A stretch of 61,319 bases of DNA, counting the filler. It is 5 parts of 5 records of this genome, joined end to end, with 100 filler letters (N's around TTAATTAATTAA, not from the genome) between each part and the next. Parts side by side here need not be neighbours in the genome. Positions count along the whole stretch, not along the records: positions 40,407 to 52,425 come from SRR20825019_2863; 4 more parts are not named here. One strand, given 5' to 3'. Below, piece by piece: positions 1 through 61,319 of this stretch. Below the pieces are notes generated by a model. That model saw nothing but the letters and a program-made list of their open reading frames with translations, ran no database searches and was not told the DNA's origin. The stretch's first letter is position 1, and every line of letters starts with the position of its first letter. The position numbers were made by a program, and so were the translations under genes.

Positions 1-173
1 CCGATCTGCGGCCGGTCCTATTGGGGTGGGGAGCATCGTGCGCCGTCGTCAGTTGGCCGCCATCCGTCCTAAGAACGCCTTGCAACACGGCCATGAGTGA
101 ATTTCAGTGAAGTTAGTTTGTAGAACCCTTTTAGATATTCTGGCCTACGCATGACCAGTACCATCTCGACAAC

Positions 174-1304
174 ATGTCTTGGATGAAAGGCAAGGCGGCG
201 TTTGTATCAGGAGGAGGATCAGGTATTGTAGTGAGCCTCACAGCCACAGCAGGCCAAGCCCCGAGGAACTGACTCTCGGACGGTAGGACTTGGGGCTGTG
301 ACATGCGGCATGCTTGCGCAACGCGGGGTAAACGTTGTAGTTGCCGACGTGAACTTTAAGGGAGCTTCCGGCGTGGCATCGGAAATCAACAAGAAGGACG
401 GTGGGCGTGCCATCGCGGTAGACTGCAATGTGCTGGACTCGAAGAGTGAGAAGCCATACTCGGGCTGTGGGTTATATTCTTACTTTGCTGTGTGAAGGCT
501 TGGAGAATGCCATTCATCTTTGCCGTCAAAAGTTTGGTTCATTAGACATTGCTTTGAACGCGGCTGGGATCGGAGAGAAGTACGTTTCAGTAATCCCTTG
601 GTATTGCCCACAAACCTTCTAAAGATGATATGATGTGCAGTGGTCCCTATAGCTACCTTGAGCCGACAGGAAACTGGAGGGCGTGCCTTCGTATTGATCT
701 TGAGGCTTTGATGGAAGGTTAGTAGTTTATTCATGAGAAACACCTCTAGGTTCTGCAGTTGGACTGATGGACTTGAATCCTTCATCAGCAACCATCATAC
801 AGGTGAAGGAGATGAGGTTAAACAGTTCCCCTGGTGGTGTTATTGTCAACATCGCTTCTATGGGTAAGGCGATCCTCCTAAAAATATGGCGAGGCGTGAC
901 AATACGTTGTACCAGCCGGCTTCATTCCCATTGGAATGCAGCCTTCATACAGTGCAGCCAAGGCGGGGGTCATCATGTTCAGCAGATCACTGGAGTACCT
1001 ATCCTCCGAAGGTATTCGCGTAAACTGCATTTGTCCGTCATATACTGTCACGCCCATGGTCACATCCCAGGGTGAAGATGTATGTATCCTCATCCGTCCA
1101 CCCATATGCCGCTAACCCTTCCGACAGGTTATGAACATGATGAAAATGCAGGTGGGAGATCTCATGACGCCCGAGTTCGTGTGTGAGGGAATCATAGAGT
1201 TGATAGAGGATAAGGAGAAGACGAACGCCATCATGCGTGTGACCAACCAGAAGGGCAAGGAATATGTCAGGCAGAAGGTCGTTCCCATCTCGTCAAAGTT
1301 GTAA
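174..1304 (+). CDS. Short-chain dehydrogenase/reductase (15-hydroxyprostaglandin dehydrogenase-like), multi-exon, C-terminal SKL peroxisomal signal
   Basis: Spliced reading MSWMKGKAAFVSGGGS|GLG (GxxxGxG; intron 223-286 GT-AG), NAAGI, IVNIAS and catalytic YSAAK motifs; ends VPISSKL*. Confidence 0.85.
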
Positions 1305-1357
1305 ACTCCTCCATCACTGCGATTGCCACATCTGTTTCGATACTTTGTCACTTGTAC

Positions 1358-3334
1358 CTATGCTTTCTCAGATTGGATGGCACCGGCGTTCGCCTTGGCG
1401 ATGCCTTGGGATGCCGCGGCCCCTTTCACACCAGGTTCGTCCGCCTGTTCTATCGCTAGACTGCCTGTCAATGTGATTTGGTACTTCAGTGTGGGCGAGG
1501 CTGGACGCGACGCAGGGCGTGACTTCGGTTTTGGCCTCTTAATCTCAGGGGATTTTAGCACGTTGACCGAGTCATCGTCAATGATGACCTCTTTGACCGG
1601 CGACCCAGCCCGCGACGCCACTCGAGATTGTGCCCGAGAACCCACCTTTGACCCGCCCATAGACCTTGGAGTAGGAAGGACGCGGAGCTTACGTGGAGAC
1701 TGGGTATTGGATTCCTCGAGCGAGTTGAGTTTTGCAATCGCACCAGACACAACCTCTCCACTCAAAGGCGGCAGTGAGTCTGTTAAGGTCCGCGGAGGCA
1801 GAGATTTGTGGGGAGACACATCCTCTACTGTTCCAATTGTAACCGATCGAGGGCCTTCGTCAGCCAATGGAACCGGGGAGTGGGTGGGCTTCTCGCTTAA
1901 GGTTTTGTGCTCTGCCAATTCTTTAGCACTCGTTCCCTTTCCAGCTTCAGGAGACAATTGGAAGCCGGCAGAAGTAGATGGCGTTGCAGATGACTCGCGA
2001 AAACCAGGCACTTCGTCCACTAACCATTTCACCACTTTCGTATTTCTCTCTGATCTAGCATGATCCAAAGCAGTCCGCCCGTACACATCCACAGTAGCAG
2101 GGTTTGCCCCCCACTCCAACAAAAGTTTGCAAGTGTCAATCTTTCCATTCCTGGCGGCCCACATGAAAGGAGTTCTGCCCTCCTGCAATATGTATTGATT
2201 AGCCTATGCAGCAAGAATTGAAATGCTGGATGAACTTACGACATTGTTTCGATCGATGACAACATCCCCGCCATTCTCTAGCAATTTAGTCAGTACTCTC
2301 GAATGACCTCCCCTTGCCGCATATGCAACTGCAGTGAACCCAAGCTATAGATGTGGACGATTAAAAAAACGCGAAATTCGGTATGGCAAGCCAGACACAT
2401 ACAATATTGAGACATGTCACGTCGACAGCAAAATCGAGAAGATACACAACGACGTTGTATCGATTGTTCATGGCAGCACACATCAACGCATCATCCCATT
2501 GCTGTACATCCGTCAGATGCGCACGTCAACTTATGTCATCGCGTCCAACCGTACCTTGTTCTTGGCATGGATGTCCGCACCGTGTTCCACCAACACAGTC
2601 ACGACATCGTCTTTTCCATGCCGTGCGGCGCCGATTAAGGCCGTATCACCATCTTTATCACACATATCAATCTTTGCGCCTGCTGACAAAAGTGCTCGCA
2701 CAATATCTATATGGCCATCAAAGGACGCCCACATCAAAGGCGTTGCGCCAGACTAGAACAACTATTGAGCATAGGCATCAGAAAGGGAAATTGAAGGACT
2801 TCTTACCGAGTCATCCACGTAGTCAGGAGATACTCCCTGTAGCAACAGATGTTTCACTTGTGTGGTCTTCCCTCCAATGACATATTTGAAGAGATTCTTT
2901 TGCATCGTTGTGACTGCTGGAACCTGAAGGCCATTGTAAGAACTATCAATAACATATTAAACACGTTCTCACATCAGGTCGTTCAGGTGAGGGCGTGAGG
3001 CGAATGGGCACCGATGCTGGAGATGTTTGTTGCTTGGCGGCATTTCTGTTAGGGACCAAACTAGGAAACGATGACAACTGCTCTGTTTGCATCGGTTTGA
3101 TGGATGAGAGCCCGCGCAAGGTCGTTCCACTTGGCTCTGGGCTCCCGCCGCCAACCAAGCCGGGGGAACCTTCACACCAAGAAGTTTAAGGCAGAGTAAC
3201 AGTCAAGAGAGTAAACACTTACGCAAGCCCCGAAGTTCAGGAGACGCACTGTTGATGCTCACGAGACTTCCCTGACTAGCCTTTCGAGCATCCGCCGCCC
3301 TCTCACGAAGCATCTTGGCTTGGAAGCCTGACAT
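1358..3334 (-). CDS. Ankyrin-repeat protein with low-complexity termini, multi-exon
   Basis: Ankyrin motifs MWASFDGHIDIV, GDTALIGAARHG, GRTPFMWAARNG, GRTALDHA in successive exons separated by GT-AG introns. Confidence 0.8.
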
Positions 3335-4307
3335 GGCAGGACCCAGCTACTCCTTCACAAGATACTCCTGAAACTACCATCCATTCCTAATAAATGAATG
3401 TGCTTGACGGACTTGTTTGTGGCGCCGGGGCCTCAGTCTTCCTTCAGGGTCGGCCACACTAGCGACACGTCCGGGTCGGGCCGGGGGGGGCCGTGGCATC
3501 CGCAAACTGGACGCAACCACGGTTAGGGTTGGGCTTGCAAGCCACGCCGCACCTTCGGGGTCGTGCCGGGTGCCGCGGCGGTTAGCCACAACGTGGCACC
3601 GCTGAGCGGCCACCTATGTTCTCGCCTGCCCAACGGTGCGGCTGCGCGGCGGCCGGCGCGGGCTCAGCCGGCCCGCGATCCCCCTGGCTGACAAGGCCGG
3701 CGGCGCGCCCGGCGGCCCCCCGGAAGCGGGGTCAGTCCGATCCGTCCGCGGTCCGGTCGTCCCAGCACGAACGTAAGTAAAGCGGCCGGGTGTCCGGTCG
3801 CCAGCGGCGACCGGCCCGGGCCGGCCCGGCGGGGCCCCGCGCGCGCGCGTCGCCCCCGCGGCCCCGGCGCCGCCGCCGGCGGCACGGCCATTCGAGTTTT
3901 GATTGTCTCTATATGATTCATCGAATCCTGAACCGAAACTTTATAACCCAACTCATCGGAAACTATGATTCCACAAAATAACTGTCACCGGCAGCGGGTG
4001 ACCGGTCTGGGCGACTGACTGATGAGTGGTTCACGGACTGACAGTCTCAACCTGATGAGGCCATTCCCCGGACTGGGCCTCCCACTGAGCCTGGCAGGGC
4101 TGGAGAACGCGCTGCAGACCGGGCGCTCCATCAGAACAGGCTTCGGCGCACCACGGGTTCCTTCCCGCGCCCCCGTGACCCATTTCTTGTCTTGACTCGG
4201 GGTACGCGCCTACCGTCCCACTAGCTAAGCACTAATCAAGTGTATAATGATACTCGAGTTTCCCGAGTCTTCAATTTTTGGGGCCAGTTCGTCCAGACCT
4301 GGCGAAT

Positions 4308-7050
4308 ATGACCAATGCTGACGAGTGGTGCGAGCTTCCGATTGTACATGATGAACTCTTTCGTGCCGAGTTTGGATCTCGTCTTAGCGACACTGTGTAC
4401 CTAGATTCCACCGGAGCTGCAATATACCCTAACTCTATCCTTGAAGACACAATGAAGGACTTGAGCAAAACCCTCTACGGAAATCCTCATAGCCGAAACT
4501 CCGCCGGCGATGCCACATCAAATATCGTTCGTGACGCTAGGGAGCAGCTTCTGTCATATTTTGGTACCAGTGAAGATTCACACACGGTCATATTCACTGC
4601 AGGAGCAACCGCAGGCCTCAAACTTGTTGGTATGATTATATATTCTGTGTATTTTTTTGTGCTCTTCTTGTATCTAACACGACTCAGGCGAGTGCTTTCC
4701 ATGGTCACAGTCCTCTGTGTACACGTATCTTGAGGAGAATCACAACTCAATCTTGGGTATCAGAAAGCTTGCTGAACAGGGGAATGCAACTATCAAGCCG
4801 GTATCAGTGGAGAGGGTTGAGGAAGCACTATCCTCGCCATGTGATGACATCACCACGCTGTTTGCATTCCCTGGCGAATGTAATTTCTCGGGGCAAGTGT
4901 ATCCTCTTGAGTGGATCCGTATGGCCAAAGCCAAAGGTTGGCGAGTGTGCCTGGACGCGGCCTGCCTGGCATCTAACTCCCCGTTGAACCTGACCGAGGT
5001 TCCTGCGGATTTTTGCGTTGTGTCCTTTTACAAAATGTTTGGGTATCCCACGGGTCTAGGCGCGTTGCTTGTTCGCAAGGATGCCGTTTCAATTTTGGAG
5101 AAAAAGTACTTTGGCGGTGGGACAGTTCTGATGTCCACTGCGCGGACTGGGAAGCACGTGCTTCGAAGTGAACCAGAGGCAAGATTTGAGGATGGCACAG
5201 TCAATTATTTGTCAATTGCTGCTATAAGGCATGGGTTGAAGTTCCTGCAGGCTCAGGGAGGGATCGCGCACGTGAACAAGTACCTAATGCAATTGACGAG
5301 ATGGACATATGAGAAAATGAGTTCACTGCACCATTTCAACGGCACACCTGTGTGTCAGGTTTACGGGGGTCACGCCGGCGCCAGTGAGCGTGAGGGTTAT
5401 CGCCAAGGCCCCATAATTGCATTCAATGTACTTCGGTCGAGTGGGGCCTACGTGGGATACTATGAAGTAGATCAGATGGCTCAGCTTCAAGGGATTCACT
5501 TGCGAGTGGGCTGCCACTGCAATCCTGGTGGGTGAGGTGAAATCTTTCACAAGATAATGCTGACCGTTTTCGTAGGTGCGTGTCAGAACAGTCTAGGTTT
5601 GAGTGATGGTGATGTGGAGAAGAATTATGAAGCTGGGCATGTGTGTTGGGATAATCACGATCTAATGGATGGAAGACCCACAGGCTGCGTGAGGTGAGGA
5701 ATTTTATGAAAGAGTCTAGGGCATTGAGTTGAATAGTAAGAACAGGATTTCATTTGGCTACCATTCTCGAAAACAAGATGCCGAGGCATTCATTCAATTC
5801 TTGTCAACTTATTTTGTTGACTTGGAGCCCACAGAGGCGTGGAGTCAAAAAGTCGAAGCCAATAGAGAGGAAGTAGTGTTAACGAGTGGATCCGATGCGG
5901 ATAATACGGTCATCGAAAAGTTGTTCGTGTATCCCATCAAATCATGTGCAGCCGTGGAGGTATCCGACTGGGAGGTCGGTGAGGATGGGCTGAAATATGA
6001 CCGGGAGTGGGTCCTCGTGGACCCGTCTGGCTCATATCTTAATCAAAAGAAGGTTAGGTTTTGTAGGGATTGCACAATCGTTTCTGATGTGATGATAGGA
6101 ACCCATGCTGTCCTTGATAAAGCCAGCTCTGAACCTTGAAGATCATGTCAGTTCCCTCAGCACATTCTCGTTTTGATTGCTAATGCGTGCATGCCAGATT
6201 TTGGAAGTGTCCGCTCCCGGCATGGATACACTAAGAATTCCCATGGAGAGCACGACGGAGTACATGAGGGAATGCCAGGTTTGCGAAGACAAGTACGCGA
6301 AATGTTGCTTGCAATGGGTGTGCTCATGCTGAAATGTCGCTCCAGATGTGACGGCTATTCGTATTCTGCTGCCACCAATGATTGGTTTTCCCAATTTCTC
6401 AAGCGCAAGTGTGCCCTCATTCGAAAGGTTAGAATTTTCGCGTATCTATCCTTATGGTCTTCTCAGACAACCTACCACACAGAGTAATAGAAGAAACCAA
6501 AATAATGAAGAAAAAAAGATGGCCTTTGCCAACGAAGGACAATTCCTTCTGGTGAATCAATCTAGCCTGAACGAGCTCAACGGTCGGCTAGGGGAAAAGG
6601 TACGGATGAGATGTTAAAGCATTTGGCGAATGCAGTGCGAATGCAGTGCATCTAAATGATTATGCCAGGGCGGAAAAAGTGTTCCTATTGGTCGGTTTCG
6701 CCCGAATATCGTAATCCGTGGGTCGAATGTAGCAGCGTTTGCCGAAGACAGCTGGAAGTCCGTGACTCTAGGAGATGGCAAACATTTTGGAGTGGACCAG
6801 CCTTGCGCGCGCTGTGCCATGATATGTATCGACCAAGTGACAGCAGCGCGAACTAATGAGCCTCTTCGAACTTTGGCGTCCTATCGGAGGCAAAAGGTAG
6901 CGGTGCCATTTTTTTGCGCATTTCCACTAGTTCTAATTATAGTAACAGGGCAAGGTTTTGTTTGGTATTCTCCTTAGTCATTCACCGGATGGTAGATTCA
7001 GTACCTTTAGTTTGCGTACAGGGGACCTGGTCAAGCCAAGTAGTCGTTGA
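4308..7050 (+). CDS. MOCOS: Molybdenum cofactor sulfurase (NifS-like PLP domain + MOSC domain), multi-exon
   Basis: VYLDSTGA, YGNPHS, VSFYKMFGYPTGLG, LRVGCHCNPG, VYPIKSC, YDREWVLV, FANEGQFLL, CARCAMICIDQ are characteristic of MOCOS/ABA3. Confidence 0.95.
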
Positions 7051-7106
7051 TTGGGGCCAATACGGATGGCAGTGATAACTATCCAACGGGGAAGTATTTT
7101 GATGTG

Positions 7107-8561
7107 TCATTGCTGCCTGATATATTCAGGCTTGGCAGGCCGATGGATGGCGTCACACATATCTGCAAACTGCTTCATCTCCAAGACATCATGTACTCTA
7201 ATGATATCCGCCCCCTGAGCAATTGATGTCCCGTATGTCGCGGCGGTTCTAACGATCCGTTAGTAAACGTTGTGTAGAAGCAGACAACAGCTCACCCCAT
7301 GATCCGTGAGGCTTTGTCTGTAACCCGTGTAATGGTGCCGATAAATCCTTTGCGAGAAGATCCTACAAGAATGGGGCACTGGTGAACTGAAAAGCTGTCA
7401 ATGTGCCTCAATATTTCCAGGTTGTGTCTGCACAATCTCGTCAGAAACTCTGAATTATCCATGGAGTTTGGCCTACCTCATTTCTTTCCCAAATCCGATG
7501 CCCGGATCCACCATAATATTCCACCTAGGGATTCCAGTCGCCATGGCCGCAGCAACACGCTCTTCCAAAAACCGGTTAATGGCGCCAACAGCATCATCAT
7601 TAGGGTAAGATATGTTATTCTGCATAGTAGCAGTATCGGTTCCGTAGAAATGCATAAGGCATATGGGAACCTCAAGCTCAAACGCCGTTCGAAGCATATT
7701 TGGATCAAACGTAGCCCCGCTAATGTCATTAATGAAACTAGCTCCCGCCTCAATGGCAGCACGAGCTACTTCTGACTTGGTTGTATCAATTGATATAGGC
7801 ACTTCAACACCTTCCGCCCGTAGGCGCTGTATCAAAGGGACGGTCCTTGCAATTTCCTCGTCGACGGTAACCGGTACGGAACCAGGCCTCGTTGACTCGC
7901 CACCAATGTCAATGACTTCGGCTCCCTCCTTTACCATCTCGAGCGCTCGGCTGGCCCCTCTACTAAGGTCATTATGTAGTCCGCCGTCACTGAATGAGTC
8001 GGGCGTTGCGTTCAAAATACCCATAATCACTGTTGAGTCGTTAATTTTCCGTAACGACTTCGCTCCCCTTCCCAAACTGTACACACTCCGAAGCTGCGGA
8101 GACGGAAGGCTTTCCAACAGGGATTTGCACTCCAACTTTTTCACCGGGTGATACCATTCGGGAGCAATGTCACACAGCGGCTGCATGACAAATCTCCTTG
8201 TGTGACAGGCCTCGTGCGGGATCGTCAGATTCTCTGAGGAGAACTCGACATTATCATAGAAAATTATGTCAAGGTCTATACATCTAGGACCATTTCTAAT
8301 CGTTGAGAAATCTCTTCCCATTTGTTTCTCAATTGATTTCAAGTCCTCCAATAGTCCTTCTGCGCTCCTGCTCGTAGTTCCAACGATGACAGTATTCAGA
8401 AAAGCTGGCTGATCTTCAACATACTCCGGTGCACTTTCGTACAACCTTGCAGTTTTTTTGAGTGTTAAGCCTTTGTCAACCATGCAGCGTAACGCTTTCG
8501 TGATATTATATTCCCGGCAGCCAATGTTGCTCCCGAGTGCAACAACTACATTGCGTGCCAT
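7107..8561 (-). CDS. Bifunctional HPPK-dihydropteroate synthase (FolK-FolP fusion)
   Basis: ALGSNIG, NGPRCIDLDI (HPPK); MGILNATPDSFSDGG, DIGGESTRPG, DPGIGFGK, IIRVHDV (DHPS); short introns only near the 3' end. Confidence 0.95.
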
Positions 8562-9860
8562 CGACACTATCCTACTACTAGCATGACTCAGTAAGCGGTC
8601 ATATCTGAAGAGTTCCTACCGATATGGGATGACGACTGTTTGAGAGTCCGGGCGCTGCTATCAATCACCCACGGGCAGGAGTCGCGTCTGTCAGCGGCGG
8701 TTGGCACCGGCGTCCGCCCGGCGCGGCCGGGCGGCCCCGGTCCTCCGGAGATGCAATCCGGGTCCGGCTGCCGGTCCACGGAGGCGACGGGCAGGGCCGG
8801 GCCGGGCCGGAGCAGCCGGCCGGCAGGCGGCGGATACGGAGAATGGGAGCCGCCCTTTCCGTCGCCTAGGGTCAGCCATGCCCCTGGGCCCGCGACCGTC
8901 CGGTGGGCCGCGCGAGCGGCGTCACCCGTGGAGGCCAGGCGGTCCGGCGGGTGCCGCTGCCGGACGGCCACTGGCAGGCACCGCCGGGCCGGGGCCCAGC
9001 CGGCCTGCGCCAATGCTTCAAGTCCGGCGGGGGAGTGGGCGCGCCCCCGCGGACCGGACCGACCACCCCCGACGCGCGCTGGAGGGGCGGGCGGTCCCGG
9101 GCGTCGAGTACTCGAGTGCGGCGGCGGCGGCCCACCGGCACGGGGGGCCGGCGCGGCCGGCGTGGCGCCGCCGCGGGGCACGAGTATATTTGTTTCGGGT
9201 TCGATCATGAAAGGCACTTCTAATCTCATATTAATCTGCCCTTGTGATAATGTAGCGGGTCACGGGTGGACCGTGAGGATAAGGGAGCGTGATTGACACC
9301 GTACGGCCGAATGCCGGGGTGAGATTCCGTTGCCCCTGGCCTGCTGCGAGTGAGTGGTGACCCGCCGATCAGCAGCCTGATCACGGACCGGACAACAAGT
9401 GCCAAACCGGTGAAAGCCCGGCCTGACGGTGGCCCGTGGCGGGGCTATTGATCGTGGAGGACTGGACTCGCGAAACTTCGGTATCGGCGGGTCGCGAGCT
9501 CGTCCCCGCTATCGGGCCGCCAGGGTGACCCGCCCACAATCAGCGAAGCCGGGGCGAGACAGCCCAGCCTGTGACTCTGCAAGGCAAGCGTAGTACCGTG
9601 TGTCATCACTGCCGGACGCACCTTATTAGGCTACTCCCTCACTTGGTCACAGCGTCGTCTGATTACCAGCTAGCTCCTCCCTTCTCAAGACCCGGGTATC
9701 CGCTAGCGGCGTGGTTTTGATGAGACTCATGCAGCACAACAGGTACAGGACCGGGTGTGGCGTAGGTACGCAGCAGAGGTCACCGTTGGCTGAGACAGCG
9801 TGATATATAGATATGGGACAGTGAGAATGAGTCAGTGTAAAAACCAGGGCGCGCGCAGCC

Positions 9861-10945
9861 ATGGCGGACATGAACACGTTGGGTGTCTTTAAGGCTAGCA
9901 GCCTTATCACAGTGGGTGACGAGTATGTCAAGAAGGGATCCGTTGATCCGAGGACAAGGGGTCGCCAGCTCACCACCTCTCCCTCAAAGCGTGGGAGGCT
10001 TTCAGATGCTTACTTTGACAAGAGTTTCAGGTAGGCGATACTTGAAATGAGATGGTTGCCGGGTTACTGATCGAGGTGCAGACGTTTGTTTGACGGAGAG
10101 AAACACATTGAAGGGGATGCTCATGCTAGGAGGGAAGCAATTGAGAGCCGGAAAAAGAACTTACACTCGGCGCCTTTTCGGCCGTCCTCGCCTCCGCAGA
10201 AGTCTCAGGGACTTGGAAGCCCGTATGGTCAAATTGGAAAGCAGTTTCCGCACATGAAGGAGCACGACGCCACAGCAGGTATGTGAGTGTCACAGTGCTG
10301 GTGGATATGCACTGACATATATGGACTAAGGGGCAAAGCCAAGGACGCACCTTGCTCCTAGGCAAATACAAACGAGCCCGGCTAAAAGAGGCGGATACGG
10401 AGTACCAAATGTCACTCTGGGCAAGGAGCCCCCCTATATGACGGACCCTTATGATGCAGTGAAGCGGAAGGAACATGAAGAAAGGCAGGCTCACATGAAA
10501 AATGTACACGTAAGTGTTTTCGGGCATTGACCCCTGTTGTGATGACTCATCTGGGCCGCAGAATGCACCATTCAGGGCGATGAGCCCATGCAGAAAACAT
10601 CAACTTGACTTGGATCAGAAAGTATATGATGACGCAGGAGAAACAAAGTTCCCCAACCGTCCCAAGAGTGAAAGCAGGAAGGGTGTAGACAGGGCGTTCA
10701 GGCCTAGCAGCCCGAGCAAGGTATGGTCCATATTCTTGATATTAGCAGAGGGGTTTGACACTGCTGTGCAGACGGGTTACAATGGCTGCTTCGCCCCCTT
10801 CCCGGAGTACAAATTTGATCCTTATGACGAGCGTATTAAGCGTGAACGTGAAGCAAAGATGAAAGCTCGCGCTCCGACTGTATTCAAGCCAACATCTGGT
10901 CCAAAGTCTGTGCCAGTGAAGTCGATTGCCTTTGGTACTCTGTAA
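9861..10945 (+). CDS. CFAP96/C4orf47-like (DUF4586) cilia-associated protein, multi-exon
   Basis: MADMNTLGVFKASSLITVGDEY...DAYFDK.F.RLFDGE, PFRPSSP repeats, FPEYKFDPY, VFKPTSGPKSVPVKSI resemble the family. Confidence 0.75.
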
Positions 10946-11027
10946 ATATCCGCCGTTGTTAATCTAAAATCTACTATATTTTTGTTATGTTGATGGAGGG
11001 AGCCCAGCTGGTGCATCTCGTCACCAG

Positions 11028-14000
11028 TCAATGTACTGTCTCATATCCAAATCGGTCGTTTTCCGGGGAGGTGTCCATCCCTTCATCCTTAAGATGTCTT
11101 GCTGCATACGTTTCAATCAGTTCATCGAACTTAGTCACATCTGCGCACAATACTCACCCTATTGTGTAAGGTATTGCTGAGTGTGCACACATCTTGAACA
11201 TCGCAGGTATGACATGTAGCCGCAAGTGTCAGATTCTTCATATCCGTTTCGATACTACAACAGGCAAGATGAGTCAGTAACTCGCACAACCAGATAAACT
11301 CAACCGTACTTGAGGTTTAGAGCTGTCTCGAGAGCAGGAATGTCTGCGCCCATCAGCTCAAACAAGTTCACTTCTCCAACACAGTCCACATGCCCATTCT
11401 TATTCACGTTGCCAAACACAAATGGATGCGTCATCTTCTTAGCCTCGAGCATGCCCTTCCACTTCATTTCTGGGGGTGGAGTATGTGAGTCTTCATTGAA
11501 GCTGGATTTGGTCCGAGTGCGACGGATGCTAAGGAATGTATTTGAAGCTTCTGGTCTAGTCTCTCTCAGGTGGTTACTGGACTCTTCTTTGGTGCTACTA
11601 AGCCACAGCTTAGGCCAGTCTTTGGGATCCATTTCACCCTTGATCCTCTCTTCGCATAGATGGTATATCTCCCATACGGCCTCCTCCTTCAGTTTATCTA
11701 GCTTTCCATTCCAATACACTGTACAGCAGATTAGTTCCGTGGGTATCACAAATCATTCACACACACAAGGAAAACAATCACGTAGAATGAAAGAAGATGC
11801 TTCTCGTCTCATTGACCGAATCAAATTGATGAGGCTTGGAGAAGGAATTTGATTTTGGTCGGGAGATCTGGATTGTACTTAGTGACCCTGGTGCAAATAG
11901 GTATGGCAACCTACCTCTCGTTTCCATCATCAAATACAAAATAGCCACCGCTGACACGCCAGCGATGGACATCATAACTCGGACTCACGCCTATAAACAG
12001 GGCATAGAGAAGCTTTTTTTGCGATAAGAAACAAGCTGACCAAGGGAGAGGAGACCCATACCTTGTGAATTGCGTCATAGATAGTGTGCAAAGCACGCAA
12101 GGTCCCGTTTCTCCAGAAATAATCCTTGATCTCGACCATGGTGGGGTAATCCTTGACAGCTTGGGTTATGGCAACCGTGGAATCGTCATCACTAATCAAA
12201 TCTTCCCAGTCATTGTTTACATTCTCCGACAGCATCCACTTTCTATCGGTTCTCTTTGATATTTTTTCTTCGTCCAATGTGCTGCGGGCTCTAGAGTTAG
12301 TACCTCTGTAACATGACAATGACAGCGAATAGCATACTTATATAGAGACTTTCCTTCTACTGAAGAGATCAACGCAGTTGTGAGAGATGGGAAAACCTTC
12401 AGATTCCCACAGACGTCCTCTGGGACAACAGTTGTTTGCTTCACAATTTCTTTCACGTCCAAGCTCTTGTTGATGAAAGGTGTGATTTTCCATTCGACGC
12501 CGCCACATTTACCCTGTTTTATGTCAGAGCAGGCGTACTAAATGCAGCGTCCACAATACCCTCAAACTAGCCCACACATCGAAAGTAGGATTGATTTCCA
12601 ATTGCATCTGCTTAGTCTTTGGATCCTTACCCAGGTAGAATTTGGCCAGATACCCAACATGGAAATACCATCCATTCCTGTATCAGATTGTCAACAGAGC
12701 TTGCGGAACCAGTCCATAGTCCTATCTTACGATTTCATAATCCGTGTGAAGTTGTGCAACGGAAGCTTTCCATATTCATCAGTGTACAACGGAAGAAACT
12801 CCCAGACGAAAGGTCTCACTCCCTCTAGCAGGTATTTGAACACAAGCATCATGTGGGTCTTCTTGCGAGGATCGAAAGTCCACTCCTCCTTGTTCCCCGC
12901 CAGAGTTGCAGCTGCTATGTGACACATCTGATAATCATGGTGAGGGTGCTGCAATCTCATCAAATCCTTGTTCCGCTTCAAGATTTCTACCCACAGGTCC
13001 TTTTCGTGGGAGGGAAACTGCATACAACATCTCAATTAAATGATTGTTATTTTCAAATTTGAATTGCACATACCAGCTGAGTTCGAAGCTCTTTCTCTTT
13101 GTCCAGCACTTGCTGGATGACCATTCCAACCAACAATTCATCTGGCAACTTGTATGTGAGCAAGGTAATATACATATAATGGATGGAGCTCACCCTTGCC
13201 CGTCTTAACTGGCTTATACGGACACACCTGCCCCACATCTTCAGCGATTTTTGTGTTGCTCTGTCGTGACAGAAAATTAGTGCGCCATAAAGATCAAGAG
13301 ACCATATTACCTTTTTTTCCACACGAAAGCCCTTCTGCTGTTCGGCAGCCATACTGAAATCTCCATTAAGTACCGAATTGTGGCAATACTCAAGAAACTT
13401 ACTTTGCAAGATCCTTCATATCCTTCAAAACGAAATCATCGTCATCGGACTCCGAGCCTGACGTATAGTTGCCAGCATCCTTGTCTTCTTCGGTAGCGCG
13501 ATCTCTCGTATGAATGACGCCAGCAGTAGAATTAAATGCCAAGGACAGTGCCCTATCTACGCTTTTCCTCCTGCGTTCTTTGTAGAGATGTACCTTCACA
13601 GACTTTTTCGGGTCACTATTTAAAGAACGATACTCAAGTGCTGGCGTTGTTCCCGGCTGAGGTACTGTCTGTTAAGAGGCTCGCACGATCCTGTATATTT
13701 CATCCTACTTACCCTCACAAGAGGTGATGTGACCTGTGGGGTCGGAGAATTTGATCTGGATTGTCTCCTGGATGCGCGCCCGGAAGAAATATGGGATGAC
13801 TTCGATACTCTACGAGCCTGAAAAATTGTCAACTTCTGGAGCACATACTATTCAGAATGACATACCAATCGGGTGTCTGTTCGAAGGATAGCCTTGGACG
13901 TTGACCTTCGCGGACTCTCCAGGGACATCCATTTCTTGTTTCTGACCACATGCTGTTATTTGAAGACAACTGGACAGTGTTTAGATTCTACGCTTACTGT

Positions 14001-16393
14001 TCCTCAATGAATTTCTGCTCCTCGCTGTCATCAGGAATAGACATGGCCATTTCTCTCCTGGTAAGGGAATCCTGGTCCAAATTTAACAAATGCGGTATAT
14101 CTCCATTTGTCTTCACCTACCATTGCATACAAATGCAAATCTTTCTTCTTTGCATGACGGGATTTCACCGGACTGAGGTTATTTTTTTCTTCCCATTCGC
14201 GCAAAGTTTGGAACTGAGAAGAAGTCAATTCAGAAATCCATTCGCGAAAAACATAAAACTGACATCTTCACGAAGGTTATCGCCTTCAACACTCAAAGCG
14301 TCAATATTCTGAAATCCTGAATGATATTCTTCCATTGCGGACAAACTTCGCGGTGAGCTCAATGTCTCGATTGGATTTTCTGCAACTGGGTTCACAACCA
14401 TCTCATATGCCTCAACGTTCTGGTGTTGCAAAAGTAAGCAATTGACTTGGGTGCCATCTCTTGACTTACTGCATTGGATGTGGATGCAGATCCACCAATT
14501 ACGGTATTAGAATCCTGTTTTAGATATTCAACTGGTATTGCTCAAAATTAGATTCGTGACATAATCTTTCGAGTCCCACTCACCAAAGTCTTCCGCTGTC
14601 AATCCATGCCCAAGATCCATATTATCAGGCAAGTTGACCATTCCCTTATCATCCATTGAGGAGAGCCATAACTCCCAGTCCTTTTTTACTGGCCCTTTTG
14701 CTTTCTTCGCCATCTCAACGTCTCCTTGCCCATAATCGCGTGCCCCACCACTAGATTTCGAGACACTGATCGACCGCAACAGTCCATTAGCACTATCAGG
14801 CAATGCATACTTGTTAGTTCTGCACTATGTCGTTGGAGGCACAATATTACCTTTCGGCTTGCGCGGTAACAGTTGGTTGAGATATTGAAGTCCGCCTCAA
14901 ACTGTCTTGATCGGGCTGGGCAATCATGATTGTTTTCTTTCCCAAAGGCAATGATAACTGTGCAGCCAGCTCCATAACTTCCATCACATTCTACTCAAGT
15001 AGTGAATATATCTTTCCAGCAAATGAGCCAACCCGCATACCTTCGATATCAGTTCACATAATTTGACATTGTTCAGCATCATTCCTGCCATTTTGCCGGT
15101 GCTGTGACAACAATACTGTCATCGAATATTCCACCTACGAAGAGCATACTTCTCCATACCTATCCGCATCAATCTGATAACACATGGTGAAGAAGCCTCG
15201 TTTACATGCTCTAGTACGTGCGTCTATTGAAATTCATGAGGAGCGTGCAGAAATCTACAGTGGATTGCCATACCATGCCTTGGTCCCAAGCTCTCTGGGT
15301 CGATCACTTGTTCGCTAATGACACAACCGGACGGGAATATACTAACTGATGATTGCCGTTCTTCCCGCCCTTCTCTTTTAAGATTGACAGTTTCTATTGA
15401 AAACACGGAGTGGGAAGTTGATTTGTCATGTAGTGTAGTCTGCATATATTATGATTAAGATTAGAAGAACGCCAGACAGGCACCCCTACCTCCACCTGCC
15501 CTCCGAGAAGGGTGTACTCTCCTATAACTTGATTGGTGGAGGCACGCTTGTTCTTCACTTTGTAAATCACCGAGTTATTTTCTTCATACTGCGCCAAGAG
15601 GCTTTCGTGGACAGACACCTTCACAAGAGGTTAAGAACTATACGAAGAAAGCTACGATGATCAATTACCGCCTCATTATGCAACAAGAGAAGGTGGAACT
15701 TGGATATACCACTCGTCAGGATAATCTTTTTGACCACATCAGGATCAATATCATCAGGGATTTGGTGAGATGCCCTAACGGTTAGTAAACGTGACCCGTG
15801 CTGCAAAGAACAGGATCAGTGGTACAAAGAGAAAAGATATATTGATATACCTCACAGATTTCAATTCTGCAGGGAAGAGGTGGTCCGGGTGCCTTCTCAA
15901 ACTTGAAATGCTTCGGGTTATATATTCCAACATTCCGCTGCTTGGAACATATTGACAAAACATCGTCCAAGCTTTGGTTAACATGAGTCTGAACTTTCTT
16001 TCTTGTCTTTGACCTGTTTAGACCGTCGTGCACTATTCCAAATAACTTACTATACCGCTGTGCACATGTCAGCGTTGCGTGTCCTCAAAAGTTCGGAAAA
16101 GCATCCCCAATCCTTACATTTCGAACGTAATTTTCATCTTTCTCCGGATCGAACGCGATTGATGACATGGACCGAACCAGCATCGGCGTTCCGGTGGAGG
16201 ACCTCCGGTCGATCGATGACCTCCTTTGCATACCCGTACCTTTTGGTATCCAAATGTTTGGTAGACGAAATGGTTTGTAGATTGTTAAAAGAAAGCGGTT
16301 TGGAAAGACAAGCAGCACTTATCGGTGGGCCTGTCCACACTCCACCCGAGTGCCAGAAAGACTAGTGTGCTTGGCTGGATGTCACCCGGCCAT
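11028..16393 (-). CDS. Large uncharacterised multi-exon protein (may be more than one gene; start uncertain)
   Basis: Continuous chain of minus-strand ORF segments linked by short GT-AG introns; no family motif recognised. Confidence 0.5.
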
Positions 16394-17420
16394 GGCCCAG
16401 TGAGTCAAACGGGCTGGCACTCGTTCCGGCGCCAGTAGTGGTTTGTCACTGAGTCAAGGGACCCGGCACAAGATGGTGGCCGGCCGGGCCCGGCTAAACC
16501 CGGCGAGGCACGGGCACATCGGTACCCGGCAGCCGGGCCGGTCCTGTGTCCGGTCAGCGCCGGCTCAGGAGTCGCCCGCGCGCCAGCGACCGGGAGGTGG
16601 TGTCACCGCGGCTGGCCGGCCGCGCGGCCAGCTGCCCGGCCCCCGGCTGCAGTGTTCCGGCGTGGGTCTTGAGTGTGACGCCGGTCGCGTCCCGCTGTGA
16701 CTGCGTTTGACGGCCGTGCTGGCTATGGGCACGTGACGCACAGGACTATGATGATGATGAGTCACCGTACGCCCAAGTGAGTACCACTTATCCCGTTCAG
16801 TTGTGATACTATCGAGATAGTGAGATTCGATCTCAATTTTGCTGGCGGTTACGGAAATGACGGGGACGGACCCCCGCACGTGACGGGCCGGGACGCGGAG
16901 CGGACCGCCGTGGCCACCGTCGTCACCTCCCGCCACGGCAACCACCGTCCGCTCGCGGCTGCTGGGCCGTCCTGATGTCCGCCTCGAGCTATTCAGGAAC
17001 GTCAGTCATCATTGTCCGGCCTGGCTGGACTAGGGTTCGGCCGCCGTAGTACGGGTCAACTGACTTGGCCCGCCAGCGAGTGGGGCGCCCCGCCGAACGG
17101 TCCCGTCAGTGAAGCATCCTCTCATCGGCGACTCGTATTGATCCGTGCAAATGCCTAACTGCGGAACACTCTCCCACAAGGGCCACCAAGTCATGGTCAT
17201 GATCGGCCCTGTTCTTGTAGGCTTGCACTGGAAACGCAAATGACGTTCAGCCAGTACGCGACATGCACCAGGACTATTCTCGGCAGCGCCTTTGCTCACA
17301 TGAAGAGACAATGTCGGATAGCGCTTCATCACAGTACTAGTTTCATTGTGGGACTGGAAATCATCGACATAAGATTCCCTTCAAGATATAGAGGAAGTGC
17401 TGTTGAGTCTCGAAGGCGTC

Positions 17421-19077
17421 ATGACGTCGGTTCGAAGTATGGGAGTGCCCTTTCCCAGTTCAATCGATGATGTGAGTGTTGCAAGTTCATAAGAATATAC
17501 TAAACCAACACTCTTGTCTACAGAAAAGGAGGAGAAGGCCACGGCTTGACTCCCTTCAGATGTCCCAAGCAGAAGATAATGAACTCAAGTGTGCACGATC
17601 AAGACTGGAACACCTGAAACGGGCAAACTTAGATTTAAGGCAACAAATACGGAAAAAGTATGTCACCTGCAGCATCGGTCATGTTAGGGTCTAATGGCTA
17701 TTTCTATAGTATTCTTGGTCGTCCGGAAGACATTATCCAGTCTGCATATGCTCTAGAGCAGTCTAAAGAAAACAAACGTGTGGAAAACGTATCTGAGCGC
17801 GCGGGATTAAATGCTTTTGTTCGAAAGCTGCAGCCCTTATCTCATGACAAGGGAAGTGGAGGACAACAGAGAGTTGTTTTGAGAAGGTAAGTCACGAAAA
17901 GGACGCGCTGACCGCCTGCTAATTTTTTTTCAGTGGAATGGATGGGGTCAGCACTGCCCCCTCCTGGCTGGGGAGAAACGTGAAAGAAAGGCACCAAGTT
18001 ATTGGGCGAGCACGAGCTATTCTTTCCAGCAATTCGAAAAGTGCGCAAGTTGAATCGACTCCTGAAGCACCTCGTGCGGCCTTTGGAGGGCTGGACGGTG
18101 ACGCTGAAACAACAGTGGGTCCTTCCAGAATGAATGAAAGTCCACATGGGTGCAGCCCAGCACCCCCACGCGGTCCTCTCCGATTTGGAAAGAATGTATC
18201 TCCGAAGAAAAATCAAGTATCTAAGGCTTCACCGCAGAAACAGGTTAATGTAGTAGCACCGGAGAGCAAGCTGTGTGGCGATCGTAGAACAGACTCAGGA
18301 GAAAACTTAGATAACTTCGACTATGAAACATATGTTCCTGAAAATGATGGCTTGGAATATAATGATGCAGACGAAAGTGAAGAGGAAGATGATGACGACG
18401 AGCATCACCAAAAACCCCTTAATTATCCCGTTGCTTTTCTCGAGCTGAGGGACCTCATTGAAATACACTTGGACTATAGCCTGAAGCTTCGAGATCTCTA
18501 TGAACAATCCGAAGCTCTGCGCGAAATTCTGCCTCAGGATCAGGTAAGGACTGTCATATTGAAGTGTTCGACGTGCCGCTGAGACGTAAGGCATATCAGT
18601 GGACAGACGAAGATTGGAAAAAGGAAAATGAGATCCAATCATCTGCCAGGACATTGGTAGAAGAGGCAGAAGTCTTTTCACAGGCGTTCCGGTTATATCC
18701 CGGTAGGTTTGCGATTCGTTTTCATCGATTCCTGCTGACATACTCGCGTGATAGATCTATTGTGGACCATACATGAGTTGTATACGGAAAGGAAGAGCCT
18801 CTTGCTTGAACTCCAGGAGTTAGACGTCGAGTACATGCGGATTTTCGGGGAAGGAGGATCGCCGAATCATATCACTGACAAAGAGGTGAGAGCGACAAAT
18901 AGTATGCAGGGTCGCACAGCTGACGCAAGAACAAAGGAGGACGAAATGTCCACAAAAATGGAAAGTCTTGAAATAGAGCTGGAGACACTAGAAGAAAGCA
19001 TCAGAACAATCATTGAGGAATACAATGAGGAGCAGAATGAGGATAATAATCGGGCAAGCTCCAGTAATTGTAGGTGA
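17421..19077 (+). CDS. Uncharacterised coiled-coil/acidic protein, multi-exon
   Basis: MTSVRSMGVPFPSSIDD|KRRRRPRL (in-phase GT-AG intron); acidic tract and heptad-rich C-terminus. Confidence 0.6.
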
Positions 19078-19214
19078 AGGGTTCTTCATTTACAATGCTT
19101 TGGCAAGGCTCCCAATCTCCAGCTAACCACCGAAGTAAAACTGTCGCTTGCTACCCAAGAAAAAAAAAGCTAAACTTTATAGCCAAGCGTACGTTTGGCT
19201 CTTGGAACGGATAC

Positions 19215-20208
19215 TCATGGGCTATTTGAAACAAAAGTTAGTATGGCGACTACACTCCCAGGCAACCAAGTTCACACCTAGCGGCGTAACGCGGAGGTGT
19301 CCTAGAGCGCTCCCGATAACCGCCATGATCACGGCGGTTGTAGCCGCCTCTGCCACTATCTTCGCCCTCTCCAGGACGATTTCCTGACGGCTTCTTGTCA
19401 AGTCCCACATCCCAGTCTAACCGCAAACGTCGGCCTTCTAAGTCGTATTCTTGGAACCGAGAATAGGCGTCCTCGGCATCTTTTCTATCTTCGAATGTAA
19501 CAAAACCAAATCCCTTGGACTCACCGGTTCTCTTGTTCATACCAACAGTAGCCTGTCGGATACCCAGAGCGAAGACATACGTTAGACGGACATTCAGTTC
19601 GCTCACCGCGGGAGCCTAGTTCTTTGTGTCTTACCTTCTCAAGGGGACCACACTTTTCGAAAAGCTCGGCCAGGTCACGGTCAGCAACACGGTATGATAG
19701 GTTTCCCACGAACAAACACCGAGAAGTCTCGCGATCTTGCTGGTTACCCAAGAAGGGCTTGCGGGCGGGCCTGCGATCACGGAAGTCGCGCCCACCGTCG
19801 CGGCGGTCGCCGTAGCTAAAGAAGGACGTCATCATTCCAATGCAAATGGCACGATGTCAAACTAAGGCGCACCTGTTGCGCCTGCTCCGATACTCTCCGC
19901 GCCGATCATCGTAGTGGCTGTCTCTACCACCATAACGATCGTCACCATCTCGGCTGCGGTCGTGCCTCCTGTCGTGCCTCCTGTCGTCTCTCCTGTCATC
20001 CCTCCTTTCGCTGCGGCGACCACCCCCATCCCCATATCTTCCTTCATGAGATGGCCTTGGAGAGCGCGAACGAGAAAACTTGCGACGGGACTGCCTGTCA
20101 TCGGGTGAACGCGAGCGAGAGTGGGATCCGGGCTGCAGCAAAAGGTGCGTTAGTAAAATATTGAAAGGCCGAGACAAGGCAGCGGCAAAGTAGGGATATT
20201 CATACCAT
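19215..20208 (-). CDS. RS-domain RRM RNA-binding protein (Tra2/SR-like splicing factor)
   Basis: SRSRSP and RD repeats; RNP2 LFVGNL and RNP1 KGFGFVTF; ATG followed directly by an intron. Confidence 0.9.
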
Positions 20209-20986
20209 TTTAAACAAAGCTCGGTTCTCTAAGCCACGTCAAATAGGTCTAGCATGTAAGTGTACGGAATCATATGTGCAGGAATTAAATTCAAGACCTC
20301 ACTGGTAGCAAGGGTAGAATATGGACAGGCTACGCGAATATCAAACAGCCTTGCGACTGAACGCATGAGTCCTTGGACGAGAGGGCCCGGCAGCCGGGCT
20401 GGATGACTCAGGCGCGCCGGCCGGGTGTGACCACAGGGCGTGACCCGTGGGGCCGGCCCCGCCGGGCCGCCGGGCCGGCGCATCAGACAGAGCCGGGCCA
20501 GTCCACCCGCCGCTCATACCACCGGCCTCACTCATGCGACAGCCAACTAAACGTACCGTGGGCGGCTACCCGGCACCGGACGGGACCCGGCCAAGACCCA
20601 CCCCGGCCAGGCCGGCCCGGCCAGGCTCACTGACTGCCCACCGGGGCGGCCAGGCCGGGTCGACCGGACCCTCACGGCCGCGGTCCCCGGCATGCGCGAT
20701 CGCCCCTGGCGGGCCGTCAGTGGCCGGCCGGGTACGGCGCCGGCGGCCTGCCCGGGAATGAACAAGGCAACTGAAGGTTTCGATTCCCGCCAAATAGTAC
20801 TATTTCGAGGAACGCGATCCTCCACGATCTTATGGGATCCAAAGGGTCAGCAGAGTTGGCTGACTCCCAACTCCTAGAAATGACTTGGCGCTGATTCGAA
20901 AAGTAAAATTAAGCACGGTTAGCCGAATTAGAGGGGTTCTGAACACTATATTTGTGTATTCCGGGCGGAGATGTCTAGCGAGAGTA

Positions 20987-21649
20987 TGTCTACAAAAGAA
21001 TCTTCGCTCGTCGCGTGGCAGAATTGGTTGGGAATTGGTGTCGGAGGAAGTATCTGCCCTTTAGAGATTTTGTTATGAGGAGGAAGTCGCTAATGGAGGT
21101 TATGGCTATTGGACCAGGTCACTCAAGACCGGGGTGTGTCTTTTGATATTGATTCTAAAATTAGAAACCGGCGATGCCTGTGCTTCACTGAAATGTGAAC
21201 AAGCACTCTCAGCTGTATCATATGGTTCACGAGGGGTCACGACTTACATTATAAGCGACAGCTATTCCAAGCACAGTATGTACAATGATGGTGGCACCGG
21301 CTTGGGGACTAATGTTCTTGTAGGGTGATGGAGGATATAGAAAACACGACTTGAGGCAAACGGCTCGTGGAGTTGTGAGCGATTTCTCCACAGGTTGAGG
21401 CCAGCCAGTGCTTGTCCAAACAGAGGAAGGACGTCTTATATCCTGATGATGTGTCTTAGGTCGGTATCTGGCTGACTGACGACTAAGACACCACTGAGGA
21501 TGATGACGCGCATTCTTGGATAGCTGTTGAAGGCGATTGTGTTGTTTCCAGGATAAATAGAGGCTTCCCAGAAGGCTGCGGATGAGGAGGGTCGCCTAGA
21601 TGAGGAAGACTACCCTCCTTCTTCAAAATAGGAGTCTGATGATGCCTAA
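20987..21649 (+). pseudogene. Probable decayed multi-exon gene
   Basis: GT-AG intron-like segments, but the best-looking exon frames contain internal TGA (21352, 21376), TAG (21521, 21629) and TAA (21554). Confidence 0.35.
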
Positions 21650-21684
21650 TAGACGGGCCCAATGCTGGAAAGTGATTTACGTAT

Positions 21685-24297
21685 CTAAATCATTTCTTCC
21701 CACGGTTTGCTCAGAGCCAAGGCACAATGGATGAGGGAGACCATTACGTGTGTCTGCCATGAAGGGTTAGATGACTTTCTTAGTGGTGCATGGAGACTTA
21801 CACTTGGATAGTTGCCCCACAACTCTTGGGTGTCTGCACCAAATTCACTTGACAGCAAACCGAGGTCCGACCTTTCGTCCAGCATTTTCTCAAAGAGTTC
21901 TCTTGCTTCTTCGTCCCTACCAACTGCCTTCAAAGCACTAATATACCAGAACGTGCACACAAACATAGGATATCTTTCATTTTGCATTACCGTGGCTTCA
22001 TCCCTGTAGGTGAATTAGCAGATCTCGATTGAATCTACCGAGTAAGAGACAAACCTATACATCATGCCCTCATGCATGAGCCTTTTCTCTATTAGAGAGA
22101 GGGTAGATACAAACTTTGGGTCTGTCGCTTTGACAAAGCCAACCTGCGGTAACAACAGAAGGGATGCGTCAACCTTATCCCTACACAGCTCCTGTCACAA
22201 AGCATCTAAAACCATCTCAATGTAATATACCCATTGAACGTTGACACAAAGCTCTCGACTTCTCCATTCCAAATAACAGCAGAGATTTCTCTGTGCAGCT
22301 TTTCCGCATGTTGCCTCCAGAACTTGCTTCTATCACGAAGGCTGATCTGGTTAGCAATCTTTGCCTAGTCAAGAAAATTGGTGGATTGAGACAACTTTTT
22401 CTATCACTATATGCACGGAAACTTACTAATCGGTCACACGCGGCCCAAGACATTACAGCACAAAAGGAATCCAGCTATGCAACACTGTCGATAAAACGCA
22501 AGGATTCGACGAAGGCACATACCCTCTTCTGGGCACAATCATCTGTCAAGAAAAACCCGGTCAACTCAGGCTTATCGTACACCTCGAGAGCAATCATTCC
22601 CAGTTTCTCGAGGCAGTGATAGAGGCGAACATTTCCCGGGTGAGTAATTCTCTTGTCGAAAAAGAACTGATTTGGATAAACTCAGTGTCAAGAGTGCATT
22701 GAGATTCGCCCTATGATACACACCTGTGTTGCTGCCATGATCACGCTGCCGTATACATCTGACCTCTTGATGTCAAAAGATCTGTTGCCGTACCTCACTG
22801 GGCCACACCCTCTATAGCCTCCAAGTGATTTGGCAATGACCTCGGGAGCGGATTTTTCCATGGCGATTCCAAATACTGGATTAAACAACCCACCATCTGC
22901 CTTGTGGATAATATTTGTAAGAAAGCGAAGGAAATCCTCCAGCATCTGTACTGCTCCCAGTCGGTTAAGCGTATGAATCGTGTTGGAGGCATCGCGGAGC
23001 CAACAGAAACGGTAGTCCCAGTTCCTCTCAGCCCTGGGGTGCTCGGGGATAGATGTTGTAATTGCGGCTACGATAGCCCCACTAGCTATTTGTCAGACTA
23101 TAACGCCAGGATCCATAAAACACCATAAGGCACACCTTTCTTCGTACGTGCACATCTTCACGGTAATCGCTGCGCGAATCACAGCTTCTTGCCATTCAAA
23201 TGGCAACACCAGAGACCGCACCCAACTTTGCCAATAATCTTCCGTCTAATAACGGATTCTTAGAATCCAAGCAAACATTGCCCAATGCACAAACCTTCTC
23301 AAGAAAATCTCTGCACATGTCTGGGAGACTCCGCGTGATCATTTCGTCGGGCCCAAGAACGAAATATATCTCATCTTCCAAAATGAACTCGGTCTGAAAC
23401 AGCTGTTATGCACCGATGCCATTCCACTTGAGCTAGAGACCAGTCCATACCTCCGCAGCCACAAACGTGACAGGTGCATCGGTAGTCAAGCGAATGGTTT
23501 GGTTGGGCATGACATACTAGCAATATCATACGTGAGGTCACCGCCACAAAACGAAATAATTCCTTCTTTACCCTGATGGAGTTACTTCCGTGTGTCACGG
23601 TGGGGCGGCTTTTGCCGTACGAATGGAGGGGTCTCAAACGGACTTGAATCATCGGATAACCGGCCAGTGGCTTGACCTTACGAATGAGCATAGTTGGTCG
23701 GAAAACTCTGCCATATTGGCGGAACCTAGGTGCGAAATCGGTCACCTCAATTGCCCCTCCAACCTTGTCATATAGCTTAGTGACCTGCGCCGATCACACT
23801 TAAGACGTCTTGTCGGCAAACCACACCAACTAATTATCTCACCAAAACAGCCGAATTCTTTGAGTATCTTTGCTCCGTTCTCGCCATATTTACAATAGAT
23901 ATGCCAAAGACACCCTCATCCCTTAACAAAGGCGATCAGTCTATAGCATGACACCATACCATACCTCCTTACTTGAGCTCCCCTTTGGGTCCAATTAGGT
24001 GACAAAAAACTGGGTCAGAGTCGAGACGAGGGAAGCAGGCAAACTCAACGCTTGCATTCTTGTCAATGAGAGCAGCAAACCTCCCATTCCCGACCAAGCC
24101 TAAGTTTAGGTTTGATGGACTCTCCGGCGTATCAATTTGCCTGGGTACAAGGATAAGTTGCGGAAAGTCAAAAACACATAGGGTGTGTCACTTTTGCTTG
24201 TGCTCAGCGTTCTTGGAGTCCTTTTGCGAAGTCGACTGAAAAGTGCTGCTTGGAGCTGTTGCGGGGCGAGCAGCCTGAGCAGGAGGCTCCGCAGCAT
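21685..24297 (-). CDS. Glycoside hydrolase family 15 (bacterial-type trehalase-like), multi-exon, Arg/Leu-rich N-terminal extension
   Basis: LGLVGNG, FACFPRLDSDPVF, TDFAPRF, RNWDYRFCWLRDAS, GYRGCGPVRYGN, DLGLLSSE..LWGNYP motifs of GH15. Confidence 0.9.
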
Positions 24298-24760
24298 CTC
24301 CTGCCTCTCCCATATTTGCGACTCTATCGTTCAGAGATATGCAATTTGCTGACTTCTTATAGCAGTGAAAACCGGTCAGACTCTGCTGGTGTCGGCCCGC
24401 CGCGGCTCGAACCGCGGCCGGCGGCGCGGGCAGCCCGGCCGCGCGGGCGTCCTGCCGGGCGGCGTCCCCCGCGCCGGACGCCCGCCGCTTGGGGCACGGC
24501 GGCGGGCGCGACGCGGCGGCCGGCCCCGCCCCAGCTGATTTCGGAGATATTTGGAGTCTGGGACTACAAAACTACTCAAAAGATAATCGCCCGTATCACT
24601 GACAGGAAAGAGACAGACCATGATACATAACCTGGGCCAAAGGACCGGAAGCGCCGCGTCCAACCAGTTGGAACGCAGCCATCAACGCCTTGATGAACAG
24701 GCTTCAATCAAAAACATGTCTAGTAGAGCTAGGAGAGCAATGATCATGTCTACAGTTTAC

Positions 24761-26825
24761 TTAGTTCCAAATGTTCTTGTTTCTAGAGGACGCGTTCAAC
24801 CCCGAACCAGGGGCACCAGGAGCACCAGGCGCAGCAGCCCCAGCCCCCGGCACACCCGTCCAAGTCGATCCAAATCCACCAAATCCACCAAGAGGCTGCC
24901 ACATGTCACCACTTGCCTGATTTTGAATACCTGTCTGCTGGCCTGACGCCGCCAAACCTCCAAACGCACCAAGGCCGCCACCAAGACCCGGTGGCATTGT
25001 GCTTCCATGCCCGGACTTGGCCGATGAATCCTCCTCCAGTACATCACCTACACCTGGCGGCAGGTCAGCGGACAACCATGACGTTTGCTGCTGCATCTTC
25101 GCCCATTCGGCTTCCTTAGACCCCTCCTCGCTTGCTCCACTCCCACTCCGCATGCCTTTCCATAACCCACCAACACCACCGACGCCACTGTCTCCATGAC
25201 CAGCGTCCATCTTTGGCATCCATGGCTCCGGCACGTACTCACGGTCAATACCATTCAACGAAAGATCGTCTGGAGTCATCAGGGCTGAAACACCCTTAGG
25301 AGACTGGACATTCGATGGCGCCGACGAGATCCCAGCCATTCTTTCAGGCGACTGTGTCTCCCCAACGTTCATCCAGGGGAATATCTCCTCGAGTTCTTCT
25401 GGCTGTGGAGCTTTCTTACCGGCCCTATCCGCAGATGACGGCATTCTATCACCGCTACCCGAAGATAAGGGCATTTGCCCAGGCCCAGCCGCGTGAAGAC
25501 CACCCAATGGGCCGCCGATATCAATGCCAAGAGGATTATTGAGGCCCAACCCTAAACCACCACCACCCATTGCTAGACCAGGAGGCTTTGACCCGGCACC
25601 ATCTCGCCGAAGTTGCATCTGGGGATTTGCAGCATTCTTTGATGCATTATGAGACTCCACACCCAACACACCGGCATTGAAGTTAACCACGCCAGGAGCG
25701 CCTTCACCAAACGCCAACCCTGGAGCTTGCCTCGCCATGCCCGCAGAGACAGGGATGCTGATATTAGACCCTTCACTCCCTGTAGGTGAGGAGGAAGCAG
25801 CATTCGCCTGGATAGGTCTCTTGTTACCAGCATCCTTCAATGCAGACCAACCATGCTGCAAAGCCGACACCTGGACAGCCTTAGCTTGGTCTCTACTGTT
25901 CCCACCTTGATTTGCGCCAGCCTTTCCGCCCCAAACATCAGCGCCACCACCCGAAGGCACATTGCCCACGTTAGCCTGTGCCTTTGTATTGCCCGCGTGA
26001 GGAGCAGGCTGCTTGTACTGCAACCTTCCATTCTTCAGAAGCATATTGTTATCAGCTGGCTGCCGAATCCTGAGCTTGGTATCGGCAATCATCAAGCTAG
26101 GGCCGTAATACTTCAAGTCTATACCCATATTACGTTCATACATAAACTTGTTGACCATGAAAAGACGATCATTGTCTAATGAATGCAAGTTGCTGAATTG
26201 CACATCCTTAGAGCCAGGGACATAACGAACATGATCCTCAACCCTAAAGCCAGACGCCAGCAATGCTTCGAACACAGCAGACGCGCTGTTCGCTTTCTTT
26301 CCGGCAGGAGCATTCTGCTGCGCAGGCTGGGCCTGGGCTGGTGCAGGAGTGCTTATTGCCGGGGTTGCTGCGGGTACAGCAGTCTTCACAGGGGCAGGAG
26401 CGGCAATTGAAGCAGAAACAATGGGAATTTGGGATCCCACCGAAGGAATGGCCGGGCGGCCAGACACGTTAATATTAGCCATCCTGCCACTAAGCAGAAG
26501 CTCAATCGCCGAATTGACATTAGGAGCATTCGCCAAGGCAATAGATGCTTTGTCGGCAGGGAAGCCCATATCAATCAAGTTCTTCAGCTCAACACTCATG
26601 CCCTTCTTTGCTTCTGTGGAAGAAGAATTATTCTTTTCGGAGTCCTTTTCAGGTGAATGCGTCGCAGTTCCAGCACCACTAGGAATATCAATATTCTCTG
26701 GGATATCGAACGGATTTTGGGTAGTCAAGGGTGTCGTTGCACCAGAACCCCCTGATTCCTTGGCCATCCCCTCACTCAACTCCTCCTCGTTATTCTTCTT
26801 CTTCTTGTTCTTCTTCTTGTTCTTC
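24761..26825 (-). CDS. UBA-domain low-complexity protein, 5'-truncated at contig end
   Basis: Open frame of at least 672 aa; LIDMGFPADKASIALANAPNVNSAIELLL is a UBA motif; contig ends in a GAA/AAG repeat. Confidence 0.7.
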
Positions 26826-26925
26826 NNNNNNNNNNNNNNNNNNNNNNNNNNNNNNNNNNNNNNNNNNNNTTAATTAATTAANNNNNNNNNNNNNNNNNNN
26901 NNNNNNNNNNNNNNNNNNNNNNNNN
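26826..26925. other. Artificial contig linker (N-TTAATTAATTAA-N)
   Basis: Six-frame stop linker; composition and gene type change across it. Confidence 0.98.
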
Positions 26926-27237
26926 AAACCGGCAAAGATTTTCTTTGTCATTACCCTGCCCATGATCCTGCCGGCCCTGTTGGCCGGGTGGCTTTTGTCA
27001 TTTACCCTGTCGCTTGACGATCTGGTGATTGCAAGCTTCGTCGCCGGTCCGGGCTCCACCACCCTGCCGATGAAGGTTTTCTCATCCGTGCGACTGGGTG
27101 TTTCGCCGGAAATCAACGCGCTCGCGACACTGATCATCCTTGCCGTATCGGTGATGATCGTAATTTCTAGCCTGCTGATCCTGCGGTCAGAACGGGCGCG
27201 AACCCGATCCATGAACCAGACGACAATCGATACCTGA
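26926..27237 (+). CDS. Polyamine ABC transporter permease (PotC/PotI-type), partial
   Basis: LLSFTLSLDDLVIASFVAGPGSTTLPMKVFSSVRLGVSPEINALAT. Confidence 0.9.
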   Translation, partial: KPAKIFFVITLPMILPALLAGWLLSFTLSLDDLVIASFVAGPGSTTLPMKVFSSVRLGVSPEINALATLIILAVSVMIVISSLLILRSERARTRSMNQTTIDT

Positions 27238-27255
27238 TGTCATGTCGCCCAATGC

Positions 27256-27292
27256 AAAAAAGCAGCACCTTCGCGGGTGCTGCTTTTTTTTT
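27256..27292. terminator. Bidirectional rho-independent terminator
   Basis: AGCAGCACC/GGTGCTGCT stem flanked by A- and T-runs between convergent genes. Confidence 0.85.
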
Positions 27293-27326
27293 GATGCTGA
27301 TTGAAAAGCCGATGGCAAAACCGAAA

Positions 27327-28040
27327 TCAGGCCCGGTTCTGTTCTTCCATCTGACGCAGGAATTCACGACATTTCATACCCGGCGCAAGAACACGCCAGT
27401 ACGACACCACCGCTTCTTCGGTTGCCACACTGAAATCAATAATCAGATTATCAAGCGCGTTCTGGCGCATCAGTTCGGCAACACGTTCCGGAATCTGTGA
27501 CATCTGCCACATGCCAATCACCAATGCATAGGATGTCCGCATCAGCTTGTTGGCATTCTCGGGCGTGATGGCATACAGCTCGGACAGGGCATCTGCCGTC
27601 CGTTTCACCATGGAAGAAATAAATCTTCGATGGCTTAGAACCGCTTCATCGTCCGTCCCCTGCTCAAGAACCCCCTGTGACAGGGACGCCAGATGCAGGA
27701 ATTGCTTCCGTTTGACAAGATACTGCACGAATTGTTGTGCAACGCGTGCTGAATCCCGTTCTTCGGGACGGCGTAACGCTTCCTGTTCAATCACTTCAAG
27801 GTTGTTTTCAAACCACCCCTTCAGGAACCCGCGCAGGACTTCCAGAAAAAGGGCTTCCTTGCTTGAAAAATAAAGATACAGCGTGCCTTTGGCGAGACTG
27901 GCCTTTTTGGCGACTTCGGCTGCCGATGGCAGTTGTCCGTCCCCCTCAAGATAAAGCGCCTCGGCTGCGACAAGTATATCGTTTCTACGTTTCAGTTTTT
28001 GCTCGTGGCTACGCGCACGAACAAGACATTCGTTTTCCAT
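27327..28040 (-). CDS. TetR-family transcriptional regulator
   Basis: N-terminal HTH VAKKASLAKGTLYLYFSSKEALF. Confidence 0.9.
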   Translation of the reverse strand: MENECLVRARSHEQKLKRRNDILVAAEALYLEGDGQLPSAAEVAKKASLAKGTLYLYFSSKEALFLEVLRGFLKGWFENNLEVIEQEALRRPEERDSARVAQQFVQYLVKRKQFLHLASLSQGVLEQGTDDEAVLSHRRFISSMVKRTADALSELYAITPENANKLMRTSYALVIGMWQMSQIPERVAELMRQNALDNLIIDFSVATEEAVVSYWRVLAPGMKCREFLRQMEEQNRA

Positions 28041-28518
28041 AGAGAATTATTCCCCCAACATTCTCCCTGAACTTATATTAATGCCTATTAATTCATTCAA
28101 AAGTCAAATCGCGCGGTGACTTTCGATAGATAAAATCAAAGAAACGTCGATGTAACAAACAGTTCGCCTGCATTTTTTGAGCGCACGTTAGATGAACAAT
28201 AGTCACCACACAGCAATCACGAAACGTATTTGCGAACAAAAATCGCGAATCTGTACAGATTTGATTCGCTGCGGCTGCGAAGTCCCGATTGCGGCACGCG
28301 CGAAATACCTGATGGGTAGCCTTCATACCAAAACCATTCAACCGCCAGCTACTTCTGGTAACAAAAATGGCCCTGATTGGGCGTCCCTAACCTTTTGAGT
28401 GGGTGATCTTGTTGATAAACCACGTTAAATCAAACTTGGGGAAGATTAAAATCCGCGAAAACAAGCGGTGTCATTTTTCACCACTGATCCTGAAACTGGT
28501 CTTAGAACCGAGGGGACT

Positions 28519-29784
28519 ATGAGCACACACGACGAAAATGAACTTCCTGAAGCCAATAATGGCTCTCAGGCGGCGGCAGATATTGCTGAAAACAGCGAAA
28601 ACGCCGAATACCATAACGGCCAGATTCAATATTACGGTCGCTGGCAGGACGTTCTGAAACTTTGCTGCTGGAACACGCTTTGGACCATCCTGACATTGGG
28701 CATATTCCGTTTCTGGGCCAAAACCCGGATGCGCCGCTATATCTGGAGCAACATCGTCATTGATGGTGATGCGTTGGAATATACCGGCCGCGGGTTGGAA
28801 CTTTTCCTTGGCTTCCTGATTATCTCGGTCATCTTTATCCCCGCGTCCCTGCTGCTGGGCTTTATCTCGGCCCAACTGCCCCCGGCCATGCAGGGATTGC
28901 AGATTATCGTGATGTATGCCGTCATTCTGTTTCTGATTTTTGTCGCGATCTATCGCGCCACGCGCTATCGCATGAGCCGCACCTTCTGGCGCGGCATTCG
29001 CGGGAAACTGGGCGGTTCGTCCTTCAAATATGCCCTGATCGGCTTTGGCAGCTTTTTGGCAGCCATCCTGTCGCTGGGCATTCTGATGCCGCTCAGCTTT
29101 ATTACGCTGACCCGCTATGAAACCAACAACACCTGGATCGGCGACCATCAGGCACGCTTTACCGGTACATTCGGCCCTGCCTTCAAAAAGTGGATCCTGA
29201 CCTGGCTCCTGTGTCTGGTCGCGATTGCCATATCGGGCGGCATTATTGCGGCGGCGGTTAACTTTACGCACTCCCCGTTTTATATCGTGCCGCTGGCCTT
29301 TATTCCGTATCTCGTGATCGTCTTCGGGATGGCCTGGTACCATGTATGGTGCTTCCGGTATCAAAGCGAAAACACCACCCTTGCAGGCCTGCAATTTGGC
29401 AGCACGCTAGCGACCAGGCAATATATCAAACTGTTGCTGCGCTTCCTGCTGTTGATGGTTTTGGCGGGGATTGTCTTTGTTGCCCTGCTGTCGGTCACCG
29501 GTGGTTTTGCCGCATTCTCGATCCTTGCAAATAACGCGGCATCCTATATGCCACCGGAACAGGTTCTGGCGATCCTGGCACCGTTCTTTATCCTGATGCT
29601 GCTTGCAACACCTGTCTTCGGCATCCTGACATTTGTCGGGCTGACCCATCCGATGCTGGCACTGCATGTTTCATCGCTGGTATATGACGGTGACATCGCA
29701 GAACTGCATCAGAACACGGATGCACAGAACGTCCCGCGCACCGGCGAAGGTCTTGCAGAAGCCTTTGATCTGGGCGGGATTTAA
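28519..29784 (+). CDS. YjgN/DUF898 family inner-membrane protein
   Basis: NTLWTILTLGIFRFWAKTRMRRY, EYTGRGLELFLG, YRMSRTFWRGIR; multiple TM helices. Confidence 0.85.
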   Translation: MSTHDENELPEANNGSQAAADIAENSENAEYHNGQIQYYGRWQDVLKLCCWNTLWTILTLGIFRFWAKTRMRRYIWSNIVIDGDALEYTGRGLELFLGFLIISVIFIPASLLLGFISAQLPPAMQGLQIIVMYAVILFLIFVAIYRATRYRMSRTFWRGIRGKLGGSSFKYALIGFGSFLAAILSLGILMPLSFITLTRYETNNTWIGDHQARFTGTFGPAFKKWILTWLLCLVAIAISGGIIAAAVNFTHSPFYIVPLAFIPYLVIVFGMAWYHVWCFRYQSENTTLAGLQFGSTLATRQYIKLLLRFLLLMVLAGIVFVALLSVTGGFAAFSILANNAASYMPPEQVLAILAPFFILMLLATPVFGILTFVGLTHPMLALHVSSLVYDGDIAELHQNTDAQNVPRTGEGLAEAFDLGGI

Positions 29785-29796
29785 CAAGGCATTTTG

Positions 29797-30879
29797 ATGA
29801 ACAGCTTGCCCAATGCCCGTCTTTTTGACGGTAAAACATCGTTGGCAACGAATGTAACGGTCGGCATATCCGACCGTTACATTACCCTGTATCTGCCAGA
29901 CGGCGGGGAACAGGTGCTGTCAAAAGACAGTGTTTATCTGTGTGAAAAGATCGAAAAGGGAAAACCGCTTCGTTTGCGAAAGCGCAAGGATGATGGATTT
30001 CGCCTGATTTTTGACGATCCGCACTCCAAGGCCTTCATTGTCGAAAACCTGCCCGGACTTGCCGTGGACGAAGGGGCCACACGGGCAAAAGTCCGGCTTG
30101 CGTCTGGTATCATCGGTTTCTCCGCGGCAATTGCCCTGCTGATCTGGCAGGGCATGCCGTTGATGATCGATCTGGTCATCGCGGTGTATCCACGTTCCAT
30201 GGAAACGGATATGGGACGCAACGCACGCGAACAGATCGTGGCGATCATGGGCGAAGACCGCGACGGGACAAGTGCGTGTGCGATCAACGATCCCGCACAA
30301 AAGGTCATCACCACCATTCTGGGCCGCTTTGAACAAACCGGCGCACTGACATATGACTACCAAACCACCGTACTGCGCAGCGATATCGAAAACGCCCTTG
30401 CCCTGCCCGGCGGGCAGATCATTGTATTTTCCGAACTGATAAAAAAGGCGGAAAATCCCGAAGCTCTGGCTGGCGTTCTGGCCCATGAAATCGGCCATAC
30501 GGAAATGCAGCATGGCCTTAAAAAACTGTTTTCAGGTATCGCGCTTGGGCAGCTTGTCCGATTGATGACCGGCGGAGCCGACCTTCCGGTCGGCTTTGTC
30601 ATGGAACAAAGCTATTCCCGGGACATGGAAACCGATGCCGATCACTTTGCTCTTGAACTGATGGGTGACGCCAGCATCGAAACCCAAAGCACGGCAAAGC
30701 TGTTTCGCACAATCTCCACCGAAAGCAGATATGCCGAAATTGCCAGTTTCCTGCCGGAAATCCTAAGCTCGCACCCGGAAATGACAGGTCGGATCGACCT
30801 GTTTGAACAAAGCGACATCACAGGTACGCTTGATATCAATCCGCAGGACTGGAAAGCCTTGCAAACGGTCTGCGACTAA
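29797..30879 (+). CDS. M48-family Zn metallopeptidase
   Basis: NALALPGG, VLAHEIGH (HExxH), YSRDMETDAD, SSHP. Confidence 0.9.
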   Translation: MNSLPNARLFDGKTSLATNVTVGISDRYITLYLPDGGEQVLSKDSVYLCEKIEKGKPLRLRKRKDDGFRLIFDDPHSKAFIVENLPGLAVDEGATRAKVRLASGIIGFSAAIALLIWQGMPLMIDLVIAVYPRSMETDMGRNAREQIVAIMGEDRDGTSACAINDPAQKVITTILGRFEQTGALTYDYQTTVLRSDIENALALPGGQIIVFSELIKKAENPEALAGVLAHEIGHTEMQHGLKKLFSGIALGQLVRLMTGGADLPVGFVMEQSYSRDMETDADHFALELMGDASIETQSTAKLFRTISTESRYAEIASFLPEILSSHPEMTGRIDLFEQSDITGTLDINPQDWKALQTVCD

Positions 30880-30929
30880 CCACGTTGGAACCGGACAGGC
30901 CATAAAACTGCCCGCCTCGCTTGAGCGGA

Positions 30930-31388
30930 TCAGACCGGCAATTCGGTCGTGCGTTTGACTTCGCGCAGGGTGATGATGGTCTGGACCCGTTCCACCCCCG
31001 GAAGCTGGGTCAGGACTTCGCTGTGGATGCGTTCATAGTCGGCAGTATTGCTGTAAACCACATGCACCAGATAGTCGCTCTGCCCCGCAAGAAGGTAACA
31101 TTCCACGACTTCCGGGACCGACTGGATTTCCTTTTCAAAGGTTTCAAGCGCCTCGCGGGTCTGGCGTGCGATCGAGATATTGACGAATGCATTGCCCGGT
31201 TTGCCGATGCGGGCCGGATTAAGCAGCATCGTGTAACGATCAATCAGACCGGCTTCTTCCAGAAGCCTGACACGGCGCAAGCAGGCCGACGCCGATAAAT
31301 TGACCTTTTCGGCCAGTTCGGCGTTGCTGATACGACCGTCGCGCTGAAGCAGCCGCAGGATCATCCGGTCACGTTCGTCCATCTGCAT
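30930..31388 (-). CDS. Lrp/AsnC-family regulator (AldR-like), divergent from ald
   Basis: DRMILRLLQRDGRISNAELAEKVNLSASACLRRV HTH plus RAM domain. Confidence 0.92.
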   Translation of the reverse strand: MQMDERDRMILRLLQRDGRISNAELAEKVNLSASACLRRVRLLEEAGLIDRYTMLLNPARIGKPGNAFVNISIARQTREALETFEKEIQSVPEVVECYLLAGQSDYLVHVVYSNTADYERIHSEVLTQLPGVERVQTIITLREVKRTTELPV

Positions 31389-31556
31389 TTCGAATATTCT
31401 CCCTGCCTGAAGCGGATTTTTTAAAATTATATAGCATTAATACCATCAAACTCACCGATGATTGAAGGGAAATTGCCACAATTTTCGGGTATCCTGCATA
31501 GATAACTAAAAACGGGAGAACCGTTATCATCGCCACGTTTGTCCGGGAGAGAAACA

Positions 31557-32672
31557 ATGCTGATTGGCATTCCGAAAGAAATCAAAAACCATGAATATCG
31601 CGTCGGCCTGACCCCGAGTTCCGTGCGTGAAGCCACGGCCCACGGGCATGACGTCATCATCGAAACCAATGCTGGTGCCGGTATCGGTTGCAGCAACGAT
31701 GATTACGTCGCCGCCGGCGCAAAAATCGTCGATACCGCGGCCGAAATCTTTGCCAAATCCGAAATGATCGTAAAGGTCAAGGAACCGCAGAAAGTCGAAT
31801 ACGAGCAGCTCCGCGAAGGGCAGCTTCTGTTTACCTACCTTCATCTGGCGCCCGATCCGGAACAGACCGAGGGTCTGATCAAATCCGGGGTGACGGCGAT
31901 TGCCTATGAAACCGTTACCGATAAAAATGGTGGTCTGCCATTGCTGGCCCCGATGTCCGAAGTTGCCGGGCGCATGGCACCGCAGGTCGGTGCAGCGGCC
32001 CTGCAAAAGGCCAATGGCGGACGTGGCATGTTGCTAGGCGGTGTGCCCGGTGTTGCCCCGGCCAAGGTCGTTGTAATCGGCGGCGGCGTTGTCGGCACCA
32101 ATGCCGCCCGCATTGCCGCGGGCATGGGCGCGGATGTCATCATTCTCGACAAGAATGTCAAACGCCTGACCTATATTGACGATGTGTTTGGCCCGCGCAT
32201 CAAAACGCAATATGCCACCATCGATGATACCGAGGCACTGGTCTATGATGCCGACATGGTTGTCGGTGCGGTTTTGATCCCGGGTGCCGCCGCCCCGAAA
32301 CTGATCCACAAGGACCAGCTTTCAAAAATGAAGCCGGGTTCGGTGATTGTCGATGTCGCGATTGATCAGGGCGGCTGCTTTGAAACATCCAAAGCCACCA
32401 CCCATGCCGATCCGACCTATATCGTCGATGACGTGGTGCATTACTGTGTTGCCAACATGCCCGGTGCGGTGGCCCGCACATCGACCTTTGCGCTCAACAA
32501 CGCGACCCTGCCCTTCACCCTTGCCCTTGCCGACAAGGGCTGGAAAAAAGCCTGCCAGGACGACCCGCATCTGGCGGCAGGGCTAAACGTTCACGAAGGT
32601 CGCATCACCTATGAGGCCGTCGCACGTGATCTTGGGTACGATTACCTGCCCCTTGATCGTGTGCTGGCGTAA
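31557..32672 (+). CDS. ald: Alanine dehydrogenase
   Basis: MLIGIPKEIKNHEYRVG, FTYLHLA, GGGVVG, DVAIDQGG, HYCVANMPG. Confidence 0.97.
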   Translation: MLIGIPKEIKNHEYRVGLTPSSVREATAHGHDVIIETNAGAGIGCSNDDYVAAGAKIVDTAAEIFAKSEMIVKVKEPQKVEYEQLREGQLLFTYLHLAPDPEQTEGLIKSGVTAIAYETVTDKNGGLPLLAPMSEVAGRMAPQVGAAALQKANGGRGMLLGGVPGVAPAKVVVIGGGVVGTNAARIAAGMGADVIILDKNVKRLTYIDDVFGPRIKTQYATIDDTEALVYDADMVVGAVLIPGAAAPKLIHKDQLSKMKPGSVIVDVAIDQGGCFETSKATTHADPTYIVDDVVHYCVANMPGAVARTSTFALNNATLPFTLALADKGWKKACQDDPHLAAGLNVHEGRITYEAVARDLGYDYLPLDRVLA

Positions 32673-32719
32673 ACCAGCTTAACGTAACCTCCCGGCAGGA
32701 CTAGTCACCCTGCCCCACG

Positions 32720-32752
32720 CAAACCCCGCCAATCATTTTGGCGGGGTTTGTT
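32720..32752 (+). terminator. Hairpin terminator after ald
   Basis: CAAACCCCGCCAA/TTGGCGGGGTTTG stem. Confidence 0.7.
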
Positions 32753-32797
32753 GTCCTGAGCTATGCTAGCCTTGCTGAAAAATACATTCGGGATGAA

Positions 32798-33469
32798 ATG
32801 ATCATGGAAATATCGATGCTGATCGGGGCGATGGTCGCGGCCGCCATCTATACCCTGACACCCGGCCCGGCCTTTTTGGCGATGCTGGGCATTGGTGCCG
32901 CACAGGGGCGAAAGGCAAGTGCCGGTTTCCTGTTCGGGCATTTTGCCGGGGACATCATGTGGGCCAGTCTGGCGCTGGTGGCGATCATCGGGTCACGCGT
33001 CCTTGATCCGATGGTGTTTGATATTCTGGCGATGATTTGCGGGGTCTACCTGTTCTGGCTTGGTATCCGGGCTGTCACCGCCAAGCGCAAGGTCGATGGT
33101 GCGGTGAGCATGACCGTCCGCCACCCGTGGCGGCGCGGCATCATTTTCGGTATCACCAACCCAAAGGGATACCCAGTCGCGGTCGCGATGTTCACAGCCC
33201 TTCTGGCACAGGATGCCGCGTCGCTTGGCTGGGACAGTATGACGGGGCTTTTACTGGCCTCTGCCGTCGGGTTTCTGATCGCCGATCTGATCCTGATCTG
33301 GATTGTCGGACTTGGCGTGTTGCGCCGGATGTATCAGCGCCACGAAATCTGGATCGTGCGCGCCACCGGGGTTTTATTTATCGGTTTTGCAGTTCAGGCA
33401 ATCGCCAATGCCCTGCCCAACCTCGGCCACAGCCTTGCACACGGGTTCAGCACGCTTCGCAAACCCTAA
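32798..33469 (+). CDS. LysE/RhtB-family amino-acid exporter
   Basis: TPGPA, G.YLFWLG, GITNPKG motifs; hydrophobic. Confidence 0.88.
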   Translation: MIMEISMLIGAMVAAAIYTLTPGPAFLAMLGIGAAQGRKASAGFLFGHFAGDIMWASLALVAIIGSRVLDPMVFDILAMICGVYLFWLGIRAVTAKRKVDGAVSMTVRHPWRRGIIFGITNPKGYPVAVAMFTALLAQDAASLGWDSMTGLLLASAVGFLIADLILIWIVGLGVLRRMYQRHEIWIVRATGVLFIGFAVQAIANALPNLGHSLAHGFSTLRKP

Positions 33470-33489
33470 TCATTCTTGATACCCCAAAC

Positions 33490-33521
33490 AAAAAGCCGCC
33501 CGGCGAACCGGGCGGCTTTTT
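33490..33521. terminator. Bidirectional terminator
   Basis: AAAAAGCCGCCCGG-CGAA-CCGGGCGGCTTTTT between convergent genes. Confidence 0.85.
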
Positions 33522-33542
33522 GGCTGTTATGGTTTGGACGAC

Positions 33543-33915
33543 TTAAAATTCGACCTGCGTCACATCGCGAACCGCACCCTGATCGGCACTGGTTGCAAGC
33601 GCGGCATAGGCACGAAGGGCCGTTGTCACCTTGCGTTTGCGCGGCTTGGCCGGTTTCCAGGCATCCTTGCCCTTGGCTTCCATTTCCTGACGGCGCGCCG
33701 CCAGAACCGCATCATCAACCGCAATCCTGATCGACCGGTTCGGAATATCGATTTCGATGATATCGCCCGGCTCGATCAATGCGATATCCCCGCCTGCCGC
33801 GGCTTCCGGCGATACGTGGCCAATCGAAAGACCCGACGTCCCGCCCGAAAAACGCCCATCGGTGACAAGCGCACAGGCCTTGCCCAGCCCCATCGATTTC
33901 AGATAGCTGGTCGGA
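33543..33915 (-). CDS. ilvD: Dihydroxy-acid dehydratase, C-terminal part
   Basis: [42 protein letters not shown]. Confidence 0.95.
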
Positions 33916-34015
33916 NNNNNNNNNNNNNNNNNNNNNNNNNNNNNNNNNNNNNNNNNNNNTTAATTAATTAANNNNNNNNNNNNNNNNNNNNNNNNNNNNN
34001 NNNNNNNNNNNNNNN
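33916..34015. other. Artificial contig linker
   Basis: N-TTAATTAATTAA-N. Confidence 0.98.
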
Positions 34016-34155
34016 AAGCAGAAGCTACACCAAATACAGAAATGACATTGCTTGTTGATGTAAACATTGATTTATTAAAAGAATTACACGAACATGGAAG
34101 TGTTAGAATTCTAAAAGATAGAAGAACTGATTTATACGAAATAAAGAAAAAATAG
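34016..34155 (+). CDS. Carbon-nitrogen hydrolase family protein, C-terminal fragment
   Basis: AEATPNTEMTLLVDVNIDLLKELHEHGSVRILKDRRTDLY. Confidence 0.7.
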
Positions 34156-34205
34156 TATATTTATAGATAATAATCTCTCATAAGAGAAATTTAAACCTAT
34201 AAATT

Positions 34206-34358
34206 ATGAATGTAAAAATTACTGGAAAAGTTATTAAAATATTTTTATTAGGCGCATTTGCCATGTTTATTTTAATATTAATTGTTGATTGGGATGAATT
34301 TAAAAAAGGTTACAATGAAGGTATATCAGCACATAAAACAATGAATGTAACAAAGTAA
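34206..34358 (+). CDS. Small 50-aa single-TM hypothetical protein (absent from the ORF track)
   Basis: MNVKITGKVIKIFLLGAFAMFILILIVDWDEFKKGYNEG... Confidence 0.55.
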   Translation: MNVKITGKVIKIFLLGAFAMFILILIVDWDEFKKGYNEGISAHKTMNVTK

Positions 34359-34447
34359 GAAAGGATTATAAACTGAAATAAATGAATTTGTAATTAAAAG
34401 CACTTTCAAATCAATACACCTACTTAACAACTAAAGGTGAAATTAAA

Positions 34448-34798
34448 ATGGAAAAAACCTGTCTTGAATGTAATGAAAAACTTATAGGCAGAGCCGATAA
34501 AAAGTTTTGCAATGATTATTGTAGAAATGCATTTAATAATAATTTAAATAAAGACAGTAAAAATCTTATTAGGAATATAAATAACCGACTTCGAAAGAAT
34601 TACAGAATATTAGAAGCTTTAAATCCAGAAAACAAAACAAAAACCACAAAAACCAAATTATTAGACAGAGGATTTGATTTTGAACATTTTACAAGCACCT
34701 ATACTACCAAAAAGGGCACTACCTATTACTTTTTGTATGATTTAGGTTATTTACCGTTGGAAAACGATTATTATATGTTAGTCCGCAGAGAACAATAA
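34448..34798 (+). CDS. Conserved Bacteroidota hypothetical protein with N-terminal Zn-ribbon
   Basis: CLEC...GRADKKFCNDYCRN. Confidence 0.75.
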   Translation: MEKTCLECNEKLIGRADKKFCNDYCRNAFNNNLNKDSKNLIRNINNRLRKNYRILEALNPENKTKTTKTKLLDRGFDFEHFTSTYTTKKGTTYYFLYDLGYLPLENDYYMLVRREQ

Positions 34799-34802
34799 AG
34801 CA

Positions 34803-35264
34803 CTAATAATTATGACTGTTTAATTTTAAAGCAGCCACCACAATATCCTTACGACTTATTTGCCCAACCAATTTTCCGTGATCCATAACAGGCAATCTAC
34901 GGCGATGACCTTTGTAAAAACGAGAAGCTGCGTCAAAAATATTCATGTCATGTGGAATTGTTTCCACATCTCTAGTCATAAAATTTTCCACATTTTTATC
35001 GAGAATTGGCATGTTAAAATAGCGACTTTCAGAAATTTGCTTCATACAATCTGCTTCAGATATTATCCCAACTAAATGTCCATTTTCATCACAGACAGGC
35101 CCTCCAGAAATCCGATGTTTTAAAAAAAGTTCCATTACTTCCAAAATAGATTGATCTGGTTTAAAAAGCACTAAATTTTTAGTCATATAATCTTCCACTA
35201 AAATTGGAGCATTATACTTCTTTTTTTGTTCTTCCCTTGCTCCTTGAAAACTTTTAATTCCCAT
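34803..35264 (-). CDS. CBS-domain protein
   Basis: Tandem CBS motifs VEDYMT..ISGGPV..LVGIISEAD and RRLPV..GKLVGQISRKD. Confidence 0.9.
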   Translation of the reverse strand: MGIKSFQGAREEQKKKYNAPILVEDYMTKNLVLFKPDQSILEVMELFLKHRISGGPVCDENGHLVGIISEADCMKQISESRYFNMPILDKNVENFMTRDVETIPHDMNIFDAASRFYKGHRRRLPVMDHGKLVGQISRKDIVVAALKLNSHNY

Positions 35265-35447
35265 ATTCTTGCAGATTTTTTTGATTGGTGTGAAATATAA
35301 ATATAATCAATATTCTTTGAATAAAATAAATTATTCGTAATCTTATTGTTAATTATCGTGATAATCATAAAATAACAAACTTGAATTCATCATTATGAAA
35401 AATAAAATTCTTATCCCTATATTTATAAAGCTAACGAACCTAAAGAT

Positions 35448-37715
35448 TTGAAAAAACTATCGCTCCTATTATCGTTTATTATTATCATGGCGCTTACCGC
35501 TTGGCGTTTTTATGATTTAATGCCACAGAAGGAATTTTCTCCTCAAACTTTTTCTACGGAAAACACGCTAAATCACATTAAAAAAATTGCCGAAAAACCA
35601 CATTTCGTTGGTTCTAAATCGCATGCCGAAGTAAAAGAATACATTATTTCTGAACTACAAAAAATAGGTTTAACAACAGAAGTTCAAAAGGGATACACAA
35701 GTGGCGACTGGGGAAATCTGAGCTATGCGCAAAATATTGTAGCTAAAATAGACGGATCCGAAGAAGGGAAAGCCTTGGTTTTAATGTCTCATTACGATAG
35801 CAACCCTCATTCTTCTCTGGGTGCAAGCGATGATGCCGTTGGCGTGGCAGTAATCTTAGAAGGCATCCGCTCCTATTTAGAAGCTGGGAAAAAACCAAAA
35901 AATGATATTATAGTTTTATTTACCGATGCTGAAGAATTAGGCTTAAATGGAGCTCAGTTATTTGTAAATGAGAGTCCGCTAAAAAACAATATTGGACTCA
36001 TCCTCAATTTTGAAGCCAGAGGTAGTGGCGGCCCTAGCTATATGTTGATGGAAACCAATGGTGGAAATAAAAATATGATTGAATCTTTTAATGAAGCGAA
36101 TCCACAATTTCCTGTTGCCAACTCTTTAACTTATAGCATTTATAAAATGCTTCCAAACGACACCGATTTGACTGTTTTTAGAGAAGATTCTAATATTAAT
36201 GGGTTTAATTTTGCCTTTATAGACGACCATTTTGACTACCATACCGCCAATGATAGTTTTGAGAACGTTGACAAAAACACTTTACAACATCAAATTTCAT
36301 ATCTAATTCCGTTACTAAATTTTTATGGAGATTATGACCTAAACTCTATAAAATCCAATCTTGACTACATCTATTTCGATATCCCAGTATTTAATTTTGT
36401 TTACTATCCGTTTAGTTGGATTTTTCCAATGCTACTAATAGCCTTTACAATATGGATTGTGCTTGTTTATATAGGTGTTAAAAACAGAAAACTCTCTGGC
36501 AAAGGCATTCTTAAGGGCTTTTTAACATTCCTTGTCTCTTTGCTAATTAATGGACTTATTGGCTATTTTAGTTGGACAGCATTAAAAGAGTTATATCCAC
36601 AATACCAAGATATTCTGCATGGATTTACATATAATGGACATTTATATATTGCTAGTTTTACTGCATTGAGTTTTGGGATTTGCTTTTATGCCTATTCAAA
36701 AATTAAGGATATTTCTGTTCCAAATCTTCTTATTACACCTCTCCTTTTTTGGTTGGTAATTTGCTCGGGGATTGCAATATATTTAAAAGGAGCTAGCTTT
36801 TTTATTATTCCTGTATTTGCAGCTTTAGGAGCCTTATTTATCCTTATAAATCAAAAAAAGAAGAGTCCGTCGCTACTTTTCTTAATTATATTATGTATTC
36901 CCGCTTTATGGATTTTTGCGCCATTAATACAAATGTTTCCTGTTGGATTAGGACTAAAAATATTAATTGCATCCTGCGTTTTAAGTGTGCTTTTATTTGG
37001 ACTCTTACTTCCTGTATTCGGTTTTTATAAAAACAAAAAAGCATACGCCTATTTAGGGTTTGTTCTGGCTATACTTTTATTTGCTTCTGCACATTTCCAA
37101 TCCAATTTCACCAAAGAAATGCCACATCCAACTAGTTTATTATACGTTTTAGATAGTGATACAAATACCTCACAATGGGCAACTTACAATAAAGTTTTAG
37201 ATCCTTGGACTTCAGCATATTTTAATGAGAATAATACTTTTTCTGAAGATAAAATAAAATTTAGCAGTAAATACGGAACTGTGTTTACACATACCTCCAA
37301 AGCTCCCATAAAGGAAATTCTTGCCCCTACTATTAACATTGAAAAAGATACTGTTATTAACAATAAAAGACACGTTAGAATATGTGTTACACCTCGTAGA
37401 GAAGTAAATCGTTTAGAAATTACTACAAACAATGTCAACATATTGAGCTGTAATGTAAATGGCATTTCTTTTTCTGAAGATTTTTTAAAAAAACGAGGAA
37501 GCCGACTTTTAACACATTACATTAGTAATAATGATTATTCTGAAATAAATTTAGTATTTTATGCTACTGAAAAACCTGTTCTAACTTTTTTTGAAGCTTC
37601 AAATAATTTGTTAGAACATGCATTATTCAGTGTTCCTGTCAGACCTGAAAATGCAATCCCCATGCCTTTTGTTTTAAATGATGCTATATTGATTAAAAAA
37701 ACATTAGAACTATAA
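35448..37715 (+). CDS. M28-family membrane peptidase
   Basis: SHYDS, GASDD, DAEELGLNGA, NFEARG, YHT followed by multiple TM helices. Confidence 0.9.
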   Translation: MKKLSLLLSFIIIMALTAWRFYDLMPQKEFSPQTFSTENTLNHIKKIAEKPHFVGSKSHAEVKEYIISELQKIGLTTEVQKGYTSGDWGNLSYAQNIVAKIDGSEEGKALVLMSHYDSNPHSSLGASDDAVGVAVILEGIRSYLEAGKKPKNDIIVLFTDAEELGLNGAQLFVNESPLKNNIGLILNFEARGSGGPSYMLMETNGGNKNMIESFNEANPQFPVANSLTYSIYKMLPNDTDLTVFREDSNINGFNFAFIDDHFDYHTANDSFENVDKNTLQHQISYLIPLLNFYGDYDLNSIKSNLDYIYFDIPVFNFVYYPFSWIFPMLLIAFTIWIVLVYIGVKNRKLSGKGILKGFLTFLVSLLINGLIGYFSWTALKELYPQYQDILHGFTYNGHLYIASFTALSFGICFYAYSKIKDISVPNLLITPLLFWLVICSGIAIYLKGASFFIIPVFAALGALFILINQKKKSPSLLFLIILCIPALWIFAPLIQMFPVGLGLKILIASCVLSVLLFGLLLPVFGFYKNKKAYAYLGFVLAILLFASAHFQSNFTKEMPHPTSLLYVLDSDTNTSQWATYNKVLDPWTSAYFNENNTFSEDKIKFSSKYGTVFTHTSKAPIKEILAPTINIEKDTVINNKRHVRICVTPRREVNRLEITTNNVNILSCNVNGISFSEDFLKKRGSRLLTHYISNNDYSEINLVFYATEKPVLTFFEASNNLLEHALFSVPVRPENAIPMPFVLNDAILIKKTLEL

Positions 37716-38527
37716 TGCCGAAAAAAATTGCTGTACTTGGTTGTGGTTGGTTAGGATTTCCACTTGCAAAATCTTTTGTAGAAAAAGGCTATGCTGTAAA
37801 TGGAGCCACTACTTCTGTGGATAAAATTTTAAACATTGCCCACCAAAAAATAAATCCATTTCTATTAGCTGTACACAAGCATCATATAGAAGGAAATATT
37901 AGTTATTTTCTTCAAGATACAGATGTATTAATTATTAATATCCCGCCTCGAATTCGCAAAAATTCTGAAGCTAATTACATTTCAAAAATTAAAACGCTTT
38001 CAGAAAAAATAGAACAATCAAATGTCAAAAAGGTACTTTTTGTGAGTAGCTCATCAGTTTATGCTAATGATAATTCTATTGTAGATGAAAATACCCCTGC
38101 AAAACCTCAAACTGAAAGCGGAAAACAAATTTTAGCTTCCGAAGAGCTTCTTCAAAAGAATCCAAATTTCAAAACAACTGTAATTCGTTTTTCTGGATTG
38201 TATGGAGGAGACAGGCATCCAGTAAATACCCTTTCAGGAAAAAAAAACATTGCCAATCCAAATGCACCAGTTAATTTAATCCATTTAGAAGATTGTATTG
38301 GTATTATCAATAAAGTTATTGAAAAAGAAGTTTGGGGAATTACTCTAAACGCTTCCGCTCCTATACACCCTTCAAAAGAAGAATATTATACTGAGCAGGC
38401 AAATAAATTAGGCATCAAGATTCCTCAGTTTGAAAACACTAAACAAACCAAAGGAAAAACCATTACCTCTACATTAATTAACACTTATTTATCATATAAT
38501 TTTATCTATCCAAACCTAGAATATTAA
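37715..38527 (+). CDS. NAD-dependent epimerase/atypical SDR (YeeZ-like)
   Basis: VLGCGWLG, FVSSSSVY, RFSGLYG, VNLIHLEDC. Confidence 0.85.
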   Translation: MPKKIAVLGCGWLGFPLAKSFVEKGYAVNGATTSVDKILNIAHQKINPFLLAVHKHHIEGNISYFLQDTDVLIINIPPRIRKNSEANYISKIKTLSEKIEQSNVKKVLFVSSSSVYANDNSIVDENTPAKPQTESGKQILASEELLQKNPNFKTTVIRFSGLYGGDRHPVNTLSGKKNIANPNAPVNLIHLEDCIGIINKVIEKEVWGITLNASAPIHPSKEEYYTEQANKLGIKIPQFENTKQTKGKTITSTLINTYLSYNFIYPNLEY

Positions 38528-38716
38528 TAGCTCTTAAAAACCTTAACACATGGAGTATTTTCTAGTTAAATATAGGTTAAACAGCTTAAAAGCTGAATTT
38601 TGAACGCTTACTTCTTTGTAATTTTACAGTGTAAAAGAAATTGAATTAGTTTTCATTTATAAAAAACACATAAAAATTTTAGGTTAGGTTTTTAAGTTAG
38701 TTTAGATTAGTTTATT

Positions 38717-38761
38717 AAAAAGGAGTATTGTTTGTCCATAAGAACAATGCTCCTTTTTTTT
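38717..38761 (+). terminator. Intrinsic terminator ending an intergenic sRNA-like segment
   Basis: AAAAAGGAGTATTGTT/AACAATGCTCCTTTTTTTT. Confidence 0.7.
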
Positions 38762-38876
38762 ATGCTTTTGCATAGATTTAATATTTTTATTGAATAATTT
38801 TAATAGATTTGGCAGGTTAAACTGAAGTAGCAGACGTAAACCGCTTCATGTTATTTTTAAACTACAATTTTCTACT

Positions 38877-39611
38877 ATGAAACATTCTATAATACTTTTG
38901 GTTTTTTTAGCATCTTTTGCTGGATTTTCTCAAAATAACAGTACTCTTTCTCAGCATTATGAAGCATTTTACAAGCAAATGAAAGAACAAGGCGATGTTA
39001 GAGGCGTAATTAATGCTTTGACGCATTTAAATGTATTGAGTCCAAATGAGGCAAGAAAAGATACATTGGCATATTTTTACAGTAATTCTGGGCAACATGC
39101 TCAAGCTATTAATCTGTTAGGTGCCGAGAAAGACACTAAAGCATCTAACCTTGCGGTAGAAGTAAAAGCTAGGTCTTTAAAAGCTTTAAATCAACCGCAA
39201 TTAGCAGTTCAACAGTTTGATATTATGTTCAGCAGAAAACCAGATATCTATATTGCTTATGATTTGGTTGATCTTAATTTACAAATCGGAAAAACTGTAG
39301 AGGCTGCCACCTATATTAAGTATGGTCTTGAGCATTCTACGGATGAAGATATGCTTCCTTTCTATGAGTCTAATCCTCCTTACCAAGTGCCTCTAAAAGC
39401 TGCTTTTAAATATCAAGAAGGACTTTTAAAATATAATGAAGATAAAGAAAATATTGACGCTTCTATAAAACTTGTAGATGAAGCTATTGTAATGGCTCCA
39501 AATTTTAAATTGGCAAAGCAAATAAGACAACTCTTATTAAACCAGAAAGAAGCTGGTAATGCTGAAAAAGCTAAACTTACTCCTAATACAACTACTCCAA
39601 AAGAGAATTAA
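38877..39611 (+). CDS. Secreted helical-repeat (TPR-like) hypothetical protein
   Basis: Signal peptide MKHSIILLVFLASFAGFSQ; Ala-rich helical repeats. Confidence 0.65.
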   Translation: MKHSIILLVFLASFAGFSQNNSTLSQHYEAFYKQMKEQGDVRGVINALTHLNVLSPNEARKDTLAYFYSNSGQHAQAINLLGAEKDTKASNLAVEVKARSLKALNQPQLAVQQFDIMFSRKPDIYIAYDLVDLNLQIGKTVEAATYIKYGLEHSTDEDMLPFYESNPPYQVPLKAAFKYQEGLLKYNEDKENIDASIKLVDEAIVMAPNFKLAKQIRQLLLNQKEAGNAEKAKLTPNTTTPKEN

Positions 39612-39630
39612 TTTCTCCAATTTATTATAA

Positions 39631-39670
39631 TAAAACTCCCTAAATAGTTTTAAACTGTTTAGGGAGTTTT
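39631..39670. terminator. Bidirectional terminator
   Basis: AAAACTCCCTAAA/TTTAGGGAGTTTT. Confidence 0.8.
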
Positions 39671-39693
39671 TATTTTATTGACTGTAATGCAGA

Positions 39694-39929
39694 CTAATTT
39701 TCGTCGATCCACTTGTATAAATAATCCAAATCAAAACCCAATGTAGTTAAGTTTGTTTTTAGATGCATTGCTGGAATTTCCTTATACTGACTTCTAAATG
39801 TTATTGTTCGAAAACAATTTGGGCATTTCCAATGCTCATGTGAAGTTCCTTTATGGCGTTTTTTGGAGCAATTGTGAGCTTTTAAAATTCTATCCAATCT
39901 TTAAGTTTAACTGGTCTATTATTTCCCAA
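39694..39929 (-). pseudogene. HicA-like mRNA interferase toxin, frameshifted by a 1-nt loss in a T run
   Basis: TTG start MGNNRPVKLKDWIEF then TAA; one extra T gives LKAHNCSKKRHKGTSHEHW, a HicA-like GxH motif. Confidence 0.6.
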
Positions 39930-39932
39930 ACC

Positions 39933-40298
39933 TTAAACATTTGCTGGTTCCAAAATAGTTTTTTTAACTTGTTTTGGAGAATCAAAATTCTGTAATACTC
40001 CTTTATCATCAACATAAGCCGAAGAGTATTGTTGTTTAAAAAATTTATTTCGTGACCAACCCAGATTTTTTAATTCAGCATCTCTTTGACCTTGAGACAA
40101 TTTAAATAAGTCATCACAAAGAACCTTAAGATTGTATTCTAAGTCTTTGATAGCTTCTTTTTCTGTATCCCCATAACCAGAAACGTTTAAAGAAGGAATA
40201 ATACTTACCCAATACTCTCCCGATTTTCCAGTGAAATTTAAAAGTTTTCCTTTTAAACCATCATGAGTTAATTTTAGATGCTCTTTATTTTCAGTCAT
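39933..40298 (-). CDS. HicB-like antitoxin
   Basis: YWVSIIPSLNVSGYGDTEKEAIKDL resembles the HicB N-terminal fold. Confidence 0.6.
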   Translation of the reverse strand: MTENKEHLKLTHDGLKGKLLNFTGKSGEYWVSIIPSLNVSGYGDTEKEAIKDLEYNLKVLCDDLFKLSQGQRDAELKNLGWSRNKFFKQQYSSAYVDDKGVLQNFDSPKQVKKTILEPANV

Positions 40299-40306
40299 TT
40301 ATACTA

Positions 40307-40406
40307 NNNNNNNNNNNNNNNNNNNNNNNNNNNNNNNNNNNNNNNNNNNNTTAATTAATTAANNNNNNNNNNNNNNNNNNNNNNNNNNNNNNNNNNNNNN
40401 NNNNNN
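40307..40406. other. Artificial contig linker
   Basis: N-TTAATTAATTAA-N. Confidence 0.98.
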
Positions 40407-40902
40407 CCCCCCCCCCCCCCCCCCCCTTTCCCCCCCGTGGACACCACCTTCCAGTAGGCACAAGAACCACTCACCCGCGTGGAGCAGACTGCCCTGGGTC
40501 TTGGTGTTCACCAGGCTGGCAGAGTTTGGGCACAGACCAAGGAGGTACTCCAACACCTCGTCCGCGCACTCCGCTCCTACGCTACGGCACGCGAGGTGGA
40601 ATGGTGTCTGTGGCGGACAGTCCCGGCCGTCAGTCTTTCCGACCATTCATGGCCGGGATTGCCACCCGCCCATCGCTGACCAGCAGCACTCCCCACTCAC
40701 CTGCCCATTGGAGTTTGGCGTCGCAGCAGCCTCGGGGTCCGGCACGGCCCTACGCACGTCGTCGGCCGTGTATGCCCCGTCCTTCCACGAGGAATAAGCG
40801 TCTCTGTTCGCGGCTGTGAGGGCGGACTCGACCTGACGCAATCAGTTAGTCCTGCCTTACTGTCAACAAGGCCCGGCTTACCGCTTCGTCGCCCCCTGGC
40901 AT
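40407..40902 (-). CDS. Ankyrin-like protein, multi-exon, 3'-truncated
   Basis: MPGGDEA|VESAL...NSNGQ|TPFHLAC across GT-AG introns. Confidence 0.5.
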
Positions 40903-42230
40903 TTATCCCACACTGATGCCCTTAATGTGAAACCACCAGGGAGCGAGGTAGTTCAGGGGCGCAGGGACTACACTCCGTGCCGTGACATAATGGCCGACCG
41001 GAGTATTTGTACTTGGAAGGAGGGAGGCATACGTTTGCTCTGTCAGTGGGCGGAGGGGTCGACCTCAAGGTCGACAGAGGCCCACTCGTCGCAGTCGCCG
41101 GCATCATGGCCGCGGCGATGGGCAGGTGCGGCTCATGACTCGGCCCCACTGGGACGCCTATCGGCCCAGGTGACTCCCCAGGCTCGGGCATGCCACTGGC
41201 GGGTTGCCGGAGGCTTGAACGCGCCGGGGGGGAGCGTGGCCCCGGAGGCGCAGCCCCGCCGGCGACTCTTTGAACTGGCCCCGGCTCAGGCAGCGCCGGA
41301 CCTGGGCAGCCGTAGTGTCACTCTCTGCGGACCCGGCGGGTGTCATCACTCTCGGACTGCTTTGGCGAGGGCGCGCCCTAAGCCGAGACTACAAAACCCC
41401 GACTGCAAAAATTCGCTACATCGCTAAATTCGTAATATCGAGGGCTCATCGTCGTCGACCACCTCCCATGCGGTGTCTGGCTGGTGTGAGGCACTCGTGA
41501 ATGGTGAACTTGCCGTTCCGGGTAAGGGCCCAACACACGTTGTGACCCGTGCTCGCATGGAGCAGTCCAAGCCGTTGGTCGGCCCGACGATGCCATCAGC
41601 CGGCCTGCATGCTAATGACTGAGTGCGCCGATCGACGAGGCTCCGGCGCTACCACGCCAGGCTCCCGGTCGCCCCCAGGGGCTGCCCGCCGGCCGGCCGC
41701 CCGGCCCGTGCCAGCACTGCCCGGCCGCGCGGCACGCGACCGCAAGGCCTGCCGCGGCCCGTCCCCTGCGGGGCCGGGTGGAGGTTCACGGCAGCTCGGA
41801 GACAGTCGTGACCCGTCACGGCCCCGGGCCCGGCGCGGCGGGTAAGAGGCCCGCTGAACCGCTGCGAGCTAGGAGCGCTCTGTGGTCTGCCCCCCGGGCC
41901 GGGGCCGCGGCCGCCCCGGACCGAGACCGAGGCCACCAAGAAGGCAGAACAGGCCTTGACGGAGCCTGCCAAAGTTGCGAAGGCACTGACCGCATGGCGT
42001 TCCGCGGCGGAGAAATTGACGAGCACCACCAGCGGCCGAGCACGCGGCGCCGGCGCGTCGCCGGGGCGGGACGCCGGGCGGTGGTTCATTAGGCGTTGGC
42101 GGGACTGTTGCTCCTAGCCGGACAGACGTGTCCTCGCGCGACCCCGGGTCTACAAGTATATGGGTGGAGTGATGCGCTGGGCAATCATCCTAGTTAGGTC
42201 TTCCTATTCCAAGGCATTGTCGTTGACGCC

Positions 42231-45200
42231 ATGTCTCAGGTAATGCGCGCGGGTTTGGTCGGGTTAATTTCCTAATGCTGTGGACAGGGTGGGAGGAATC
42301 CGTTTGCAATGAGCGGCCCGCCGCCGCCACCAACTGCGGCCGCGATGAACCAGGTCGCACAGCAGCAGCCTCAGCAACCACAGCAGGGTTATGGCCAGCC
42401 GCCCGCTCCGGTAAGATTGCCGCTTGATCTTTCTTTCTTTCTTTCTTTTTTTTTTCTTTTTTATCGGGTCGTTCTGACGGGCGGGCAGGGATACGGGCAG
42501 CCTGGAGGCTTCGCACCCCCGGGCGGACCGCCCCAGCAGTTCGGGGCACCACCTCCAGCCATGGGTGCCCCCGCTGCGCCGCAGGGGAACTACGGAGGCT
42601 TTGCTCCTCCTCCGGCCGGCGCAGCGCCTGGTGGAATGGCACCTCCCCCTGGGCCTCCGGGACCTGGCCAGTTCGGCGCTCCACCCCCCGGGCCACCCCA
42701 GGCTGGCTTTGGCGCCCCGCCTCAAGGCCCTCCGCAAGGCCCTCCGCAAGGCCCGCCCCAGGGACCACCGGCCGGCGGTGCAGCCCCTGCTGCCGCCCCG
42801 CCTCAGCCTCAGGTATTGACCTCAGTGCGTGTAGAGCGTGCACCGTGTTCTGATGGTCCGGGCGCAGGTTGCCTTTTATAACCCTGCCACCGGCCAGGCT
42901 GGCGCCCCTCCTACCTCTACTGCACCCCCTGCTGCCGGACCTCCCAAGCCTGACTACAGGTACGGGTTCGAGCCCAGTAGGCAAACACATCTAATTTTTT
43001 TTTCGCCCCCTTTGCAGCGTGCCTTCTGCGTTTGGTGGTGATGGTGACAATTGGGGTGCTCCTCCGACTGGCCCCCCGGGGCCCGGTCAGGCGCCGGCCC
43101 CTGGCGGCGCCGCCCCGCCGATGTACAACCCTGGAGTTGCGGGTAACCAAAATAATGGGTACAACTGCTATGAGTGGTCTCGACTAATGCATCTCAACAG
43201 GAGGCCCCGCCGCTCCGCAGCGCGCCGGAGCGCCCCAGCAGCAGCAGTTGATCGACAACTTCATGACGCTTAATATCAGCGGCGGCGCCCAGGGCCCGCC
43301 TGGGTCCAATGCCCCTGCGGGCCCCGACCCCGCCACCCTCCCGCGCCCTGATACTCTTGTGGACGACCCTGCGAACTCAACGGTACGAAGTGAAATATTG
43401 ATGGATCCAGTTGTGGGTTAGGGTTAGGTGGGGTTCCGGGCTATCGTCCGCTGTGATGGATTCAACTGCTATGTTTTATCGATGTATTTATATTTCCAGC
43501 TTTTCTGCGTGCTGACCATTCTTTGCCTCAGGCGCCTAAGGTGGTCAACCCCTACATGAGAATGACGACAAACGTTATCCCCGAGACCGCCACCTCCCGC
43601 CTCAAATCTGGCATTCCTCTCGGCGCTGTGGTGCAGCCCCTTGCCCGCCCGGTGGATGGCAAAGATATCCCAGTCGTCAATTTTGGTGCCAGTGGGGTAA
43701 TCCGCTGCCGTCGCTGCAGGACCTACGTCAACCCGTAAGTTCCCCCCGGTAATCCCGCCGCCGCGCGGCCTGACCGCGCATTGTCTCTAAATATAGATAC
43801 GTTTCATGGATGGACAATGGGCGCCGGTGGAGGTGCAATCTGTGCTCGCTGCTCAATGACGTTCCGGGAGACTACTTCTGCACGCTTGATGCTGATGGAC
43901 AGGTGGGCTTGGCCTTCGTTGTAGGGGGATAAATCGTTACTTAATGTGGTCTTGTAGCGTCTGGACAAGAACGACCGCGCCGAGCTCTCTTGTCCTAGCG
44001 TGGAGTTTGTTGCTCCCCAGGAGTATATGGTCCGGCCCCCGCAGCCGCCGGCGTATCTCTTCGTAATTGATGTCTCCGCCAAGGCCGTTCACACCGGCAT
44101 GGTGGCGGATGCCGCCAATGCGATCCGCGGGTGAGTTCTGTGCCCGCACGTGTAATAGAATTTTTTTTTTTTGGGGGGGATGTGGCGAGGAGATGATGAC
44201 AGATTCGATCTTGAGATTGGAAACTGATCCTGTGTGATGCAGCGTTTTGGATAGGTTGCCCGGCGGGACCCGCACTCAGGTCGGCTTCGTGACCTTTGAC
44301 AACGCGATCCACTTCTACAACCTCAAGTCCTCTCTCACGCAGCCTCAGATGCTGGTGATATCCGACTTCACCGACATATTCCTACCAACCGTCAACGACG
44401 AGCTCCTTGTGAACCTCTGTGACTCGCGCGAGGTGGTGGACTCGTTCTTGGATCGGTTGCCGACGATGTTCAACCAGACCCAAATCGTCGAGAACTGCCT
44501 CGGCCCCGCCCTCAAGGCTTCGTACACGCTGCTCCAGGCTATTGGCGGCAAGATGCTGGTGTTCCAGAGTGGTCTGCCCACCCTGGGCATGGGTCGCCTG
44601 GCAAACCGTTCCACTGTCACCCAGGCACCGGGCGCCAAGGGCGGCGCCGGATCGAACTTGGTGAGTGCCGTTTGACAGCTGATTTTGTGCGATAGATGTT
44701 ATGGATATTGTGGTGTCGATGTATAGAATACTATGGTTCCGAAAGTGATCTAACGGCTATTTTTGTAGCTTTTGTCCGAGGAGAAGTTCTTCAAGAATCT
44801 GGCTGTGGAGTGCAGCCGGCAGCAGATCTGCGTAGACATGTTCCTGTTCAGTGACCAGTACACGGACGCCGCCACGCTTGGCTCCCTGCCCCGCTTCACT
44901 TGTGGAGACTTGTTCCACTACAGGGGCTATCTCTCCGCTCGGGACGGGCCGAAGTTCACGTCGGAGCTCCAGAACGTGCTGACACGCGAGACGGGATGGG
45001 AAGCGGTGATGAGGATTCGTTGCACCAAGGGTCTCAAGATCTCCAACTTTTACGGTCACTTCTTCATCCGCGGCACAGACCTCCTGGCCCTGCCCAACGT
45101 GGACAGCGACAAGGCCTTCGCGGTCCAGATCACCCACGAGGAGCAGGTGCTGGCCGCCGGCAAGGCCAGCATGCAGTGTGCCCTCCTATACACAACCTCC

Positions 45201-46445
45201 AGCGGCGAGCGAAGGATTCGGGTTCACACCATCTGTCTTGATATCACGGCCAACTATGGTGGTATGTCACCGGTGTCCAAGTGCCGCGGAAATTTTGCTA
45301 ACGCCGGGCTGCAGATCTTTTCAAGTGTGCGGACGCGAACGTAATTGCGAACCTTACGGGCAAGATGGTTATTGACCGAGTGTTCCACACGGCCAACATA
45401 CAGGTCCGCGTGATTGTGGCCCCTCGGTGATATCCGATGTCCTGACCCACCGATGTTTATATTCCACAGGCATCTCGGGAGGAATTGCAGAACAAGTGCC
45501 AAGAGATTCTCGGTGCGTACCGGAGTGCGTGCAGCAACTCGTACAAGGCAGCCAACCAGCTTATCTTCCCCGAATGTGAGTGCGATTGAAATCCTATCTC
45601 AATGTGGATTGGTTCCGTTCGAGACCTAAGTGTTTTTTTTTTTTTTTTTTTTTTCCAGCTTTGAGGCTCCTACCATTGAACACGCTTGCAATGATGAAGA
45701 ATTTGTGCGTGCGCATGGACCAGGAGATCACCCCCGACGACCGTGTGGTGGCCATGGAAGTAGGTTTGTGGGGAGCCTCGCCGATTCATTCTCTGATACA
45801 TGTTCCTTTGTAGCGGTTCACCACAATGCCGGTGTCGGGATCCATCCCCTACATCACCCCGCGTCTGTTTGGTGTGCACGAGCTGCCCGCTGGCGTCGGG
45901 GAGCCCAGTGAGAATGGCGCCATTAAGCTGCCGCCCCTTGTCCCACTGACTCGCGACTGCCTCAACCCCGCTGGATGCTACCTGCTGAACAACGGTACGG
46001 ATTTTAACGGGCGGCTCATTTTGGGCGTTGGAGGCACTTACGTTTTCTCTACTGACAGGCCTCGAGTCCATTCTGTGGATCGGACGTGAACTTCCGGGCA
46101 ACCTTTTGCAGTCATTGTTTGGTGTCGGGAATATGGACGGGGTCAACTATACCGTGCCCAACTTTGTTCGCGATCAGGGTAATCCCCACTCGCAGAAGTT
46201 GATGGCCATCATCAACACGCTCCAGAACCTCCATCCGCCTTTCCAGAACCTGACTGTCGCACGCCAGGGCGATGTGACCGAAGCAAGGGTAGGTCGGATT
46301 CGATTCCTCGCATTGCCATGCTAATTTTTTTTTTTTTCCCTCTCAGTTCCAGACCTTCCTGCTCGAGGACCGATCGCAGACCATGATGGGTTACGGCGAG
46401 TTCCTTGCCCACCTGCATCGCATCATCTCTTCGAAGCCCATGTGA
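42231..46445 (+). CDS. SEC24: COPII coat protein Sec24, multi-exon
   Basis: Pro/Gly-rich N-terminus; Zn finger [66 protein letters not shown]. Confidence 0.95.
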
Positions 46446-46565
46446 TCCGTAGTATACCCGTAGACACTCAAATGAAAGGTCCCCTATTGGGGAGTTTGTG
46501 AATATGGTTTTGTTGTGGCAGCCAAGGGCTTGTTTATATTGAGAGCACACACTAGGCCCGTGCGA

Positions 46566-49500
46566 TCACTTCGCGGTGCTCTTGTTATTCACAGTGGACT
46601 TATGGAACAGCATGGTTGCGTAGCTGGGTAGCGGCCACAGGCCAGCATCAGTCACCATCTCCAGCTCGTCCGCTGTCCGCCTTAGCTCATCCATCGCCGT
46701 CAGGACATCGTCGCGGCAGGAATAGCACTTGGCAATCATCTCCGCCAGCGAGCTCTCAGGCATGGCCATAGTCTTGCCATGTGCCGATTCGACCCCCTCC
46801 AAATTGGCATCAAGCTGATCCAAAAGCTCGCCCATGGTCCTGGCCAGTGTCATGGCCGAATGGTTGGTAAGACCGATAGCCTTGAAGCTGCTGGCGGCGT
46901 CGGCGACCTCCTTCGTGGCACGGAGGGCGGCCGGGCGGATGACCTTCTTGACCATGTTGATGCTCGTGAGAGCCTCGATGTTGATGGTCTGTTCCGAACC
47001 ACAGCGTGAGATTCACACCACTGAACCCGCCCTTCAACGCACCTTAATATAGGTCTCGGCCTGAATCTCCGCGCGGGCCTCCAGCTCAGCGGCTGACAGC
47101 ACACTGGTGCGCTCGAACAAGGCGATGTTGGTATCGTTGTATATAGTCTCTACGGCCCTCGGCGTTGAATCGAGGTTGGGAAGGCCGCGCTTGGCCGCCT
47201 CCACCTTCCACTCATCCGAGTAATTGTTGCCGTTCATGATCACCCGGCTGTTATTGCGCGCGACGTCACTGCACAGTGCCTGTGGATACCACAAGTTAGA
47301 TCAAGCTCAAGCAGCCGCTAGGTCGCCATATGGCTCTTACAGTGGCCTTGACGTGGACTGCGTCGAGGTCGGCACACTTCTCCAGCTCAGCCGCGAATTC
47401 GGCCAGGACGTCGGCAACAATGGTATTGATGATAGTGCAGGGATTAGCCACGGTCTGGGACGAGCCCTGTGCTCACGAGGGATCAGCCCCATCTCAACGC
47501 CCCTCGACACTGTCATACCGGCATTCGGAACTCAAACTTTTGGCCCGTGAATGCGAACGGGGATGTGCGGTTGCGGTCGGTCGAGTCCTTGGGCAGCGGA
47601 GGGAGGGACGAGACGCCCAGCTCAATGTTCCCCCCGGAGGTGGACGACTTGAGCTCGGAGCGGGCCAGCTGGTCCATAATATCTGGAACCGACGCACTGT
47701 CAGCCACGCAATCCGGCCGGCCACGAGCGGGGCAACCGCGGTCACCACCGCTGCTGTTGCCACAAAACCTGCTAGTCTACACACCTTGCAACTGAGTTCC
47801 GAGGAACACCGATATGATGGCGGGGGGCGCCTCATTCGCTCCAAGACGATGATCGTTGGCCGCGGTCGCCACGGAGGCGCGGAGGAGGGAGGCGTGCCTG
47901 TCCACGGCACGGATGATGGCGCACTGTTCCGGTCACCCACACGTCAGCTGAGCACGGCACATTTGAGACCACATCCACTTGAGACCATACCAGGAAGGTG
48001 AGAAACACAGCATTCTCATGAGGAGTCTTGCCTGGCTCAAGAAGGTTGATGCCGGTGTCCGTGCTCATGCTCCAGTTGTTGTGCTTCCCGGATCCGTTCA
48101 CACCAGCGAATGGCTTCTCATGCAGCAAGCACACGAAGTTGTGTCGGGCCGCAACCTTCTCAAGTGTTTCCTAAGACACATCGCATCAGTTCCCTCATCC
48201 AAATAGAAAAGAGTTGGATTCCACCAATCCGATGCGGGCGATGGGAAGGTCGTACCATGACGAGCTGGTTCTGGTCGCACGCTACGTTGAGGGTGGTGAA
48301 CACGGGGGCGAGCTCGTACTGGGATGGGGCGACTTCGTTGTGCTGGGTCTTAGCGGTGACGCCCAGGGACCACAGCTCATTGTTGAGCTCCGACATGAAT
48401 GACGCTACGCGCTCGTGAAGGTGCCCTGGAAGCGGCGATTAGAACAACAGTGTCACAACACGCAAAGAACCACCGTGGCAGATCACATGAGGAAAGGACC
48501 GCGATGCCACCACTGCGGCTGACCGGGTTTGGAGCTGACGGACGGCCGCACTGGCTGGCCTCCGGCTCAACAAGCCCGCGGGCCGCCAATGACCGGATGA
48601 TGAATAGACGGGGCGGGCGGTACTAGAGGGGGGGCCGCTGGGGCCATGCACTCACCAAAGTAGTGGTCATCCATCTCCTGGCCCTTAGGTGGGCTGGCAC
48701 CAAATAGCGTGCGGCCGGTCAGCATCAGGTCGAGGCGCTGGTCGAACAGATCCAGGTCCACTAGGAAGTACTCCTGCTCGGCACCCATCGTGGCGGTCAC
48801 GGACGTAGCCGTCTTGTCACCAAACGCCCGGATGATGCGGAGAGCCTGTTTGTTGAGGGCGTCCATGGACCGCAAGAGAGGCGTCTTGGTATCAAGGGCG
48901 TGGCCAGTGAAGGAGCAGAACGCGGACGGGATGAACAGGGTGGTGTTGGAGCCATCGCTTTTGACAAATACGGGCGAGGTACAGTCCCACGCAGTATAGC
49001 CGCGAGCCTCGAAGGTGGACCGGAGTGAACCGCTTGGAAGGGAGCTGGCGTCGGGCTCACCTGTTGTCATGGCGTTAACCAGCAGTGACTATGGTATATA
49101 CTATGGTTGCTTACCTTGGCTGAGCTCCTTTCCGCTAAACTCCATGATGGCGGTGCCGTTGTTGATAGGGTTGATGAACGAGTCATGCTTCTCAGCAGTC
49201 TCTCCGGAGAGAGGCTGGAACCAGTGGCAGAAGTGAGTCGCGCCCTGCTCCAGGGCCCAGTCCTTCATGGCAGCAGCAACGGCATCGGCAAGAGCTGCGG
49301 GCCAGCGACTGTTAGAAGGATAACGATAGACACCAACTATAGTCGGCTATTTTTTACGTGGCTCTGCACTCACCTGGCGTCATCTGGGCCTTGCCCTTAA
49401 TCACCTGCTGGAGCTCCTTAAAGTTGGCCTTAAGCATACGGTTCCTGCGGGTCCGTCATTCGCCACCCTCGCCACCCCAGTCGGCCCTGGGTTCTCACCT

Positions 49501-49575
49501 CATCACGTTCTCGTTGAAGGTCCGCCGGCCGAAAAGGTCTGGGACGGCGTCACGGTCGTGGGATTCTTTACTCAT
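46566..49575 (-). CDS. Glutamine synthetase type III, multi-exon
   Basis: [80 protein letters not shown]. Confidence 0.95.
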
Positions 49576-50167
49576 CGTTGGAGACAAACACTACTGTCGT
49601 AGCAACATCACCACTTTCGTCGAAGCGATAAATATAATCTGGTTGCCATGGTTCTCAGCTACCTGACACAGCCTCAGTTTCCCAACGCACAACATGTACC
49701 ACAGTGCCACACGCATAGTGTGACACGGCGGGGCCGCCGAGGCCGCGCAAGGGCGGGACCGGGGGGCCGCCACCGGTCTGTGGGCGGCCCGGGAGGGCCC
49801 CGCGGCGGGACTGCTGAGGGTGCGGCCTGCCCTCATCGGCCGGCCCGGGCGAGGCTGGCGGGTTCGGAAAAATTACGGAAGACTGAGGCGATGTTACATG
49901 TTGCGTTTCTTAGCCACACACACTGAAGCAGCGCTCCCGTAATGAGGGTGATGCTGGCCTCGTCCGGTCACCATGGAACCGGGTGAGACGCGGGGCCTCA
50001 CCACTGTGCGGACAAAGACGGCCAGTATGGTCTTGTCAGAACCGGTTGGCCCCATTGAATCGACGGGGGAGCATAGACGGTCACTCACCAGTATGGGATT
50101 GTTCATGTCCATGATAGTCGTAGTCACGAGATTGATCGTTTATTCGAGACAGACGAAAAAAAAAAAA

Positions 50168-50277
50168 TGTCTCCACCCCGATTCGAACAGGGACTACCAC
50201 GTAATAGCGCATTCTTGTAGGCTGGACAAGTCCTGCCTCAAGAAGAATTGGCGTGCGACCAGTTACACTATGGAAAC
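50168..50277 (-). ncRNA. tRNA-like Pol III gene A (110 nt) with anticodon arm replaced by a long hairpin
   Basis: Acceptor GTTTCCA/TGGAGAC+A, D-stem GTGT/GCAC, T-arm CCCTG-TTCGAAT-CGGGG; TATAAA at -29; T12 terminator directly downstream. Confidence 0.8.
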
Positions 50278-50372
50278 AATTTTGTGAGGGTTAGTTTGCA
50301 TTTATACTCCGAAATCAGATCCAGACGCCAGACTCGTCCGCCTCACTGGGGAAAAAAACAAAGTAAACTTCA

Positions 50373-50491
50373 TGCCTCCACCCCGATTCGAACAGGGACT
50401 ACCACACTAGTATGATTCGCTCTTGCAGGCAGGCCAATCATGACCAGCCTGTAAGAGAAGTTGGTGTGCGACCATCTTACACTATGGAGGC
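50373..50491 (-). ncRNA. tRNA-like Pol III gene B (119 nt), paralogue of A
   Basis: Acceptor GCCTCCA/TGGAGGC+A, same D-stem and T-arm; TATAAAA at -29; T7 about 15 nt downstream. Confidence 0.8.
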
Positions 50492-50685
50492 GAATTAAAG
50501 TGCAGGAAAGTGATTTTATATTGGTTAGAGGTCTTCCTAGACGGATTAGACGACTAACTCAGACCTCAAACTGCAAAAGGAGGTGCGCCCCAAGTGGCGC
50601 CTGACTACCGCCACTCCCGGCCCCGGGCGGCAGGTCTCACGAAGTCAGCTGACCTCACCCGGTCGAACTTCAAGTGGCGGTCGTG

Positions 50686-52039
50686 TCACAACTGCCCATT
50701 GGCAGCGGCCGCTCTTGTCGCCTCGTGGCTGGCGCCCTGGCAATGGGCATCTCGCCACAGTATGGACGGCCTGGCGTCCAACTGACCATCCCCGGCGATA
50801 GTATATCGGATGAACAGAATCCGCACCGTCGCAATACGGAGGGCTTCACAGTGTCCCCCCCTCGACAAACTGATTCTGCATGCAAGCACGGGCACAGGTG
50901 TCGCACCTCCAGACCGCCTCTCTTAGGAACTCGGGGAAGGTTGAAGGAGATATACACGCCGCTGCAGTCTAGCCTTGAGAATATGAGCTCTTACAGCATC
51001 GAACCGCGAAGATCAGTCATCAACGCTTGACACGATACAGGTCCCCATATAATGGGTCGGGCGGGTCAGGGTACACCTGCCGCGCCTTCTTCTCGCGAAT
51101 CTCGTGCACCACAGTGCGAAACATGCCCAGAAGTACCACCGACCCCACGAGTGCGAGTCCACCTGTGCCAAAAAAAAAAAAAGAAGGGATTGTGACTTAG
51201 AGATTCGAACCCGGAGTAACAAGGGCGAGTGGCCTTACCCAGAACCCAAATGACCACCGCGGCGACAACGATGGGGAAAAACAAAATGACGAACGTGATA
51301 GTTAGAGCAGCCAAGACGATCACAGTCGCAAGAACGATCGCGATGACCAGCAATATTATTATCAATATTATCAGTAAGACTGCACAGCAAGCGGTTAGAT
51401 AATGGCTTCACTCCTACAAGGGCTGCGATTCTAGGGAGGAGGCGACCCCCACGCCCTTGCACTGTGGTGGGCAAGCGGTTGGTCGGGTTAGGGAACCTTA
51501 CCTGTTGCAAGTGTGAGAAGCAACAGCGTGAGAATTATAAGGCCCAGCACACAGGGCCAAAACCCAATGATGAGTATCATGGTTAGCCAGTATTGAGCTG
51601 GAGAGAAGTGTCAGGCTCGTCAGCGGTCAATCGTCAACAAACTCAACGCCCACTGAACAACTACAGCCTCAGGTCCCCGCCTCCACATACCCCGTTGTTC
51701 CCACCGCACCAAGGTGACTACACAACATGACTACATAGATCTCTCACTGACGTGTGGTAAGATAGCTGAACGGCGGGTAACTCGAAGGGAAGTACCACAC
51801 CACATTGAAAAGAGATATGAAGCTGCCCATGGTAAGATATCTGCCCTCGAGTGCCCGTGCCCCGACGAGGCGGCCCAACCACCTCCTGGAGTCTCCTTAC
51901 TCTCCCGAACACAGGGCCCCGTGCAGTAAGCCGCACCAGCCCGGCTGGTCAGTGTGAAATGTGTGGGGACTCGTATATCAGTAAAACAAGAGTTCTGGGC
52001 CGCCGTCCGGCTCACGACTGGCGGAGTGGTGGTGCTCAT
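50686..52039 (-). CDS. Uncharacterised multi-exon membrane protein (3' end uncertain)
   Basis: Very hydrophobic exons (IIILLVIAIVLATVIVLAALTITFVILFFPIVVAAVVIWVL) linked by GT-AG introns. Confidence 0.5.
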
Positions 52040-52425
52040 CGTCTATGGTAGCCTGGCCGCGCGGCTGGCAGCCGGGCCCTGAGTCACAGTCGGTGAGCGG
52101 CGGGTGCCGTGTCGGTGCCGGCCTGGGAGTCCCAGGCCACCGTGGAACGGGGGGGCTGGGCCTGGCCCGGCCATCCCCGCCTCAGGCAGTGATGTGCGCC
52201 CACCGCTGACTTGACGGCGCCCCTCCTCGGCGAAAATCGGTGCGCACTCACCCCGAGGGCCGGGCCGCCCTGGCCGGACCGGCCCGGGGGCGGCCATCCC
52301 GGCCGGGGCTGCCGACCGGCCTGGGGCGCCCCCCCGGCCGGGGGGCCAGTGCGCCGGGCCGGGCTGGGGCCCGGCCGAGGCGCCCGGCGGGGCCGCTCGC
52401 CCTCCCCCCCCCCCCCCCCCCCCCC

Positions 52426-52525
52426 NNNNNNNNNNNNNNNNNNNNNNNNNNNNNNNNNNNNNNNNNNNNTTAATTAATTAANNNNNNNNNNNNNNNNNNN
52501 NNNNNNNNNNNNNNNNNNNNNNNNN
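52426..52525. other. Artificial contig linker
   Basis: N-TTAATTAATTAA-N. Confidence 0.98.
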
Positions 52526-52727
52526 AGAAGCTAAAAAAGAAGTGATTAAAAGTATTGTTTAAGAGCAATTTCTTTTAGAATTTATAAAAAGCAAATCCGT
52601 TGAAAGATACAGATTTGCTTTTGTTTTTTAGAGACATTTTTTTCAGAATAAATTAAACAAGAGGCATTTGCTTAACAGTAAAATGTGCGCTATATTTGCA
52701 TCAAAATTGTTCATAATTTTATTGAAC

Positions 52728-52853
52728 GTTATCAAGAAAGGTGTAGGGATTAGACCCGCAGAAGCCTTAGCAACCCTTTATGTACTTCAATTAACAAGGA
52801 AGTTTTCTTAGAGAAGGTGCTACGTTCTACCGTAGATAATACGGACAGATAAC
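52728..52853 (+). promoter_or_regulatory. SAM-I (S-box) riboswitch
   Basis: GTTATCAAGA...GCAACC...GGTGC...GATAAC upstream of metH; Bacteroidota -7 promoter TATATTTG at 52691; TCTTGATA at 52885-52892 can sequester the P1 5' strand. Confidence 0.9.
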
Positions 52854-52954
52854 AAAAAGACTTCCTTTTTTTTATTTCACACCCTCTTGATATACATATT
52901 ACAAATTACGCTTTGAAGCGTATAATTATTTTATACTATTTTAAGTAGAACTGA

Positions 52955-53962
52955 ATGAAGGATATTAGAAAAGAACTCGAAAAGAGAATTTTAGTGCTCG
53001 ATGGAGCTATGGGAACGATGTTGCAGCGCTATAAATTTACTGAAGAAGATTTTCGTGGAGAGCGTTTCAAGGACTTTGAACACCCTTTGCAAGGGAATAA
53101 TGACCTGTTGTCTTTAACCCAACCAAAGGCAATTGCAGAAGTTCATGCAAAATATTTTGAGGCTGGAGCAGATATTATAGAGACCAATACATTTTCTGGG
53201 ACTACTATTGCAATGGCCGATTATCATTTAGAAGATATTGTTTACGAATTAAATTACGAATCTGCTAAAATTGCTAAGCAAGTAGCGGATAAATTTACTG
53301 CAGAGAATCCTGAGAAACCTCGTTTTGTAGCAGGTGCTATGGGACCTACAAATAGAACAGCAAGTATGTCTCCAGATGTTAACGACCCAGGGTATCGAGC
53401 AGTTACTTTTGATGAACTTCGTATTGCATACAAGCAACAAGTAGAAGGGTTGGTAGATGGTGGAGTGGATGTTTTATTAGTAGAAACTATTTTTGACACT
53501 CTAAATGCTAAAGCAGCTTTATTTGCAATTGAAGAAGTAAAAGAAGAGCGAGGAATTGATATTCCAATTATGGTAAGTGGTACAATTACGGATGCTTCAG
53601 GGAGAACTCTATCAGGACAAACTGCAGAGGCTTTTTTAATAAGTATATCTCATATTCCACTTTTAAGTGTAGGTTTTAATTGTGCACTTGGAGCCGATCA
53701 ATTATTGCCATATGTAAAACGATTATCGCAGCAATCGCCTTTCTATATTTCAGCTTATCCAAACGCAGGCTTACCAAATCATTTTGGAGAATATGATCAA
53801 ACAGCTAAAGAAATGCAAAAATTGGTGCGTAATTATATGGAAGAATATGTGGTGAATATTGTAGGAGGATGCTGTGGAACTACTCCAGATCATATAAGGT
53901 TATTGTCGGAAATAGCTTCGGAATTTGAGCCAAGAAAAGTAGTAGTTGAGAGCTATAATTAA
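52955..53962 (+). CDS. metH: B12-dependent methionine synthase, homocysteine-binding module (split MetH, N part)
   Basis: LDGAMGTM, ETNTF, GFNCALG, PNAGLP, GGCCGT. Confidence 0.95.
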   Translation: MKDIRKELEKRILVLDGAMGTMLQRYKFTEEDFRGERFKDFEHPLQGNNDLLSLTQPKAIAEVHAKYFEAGADIIETNTFSGTTIAMADYHLEDIVYELNYESAKIAKQVADKFTAENPEKPRFVAGAMGPTNRTASMSPDVNDPGYRAVTFDELRIAYKQQVEGLVDGGVDVLLVETIFDTLNAKAALFAIEEVKEERGIDIPIMVSGTITDASGRTLSGQTAEAFLISISHIPLLSVGFNCALGADQLLPYVKRLSQQSPFYISAYPNAGLPNHFGEYDQTAKEMQKLVRNYMEEYVVNIVGGCCGTTPDHIRLLSEIASEFEPRKVVVESYN

Positions 53963-53971
53963 ATGAATAAT

Positions 53972-53995
53972 TGTCATGCTGAGCTTGTCGAAGCA
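53972..53995 (+). repeat. REP-like palindrome
   Basis: TGTCATGCTGAGCTTGTCGAAGCA; related copy at 61296-61317. Confidence 0.6.
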
Positions 53996-54006
53996 TAGGG
54001 TCATGA

Positions 54007-54097
54007 ATAAAGAATAAGGAAGGACTATAAACGATGAACGACGAACGAATAACGAATAACGATAAACGAAAACCGAAAAGCGAAAAACGAAAACCGC
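54007..54097 (+). repeat. Degenerate heptamer tandem repeat (consensus about NNAACGA, 10-13 units)
   Basis: taaacga tgaacga cgaacga ataacga ataacga taaacga aaaccga aaagcga aaaacga aaaccgc. Confidence 0.85.
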
Positions 54098-56751
54098 TAG
54101 TTTTATCTGGTTTAGAACCTTTGGTAATTGATGGGAACACCAATTTTGTAAATGTTGGAGAGCGAACTAATGTTACAGGTTCTCGAAAATTTCTTCGATT
54201 AATTAAAGAAGAAAATTTTGACGAAGCATTAGAAGTAGCAAGAGCTCAGGTGGAAGGAGGAGCACAGATCATCGATGTAAATATGGATGAAGGGATGCTC
54301 GATGGGAAATGGGCAATGGTGAAGTTTTTAAATTTGATTGCTGCGGAGCCAGATATTGCACGTGTTCCAATTATGATAGATAGTTCTAAATGGGACATCA
54401 TAGAAGCTGGACTTCAAGTTACGCAAGGTAAAGGGATAGTAAATTCTATCAGTTTAAAAGAAGGAGAGCCAGAGTTTATAGAGCGAGCAAAATTGATAAA
54501 ACGTTACGGAGCAGCTGTAATTGTAATGGCATTTGATGAAGTTGGTCAAGCAGATTCTTACGAAAGACGAATTGAAATTTGTAAGCGTTCTTACGATATT
54601 TTAGTTGAGAAAGTTAAGTTTTCTCCTCAGGACATTATCTTCGATCCAAATATATTTCCAGTAGGAACAGGGATGGAAGAGCACCGTCAAAATGCGGTAG
54701 ATTTCTTTCGTGCTACTAAATGGATTCGGGAAAACCTTCCTCATGCGCATATTAGTGGAGGAGTGAGTAATGTGTCGTTTTCCTTCCGTGGAAATAATAC
54801 AGTAAGAGAAGCAATGAATGCTGCCTTTTTGTATCATGGAATACAGCATGGAATGACTATGGGGATTGTAAATCCTGAAATGTTAGAGATTTATGATGAA
54901 ATAAATAAAGAATTATTAGTTTACATTGAAGATGTACTCCTTGATCGAAGAGAGGATGCTACAGAGCGTTTACTTGATTATGCTGAAACGGTAAAAGGCA
55001 ATGGAAAAGTAAACGAAAAGCAAGCGCAAGAATGGCGTAGTGGTACTTTACAGGAACGAATTACGCACTCCTTAGTAAAAGGAGTTTTAGAATTTGTAGA
55101 GGATGATGCAGAAGAGGCTCGCCAAGCAGTAGATAAACCCATTGAGGTTATCGAAGGGTATTTAATGAATGGAATGAATGTAGTTGGAGACCTCTTTGGA
55201 AGTGGGAAAATGTTTCTGCCACAGGTAGTAAAATCTGCTCGTGTAATGAAGAAAGCAGTAGCTTATTTATTACCATATATCGAAGCAGAAAAAGATGAGA
55301 GGTCTCGATCAGCCGGAAAGGTTTTAATGGCAACCGTAAAAGGAGATGTTCATGACATAGGAAAAAATATTGTAAGCGTTGTTTTAGGTTGTAATAATTA
55401 TGAAATTGTAGACCTTGGAGTGATGGTGCCGCCAGAAAAAATAATTCAAGCGGCTATAGACCAAGAGGTAGATATTATAGGGCTTAGCGGACTTATAACG
55501 CCATCGTTGGATGAAATGGTTTATCTGGCTAAAGAGTTAGAGAAATTAAATTTAAATATTCCAGTAATGATAGGTGGGGCTACAACTTCACGTGCGCATA
55601 CGGCTGTAAAAATTGCTCCTGAATATTCTAAAACTGTAGTCCATGTAAACGATGCTTCTCGTGCTGTAAATGTAGCAGGAAGCCTAATGAATCCGAAGCT
55701 GAAAGAAGCTTATGGTGTTTCATTAAGAAGTGAATATGATAAACTCAGAGAAGGATTTTTGAATCGTTCTCGTGAGAAGAACTTCTTAACCATTGAACAG
55801 GCTAGAAAGAATAAATTACAATTAAATTGGGAGGAATTTACGCCTGAAAAACCAAATTTTATTGGGGTGAAACAGGTGGAAATTTCTTTAGATAAATTAA
55901 GACCATATATAGATTGGACTCCTTTTTTTAGATCGTGGGAATTACATGGAAAGTATCCTGCTATTTTAGAAGATGAGGTAGTTGGTACCGAAGCTACAAA
56001 ACTATTTGCAGAGGCTACAACAATGCTAAATAGTATTATTGATGAAAAGTGGCTTACCGCAAAAGGGATTTTAGGGATTTTTCCTGCAAATCAAGTAGAT
56101 GATGACGATATACAATTGTATGACGAAGCAGGGAAAGAGTTGAATAAATTCCTAACCTTACGTCAGCAATCAGAAAAAAATAAGCGTGCTTCTAATATAG
56201 CATTGGCAGATTTTATAGCACCAAAAGAAATTGGAAAACAAGATTATGTGGGAGCTTTCTGTGTTACAACTGGTTTTGGAGTAGACGAAATATCTGATAA
56301 ATATGTTAAAGATTTAGACGATTATAATTCGATAATGATTAAAGCACTTGCCGACCGATTAGCAGAAGCCTTTGCAGAGTATTTGCACGAGCAAGTTCGT
56401 AAAGAAATTTGGGGGTATGATTCTGATGAGAAGTTGTCTAATGAAGAGCTTATTAAAGAGAATTATAAAGGGATTCGTCCGGCTCCAGGATATCCTGCTT
56501 GTCCAGATCACTTGGAGAAAAAAGTAATTTGGGAAGTTCTAAATGTAGAAGAGGAAATAGGAGTGAAGTTAACAGATAGCCTTGCCATGTGGCCAGCATC
56601 ATCAGTATCAGGGTACTATTTTGCTAATCCTGAAAGTAAATATTTTGGTTTAGGGAAAATTAAAGAAGACCAAGTTGCCGATTATGCAAAGCGTAGAAAT
56701 ATTAGTATTGAAGAGGCCACAAAATGGCTAAATCCTAATATTGCGGATTAG
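54034..56751 (+). CDS. metH: B12-dependent methionine synthase, folate/cobalamin/AdoMet modules (split MetH, C part)
   Basis: [42 protein letters not shown]. Confidence 0.97.
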
Positions 56752-56818
56752 AAAAAGTTAAAAGTAGAGAGTTTATAAAATTAGAAAGTAAAAACTACGA
56801 AGCAGCAATAACCAAGAT

Positions 56819-57058
56819 ATGAAACCAAAATTTATAGAGTTAGCTTTAGGGAGTCATCTTATATCTCATGGCTATGATGAAAATAATAGAGAAATTACTG
56901 AAGTAGTTTCAGTAGAAGGATTTTCAAAAAAGCTGGTTTCAGTTTCAAGAGTAAAATCTTTGAGTGAAAAATATATTTTAACAGATTATCTTGATGGGCG
57001 ATGGATTTATTGGGAATATGAAGGAGATTTTGAAGATGTTAAGAAGCTATTGCTGTAA
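56819..57058 (+). CDS. Small hypothetical protein
   Basis: 79-aa ORF between metH and metF, flanked by A-rich 7-8-mer repeats. Confidence 0.6.
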   Translation: MKPKFIELALGSHLISHGYDENNREITEVVSVEGFSKKLVSVSRVKSLSEKYILTDYLDGRWIYWEYEGDFEDVKKLLL

Positions 57059-57158
57059 TAAAGTTGTAAAGTTGAAAGTAATAAAGTAAAAAAACACTAA
57101 AATATGTTAATCTGAATTTGCTTCAGGTTCGTATAAAATAAAACCTATTTAGTAAAAA

Positions 57159-58112
57159 ATGAAAGTAACCGATCATATAAAAAAAGCCAACGGGAAAACA
57201 ATGTTTTCTTTTGAAATTATCCCACCTCAAAAGGGTAAAAATATTCAGGAATTATATAATAATATAGATCCATTAATGGAGTTTAATCCTCCTTTTATAG
57301 ATGTAACAACCTCTAGAGAAGAATTTGTTTACATTGAAAGAGATGGGCTTTTTGATCGTAAGGTTACTCGTATGCGTCCTGGAACTGTAGGAATTTGCGC
57401 TGCTTTAAAACATAAATACAATGTAGATACCATTCCACATGTACTTTGTGGTGGATTTACAAAGGAAGAAACGGAGTATTTATTGGTAGATTGCCAGTAT
57501 TTAGGAATAGAAAATGTTATGGCACTTCGGGGAGATGCAATGAAACATCAACGCTATTTTGAACCAACAGATGGCGGACATACCTACGCTACCGAATTGG
57601 TTACGCAAATAAGAAATATGTGTGAAGGAAAATACCTTCATGAAACTATAGAAGCAAGTAATTGCTCAGATTTTTGCATCGGGGTAGCAGGGTATCCTGA
57701 AAAACACTTGGAAGCTCCTTCATTAGATTTTGATCTTAAAAAATTAAAAGAAAAGGTAGATGCGGGTGCAGATTATATTGTAACACAAATGTTTTTTGAT
57801 AATAGTAAGTTTTTTGAGTTTCTAGAAAAAGCTAAATCCGCAGGAATTAATGTGCCAATTATTCCTGGAATCAAGCCTATTGCTGTTAAAAAGCACTTGC
57901 AATTATTACCTCAGGTTTTTAAAATAGATTTACCTGAAGATTTAGTGAATGCTGTAGATAGCTGTAAGAACAATAAAGAGGTTCGCCAAGTAGGAATTGA
58001 ATGGTGTATTCAACAATCTAAAGAACTTAAAGACGCAGGAGTTCCATTATTGCATTATTATTCTATGGGAAAATCGGACAATATTAAGGCTATTGCCTCC
58101 GCTTTATTTTAA
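57159..58112 (+). CDS. metF: Methylenetetrahydrofolate reductase
   Basis: FSFEIIPP, ALRGD, VAGYPEKH, GADYIVTQMFFD. Confidence 0.95.
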   Translation: MKVTDHIKKANGKTMFSFEIIPPQKGKNIQELYNNIDPLMEFNPPFIDVTTSREEFVYIERDGLFDRKVTRMRPGTVGICAALKHKYNVDTIPHVLCGGFTKEETEYLLVDCQYLGIENVMALRGDAMKHQRYFEPTDGGHTYATELVTQIRNMCEGKYLHETIEASNCSDFCIGVAGYPEKHLEAPSLDFDLKKLKEKVDAGADYIVTQMFFDNSKFFEFLEKAKSAGINVPIIPGIKPIAVKKHLQLLPQVFKIDLPEDLVNAVDSCKNNKEVRQVGIEWCIQQSKELKDAGVPLLHYYSMGKSDNIKAIASALF

Positions 58113-58145
58113 AAATAAGGTTACTTTTGTTGCGAAATAAATTTT

Positions 58146-59246
58146 ATGCAAAGAGTAGTTGTCATTCTTTTAGTAGCCCTTTCCGTTGTTTGTAATGCTC
58201 AGGAAAAGCCAAATTCATCCTATGTAGATCTGAGTTATTTCTATGGAAATATTTCTAGACATAATAACGATATTCTACATCTTATTACAGGTCATCCTGA
58301 AGGTTTTATTCTGAGTTGGAATAAAAAAACATATGGAAATAAAGAATGGGAGCAATTGTATAATTATCCAGATTATGGTGTCTCCTTAAGTTTTCAAGAC
58401 TTTAAAAATGAATACATGGGAGATAACCTCGCCATTTATGGGCATTATAATTTTTATTTTTTTAATAGAAATTTGATGTTGAGAATTGGTCAAGGTATTG
58501 CTTTAGCAGGAAAACCATATGATAAAGAAGAGAACTACAGAAATGTAGCTTTTGGTTCAAAAGTACTTAGCAGTACTTATTTAATGCTGAATTATAAAAA
58601 AGAACGCATTTTTAATCGACTTGGAGTGCAGGGGGGATTGTCTCTTATTCATTATTCCAACGGAAATACCAAAGCGCCAAATACTAGTATCAATTCAATT
58701 ACACTAAATATTGGGATTAATTATCAGTTAGAAACAATAGAGCCAGAATACAAAGTAACCGAAGGTTTAACCAATAGATTTAATGAGCCTGTTCGATATA
58801 ATTTTGTGTTTAGAACTGGTGTTAACCAAAGTGATGTTATCGATAGCGGGCAATTTCCTTTCTATATTTTTTCTTTTTATGCTGATAAGCGAATCAATAA
58901 AAAAAGTGCCATACAATTAGGAACCGATGTTTTCTATTCTAATTTTTTAAAGGAATATATAAAATATAGTAGTATTGCCTACCCTGAAAGGGGCTTGGAT
59001 GGAACAGAAGATTATAAACGTGCTGGGATTTTTGTTGGTCACGAATTGTTTATCAATCGGCTTTCCGTGGTTACGCAAGCGGGCTATTACCTGTATTATC
59101 CTATAGATTATGAAGGCAGAATGTATTTGCGTGGCGGTGTAAAAGGATACTTAACTAAAAAGAAAAAGTTGTTTGCAGTGGTTGCAGTTAAAGCCCATGC
59201 AGCACAAGCAGAAGCTGTAGAAGTTGGAATTGGGTATAGGTTATAA
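58146..59246 (+). CDS. Outer-membrane beta-barrel, acyloxyacyl hydrolase/PagL-like deacylase family
   Basis: Signal peptide, HYSNG..PNTSIN motif, C-terminal GIGYRL. Confidence 0.75.
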   Translation: MQRVVVILLVALSVVCNAQEKPNSSYVDLSYFYGNISRHNNDILHLITGHPEGFILSWNKKTYGNKEWEQLYNYPDYGVSLSFQDFKNEYMGDNLAIYGHYNFYFFNRNLMLRIGQGIALAGKPYDKEENYRNVAFGSKVLSSTYLMLNYKKERIFNRLGVQGGLSLIHYSNGNTKAPNTSINSITLNIGINYQLETIEPEYKVTEGLTNRFNEPVRYNFVFRTGVNQSDVIDSGQFPFYIFSFYADKRINKKSAIQLGTDVFYSNFLKEYIKYSSIAYPERGLDGTEDYKRAGIFVGHELFINRLSVVTQAGYYLYYPIDYEGRMYLRGGVKGYLTKKKKLFAVVAVKAHAAQAEAVEVGIGYRL

Positions 59247-59362
59247 TTTTTTAGATGAAACTTTCGTGGAAAGATTCATTAGAACCAAATTAGATACTGT
59301 AAAAAAGGAAATGAATAGATCAAAGATTTTCAAGATAAGGCGTTTAATTTAAATTTATTCGT

Positions 59363-60133
59363 GTGAATAAAAACATACAAAAAAGTATAGCTTTCTTCGG
59401 TATAATTTTCTTGTTAATTTTTACTAGTTGCGATAGTAAAGATGCGAACGATTGTATTCAAGCTTCAGGAACTGTAGTTAAGGAAGAACGACCAGTAACT
59501 CCTTTTTCTAAAATTTTGGTAAATGAAGGCGTTTCCATGATTATCAAACAAGGCGATGTTTATAAAGTAGAAATTGAATCTGGAGAAAACTTATTAAACG
59601 ATATCAAAGTAGAAGTAGTAGACAACCAATTAATCTTAACCGATACTAATGTTTGTAATTATGTTAGAGAGTACGACAATACAAATATTTATGTAACCAC
59701 ACCAACTATTTCTGAAATTAGAAGCGCTACTCAAAGAGAGATTTATTCTGATGGTGTAATTGAAGGAGAAAGATTAGTAGTTTATTCTGAAAATTATCAG
59801 AATAATGAATATCTAACAAGTGCTAATATTTATTTGGATGTAAATGTTACTTCTTTTCAAATAATATTTAATGGTATTTCTAATATTTTCATAGATGGTA
59901 CAGCAACCAATTTGAATGTTAATATGGCATCGGGAAATGGTCGTTTTGAAGGGCGAAATTTTTCCGTAGAAAATGCAACTATTTACCATCGGAGTTCTAA
60001 TGATGTAATTGTAAAAGCATCCAAATCCTTAAAAGGAGATATCTATAGTACAGGAGATGTTATTTCTGTTGGAACACCAGAATCTGTGCAAGTAAATGAA
60101 CATTACAAAGGGAAGCTTATTTATGAAGATTAA
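59363..60133 (+). CDS. DUF2807/GIN-domain lipoprotein
   Basis: Lipobox FTSC; PFSKILV...GENLLNDI beta-helix pattern. Confidence 0.8.
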   Translation: MNKNIQKSIAFFGIIFLLIFTSCDSKDANDCIQASGTVVKEERPVTPFSKILVNEGVSMIIKQGDVYKVEIESGENLLNDIKVEVVDNQLILTDTNVCNYVREYDNTNIYVTTPTISEIRSATQREIYSDGVIEGERLVVYSENYQNNEYLTSANIYLDVNVTSFQIIFNGISNIFIDGTATNLNVNMASGNGRFEGRNFSVENATIYHRSSNDVIVKASKSLKGDIYSTGDVISVGTPESVQVNEHYKGKLIYED

Positions 60134-61082
60134 TCTTAAGATTGTTGTTCTATTGGTTTTTAGTGTTGTAGCCACAGCCCAAAAGGTAACCCATCAAGAA
60201 TTAGAACACTTAATTAAGGAGGGTAAAATCAAGGAATTAAAAGAAATTGTTTCTAGTAATGAAATAAATGTAGGTACAGTTGGTGTTGAAATAGGAGAAG
60301 TGCCGCTATTATTCCCTGCTTGTAGTGGAGGGGATTTAGAGATTATTGAATACTTATTACAACAAGGTGCAAATCCAAATTCAGTTTCAAGATATGGAAT
60401 GCCTGCTAATTGGGCTGCTGAGCGTGGAAATTTAGCGACTATTAATTTATTGTTGGATTATGGTTTTGATCCAAAAAAAGAAACATTAGCATACTGGATG
60501 AAACAATTTAATGAAAAGGATTCGCTCCCTCCATTAATGAAAAAGCTCACTAATTATGTAGCTAAAAATAAACTTCCAATTACAGACCTTCCTTATACAG
60601 CATATACAGATCCAAGTGATCCATTAATACTTACAGCCGCTATTTTTTACGACAGTATAGGAGACTTTACTCTTGCAAAGCGACTCATAACAGCGGGGAC
60701 TAACGTTAATTTATCTGACAAAAAAGGGAAAACTGCTTTGCATAATGCCATAGAGAGCTTTAATATTGATGCGGTTAACTTTTTGATTAAAAATAGAGCC
60801 AACGTCAATAAGCCTATTAAAAGTGAACAAATGTTTGAATTGTTTCACCGTAAAGAATATAATGATAATATAACTCCTTTACATTATGTGTTATATCTGG
60901 CAACTCATAATTCAGAGTCTTATAATACCCATAAAAAACAAGTCTATAAAATAGCAAAATCCCTTGTAAAAGCTGGTGCAAATCCTAATGCAATTACTAT
61001 TTCTGATAGTCTTAGTGTTCTTCAAAAAGCCGATAAGCTAGGCGATCCTACCCTTATTAAAATTATTTCTCGCTCAAAATGA
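60123..61082 (+). CDS. Secreted ankyrin-repeat protein
   Basis: Signal peptide; YLLQQGANPN, GKTALHNA, ITPLHY, KAGANPN. Confidence 0.8.
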   Translation: MKINLKIVVLLVFSVVATAQKVTHQELEHLIKEGKIKELKEIVSSNEINVGTVGVEIGEVPLLFPACSGGDLEIIEYLLQQGANPNSVSRYGMPANWAAERGNLATINLLLDYGFDPKKETLAYWMKQFNEKDSLPPLMKKLTNYVAKNKLPITDLPYTAYTDPSDPLILTAAIFYDSIGDFTLAKRLITAGTNVNLSDKKGKTALHNAIESFNIDAVNFLIKNRANVNKPIKSEQMFELFHRKEYNDNITPLHYVLYLATHNSESYNTHKKQVYKIAKSLVKAGANPNAITISDSLSVLQKADKLGDPTLIKIISRSK

Positions 61083-61295
61083 TTGTTTTTTAGAATTCAG
61101 CTTTGTTTTTAACTTCCTCTAAGGCAATGAACAGTTTTAAAAATAGATTATAGTATCAATTTAGTATTTTATAATCTAAAAAAATCATTTATTGTAAATA
61201 ATTTTCTATATTTAATCTAATTTATGAATCGGAATAATCTATCAAAGTATCAAACTCTTTTTTTAAATCCCTCATTGAGGGGTTTATTGCCCAGA

Positions 61296-61317
61296 GTCTG
61301 TGCTGAGTTTACCGAAG
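61296..61317 (+). repeat. Second REP-like copy
   Basis: GTCTGTGCTGAGTTTACCGAAG resembles 53972-53995. Confidence 0.45.
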
Positions 61318-61319
61318 GG

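Follow-up and report, generated by a model that had tools for sequence, protein, structure and literature searches.

Two tandem loci of a eukaryotic contig, here called gene A and gene B, carry a tRNA body in which the anticodon arm is replaced by a long hairpin. Neither RNA can decode, as the anticodon arm is not only replaced but also not restored by any single excision. The feature is real and unusual, and its function is putative. Judged from the sequences, we read the pair as tRNA-derived, non-decoding RNAs that would be transcribed by RNA polymerase III and display a hairpin on a tRNA body, and we give this reading about an even chance of being correct. It fits best because body, promoter, and terminator are intact, because there is no decodable arm, and because pairing has been kept by compensatory changes. 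The window, which is the whole stretch of DNA that was analyzed, comprises 61,319 bases and consists of five contigs joined by linkers of the form N44-TTAATTAATTAA-N44. The positions of all features of the pair and its host contig are collected in Table 1.

Both genes have a 7-bp acceptor stem (GTTTCCA/TGGAGAC in gene A, GCCTCCA/TGGAGGC in gene B) that is followed by the discriminator A, a D stem GTGT/GCAC, and a variable loop of 4 nt (TAGT). G18 and G19 as well as T8 and A9 are present, and the tertiary-pair nucleotides are intact at the U8/A14, G18G19/T55C56, A15/T48, G53-C61, and T54/A58 positions. Gene B is the longer copy in three places, namely in the D loop (by 1 nt), in the hairpin, and in the loop 3' of it. 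The acceptor and the D arm presumably resemble those of eukaryotic tRNA-Val. With an insert allowed and at the default threshold, ARAGORN called both genes (2/2), and these were the only 2 calls in the 61-kb window; as exactly these two loci were called, the tRNA body is confirmed. Reading the sequence thus reproduced what the original prediction had described, namely two minus-strand genes with a 7-bp acceptor stem that differs in pair 2:71, the discriminator A, the D stem, the T arm, and a TATA element at exactly -29 in both. The predicted oligo-T terminator was also found, in the form of a T12 run directly after gene A and a T7 run 15 nt after gene B. Further upstream, two or three GTCT(R)(R) motifs per gene lie some 20-45 nt ahead of the TATA box (about -50 to -60). 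As a candidate PSE/USE-like element, these repeats were dismissed as not significant, since 1117 of 5000 shuffles did as well.

Table 1. Positions of the two genes, their elements, the host contig, and the linkers, counted along the window.
Feature	Position	Strand	Description
Gene A	50277..50168	-	110 nt, tRNA-shaped
Gene B	50491..50373	-	119 nt, second copy, matching architecture
T arm/B box, gene A	50176..50192	-	CCCTG TTCGAAT CGGGG; within a 30-nt stretch identical in both genes
T arm/B box, gene B	50381..50397	-	CCCTG TTCGAAT CGGGG
Hairpin, gene A	50212..50244	-	RNA nt 34-66; 13 pairs, one bulged A, one A.A mismatch, CUUG loop
Hairpin, gene B	50420..50457	-	RNA nt 35-72; 15 pairs, A.C and U.U mismatches, UGAU loop
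TATAAA, gene A	50301..50306	-	starts at -29 (50306)
TATAAA, gene B	50515..50520	-	starts at -29 (50520)
T12 run, gene A	50156..50167	-	directly 3' of the discriminator; Pol III terminator-like
T7 run, gene B	50352..50358	-	15 nt past the discriminator; Pol III terminator-like
GTCT motifs, upstream of gene A	50326-50333, 50333-50340		
GTCT motifs, upstream of gene B	50542-50551, 50551-50564		
Host contig	40407..52425		12,019 bp, 60% GC; eukaryotic nuclear DNA
Sec24 exons	about 43.5-46.3 kb	+	Pfam; tblastn exon maps
Type III glutamine synthetase exons	46599-49575	-	Pfam; tblastn exon maps
Linkers	26826-26925, 33916-34015, 40307-40406, 52426-52525		N44-TTAATTAATTAA-N44

The segment from the D stem to the variable loop measures 56 nt in gene A and 64 nt in gene B, counting nt 26, so that 55 and 63 nt stand where a tRNA has an anticodon arm of 17 nt. 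In both copies the order of the insert is CCA, 4 unpaired nucleotides, the hairpin of 33 nt (A) or 38 nt (B), 12 (A) or 15 (B) unpaired nucleotides, and TGG. Folding agreed with the predicted replacement of the arm by a CCA/TGG stem, an asymmetric loop, and a long hairpin. The hairpin of gene A has a minimum free energy of -14.7 kcal/mol (z -4.6) and that of gene B one of -21.8 kcal/mol (z -5.6), and in both cases 0 of 2000 shuffles were as stable. When the cloverleaf helices were enforced, both genes folded as modelled, with -36.3 kcal/mol for A and -46.9 kcal/mol for B; the folding of the whole molecule was matched by 8 of 200 shuffles for A and by 1 of 200 for B. The small 3' hairpins that appeared in the constrained folds (nt 70-85 in A, nt 76-91 in B) were discarded, as they use non-homologous bases. 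A guide RNA of the H/ACA or C/D type within the insert was likewise rejected, as inspection by eye found no ACA box and no C/D boxes.

Standard tools do not recognize the loci as ordinary tRNA genes. Run without introns, ARAGORN found 0 genes in the window, and its tmRNA search of the window also yielded 0 genes. The Rfam tRNA model RF00005 gave no match at the gathering score, and none at E<=10 either, whether with the 901 nt around the genes or with each gene alone; in the latter search, only weak unrelated Rfam matches with E values of 0.5-9.5 were obtained. ARAGORN and Rfam, both of which had been suggested as checks on the original prediction, returned no confident match to an ordinary intron-containing tRNA. 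With introns, ARAGORN read gene A as Asn(ATT) by assuming an insert of 40 nt at 31/32 or, when the intron was fixed at 37/38, as Lys(CTT) with the acceptor stem shifted by one nucleotide, and it read gene B as Lys(CTT) with a 26-nt insert and a 22-nt extra arm. These intron readings are forced and disagree between copies and settings. The Lys-CTT reading places the stems in different registers in A and B (2-nt shift) with only 3-4 pairs, and it was dropped because the long hairpin lies in the same register in both genes and its outermost pair covaries. The 127 calls across the window that were made at a lowered threshold (-ps80) were noise.

The excisions that could in principle restore an anticodon arm lead to the same conclusion. 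Among the single excisions leaving a 17-nt arm, which we checked by hand, none gives a 5-bp stem with a 7-nt loop: the 5' side (CCAAT or CCAAC) and the 3' side (CGTGG or TGTGG) form three Watson-Crick pairs that are followed by A.G and pyrimidine-pyrimidine mismatches. Canonical excision leaves only the pairs 27:43, 28:42, and 29:41, with C33 in A and U37 in both copies, and positions 34-36 then read TTC in A and CTC in B, exactly the nominal Glu anticodons with three stem pairs and a pyrimidine (T) at 37 that had been foreseen. Excision after CCA gives the 5-bp stems that had also been foreseen (CCACG/CGTGG in A and CCACA/TGTGG in B); the loops have 6 nt (CTATTA and TACTAG), and the U33/R37 pattern is not conserved in them. 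A strict scan for bulge-helix-bulge motifs returned 1 match per gene, fewer than the averages of 2.5 and 2.9 in shuffles, and these matches lie at non-homologous places and would cut through the D loop or the T arm, in agreement with the prediction that no such motif is present. The alternative that had been offered, maturation to a working tRNA by non-canonical splicing or editing, found no support, as there is no bulge-helix-bulge motif, the ARAGORN readings are inconsistent, and the loops have 6 nt.

The loci could still be working tRNA-Glu genes (UUC and CUC) with introns of about 38 and 46 nt at 37/38 that are removed by an endonuclease with a ruler mechanism despite the weak stem. This would explain why both nominal anticodons specify Glu, although two triplets composed only of T and C agree on the amino acid one time in four. 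It also matches the pairing of the canonical nucleotides 34-38 with the 3' end of the hairpin, which resembles the pairing of an anticodon with its intron, and the covariation of nt 34 with its hairpin partner (U-A in A, C-G in B), as in anticodon-intron helices. The D-arm 10-mer ATAGTGTAAC is also contained in a published S. cerevisiae tRNA-Glu primer (PMC11594727). Furthermore, PMC13578239 describes green algae whose tRNA sets are rich in introns and whose tRNA introns can be long (about 64 nt in Ostreococcus tauri), and the Sec24 of our contig is nearest to green-lineage proteins among the matches listed. Against working tRNAs stand the stem of only three Watson-Crick pairs that canonical excision leaves in both copies, C33 in copy A and U37 in both, and the lack of any match to the Rfam tRNA model. 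In addition, a continuous helix would enclose the 5' splice site, there is no bulge-helix-bulge or bulge-helix-loop motif common to the copies, and ARAGORN with the intron at 37/38 calls Lys, and this only by the one-nucleotide shift of the acceptor. We therefore consider functional tRNA-Glu genes improbable. The preferred reading as non-decoding hairpin RNAs has to accommodate that a Glu-reading UUC/CUC pair and the covariation of nt 34 are also expected of an anticodon-intron helix in two tRNA-Glu isoacceptors, which counts against it, as does the fact that there are only two sequences.

The contig that harbors the pair is eukaryotic nuclear DNA, as it contains exons of Sec24 and of a type III glutamine synthetase, has ordinary introns of the GTGAGT...TAG type, and shows no long bacterial-style ORFs between 40407 and 52425. 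The glutamine synthetase gene is on the strand of the pair, and its start codon follows gene A downstream at a distance of about 0.6 kb. A Sec24 exon was 52-65% identical to the matches listed in the protein collection (at least 120), of which the best named ones came from trebouxiophyte green algae, and the Atlas clusters nearest to Sec24 were mostly Streptophyta/Chlorophyta; a close sequenced relative of the host eukaryote was not found among the matches listed for this exon. One glutamine synthetase exon showed 71-79% identity to the matches listed (at least 120), and the named ones were bacterial, mostly Planctomycetota, so that these matches do not help in placing the host organism. The intron-bearing glutamine synthetase could be a candidate for an old gene transfer or could simply be strongly conserved. 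Between gene A and the glutamine synthetase start, there is a GC-rich hairpin at 49944-50005 on the minus strand, which gave weak matches at chance level to two microRNA models (E 0.34 and 3.8). Runs of about 20 C at 40407-40426 and about 22 C at 52402-52425 form the ends of the contig and look like a sequencing or assembly artefact.

The window as a whole mixes at least one eukaryote with bacteria, and the stretches neighboring the host contig are bacterial; the GC contents of its five parts are, in order, 0.51, 0.54, 0.31, 0.60, and 0.34. A prokaryote genome (G001) that has about 29% of the window's words in common had no match to the two-gene locus. A look through public sequencing runs turned up no RNA run that contains the locus. 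Contigs of two public runs from one study, with 0.14 (X1) and 0.05 (X2) of words in common, cover 49936-50062 and 50505-51100, which is outside both genes. The low-GC contig that follows the host contig carries a SAM (S-box) riboswitch at 52726-52855 on the plus strand (68 bits, E 1e-13), with ORFs downstream at 52955-53962 and 54034-56751, the second of which encodes a B12-dependent methionine synthase; this layout is an ordinary bacterial arrangement. In the first contig, an ORF at 7473-8567 on the minus strand encodes a fusion of HPPK with a pterin-binding (DHPS-type) domain.

Within the 61-kb window, there are no further copies of the gene or the hairpin beyond the two. A 24-mer of the 3' half that is common to both genes occurs 2 times in the window, as compared to 0 times in 100 shuffles, and a T-arm-like match at 22975-23024 turned out to be a chance similarity within another contig. 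An exact 29-mer and an exact 22-mer of the 3' half each had 0 loci in the prokaryotic contig collection, and no homologues were detected in the prokaryotic, viral, or metagenomic collections, which hold almost no eukaryotic genomes. A gapped pattern of the scaffold that allowed an insert of 45-75 nt matched 28 metagenome and 6 viral loci. None of these 34 loci (0/34) agreed with the pair in its acceptor stem, its CCA/TGG stem, or its hairpin, and they were rejected as homologues; they are unrelated tRNAs that carry a long variable arm or some other insert. With a gap of 15-45 nt, the pattern matched 3 loci in viral contigs, all of which were phage tRNA(UCA) genes in tRNA clusters and did not help in assigning the isotype. 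A literature search by words and by short strings from the window, supplementary files aside, found no natural eukaryotic RNA of such a design.

The comparison of A with B suggests that the two copies are old but constrained. The flanks (95 nt upstream and 80 nt downstream) align no better than shuffles (z 1.8 each), and despite these diverged flanks ATATAAA stands in an identical register in both genes; across the contig, TATAAA has only 6 occurrences in 24,038 positions. The copies are identical over 30 nt in the 3' part of the tRNA body, which could result from gene conversion, and the 5' part of the body differs at 5 places. The insert is far more changed than the tRNA body, but in a structured way. 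In the acceptor stem, pair 2:71 changed on both sides (T-A in A, C-G in B), and at 3:70 gene A has T.G where gene B has C-G. In the hairpin, the outermost pair changed on both sides from U-A in A to C-G in B, an inner A-U pair of A is U.G in B, gene B has a C-G pair where gene A has the bulged A, and a G-C pair of A is replaced by A.C in B. A 1x1 mismatch is kept at the same place, as A.A in A and U.U in B, so that the folding bears out both the compensatory changes and the conserved mismatch of the original prediction. In a post hoc test, for which the helices were defined on the same two sequences and transition bias and gene conversion were ignored, 8 substitutions on 64 paired bases broke 1 pair, and random placement broke at most one with P=0.0005 (200,000 trials); the corresponding values were P=0.022 for the hairpin alone (5 substitutions) and P=0.024 for the acceptor alone (3 substitutions, 0 pairs broken). 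These figures are indicative and not a proof. The term "selected non-decoding tRNA-derived ncRNA family", which had been used for the pair, is kept in part: a non-decoding, tRNA-derived hairpin RNA is the best fit, whereas two copies, with no homologue in the prokaryotic, viral, or metagenomic collections, do not make a selected family.

Another possibility is that the loci are relics that have no function as RNA. In this case, a tRNA gene of old age, maybe with an intron or a small palindromic insert, would have lost its anticodon arm and then been duplicated. The copies would now be slowly decaying pseudogenes or be kept as DNA only; they might, for instance, serve to bind TFIIIC/TFIIIB within the promoter region of the glutamine synthetase gene. 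The anticodon arm is indeed destroyed alike in both copies, and as the defects A30.G40, the pyrimidine-pyrimidine opposition at 31:39, and T37 are shared, the arm was already non-canonical before the duplication. The absence of homologues from the prokaryotic, viral, and metagenomic collections searched points in the same direction, and so does the presence of a Pol II gene 0.6 kb downstream on their strand. Retained A and B boxes and a retained TATA element alone are, in addition, what a site that binds factors at the DNA level would show. What neither a DNA role nor neutral decay predicts, however, are the compensatory changes in the acceptor stem and the hairpin. The T-run after each gene and the tertiary-pair nucleotides that were kept beside flanks diverged beyond alignment are not predicted by the relic scenario either. 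Moreover, the loci are not SINE-like in structure, as the acceptor closes and the gene ends, there is no unrelated body or tail, and there are no flanking direct repeats or target-site duplications, the only direct repeats being those from gene to gene. On balance, we regard relics as unlikely, though with a probability that deserves to be taken seriously.

A quite different possibility is that the tRNA body serves only as a vehicle from whose middle the product is excised. This product would be a small RNA derived from the hairpin or, alternatively, a stable (circular) intron RNA comparable to the metazoan tricRNAs. The hairpin structure is the conserved part of an otherwise fast-changing insert, and tRNA-driven small RNAs are known from the gammaherpesvirus tRNA-miRNA units and the tricRNAs. 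But 13-15 pairs do not suffice for a 21-nt duplex, and since the copies differ in both arms, there is no conserved guide sequence; nor is there a motif resembling a bulge-helix-bulge at which an endonuclease could cut. We consider such an excised product very improbable.

For the preferred reading, in which the hairpin is displayed on the tRNA body, a plausible course of events can be proposed. Both loci would be independent RNA polymerase III genes that descended from a class-I tRNA gene, possibly one that carried an intron. The parent likely was an intron-bearing tRNA gene, since nucleotides 34-38 pair with the 3' end of the hairpin, nt 34 covaries, and UUC and CUC both specify Glu. TFIIIB with TBP would assemble on the TATAAA element at -29, and transcription would stop in the T-run, as the sequence signals suggest. 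Since the upper body of the tRNA is preserved in all its elements, the transcript is expected to be a substrate of RNase P and RNase Z and to acquire CCA, and its binding and export would be those of a tRNA. Where a tRNA has its anticodon arm, the predicted RNA has 3 bp of CCA/TGG, an internal loop of 4 x 12-15 nt, and an irregular hairpin of 13-15 bp with a tetraloop. The product would be a stable, tRNA-shaped RNA of 110 or 119 nt, whose body would provide transcription, processing, and stability. The hairpin would be the working part, most likely a putative protein-binding element.

If stable RNAs are indeed produced from these genes, this would mean that the principle of the "tRNA scaffold" is also used by cells, which would rely on the tRNA body for transcription, end processing, CCA addition, and export when delivering a structured RNA that is unrelated to it. 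A concrete route from an intron-containing tRNA gene to a new non-coding RNA would then be available as well. As standard tRNA and Rfam annotation overlooks genes of this type, the class could be under-counted in protist genomes. We tentatively propose, as a rather doubtful idea, that a natural and selected class of eukaryotic "cargo tRNAs" may exist, perhaps in several protist lineages. These would be Pol III RNAs that reuse tRNA biogenesis and export to display a hairpin and that arose from an intron-bearing tRNA whose anticodon-intron helix froze into a permanent arm. If the loci are relics instead, they are a useful caution on reading selection from two copies.

The pair shares with ordinary nuclear tRNA genes (type-2 Pol III genes), whether or not these carry a 37/38 intron, the 7-bp acceptor, the discriminator, the D and T arms with their tertiary-pair nucleotides, and the A and B boxes, and also the upstream TATA-like element, the T-run terminator, and the tandem arrangement. 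It differs from them in that there is no anticodon stem-loop, neither directly nor after a single excision, no RF00005 match, and no consistent reading of the insert. In a tRNA-derived SINE, the tRNA head is followed by an unrelated body and a tail, whereas both genes end with acceptor, discriminator, and T-run. Vault RNAs (RF00006) and related Pol III genes of the type-2/type-3 hybrid kind give transcripts of about 90-140 nt; they combine tRNA-like A and B boxes and a TATA element upstream of the gene with a stem that closes the 5' and 3' ends and a variable central domain. Of these features, the A and B boxes, the upstream TATA element, and the closing terminal stem are found in the pair as sequence signals, but the pair has kept the complete tRNA cloverleaf body, and neither gene, searched alone, matched RF00006 at E<=10.

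The tRNAs with ectopic or bulge-helix-bulge introns and the permuted tRNA genes of red and green microalgae resemble the pair in being eukaryotic nuclear genes that unusual inserts hide from standard finders (PMC13578239, PMC3728597); however, they have bulge-helix-bulge motifs and yield a normal cloverleaf once spliced, and the pair has neither. Like the pair, the tRNA-like domain of tmRNA combines acceptor and T arm with a long helix that stands where the anticodon arm would be (PMC3985003). In contrast to the pair, tmRNA is bacterial, has about 360 nt and an mRNA part, and carries the alanine identity G3:U70, where the pair has U.G (A) or C-G (B) at 3:70. The mascRNA and the gammaherpesvirus tRNA-like RNAs are also tRNA-shaped without serving decoding and are processed by tRNA enzymes. 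Unlike the pair, mascRNA is cut from a Pol II transcript and has about 60 nt; in the gammaherpesvirus units the hairpins lie downstream of the tRNA-like part, whereas in the pair the hairpin lies inside. In the engineered "tRNA scaffold", a cargo helix replaces the anticodon arm and the body gives processing and stability (PMC3753655, PMC3401473), but this is a laboratory construct in bacteria and the pair consists of natural eukaryotic genes. The closest in design to the pair are vault RNAs, the tRNA-like domain of tmRNA, mascRNA, the viral tRNA-like RNAs, and the engineered tRNA scaffold.
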